Origin: Octopus sinensis
Lineage: Eukaryota
Reading direction: 5' to 3'
NCBI RefSeq assembly: GCF_006345805.1
Contig: NW_021826932.1
Span: 1-11,660 of the forward strand
DNA length: 11,660 nt
The notes under the pieces are model-generated. The model made no database searches, was not told the DNA's origin, and was given only the letters and a program-made list of their open reading frames with translations. Numbering within the stretch: the stretch's first letter is position 1; every line of letters begins with the position of its first letter. Of this stretch, positions 1-11,660 are shown in pieces. Made by a program: the position numbers and the translations under genes.

Positions 1-45
1 TGAATACACAAACACACACATAATTATAGATCTTTCTCTATCCCC

Positions 46-46
<1 letters not shown>

Positions 47-131
<85 letters not shown>

Positions 132-172
132 ATATATATGTATATATATATATGTGTGTGTGTGTGTTTGTG

Positions 173-211
<39 letters not shown>
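47..211. repeat. (TA)n microsatellite with short (TG)n interruption
   Basis: Direct dinucleotide repeat visible in the sequence. Confidence 0.97.
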
Positions 212-633
<422 letters not shown>

Positions 634-720
634 ACGGGAAGGTTTACGAAAATTAACAAAAGACGAAGGCAGGTGGAGTACAAACAAACAAGGTATTAGT
701 ATGGCGCTCAGGAATAGAAA
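634..720 (-). mobile_element. Short interspersed repeat fragment, related to 6919-7045 (possibly Penelope-pLTR-derived)
   Basis: Its reverse complement (cctgagcg..taata..ttgtttgt..cacctg..gtcttttgtt..gtaaa) is colinear with 6961-7040 (cccgagcg..taatg..ttgcttgt..cacctg..gtcttttgtt..gtaaa). Flanked by TA repeats. Confidence 0.5.
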
Positions 721-1130
721 TATATATATACATATTGACATTCATTGACGGATTCTTCGATTATTCCGATGATATCAAGCAAACAAATTGCCATTTTCAG
801 GTGATATTTAACAAATAACCACATTGGTATAGAGCGAACTTTAATTAACCCGCTTGATGTCTGTTTCAGAAACACAAAGCGAATTTGCTAAAAGGAATGT
901 TGAATTGAAGAGGATATGAGTTAGATTTGGAAAGCAGAAATCAGGACCTACACAAGGTAGACAGATGACCATCCTGATTATTTATGGGACCAGAGCAGAC
1001 CGTAGTAAACATTCTACAATAAGAAATGAAAGGAGAAGAGAGAAAAGAAAGGAAATGAACGAAATCGTGGATATACAATTTACATTGGATAGGGTCCTTA
1101 GGTGTGTATTTGTCCGAATATATGCAACTG

Positions 1131-1205
1131 CATATGTATACACACACACACACACACATGTATATGTATAAACATATATATATATATACATGTATACATA
1201 TATTC

Positions 1206-1287
<82 letters not shown>

Positions 1288-1351
1288 ATACATATATAAT
1301 ATATATACATATATATATACATATATATATATATGTATACATATATGTATA

Positions 1352-1388
<37 letters not shown>
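1131..1388. repeat. Compound (CA)n/(TA)n microsatellite
   Basis: Direct repeat. Confidence 0.95.
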
Positions 1389-1390
<2 letters not shown>

Positions 1391-1707
1391 TTAAAATCCT
1401 TAAAATCCTTTAAAATGTTTTAGCCCGAAGGCCGCGGCCATGCTGGGGCACCACCGCTGAATGGCTACACTAATTTGTGAATCCACCTCTGATACGTGGC
1501 ACTTGATCAACAAGGGAGTTCGATGCTGCTGCCCGCATCCGCGTCTCCTGTCGTGAGGTAGGTTCATCTGGGACTCCCAACAAGAAGAGATCCAGTTTAG
1601 TTTTAAAGAAACCCACATCCACACCATGTAAGTCTCTCAGGCATTTAGGGAGGATGTTAAAGAGCTGTGGTCCTCTGAAACCCAATCTGTTGCAGTATCT
1701 GGACCTG
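1388..1707 (-). mobile_element. 5'-truncated LINE 3' end (CR1/L2-group-like ORF2 C-terminus, 3' UTR and tandem tail)
   Basis: Minus frame gives [47 protein letters not shown], which fits the GPxLFNxLP..FKxKLDxFL..PDEP pattern at the end of LINE ORF2. It is followed by ggtggtgccccagcatggcc, a small hairpin and about 3 copies of (attttaagg). Confidence 0.8.
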
Positions 1708-1715
1708 TATTTATA

Positions 1716-1793
<78 letters not shown>

Positions 1794-1857
1794 ATATATG
1801 TTTATATATATATATATTATATACATATATACATATATATATATATACATATATACA
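1708..1857. repeat. (TA)n microsatellite, imperfect
   Basis: Direct repeat. Confidence 0.95.
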
Positions 1858-1865
1858 CGTATTCG

Positions 1866-2117
1866 GAGACCCCCTTCGGTCACGACACAGACCATGAGAT
1901 TGCACCTAGAACTTTACCCTCCTAGACACGAGACCGGGCTAGGTTGTTTATGGAAGACCAGCAGTCGCCCATGCATACCAGCCTCCCCTCTCCACGCCAC
2001 CAGTTTTATCCAAGGGAAAGACAAAGGTCGATACAGCTTGGCACCAGTGACGTCGCAACTCATTTCTACAGCTGAGTGAACTGGAGCAACGTGAAATAAA
2101 GAGCAATGTGAAATAAA
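1866..2117 (-). mobile_element. SINE body lacking its tRNA-like head (octopus-type SINE)
   Basis: GC-rich non-coding island. The minus strand reads tttatttcacgttgctccagttcactcagctgtagaaatgagt..., recognised as a cephalopod SINE core. It ends in a 17-bp tandem duplication (2084-2100 / 2101-2117). Confidence 0.65.
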
Positions 2118-2175
2118 TATACACATAAACATATATATATATACATATATATATGCCCATACATATATACATATA

Positions 2176-2230
<55 letters not shown>

Positions 2231-2288
2231 ACATATATATATAATATATATATATATATATGTTTATATGTATATATATACATACATA

Positions 2289-2329
<41 letters not shown>

Positions 2330-2460
2330 TACATACATATATATATATAAGTATATACATATATATATATATATATACATATATACATACACATATATAT
2401 ATATATATTATACGTACAGATATATACGTACATATATATACGTATATATATACATACATA

Positions 2461-2491
<31 letters not shown>

Positions 2492-2616
2492 CATATATAC
2501 ATACATATATATATATAAGTATATACATATATATATATATTATATACATATATACATACACACATATATATTATATATATACGTACAGATATATACGTAC
2601 ATATATATACGTATAT

Positions 2617-2661
<45 letters not shown>

Positions 2662-2704
2662 TACATACATATATATATATAAGTATATACATATATATAT
2701 ATAT

Positions 2705-2742
<38 letters not shown>
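2118..2742. repeat. Compound TA/TACA microsatellite with ~165-169 bp higher-order periodicity
   Basis: Interruption aagt recurs at 2349, 2517 and 2681. cgtacagatatatacgtac recurs at 2413 and 2582. Confidence 0.9.
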
Positions 2743-2743
<1 letters not shown>

Positions 2744-2746
<3 letters not shown>

Positions 2747-3090
2747 GGCCCCGTGCCATCCGCCCAAAACAAAAAATCGCACTCTCATCTCATAACAACA
2801 ATACGGCATATTCACCTCAATTGGCCCGCTCTCTTTAACATTACACCAAAACACATTAAAACAGAAACAGACCCTATAGGTTCAAGAAGTCTTTGGACAG
2901 ATTCCTTCAAGAAATCCCGGATAAACCCCTACATACACCCGGATATGTCTCTGTAAACAATAACTCTCTACTTGAGTGGGCCATAGTGCCCAAATTCTGA
3001 CTTGAAAGACTTCACCAGGTGGTGCTATTAAGTTAGACATGGCCTGGGCCAATAATGGCCGAAACCTATCAAAGTATCAAAGTATCAAAG

Positions 3091-3093
<3 letters not shown>
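2744..3093 (+). mobile_element. Degraded LINE 3' end (CR1/L2-group-like), frameshifted, with (tatcaaag)x3 tail
   Basis: Joining frames gives [60 protein letters not shown]. 3' UTR ggtggtgc..catggcc..ggccgaaac at 3018-3065. Tail at 3067-3090. Confidence 0.8.
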
Positions 3094-3128
<35 letters not shown>

Positions 3129-3236
3129 ATATATACAATTAAGGGCTCCTAATAAAGATGCCGAGTGCTGGGAACACAAAAAGGGGGATGAATTTATCGA
3201 GAGTGAAAATCAAAAACGTTTACCGATAAATTTAAC

Positions 3237-3311
3237 AACTCGTACCGCGGTTTCTGCTTCTTCTAGCAAAACACAGAATATGTTTTCTAAGGCTGGCTTC
3301 ATCAGCGAGTC
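3237..3311 (-). ncRNA. Type I hammerhead ribozyme motif (HHR-B copy 1)
   Basis: Minus strand: gactcg CTGATGA agccagcctt-hairpin-agaagca GAAA ccgcgg TA cgagtt. Stem I gactcg/cgagtt. Palindromic stem III. Predicted cut between 3243 and 3242. Confidence 0.8.
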
Positions 3312-3676
3312 GCCTGAATTTAATCGAGGTCTAGCAGCGATGTGGGGCTATATGTTAAACCCGACTACTAGCAGATCTTAACTTTCAAATCTCTGCGCAC
3401 GCAAAATTTACACGGGCATGCGGGAAGAATTTTACGAATAAATTCATCATGTAGTCGTTGCATATAAACAAGAAGGGTAGTAATATTATTTACTACCAGG
3501 TGCCCAGCACAAAACGAATTAGTCATAAGACAAAAATATTATTCATATAGAAAAATATTATTCATGTGGTTATACAATTAAGGGCTCCTAAATAAAGAGC
3601 CGAGTGCTGGGGAACACAAAAAGGGGATGAATTTATCGAGAGTGAAAATCAAAAACGTTTTACCGATAAATTTAAC

Positions 3677-3751
3677 AACTCGTACCGCGGTTTCTGCTTC
3701 TTTTCTAGCAAAACACAGAATATTTGCTAAGGCTGGCTTCATCAGCGAGTC
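3677..3751 (-). ncRNA. Type I hammerhead ribozyme motif (HHR-B copy 2)
   Basis: Same core: tcatcag 3739-3745 and taccgcggtttc from 3683. 440 nt from copy 1. Confidence 0.8.
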
Positions 3752-4120
3752 GCCTGAATTTAATCGAGGTCTGCAGCGATGTGGGGCTATATGTTAAACC
3801 CGACTACTAGCAGATCTTAACTTTTCAAATCTCTGCGCAGACGCAAAATTTACACGGGCATGCCGGGAAGAATTTTACGAATAAATTCATCATGTAGTAT
3901 GCGAATATAAACAAGAAGGGTAGTAATATTATTTACTACCAGGTGCCCAGCACAAAAGACGAATTAGTCATAAGACAAAAATATTATTCATATAGAAAAA
4001 TATTATTCATGTGGTTATACAATTAAGGGCTCCTAAATAAAGATGCCGAGTGCTGGGAACACAAAAAGGGGATGAATTTATCGAGAGTGAAAATCAAAAA
4101 CGTTTACCGATAAATTTAAC

Positions 4121-4196
4121 AACTCGTACCGCGGTTTCTGCTTCTTTCTAGCAAAACACAGAATATGTTTGCTAAGGCTGGCTTCATCAGCGAGTC
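4121..4196 (-). ncRNA. Type I hammerhead ribozyme motif (HHR-B copy 3)
   Basis: Same core: tcatcag 4184-4190. 444 nt from copy 2. Confidence 0.8.
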
Positions 4197-4291
4197 GCCT
4201 GAATTTAATCGAGGTCTGCAGCGATGTGGGGCTATATGTTAAACCCGACTACTAGCAGATCTTAACTTTTCAAATCTCTGCGCAGACGCAA

Positions 4292-4860
4292 GTCACAAGT
4301 CTATCCAAAAAGGCTGAAATGGGTTCGCGAGAATGGAGAGAAGAGCAGATGTCATCTGGGGTGTGCGGTTGCTTTCGGACAATTCATGGGGCACGCATAT
4401 TCCATCTTTCGGAACCATTCCATGTTGTTGAAGATGACGATGAACAGCTGATAATGCAGGATTTTCTTCAGGTAAGGCCTCATGGGGCTTATCATTAAAC
4501 TCACCTGGACGTCGTGTTCTATCTTCACCTTCAAGGCTGAAATTTCCACTTCTGAATTTTGCAAAACATCTTTTGCAAGTTCTTTCATTCAAGTATTCTT
4601 TCCCATAAACCGAGTTTTTTTTTTTGTTTTCTACTTATAAAGAATTAGGTACTTCAGATGTACTTTGGATACTTCCACGTTAGAAAGGGTTTTAACCAAA
4701 GAAATTTTAATTCTATTATTCTGTAAAAACTTATTTAATTAGTTATTACACATATGCATAAAAATATCTTTTAATTCCATGAGATATTCTAAAATACTAT
4801 TAAATTTCATTCAATTATAAAAACAGTAAAATCGGACAGAACTTATGGGATGACCTGACA
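4292..4860 (-). mobile_element. Truncated mariner (Tc1/mariner) relic: left TIR and degraded transposase N-terminus
   Basis: ERTCKRCFAKFRSGNFSLEGEDRTRRP resembles the mariner HTH region. CVPHEL corresponds to the WVPHEL linker motif. After a frameshift FLDRLVT ends at 4292, just before the expected GDE catalytic motif. TIR-like tcaggtcatcccataagttctgtccg at about 4833-4858 on the minus strand. Confidence 0.85.
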
Positions 4861-5059
4861 CATACACACACACACACACATACATACACACACACAAGCA
4901 CACACGCGCACACACACACACACACACACGCGCACACACGCGCGCACACACACACACAGACAGACAGACACAGATACACACAGACACAAAAACACACTCA
5001 GACACACACACACACGGACACATACACAAACACACACACACATGCACACACGCTCACAC
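4859..5059. repeat. (CA)n imperfect microsatellite
   Basis: Direct repeat. Confidence 0.95.
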
Positions 5060-5839
5060 CTATATATATGTACATAAACTACATCCGGGAGTGGGAAACC
5101 AGGGTACGAAAGTTCCTGGGATTTGAGGCATGTGGAAGCACTTCTTACCCACTGGTGATCCCAGATCTAACCTGACCCAGGGTAGTAGCACATGATTAGG
5201 GTCCCAGCTAGGATCCTAGTCTAGGAAAAGAAATCTCGATATAAAACCACTGTAGCACTGGATCTGGCGAGCAGACCTTCATTGCATCTTATGTACCCGG
5301 TCGAACGCTGCATCCACTCAAGTCAATACCGACGAGGACTCATATACAGTGAGGTCCCCACCCGGCTGTTCTCGACGTCCTTCATGTTGGAATACCAGCA
5401 TTCTAACAAATTCTAGAATTGTATGATACTAAACACACACACGCTAGCACACACACATAATGATACACACACACTCACACAAACACGATCAGAAGACATT
5501 TTGGTTAGCAAAAATTTGTCGTCAGCAGAAATATTCTAATAAGATTCAGTGTAAATATATTCGAATAATCTTTAACATCATGTTTGTTATGAACTAACCA
5601 ATAAAAACACTAGACGGCATTAAATAAAGCTTTGCAGTTACAGTCTGTACAGATGTTGAACGGACAATGTAGTCCCCTACATGAATATTACAGCAGTTTC
5701 GCAAAAATAAAGAAGTAAACATTAAGAAATAAATAAATAAGAATTCTCCAAAAAATTGGCATTTGTTTTCAGTTTACAAATTTGTGCTGAAGTCAGTAAA
5801 ATATTCTGCTGACTGTTCTGTGTTAATCGTGGATCATCT

Positions 5840-6108
5840 CCATCCAATCACAAAAGGTGTCATTTAAAAGGTGACACCCACAATTATTGTAATACCAATC
5901 TGATTGGTTCCTGAATTTACGATTAGATTTCGGCGTGGTTGGGTTGTGGAGGGGGAACAATATCAAAAGCCGGAATCAGACGTCAACAATTTTCAGTTAC
6001 GATCCCAAAGCGAGAAGCTCACACTTATAAACTCCGGCATACATCAACTTCAGATTTATCATTAAACCAAAACGAAATAACAGGCTGCACGGACGACCGA
6101 AAACCGCA
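5840..6108 (+). promoter_or_regulatory. Probable Pol II promoter / 5' UTR
   Basis: CCAAT at 5844 and 5895, ATTGG at 5903, GC-box-like ggcgtgg 5932-5938, ETS-like ccggaa 5970-5975, CRE-like gacgtca 5979-5985, TATAAA 6026-6031. CpG-retaining unique sequence directly upstream of an ATG exon. Confidence 0.55.
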
Positions 6109-6252
6109 ATGGAAATCGCTCAGGTGGGGAAGATCATTTCGCAGCGGTTTTCTGTTTCTTCTTTCATAAGTTTTGGACTGTTTCTCGTGTTGACCATCAC
6201 GATTCTTCATTTCGATGCAAGGACCAGAGAGATAGAAGAGAAATCAACTGCA
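6109..6252 (+). CDS. Probable first coding exon of a type II (signal-anchored) membrane protein
   Basis: gcaATGG start context. 48 codons: MEIAQVGKIISQRFSVSSFISFGLFLVLTITILHFDARTREIEEKSTA, i.e. short N-tail, hydrophobic segment, polar stem. Consensus donor GTAAGT at 6253-6258, phase 0. Absent from the ORF track because the unspliced frame is only 57 aa. Confidence 0.62.
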
Positions 6253-6308
6253 GTAAGTAGAGGACACCTGAAGTTTCTATAATTTACATGCTAGAAATGT
6301 TTACGTAT

Positions 6309-6464
6309 ATCCATCCATCCATCTATCCATCCATAGATACATAGACAGACGTATATATATATATGTATGGTTATATATTATATATATATGTGTGTGGTGA
6401 GAGAGAGAGAGAGAGAGTGTGTGTATGTGTTGTGTTGTATGTATACACCACACACACACACACA

Positions 6465-6501
<37 letters not shown>

Positions 6502-6526
6502 TATATATATATATATATATATACAC
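6309..6526. repeat. Compound microsatellite (TCCA, TA, GA, TG, CA)
   Basis: Direct repeats. Confidence 0.9.
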
Positions 6527-6582
6527 ATCTCGTTTTATAATATGGTTTGCAAGATTCTTTATATGCGATCGTGTGTTGAAGC

Positions 6583-6716
6583 ATATTTTGTTGTGTCTGG
6601 GGAGAGTCATTCTCTTTTAGAAAATAAAAATACGAATTTAGTGGAACTTTACCGGTGAGTGTGTTAAATAACAAGACACTAAAAGAGAGTGACACTCCCC
6701 AGACACGACAGAATAT
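6583..6716. repeat. 38-bp inverted repeat with 58-nt spacer (fold-back repeat fragment)
   Basis: 6583-6620 versus the reverse complement of 6679-6716: 34/38 identical. Confidence 0.9.
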
Positions 6717-6734
6717 ATACATACATATATATAT

Positions 6735-6784
<50 letters not shown>

Positions 6785-6918
6785 CTGTATATATATTTAT
6801 GTATGTATATATTCATACATACACATACACACACAAGCAAACACACATCATCTCTACACATTCGTTTCTCTCTCTTTCCGGTAGTTCTTCTTCTCTCACC
6901 CTTTTTTTCCTCTTAATC

Positions 6919-7045
6919 CTTTCTGTCGAAAAGCGTGCGGTCGAAATGCAAAAACCTCCTCCATTCTACCCGAGCGTTGAAATTAATGCACTTGCTTGTG
7001 GTATGGACACCTGTCCTAGTCTTTTGTTTTCTGTAAATTTGAAAT
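6919..7045 (+). mobile_element. Degenerate interspersed repeat related to 634-720
   Basis: Colinear motifs with the reverse complement of 634-720. Ends at a (TATC)n tract. Confidence 0.45.
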
Positions 7046-7153
<108 letters not shown>

Positions 7154-7159
7154 TTAACT

Positions 7160-7283
7160 ATGAACGCATTCTTTCAGCTTCCATTTACCAAACCTACTCA
7201 GATGACATTGGTTGGTCTGCGACTATAGTAGAAGGCTTCAATTTAGAACAGAAGCTTCTTACCATGCAGCCAGGCCTGCACCT
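7160..7283 (-). mobile_element. Degenerate, internally deleted SINE fragment (octopus-type)
   Basis: ctttcagcttcc..taccaaacctactca..ctatagtagaag..aagcttcttaccatgcagcca is recognised from memory as the reverse strand of a common cephalopod tRNA-SINE. Confidence 0.5.
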
Positions 7284-7385
7284 ACAGAAATCGTACCGAT
7301 GCCGGCAATCGAACCCTGACCGACTGAACGATAGCTAGGAATTATATGTGTGTATATATAACATATACACACATAATTGTTATGT

Positions 7386-7644
7386 ATTTCAGCCAGTATA
7401 GGCCCAGGCTACGTATAACTTAATAGCACCAACTGGTGAAGCGGTTTAGAATCTGAATCCCATCTCAGTCATAAGACTTTTTAATGTTGGAGACATATCC
7501 GGGTGTTGGAGGTTGGTCGGAGATTTTTTATGGGGAAAATTTGTCCTGAGAAATTTTGAATTTTATGGAATCAGTTTTCGGTTTAATGTATTCTGCTATA
7601 ACATTAAAAAGAGCTGGACCGGTTGAGGTAAAGTAGTCGTGACA
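7386..7644 (-). mobile_element. Older copy of the same LINE 3' end as 2744-3093
   Basis: HDYFTSTGPALFNVIAEYIKPKTDSIKFKIS..PPTPGYVS, and 3' UTR accagttggtgctattaagttatacgtagcctgggcctatactggctgaaa matching 3014-3064. Confidence 0.82.
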
Positions 7645-7838
7645 TATAAACATATACATACATACATACATACATACATACATACATACATACATACATA
7701 GTACATACGTACATACATACATGCATACATACAAACATACACACACACATATATATGTATATATATATATAAATATGCAAATATATATATATATATCTAA
7801 AATATATATATATGAATATATATCTGTATACATGCATG

Positions 7839-7871
<33 letters not shown>
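7645..7871. repeat. Compound (TACA)n/(TA)n microsatellite
   Basis: Direct repeat. Confidence 0.93.
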
Positions 7872-7878
<7 letters not shown>

Positions 7879-8503
7879 TATTTGAGACAAAACACTATTT
7901 TGCAAAACAAACAAGGAAAGACTTAATCACAGGGAGTGGGTTTTGGTGTATATTGAGGTTTATTAGTTAGTATAGGTATGTGTATAAGTCGTGAGTTTGT
8001 GGTTTACGTGTGTGTATTTTTGTGTGTGAATGTTTAGGTTAGGGGGTTACTTTATAGGTTTGTTATAGAGTTTAGCAAAGGGAGATTTTATCGTTATATG
8101 TTTTTAAGAGTTTTGTTTTATCATGGTTTTTTTTAGGGAATTCGTGGTAATTAGTCTATATTTTCGATATGGATTATATATAGGTTATATATGGATTATA
8201 TACTTATATTTTTTCATTTATACTTTAATTATTTAAAAGTATTATTTTTTATTTTAAAATTTTGATTTTTTAGATTGGAAGTCCACCTGAAGATTGTCGA
8301 TCAGACAAGAAACGATTGTAGTGGCGGTTTTTTTTGACTATTTATTAAATTTTATGTATTGATTAAGTCTTTCCTTGTTTGTTTTGCAAATAGTGGTTTT
8401 GTCTCAAATAATATTTTATAATATTTTACTATAAAATTGGAATTTAATCCTAAATCTGATTTTTTTCCCTGTAATTTGGATATATTCCCTAATATTTATT
8501 ATA

Positions 8504-8505
<2 letters not shown>
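7869..8505 (+). mobile_element. Penelope-like pLTR fragment with minimal HHR and an inverted ~60-bp copy of its own downstream segment at the left end
   Basis: 7869-7929 is the near-perfect reverse complement of 8360-8420. HHR at 8283-8324. (TA)n on both sides. Confidence 0.7.
8283..8324 (+). ncRNA. Minimal type I hammerhead ribozyme motif (HHR-C)
   Basis: ccac CTGAAGA ttgtc gatca gacaa GAAA cgattg TA gtgg. 4-bp stem I, 5-bp stem II. Stem III region acgattgt is self-complementary with G-U pairs. Predicted cut after 8320. Confidence 0.8.
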
Positions 8506-8556
<51 letters not shown>

Positions 8557-8726
8557 TATATACATATAGATATATAACATATATATATATACATATTACA
8601 TATATATATATATATACCATACATATATTATACAAATATATATATACAAATATATTATACATATATTATATACATATGTATATATATATATACATATATA
8701 TACATACATACATGTATATATATATA

Positions 8727-8773
<47 letters not shown>
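8506..8773. repeat. Imperfect (TA)n microsatellite
   Basis: Direct repeat. Confidence 0.93.
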
Positions 8774-8775
<2 letters not shown>

Positions 8776-9429
8776 AATTTAGGAGTGACCCCAACAGGTC
8801 ACTCGTCCACCAGAAAGAGCAGCCATAACTCACACCCACACCAAGTAATAGTAATTCAGAATTAGGTGAAAATTTAAAAACATTTACCCTAATTCATCTT
8901 TTAGACGTTGCAACGTTTCGTGTCATTAATGATTAAATTAGCTTAATTAAATTAAATTAAGCCAATCTACCATAGGTTACACTTCATCAGTAAAAGACCT
9001 GGGAGAGACAAATATACACTAGGCGTCTGTAATCGACCTACGGGATATCTGACTTAAAATTTTCAAGACTGACGTATTCGCGCGCCAAACTTATCAACAG
9101 TAAATATAAACTGCCGATTCAATCTCAGAATATTCAGAAAATTATCAATTAGTCAATAGGGTAGCAAAAAATTCAATAGAAATCTATCGCTACCAGCGGC
9201 CTGATGGAAAAGAGAAAATAATCATCGACTAAATATATAAATATAACATTTAGGAGTGACCCCAACAGGTCACTCGTCCACCAGAAGAGCAGCCATAACT
9301 CACACCGACCGCAGTAATAGTAATTCAGAATTAGGTGAAAATTTAAAAAACATTTACCCTAATTCATCTTTTAGACGTTGCAACACGTTTCTTCGTCTGT
9401 GTCATTAATGATTAAATTAGCTTAATTAA
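8771..9429 (-). repeat. ~470-bp HHR unit array, left (inverted) block, ~1.4 copies
   Basis: aggagtgaccccaacaggtcactc recurs at 8781 and 9252. The block is the reverse complement of the units in 9430-10509. Confidence 0.92.
8897..8997 (-). ncRNA. Type I hammerhead ribozyme motif (HHR-D, minus copy)
   Basis: tcatcag 8984-8990, taaaaga 8991-8997, tctttta 8897-8903, gacgttgcaacgtttc 8904-8919. Confidence 0.78.
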
Positions 9430-9712
9430 CGAGTAACCTGTTGGGGTCACTCCTAAATTGTTATATTTATATATTTAGTCGATGACTATTTTCTCTTTTC
9501 CATCAGGCCGCTGGTAGCGATAGATTTCTATTGAATTTTTTTGCTACCCTATATTGACTAATTGATAATTTTCTGAATAATTCTGAGATTGAATCGGCAG
9601 TTTATATTTACTGTTGATAAGTTTGGCGCGAATACGTCAGTCTTGAAAATTTTAAGTCAGATATCCCGTAGGCATCGATACAGACGCCTAGTGTATATTT
9701 GTCTCTCCCAGG

Positions 9713-9814
9713 TCTTTTACTGATGAAGTGTAACCTATGGTAGATTGGCTTAATTTAATTTAATTAAGCTAATTTAATCATTAATGACACAGAAACGTTG
9801 CAACGTCTAAAAGA
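9713..9814 (+). ncRNA. Type I hammerhead ribozyme motif (HHR-D copy)
   Basis: Stem I tctttta 9713-9719 / taaaaga 9808-9814. CTGATGA 9720-9726. Stem II gtgt/acac enclosing a 12-bp hairpin 9744-9755 / 9762-9773. GAAA 9792-9795. Palindromic cgttgcaacg. GUC triplet, predicted cut after 9807. Confidence 0.85.
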
Positions 9815-10184
9815 TGAATTAGGGTAAATGTTTTTTAAATTTTCACCTAATTTCTGAATTACTATTACTTGGCGGTGTGAGTTATGGCTGCTCTTTCTGG
9901 TGGACGAGTGACCTGTTGGGGTCACTCCTAAATTGTTATATTTATATATTTAGTCGATGACTATTTTCTCTTTTCCATCAGGCCGCTGGTAGCGATAGAT
10001 TTCTATTGAATTTTTTGCTATCCTATATTGACTAATTGATAATTTCTGAATAATTCTGAGATTGAATCGGCAGTTATATTTACTGTTGATAAGTTTGGCG
10101 CGAATACGTCAGTCTTGAAAATTTTAGTCAGATATCCCGTAGGCATCGATACAGACGCCTAGTGTATATTTGTGTCTCTCCCAG

Positions 10185-10284
10185 TCTTTACTGATGAAGT
10201 GTAACCTATGGTAGATTGGCTTAATTTAATTAATTAAGCTAATTTAATCATTAATGACACAGAAACGTTGCAACGTCTAAAAGA
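10185..10284 (+). ncRNA. Type I hammerhead ribozyme motif (HHR-D copy)
   Basis: CTGATGA 10191-10197 and GAAACGTTGCAACGTC 10262-10277. Cut site is 470 nt from the previous copy. Confidence 0.83.
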
Positions 10285-10511
10285 TGAATTAGGGTAAATG
10301 TTTTTAAATTTTCACCTAATTTCTGAATTACTATTACTTGGCGGTGTGAGTTATGGCTGCTCTTTCTGGTGGACGAGTGACCTGTTGGGGTCACTCCTAA
10401 ATTGTTATATTTATATATTTAGTCGATGACTATTTTCTCTTTTCCATCAGGCCGCTGGTAGCGATAGATTTCTATTGAATTTTTTTGCTACCCTATATTG
10501 ACTAATTGAAA

Positions 10512-10595
10512 ATATTATATATATATATATATATATATAAATATATATATATATATGTATATATACATACATACGCATACACACAAATATATATG
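10512..10595. repeat. (TA)n-rich microsatellite
   Basis: Direct repeat. Confidence 0.9.
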
Positions 10596-10740
10596 TAATT
10601 ATGTCTCGTATATATATCTACTAACATATTAATGGATGGATAATTTTTAATGTGTTTAGAGAGCTAGATAGATAGAAATATCGATCGTTTGATAAATAGA
10701 TATAGTGGTAGATAGGTGAACAGACTGACTTAGAGTTTGC

Positions 10741-10807
10741 TAGATAGATAGGAAGATAGATAGATAGATAGGTATATAGATAGATTGATAGATAGATATA
10801 TAGATAG

Positions 10808-10838
<31 letters not shown>

Positions 10839-10903
10839 GATACACAGATAGATAGATAGATATACAGATAGATAGATAGATATATAGATAGATAGAAAGA
10901 TAA

Positions 10904-10987
<84 letters not shown>
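10741..10987. repeat. (GATA)n microsatellite
   Basis: Tetranucleotide repeat, imperfect at left. Confidence 0.96.
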
Positions 10988-10988
<1 letters not shown>

Positions 10989-11582
10989 AAGATCGATTGA
11001 TTTGATAGTTTCATTCACGTTATATATTTTGCTTCGAAATTTTGGCTCGTGGTCATAAATGTCAGGAAGTTGTAGTTCGATTCCTTACAGTCCAGTGATG
11101 AGCAGGTTCTGAATTCATGGACCTTGAAAGATAAAACACAAGCGACTATACGCGGAATTTGATCATTTTCTTGAAATATTCAGTATTGTAGATGACAATT
11201 ATAAAAGCCCCCAGAAAGGTTGTGCGATAGATATGTTGCAAAATAGAAAGCAATGAATTTGTCAATTACTATACGTAGCAAAGACATAGGATTACAAAAA
11301 TGAAAGGTAGTTTACAAGTCAATAATGAATTGTGTTCCATGTTGTAAGATAGAGATTGACATTTCTTGCTGAAATATTTTACATAGAAAGGCCTTATATA
11401 TGTACGTCTGCCGCTTTTGTGTGCATACATAAATGAACATGTATGAATGCATCGCTTCATGTGTATATTCGAATGTGCTTATATATACACACACACACAT
11501 ATATGTGTGTCTGTGTATTTATTTCTGGACGTAGTTTTTCCTCTCTAGATTCAGCTCAGAGCTGCGTCCATGATGATGCACC

Positions 11583-11660
11583 ATATATACATACATACAT
11601 ACACATATACATTCATACATACATATATACATACATACATACATACATACATACATACAT
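11583..11660. repeat. (TACA)n microsatellite
   Basis: Direct repeat running to the window end. Confidence 0.93.

Follow-up and report, generated by a model that had tools for sequence, protein, structure and literature searches.

The described systems closest to the repeat presented here are the non-LTR retrozymes of animals and the Penelope-like elements (PLEs), for which PMC7229834, PMC7761336, PMC8557442, PMC4209133 and bioRxiv 2026.07.22.740005 are cited below in their accessible parts. A route in which a circular RNA serves as template has been proposed for retrozymes (PMC7229834; PMC7761336), and according to a review no motif pointed to their partner (PMC7761336). Animal retrozymes have lately been presented as non-autonomous derivatives of PLEs (Li, Clavereau & Pollet 2026, bioRxiv 10.64898/2026.07.22.740005), and eight of nine Xenopus retrozymes gave no cutting in vitro (bioRxiv 2026.07.22.740005). 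PLE insertions are marked by a tail at one end and by an inverted copy truncated at its 5' side, and (TA)n targets are used by Neptune, Naiad and Hydra PLEs (PMC8557442). The tail, described as unique to PLEs, is in PAc the stretch between two internal reverse transcription starts at a stem-loop, and both strands of the target are nicked and extended; PAc inserts uncut RNA, cleavage being unnecessary, and mutants of its hammerhead (HHR) still insert (PMC11167929). In these papers both the circular template and the PLE partner are hypotheses, which bear on how animal retrozymes spread and on what the hammerheads, tails and inverted copies of PLEs do.

The window analysed here (11,660 nucleotides) is one whole small contig, NW_021826932.1, of the 2.72-Gb genome of Octopus sinensis, an animal genome rich in (TA)n. 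An earlier note, made from the letters of this DNA, had described positions 8771-10509 as an array of about 470-bp hammerhead units. The ribozyme repeats stand, but they do not form a simple tandem array: two arms on opposite strands are joined head-to-head at 9429, inside (TA)n. The minus-strand arm ends 3' at the proximal (near) fixed site and begins 5' at unit position ~427, and the plus-strand arm begins at unit position ~96 and ends 3' at the distal (far) fixed site; both 3' ends run into (TA)n, within which target-site duplications are unreadable. No open reading frame of 80 aa or more was found inside 8866-10509. The features of the window to which the text refers are the following:

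8492-8773, no strand: (TA)n-rich target, left flank
8771-9429, minus: minus-strand arm, 1.4 units
9429-10509, plus: plus-strand arm, 2.3 units
10407-10509, plus: tail, ~95-100 nt between the proximal and distal end sites, at one insertion end only (boundaries approximate because both ends are AT-rich)
10512-10573, no strand: (TA)n-rich target, right flank
8897-8997, minus: complete type I hammerhead, core 8990-8984, palindrome 8905-8916, predicted cut after 8904, GUC
9367-9429, minus: 5'-truncated hammerhead without the CUGAUGA half, with small insertions, adjoining the head-to-head junction 9429
9713-9814, plus: complete type I hammerhead, core 9720-9726, palindrome 9795-9806, predicted cut after 9807, GUC
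10185-10283, plus: complete type I hammerhead, core 10191-10197, palindrome 10265-10276, predicted cut after 10277, GUC
9808-10277, plus: predicted cut-to-cut monomer, 470 nt, GC 34.5%
8904-9373, minus: second cut-to-cut unit, 470 nt, whose upstream ribozyme is the truncated one
8783-8804, minus: 8-bp hairpin, ~10-20 nt inside the proximal 3' end; other copies at 9254-9275, 9431-9452 (one mismatch), 9906-9927 and 10375-10396
10457-10493, plus: distal hairpin, just inside the distal 3' end; other copies at 9159-9194 (minus), 9513-9549 and 9988-10023
9823-9846, plus: post-cut motif; other copies at 10293-10315, 8866-8888 (minus) and 9335-9358 (minus)
3132-4291, minus: array of a 444-445-bp hammerhead family (GUA, 8-nt palindrome), a single arm here
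7873-8500, plus: end fragment of a Hydra-type PLE, head-to-head, with a short hammerhead (core 8287) and a ~76-nt tail

Elsewhere in the window, a minus-strand frame at 1400-1700 appears to resemble the C-terminal end of a CR1/L2-type LINE ORF2, and the short repeats at 7170-7340 and 1860-2100, which recur in many fetched loci, look similar to tRNA-derived SINE pieces. The G+C-richer stretch of 340 bp at 5077-5412, between microsatellites, is probably a fragment of a mobile element.

A descriptor scan of 8771-10509 returned three complete type I hammerhead motifs, two on the plus and one on the minus strand, and together with the sequence it bears out the three complete and one truncated ribozymes read there before. 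The canonical elements of the type are present: core C3-A9 and G12-A14, the pair A15.1-U16.1, H17 and three helices. The 12-nt palindrome already seen at stem III was found in the three complete motifs, and the stem II insert, which the same reading gave as about 55 nt and branched, measures 54-55 nt (55 nt in the hammerhead at 9713-9814) and folds as two hairpins. The length of 6-7 bp stated for stem I agrees with two copies (7 bp plus a G-U) and fails in the one with its core at 10191, where stem I is one base short and has only 4 contiguous pairs. An extra A lies on either side of the stem II base in 122 of 129 sampled copies; pair 10.1-11.1 is an A.A mismatch in 122/129 copies of subfamily A; it is A-U in subfamily B (both described below). 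The hammerhead with its core at 8990 has no extra A before GAAA, and if this single-A variant (3/129, this copy included) is real, the pair is G-C. The A.A mismatch may slow cutting, and strong activity is also put in doubt by published motifs that proved inactive or dependent on protein. Among these 129 parsed motifs (against 140 exact palindromes, in 26 regions) the core CUGAUGA is present in all and GAAA in 127, with a pattern that allowed limited variation.

The fold constrained to the hammerhead lies within 0.7 kcal/mol of the local minimum. For an RNA of two units, folding as a dimer is more stable than two monomeric folds by 9-11 kcal/mol and lies 1-5 kcal/mol above the unconstrained minimum. 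As a palindromic loop on stem III is needed only for pairing between two ribozymes, cutting as a dimer is predicted, and on these models the hammerheads of the 474-nt unit are predicted to cleave themselves. The excisable monomer of 470 nt proposed at 9808-10277 has the expected cut-to-cut spacing, and its excision is likewise a prediction; 474 nt is the length of the majority of units. Folded as a circle, this monomer gives z = -4.9 against 40 shuffles. RNA reads joining 10277 to 9808, which had been suggested as a mark of circles, cannot show them because the same junction exists in tandem DNA (10277/10278). Rfam, another check that had been proposed, gave no hammerhead family in the window at E up to 1 or up to 10, likely on account of the long stem II insert; since Rfam misses hammerheads with long inserts, families of this kind are probably undercounted.

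The exact 21-nt pattern at the 3' half of the ribozyme has 588 matches in the genome and its reversed control has none, so the motif is not due to chance. The first 100 of the 588 matches lie in 45 loci, which gives an estimate of ~260 loci, and a non-overlapping pattern adds 410 matches, 308 of them belonging to subfamily B, which cuts at GUA. Subfamilies A and B are 88% identical (consensus of B from 2 units of one locus). The abundant retrozyme-like system supposed in the earlier note is supported. At least 268 BLAST matches of the unit were obtained in the genome, with 92-97% identity. The family is young; the fetched loci, 25 of ~260 of subfamily A, are the best-scoring matches and so biased to long, young arrays. 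By every sequence-level criterion (short, low-GC, non-coding, dispersed, self-paired and hammerhead-bearing) the 474-nt unit is a non-LTR retrozyme. The same note had considered that the unit could be the pLTR of an autonomous Penelope element; at no locus examined is it attached to a coding element, an ORF with reverse transcriptase (RT) and GIY-YIG domains included, and two PLE proteins compared by tblastn with 31 family regions gave no match. Pieces of the unit were found as contigs in three sequencing runs, presumed to be of RNA, which are silent on transcription, cleavage or circles.

The two subfamilies allow the RNA structure to be assessed by covariation. With pairs predicted from subfamily A alone, 19 of the changed pairs are kept in subfamily B (5 of them compensatory) and 8 are broken, against 11.4 (0.7 compensatory) and 17.3 for randomly relocated changes (p ~0.001). 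Two compensatory pairs in the hairpin of 8783-8804 are among those kept, as are four changes in the long hairpin of stem II. The stem III palindrome is altered on both sides in subfamily B yet still perfect. This pattern of substitution indicates that the RNA structure of the 474-nt unit is under selection.

The arrangement seen in the window is repeated through the genome. Among the first 100 matches listed for each of the 588-match and subfamily B patterns, 37 of 38 two-strand loci are head-to-head and none is tail-to-tail. The 3' ends fall at two sites of the unit, a proximal one (~130-144 positions after the cut) and a distal one (227-239), ~95 nt apart, and 34 of 35 adjoin (TA)n, with a short TA-like overlap with the target at both. 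Each site lies just beyond a hairpin. The proximal one is that of 8783-8804, previously described as perfect and now found again with further copies; we infer that it is part of the signal for the start of reverse transcription. Of the 18 two-arm loci in which both ends can be seen, 17 combine one proximal with one distal 3' end (p 7e-5). The pairing shows that the two arms of an insertion each use a start of their own, and the paired starts would reflect two primings in one event. The 5' ends are scattered: one of 44 lies within 3 nt of the cut (0.65 expected), no enrichment exactly at the cut was detected in these 44 ends, and within 25 nt they are weakly enriched (9/44, 4.7 expected, p 0.04). 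At the head-to-head junctions the arms overlap by a few bases or have a short inserted sequence between them. Arm length goes from 0.3 to about 12 units (the longest is 11.6), the cut site being crossed intact. The exception to the pairing is the locus L046 (C5 near 70.77 Mb), with two distal-type ends and a non-TA left flank; it has variants common to some units, one of them in the palindrome, and it is possibly older or later rearranged.

The array at 3132-4291 had been taken as unrelated to, and independent of, the one studied. Alignment, post-cut motif, helices and mode of insertion do not support this, and all of them make the 445-bp family a distant relative. Outside the ribozyme the two units are colinear, with a global score above 300/300 shuffles and 360/360 real AT-rich windows; in local alignment 2/500 shuffles reached the score. 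They share the post-cut motif and two covarying helices. The 445-bp family has at least 214 matches in the genome, and elsewhere its arms also lie head-to-head within (TA)n; their ends, near positions 111 and 222, are paired in 14 of 17 two-arm loci, each locus has one haplotype, and arms reach 15.6 units. In the window, its 5' end at 4291 joins unrelated sequence, neither (TA)n nor an inverted arm. The post-cut motif, searched for in the genome, has 171 matches and leads to further retrozyme families (7 matches fetched), which also carry it. Related families have other stem III palindromes of 8-12 nt, the exception being one degenerate copy (L200). Seven sequences of the clan have a long-range helix and the distal hairpin in common, with 12 both-sided changes (0/500 shuffles), although this control is inflated by relatedness and the structure comes from the very alignment that was scored. 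At least three further families of this clan (L195-L201, L110:905-1130) are older; they differ in the stem III palindrome and share the end structure, and many of their copies are less than one unit.

Candidate helpers are found in the same genome. The PLE represented at 7873-8500 has at least 40 loci, with RT and endonuclease frames, and the same paired ends in all of the 8 regions that could be scored out of 12. It is young and autonomous, with a unit of ~5.7 kb and a long 3' UTR (L101-L112, L143); one copy keeps an open frame of 859 codons, and its endonuclease region gives 17,034 first-look candidates in the genome. A second Hydra-type group (L173:949-3828; L177; L180) has an open frame of 960 codons and stem II inserts of 65-75 nt, and in the L177 hammerhead the base of stem II is a U.U. 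Helpers and dependants alike seem to have long hammerhead inserts as a local trait. As read by eye in the translations, the L143 and L173 groups carry Hydra-clade motifs: DKT, an RWK-like motif (as KWK or RWR), a CxCX5C linker, and CxxC and CxH at the endonuclease end. Both groups also have a (TA)n target and a hammerhead; such motifs, target and hammerhead are described for the Hydra clade (PMC8557442). Pfam and PDB searches gave no match naming PLE proteins of the L143 or L173 type, and relatives carry PF26215.

Homology does not single out either group as the partner. The 7873-8500 element and its relatives have no real sequence in common with the unit, nor does the second group, whose 24-nt matches are AT-rich chance; in the regions around endonuclease and pLTR matches of the two groups, only AT-rich matches of ~15-32 nt were obtained. 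Profile searches for a partner returned only a retrozyme-like relic (L110) and one biased match. The motif search excluding the two known families gave more retrozyme families and no coding element in the 7 of 171 matches fetched.

The units of a locus are nearly identical. In 135 units of 25 loci, units of the same arm differ on average by 0.31% in substitutions, units on opposite arms of a locus by 0.35%, and units of different loci by 1.55%. Scored per locus, 86 variants are present in all units, 76 in one unit and 7 in some units, the last kind being found in L033 and L046. Fourteen changes are private to one locus and present in every unit there, 11 of the 14 on both arms, where private means among 25 of ~260 loci, and where assembly polishing could homogenise units. 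This single haplotype is most simply read as the product of one circular monomer that was reverse transcribed by the rolling-circle route. It counts against the circle that a uniform parent array would likewise yield uniform daughters.

We consider it probable that these are non-LTR retrozyme arrays written into (TA)n by a PLE enzyme that copies one circular RNA monomer from two fixed starts. The array would be transcribed, and neighbouring hammerheads, joined by pairing of their 12-nt palindromes, would cut as a dimer, as folding predicts and covariation supports, releasing a monomer of ~474 nt. By analogy with the retrozymes of coral, mussel and axolotl, the monomer may then be ligated into a circle. 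A PLE RT-endonuclease, assumed from the biochemistry of PAc and from the co-resident Hydra-type PLEs, would nick both strands of (TA)n and prime a cDNA at each of the two sites, proximal and distal, which are the fixed paired ends of the loci. Each priming site would lie beside a conserved hairpin, at an AU-rich spot perhaps annealing to the nicked target. Each cDNA would proceed round the template and cross the ribozyme junctions, reaching 0.3 to about 12 units before it ends at a variable position, and the two would then be joined head-to-head; this last part agrees with the anatomy and single haplotype of the loci, to which the circular template would be added. That each array preserves, in this precise sense, the passage of a PLE RT dimer round a single circular ribozyme RNA, begun at the same time from two starts set by structure, is in our judgement evenly poised. 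If true, it would be the first genomic proof that ribozyme circles of animals are templates of retrotransposition, it would map the RNA signal that the PLE enzyme reads, and the PLE tail and inverted copy would be two halves of one priming event.

PLE-driven insertion could also proceed from a long, uncut linear transcript of a uniform array, the ribozyme being slow or gated by protein and the circles a by-product. PAc, which takes unprocessed RNA and whose HHR mutants still insert (PMC11167929), speaks for such a template, as do the A.A mismatch at the stem II base and the 5' ends that are not at the cut. Yet 5' truncation only shortens, and arms reach 11.6 units here and 15.6 in the 445-bp family; a substitution in every unit of both arms requires a bottleneck of one unit, and intermediates are rare (86 variants in all units, 7 in some); and the palindrome of the ribozyme and stem II covary. 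A linear template is judged unlikely, though it is the main rival.

Growth at the DNA level, discussed as a model by Li et al. (bioRxiv 2026.07.22.740005), would have a short piece, derived from or moved by a PLE, inserted and then expanded into a satellite by unequal crossover or slippage, with concerted evolution of the DNA. The few variants common to some units of one array (L033, L046) are what it would leave, but variants of intermediate frequency are few, and inverted arms share private variants (11/14) though unequal crossover acts within an arm. Fixed 3' ends with scattered 5' ends are typical of one RT event, and the many arms that start from less than one unit are unable to seed a whole unit locally. 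We find this history very improbable.

Less credence still is given to a microsatellite-targeting LINE (for example of the R4/Dong type) as mobiliser, the inversion arising by twin priming at AU-rich spots. L1 twin priming also joins 5' ends, and the short TA-like overlap with the target at both ends would suit it; in one cephalopod Dong-R4 is listed as recently active (PMC13282606). Against this, the second site does not vary but is fixed and goes together with the first, the unit itself does not end 3' in poly(A) or a simple repeat, and a type I HHR and a tail are PLE traits, the resident Hydra-type PLEs showing the same anatomy. Finally, an artefact of long-read assembly, which a whole small contig with many single-base indels (~0.9% of unit positions) might suggest, is practically dismissed as the source of the inverted arrangement, given arms of different length that end at two different fixed sites, flanks that differ, a one-sided orientation in 37/38 loci mostly on large scaffolds, and opposite-strand joints in two contigs of an independent run (weak, with 88% likeness and sides of 32-35 nt).

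The earlier note knew of no characterisation of such a system. The class is known (PMC7229834), and this family was not found described: the literature searched holds no report of it, or of a paired-end, single-haplotype footprint in retrozymes, and a Repbase or Dfam entry may exist. The metazoan non-LTR retrozymes of Acropora, Mytilus and axolotl are likewise tandem repeats of non-coding, low-GC units that each bear one type I HHR (PMC7229834; PMC7761336), dispersed and strongly self-pairing, and mobilisation of their circles by PLEs has been proposed (PMC7229834); in HHR_Amex2 of axolotl, too, the base of helix II is mismatched (PMC7229834; PMC7761336). The present unit differs in its 474 nt against ~170-400, in its 55-nt branched stem II insert and in its 12-nt palindromic helix III, and the accessible text on those retrozymes does not describe head-to-head arms, paired fixed ends or a (TA)n target, the word 'inverted' being absent from PMC7229834; cleavage and circles were demonstrated for those retrozymes (PMC7229834), and here cleavage is predicted from the sequence and circles are supposed by analogy.

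Newt satellite 2 and the hammerheads of PLE pLTRs likewise have a palindromic helix III, an extra base after A9 and an expected activity as dimers, with a helix III of 0-2 bp and a loop of 2-4 nt, whereas palindromes of 8-12 nt, possibly forming a 4-bp hairpin, are found here (PMC4209133). The non-autonomous Chlamys elements of green algae (MRC1) resemble the 3' ends of their partners, and most Chlamys elements are without canonical HHRs (PMC8557442). In the accessible text of Li et al. (2026), whose range of unit lengths for animal retrozymes (51-972 bp) includes 474 nt, the derivation from PLEs is argued from pLTR homology and co-occurrence in Xenopus, molluscs do not figure among the sampled classes named, there is neither insertion anatomy nor a haplotype test, and local expansion of the DNA is favoured; in the octopus an insertion footprint was found and pLTR homology was not.

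The endonuclease-bearing (EN+) PLEs (PAc, Hydra clade) are alike in anatomy, with an inverted 5'-truncated copy, a tail at one end, two RT starts at a stem-loop, an AT-rich or (TA)n target and a type I HHR upstream of the tail (PMC11167929; PMC8557442). The unit described here differs from them in having no ORF, a tail of ~95 nt against 30-40, and many short units per arm (PMC11167929; PMC8557442), and its starts overlap TA-like sequence whereas those of PAc are non-homologous to the target (PMC11167929). One genome offers mapped RT starts, a covarying recognition structure common to several families, natural variants of the ribozyme and candidate helper ORFs (859 and 960 codons), with which both the spread of retrozymes and the role of hammerheads, tails and inverted copies in PLEs are directly testable in vitro; the locus-haplotype test is applicable to any retrozyme family. 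Compared with these systems, in which the class was already known and the mechanism earlier hypothesised, what is new is the genomic footprint, namely paired fixed ends together with a single haplotype.
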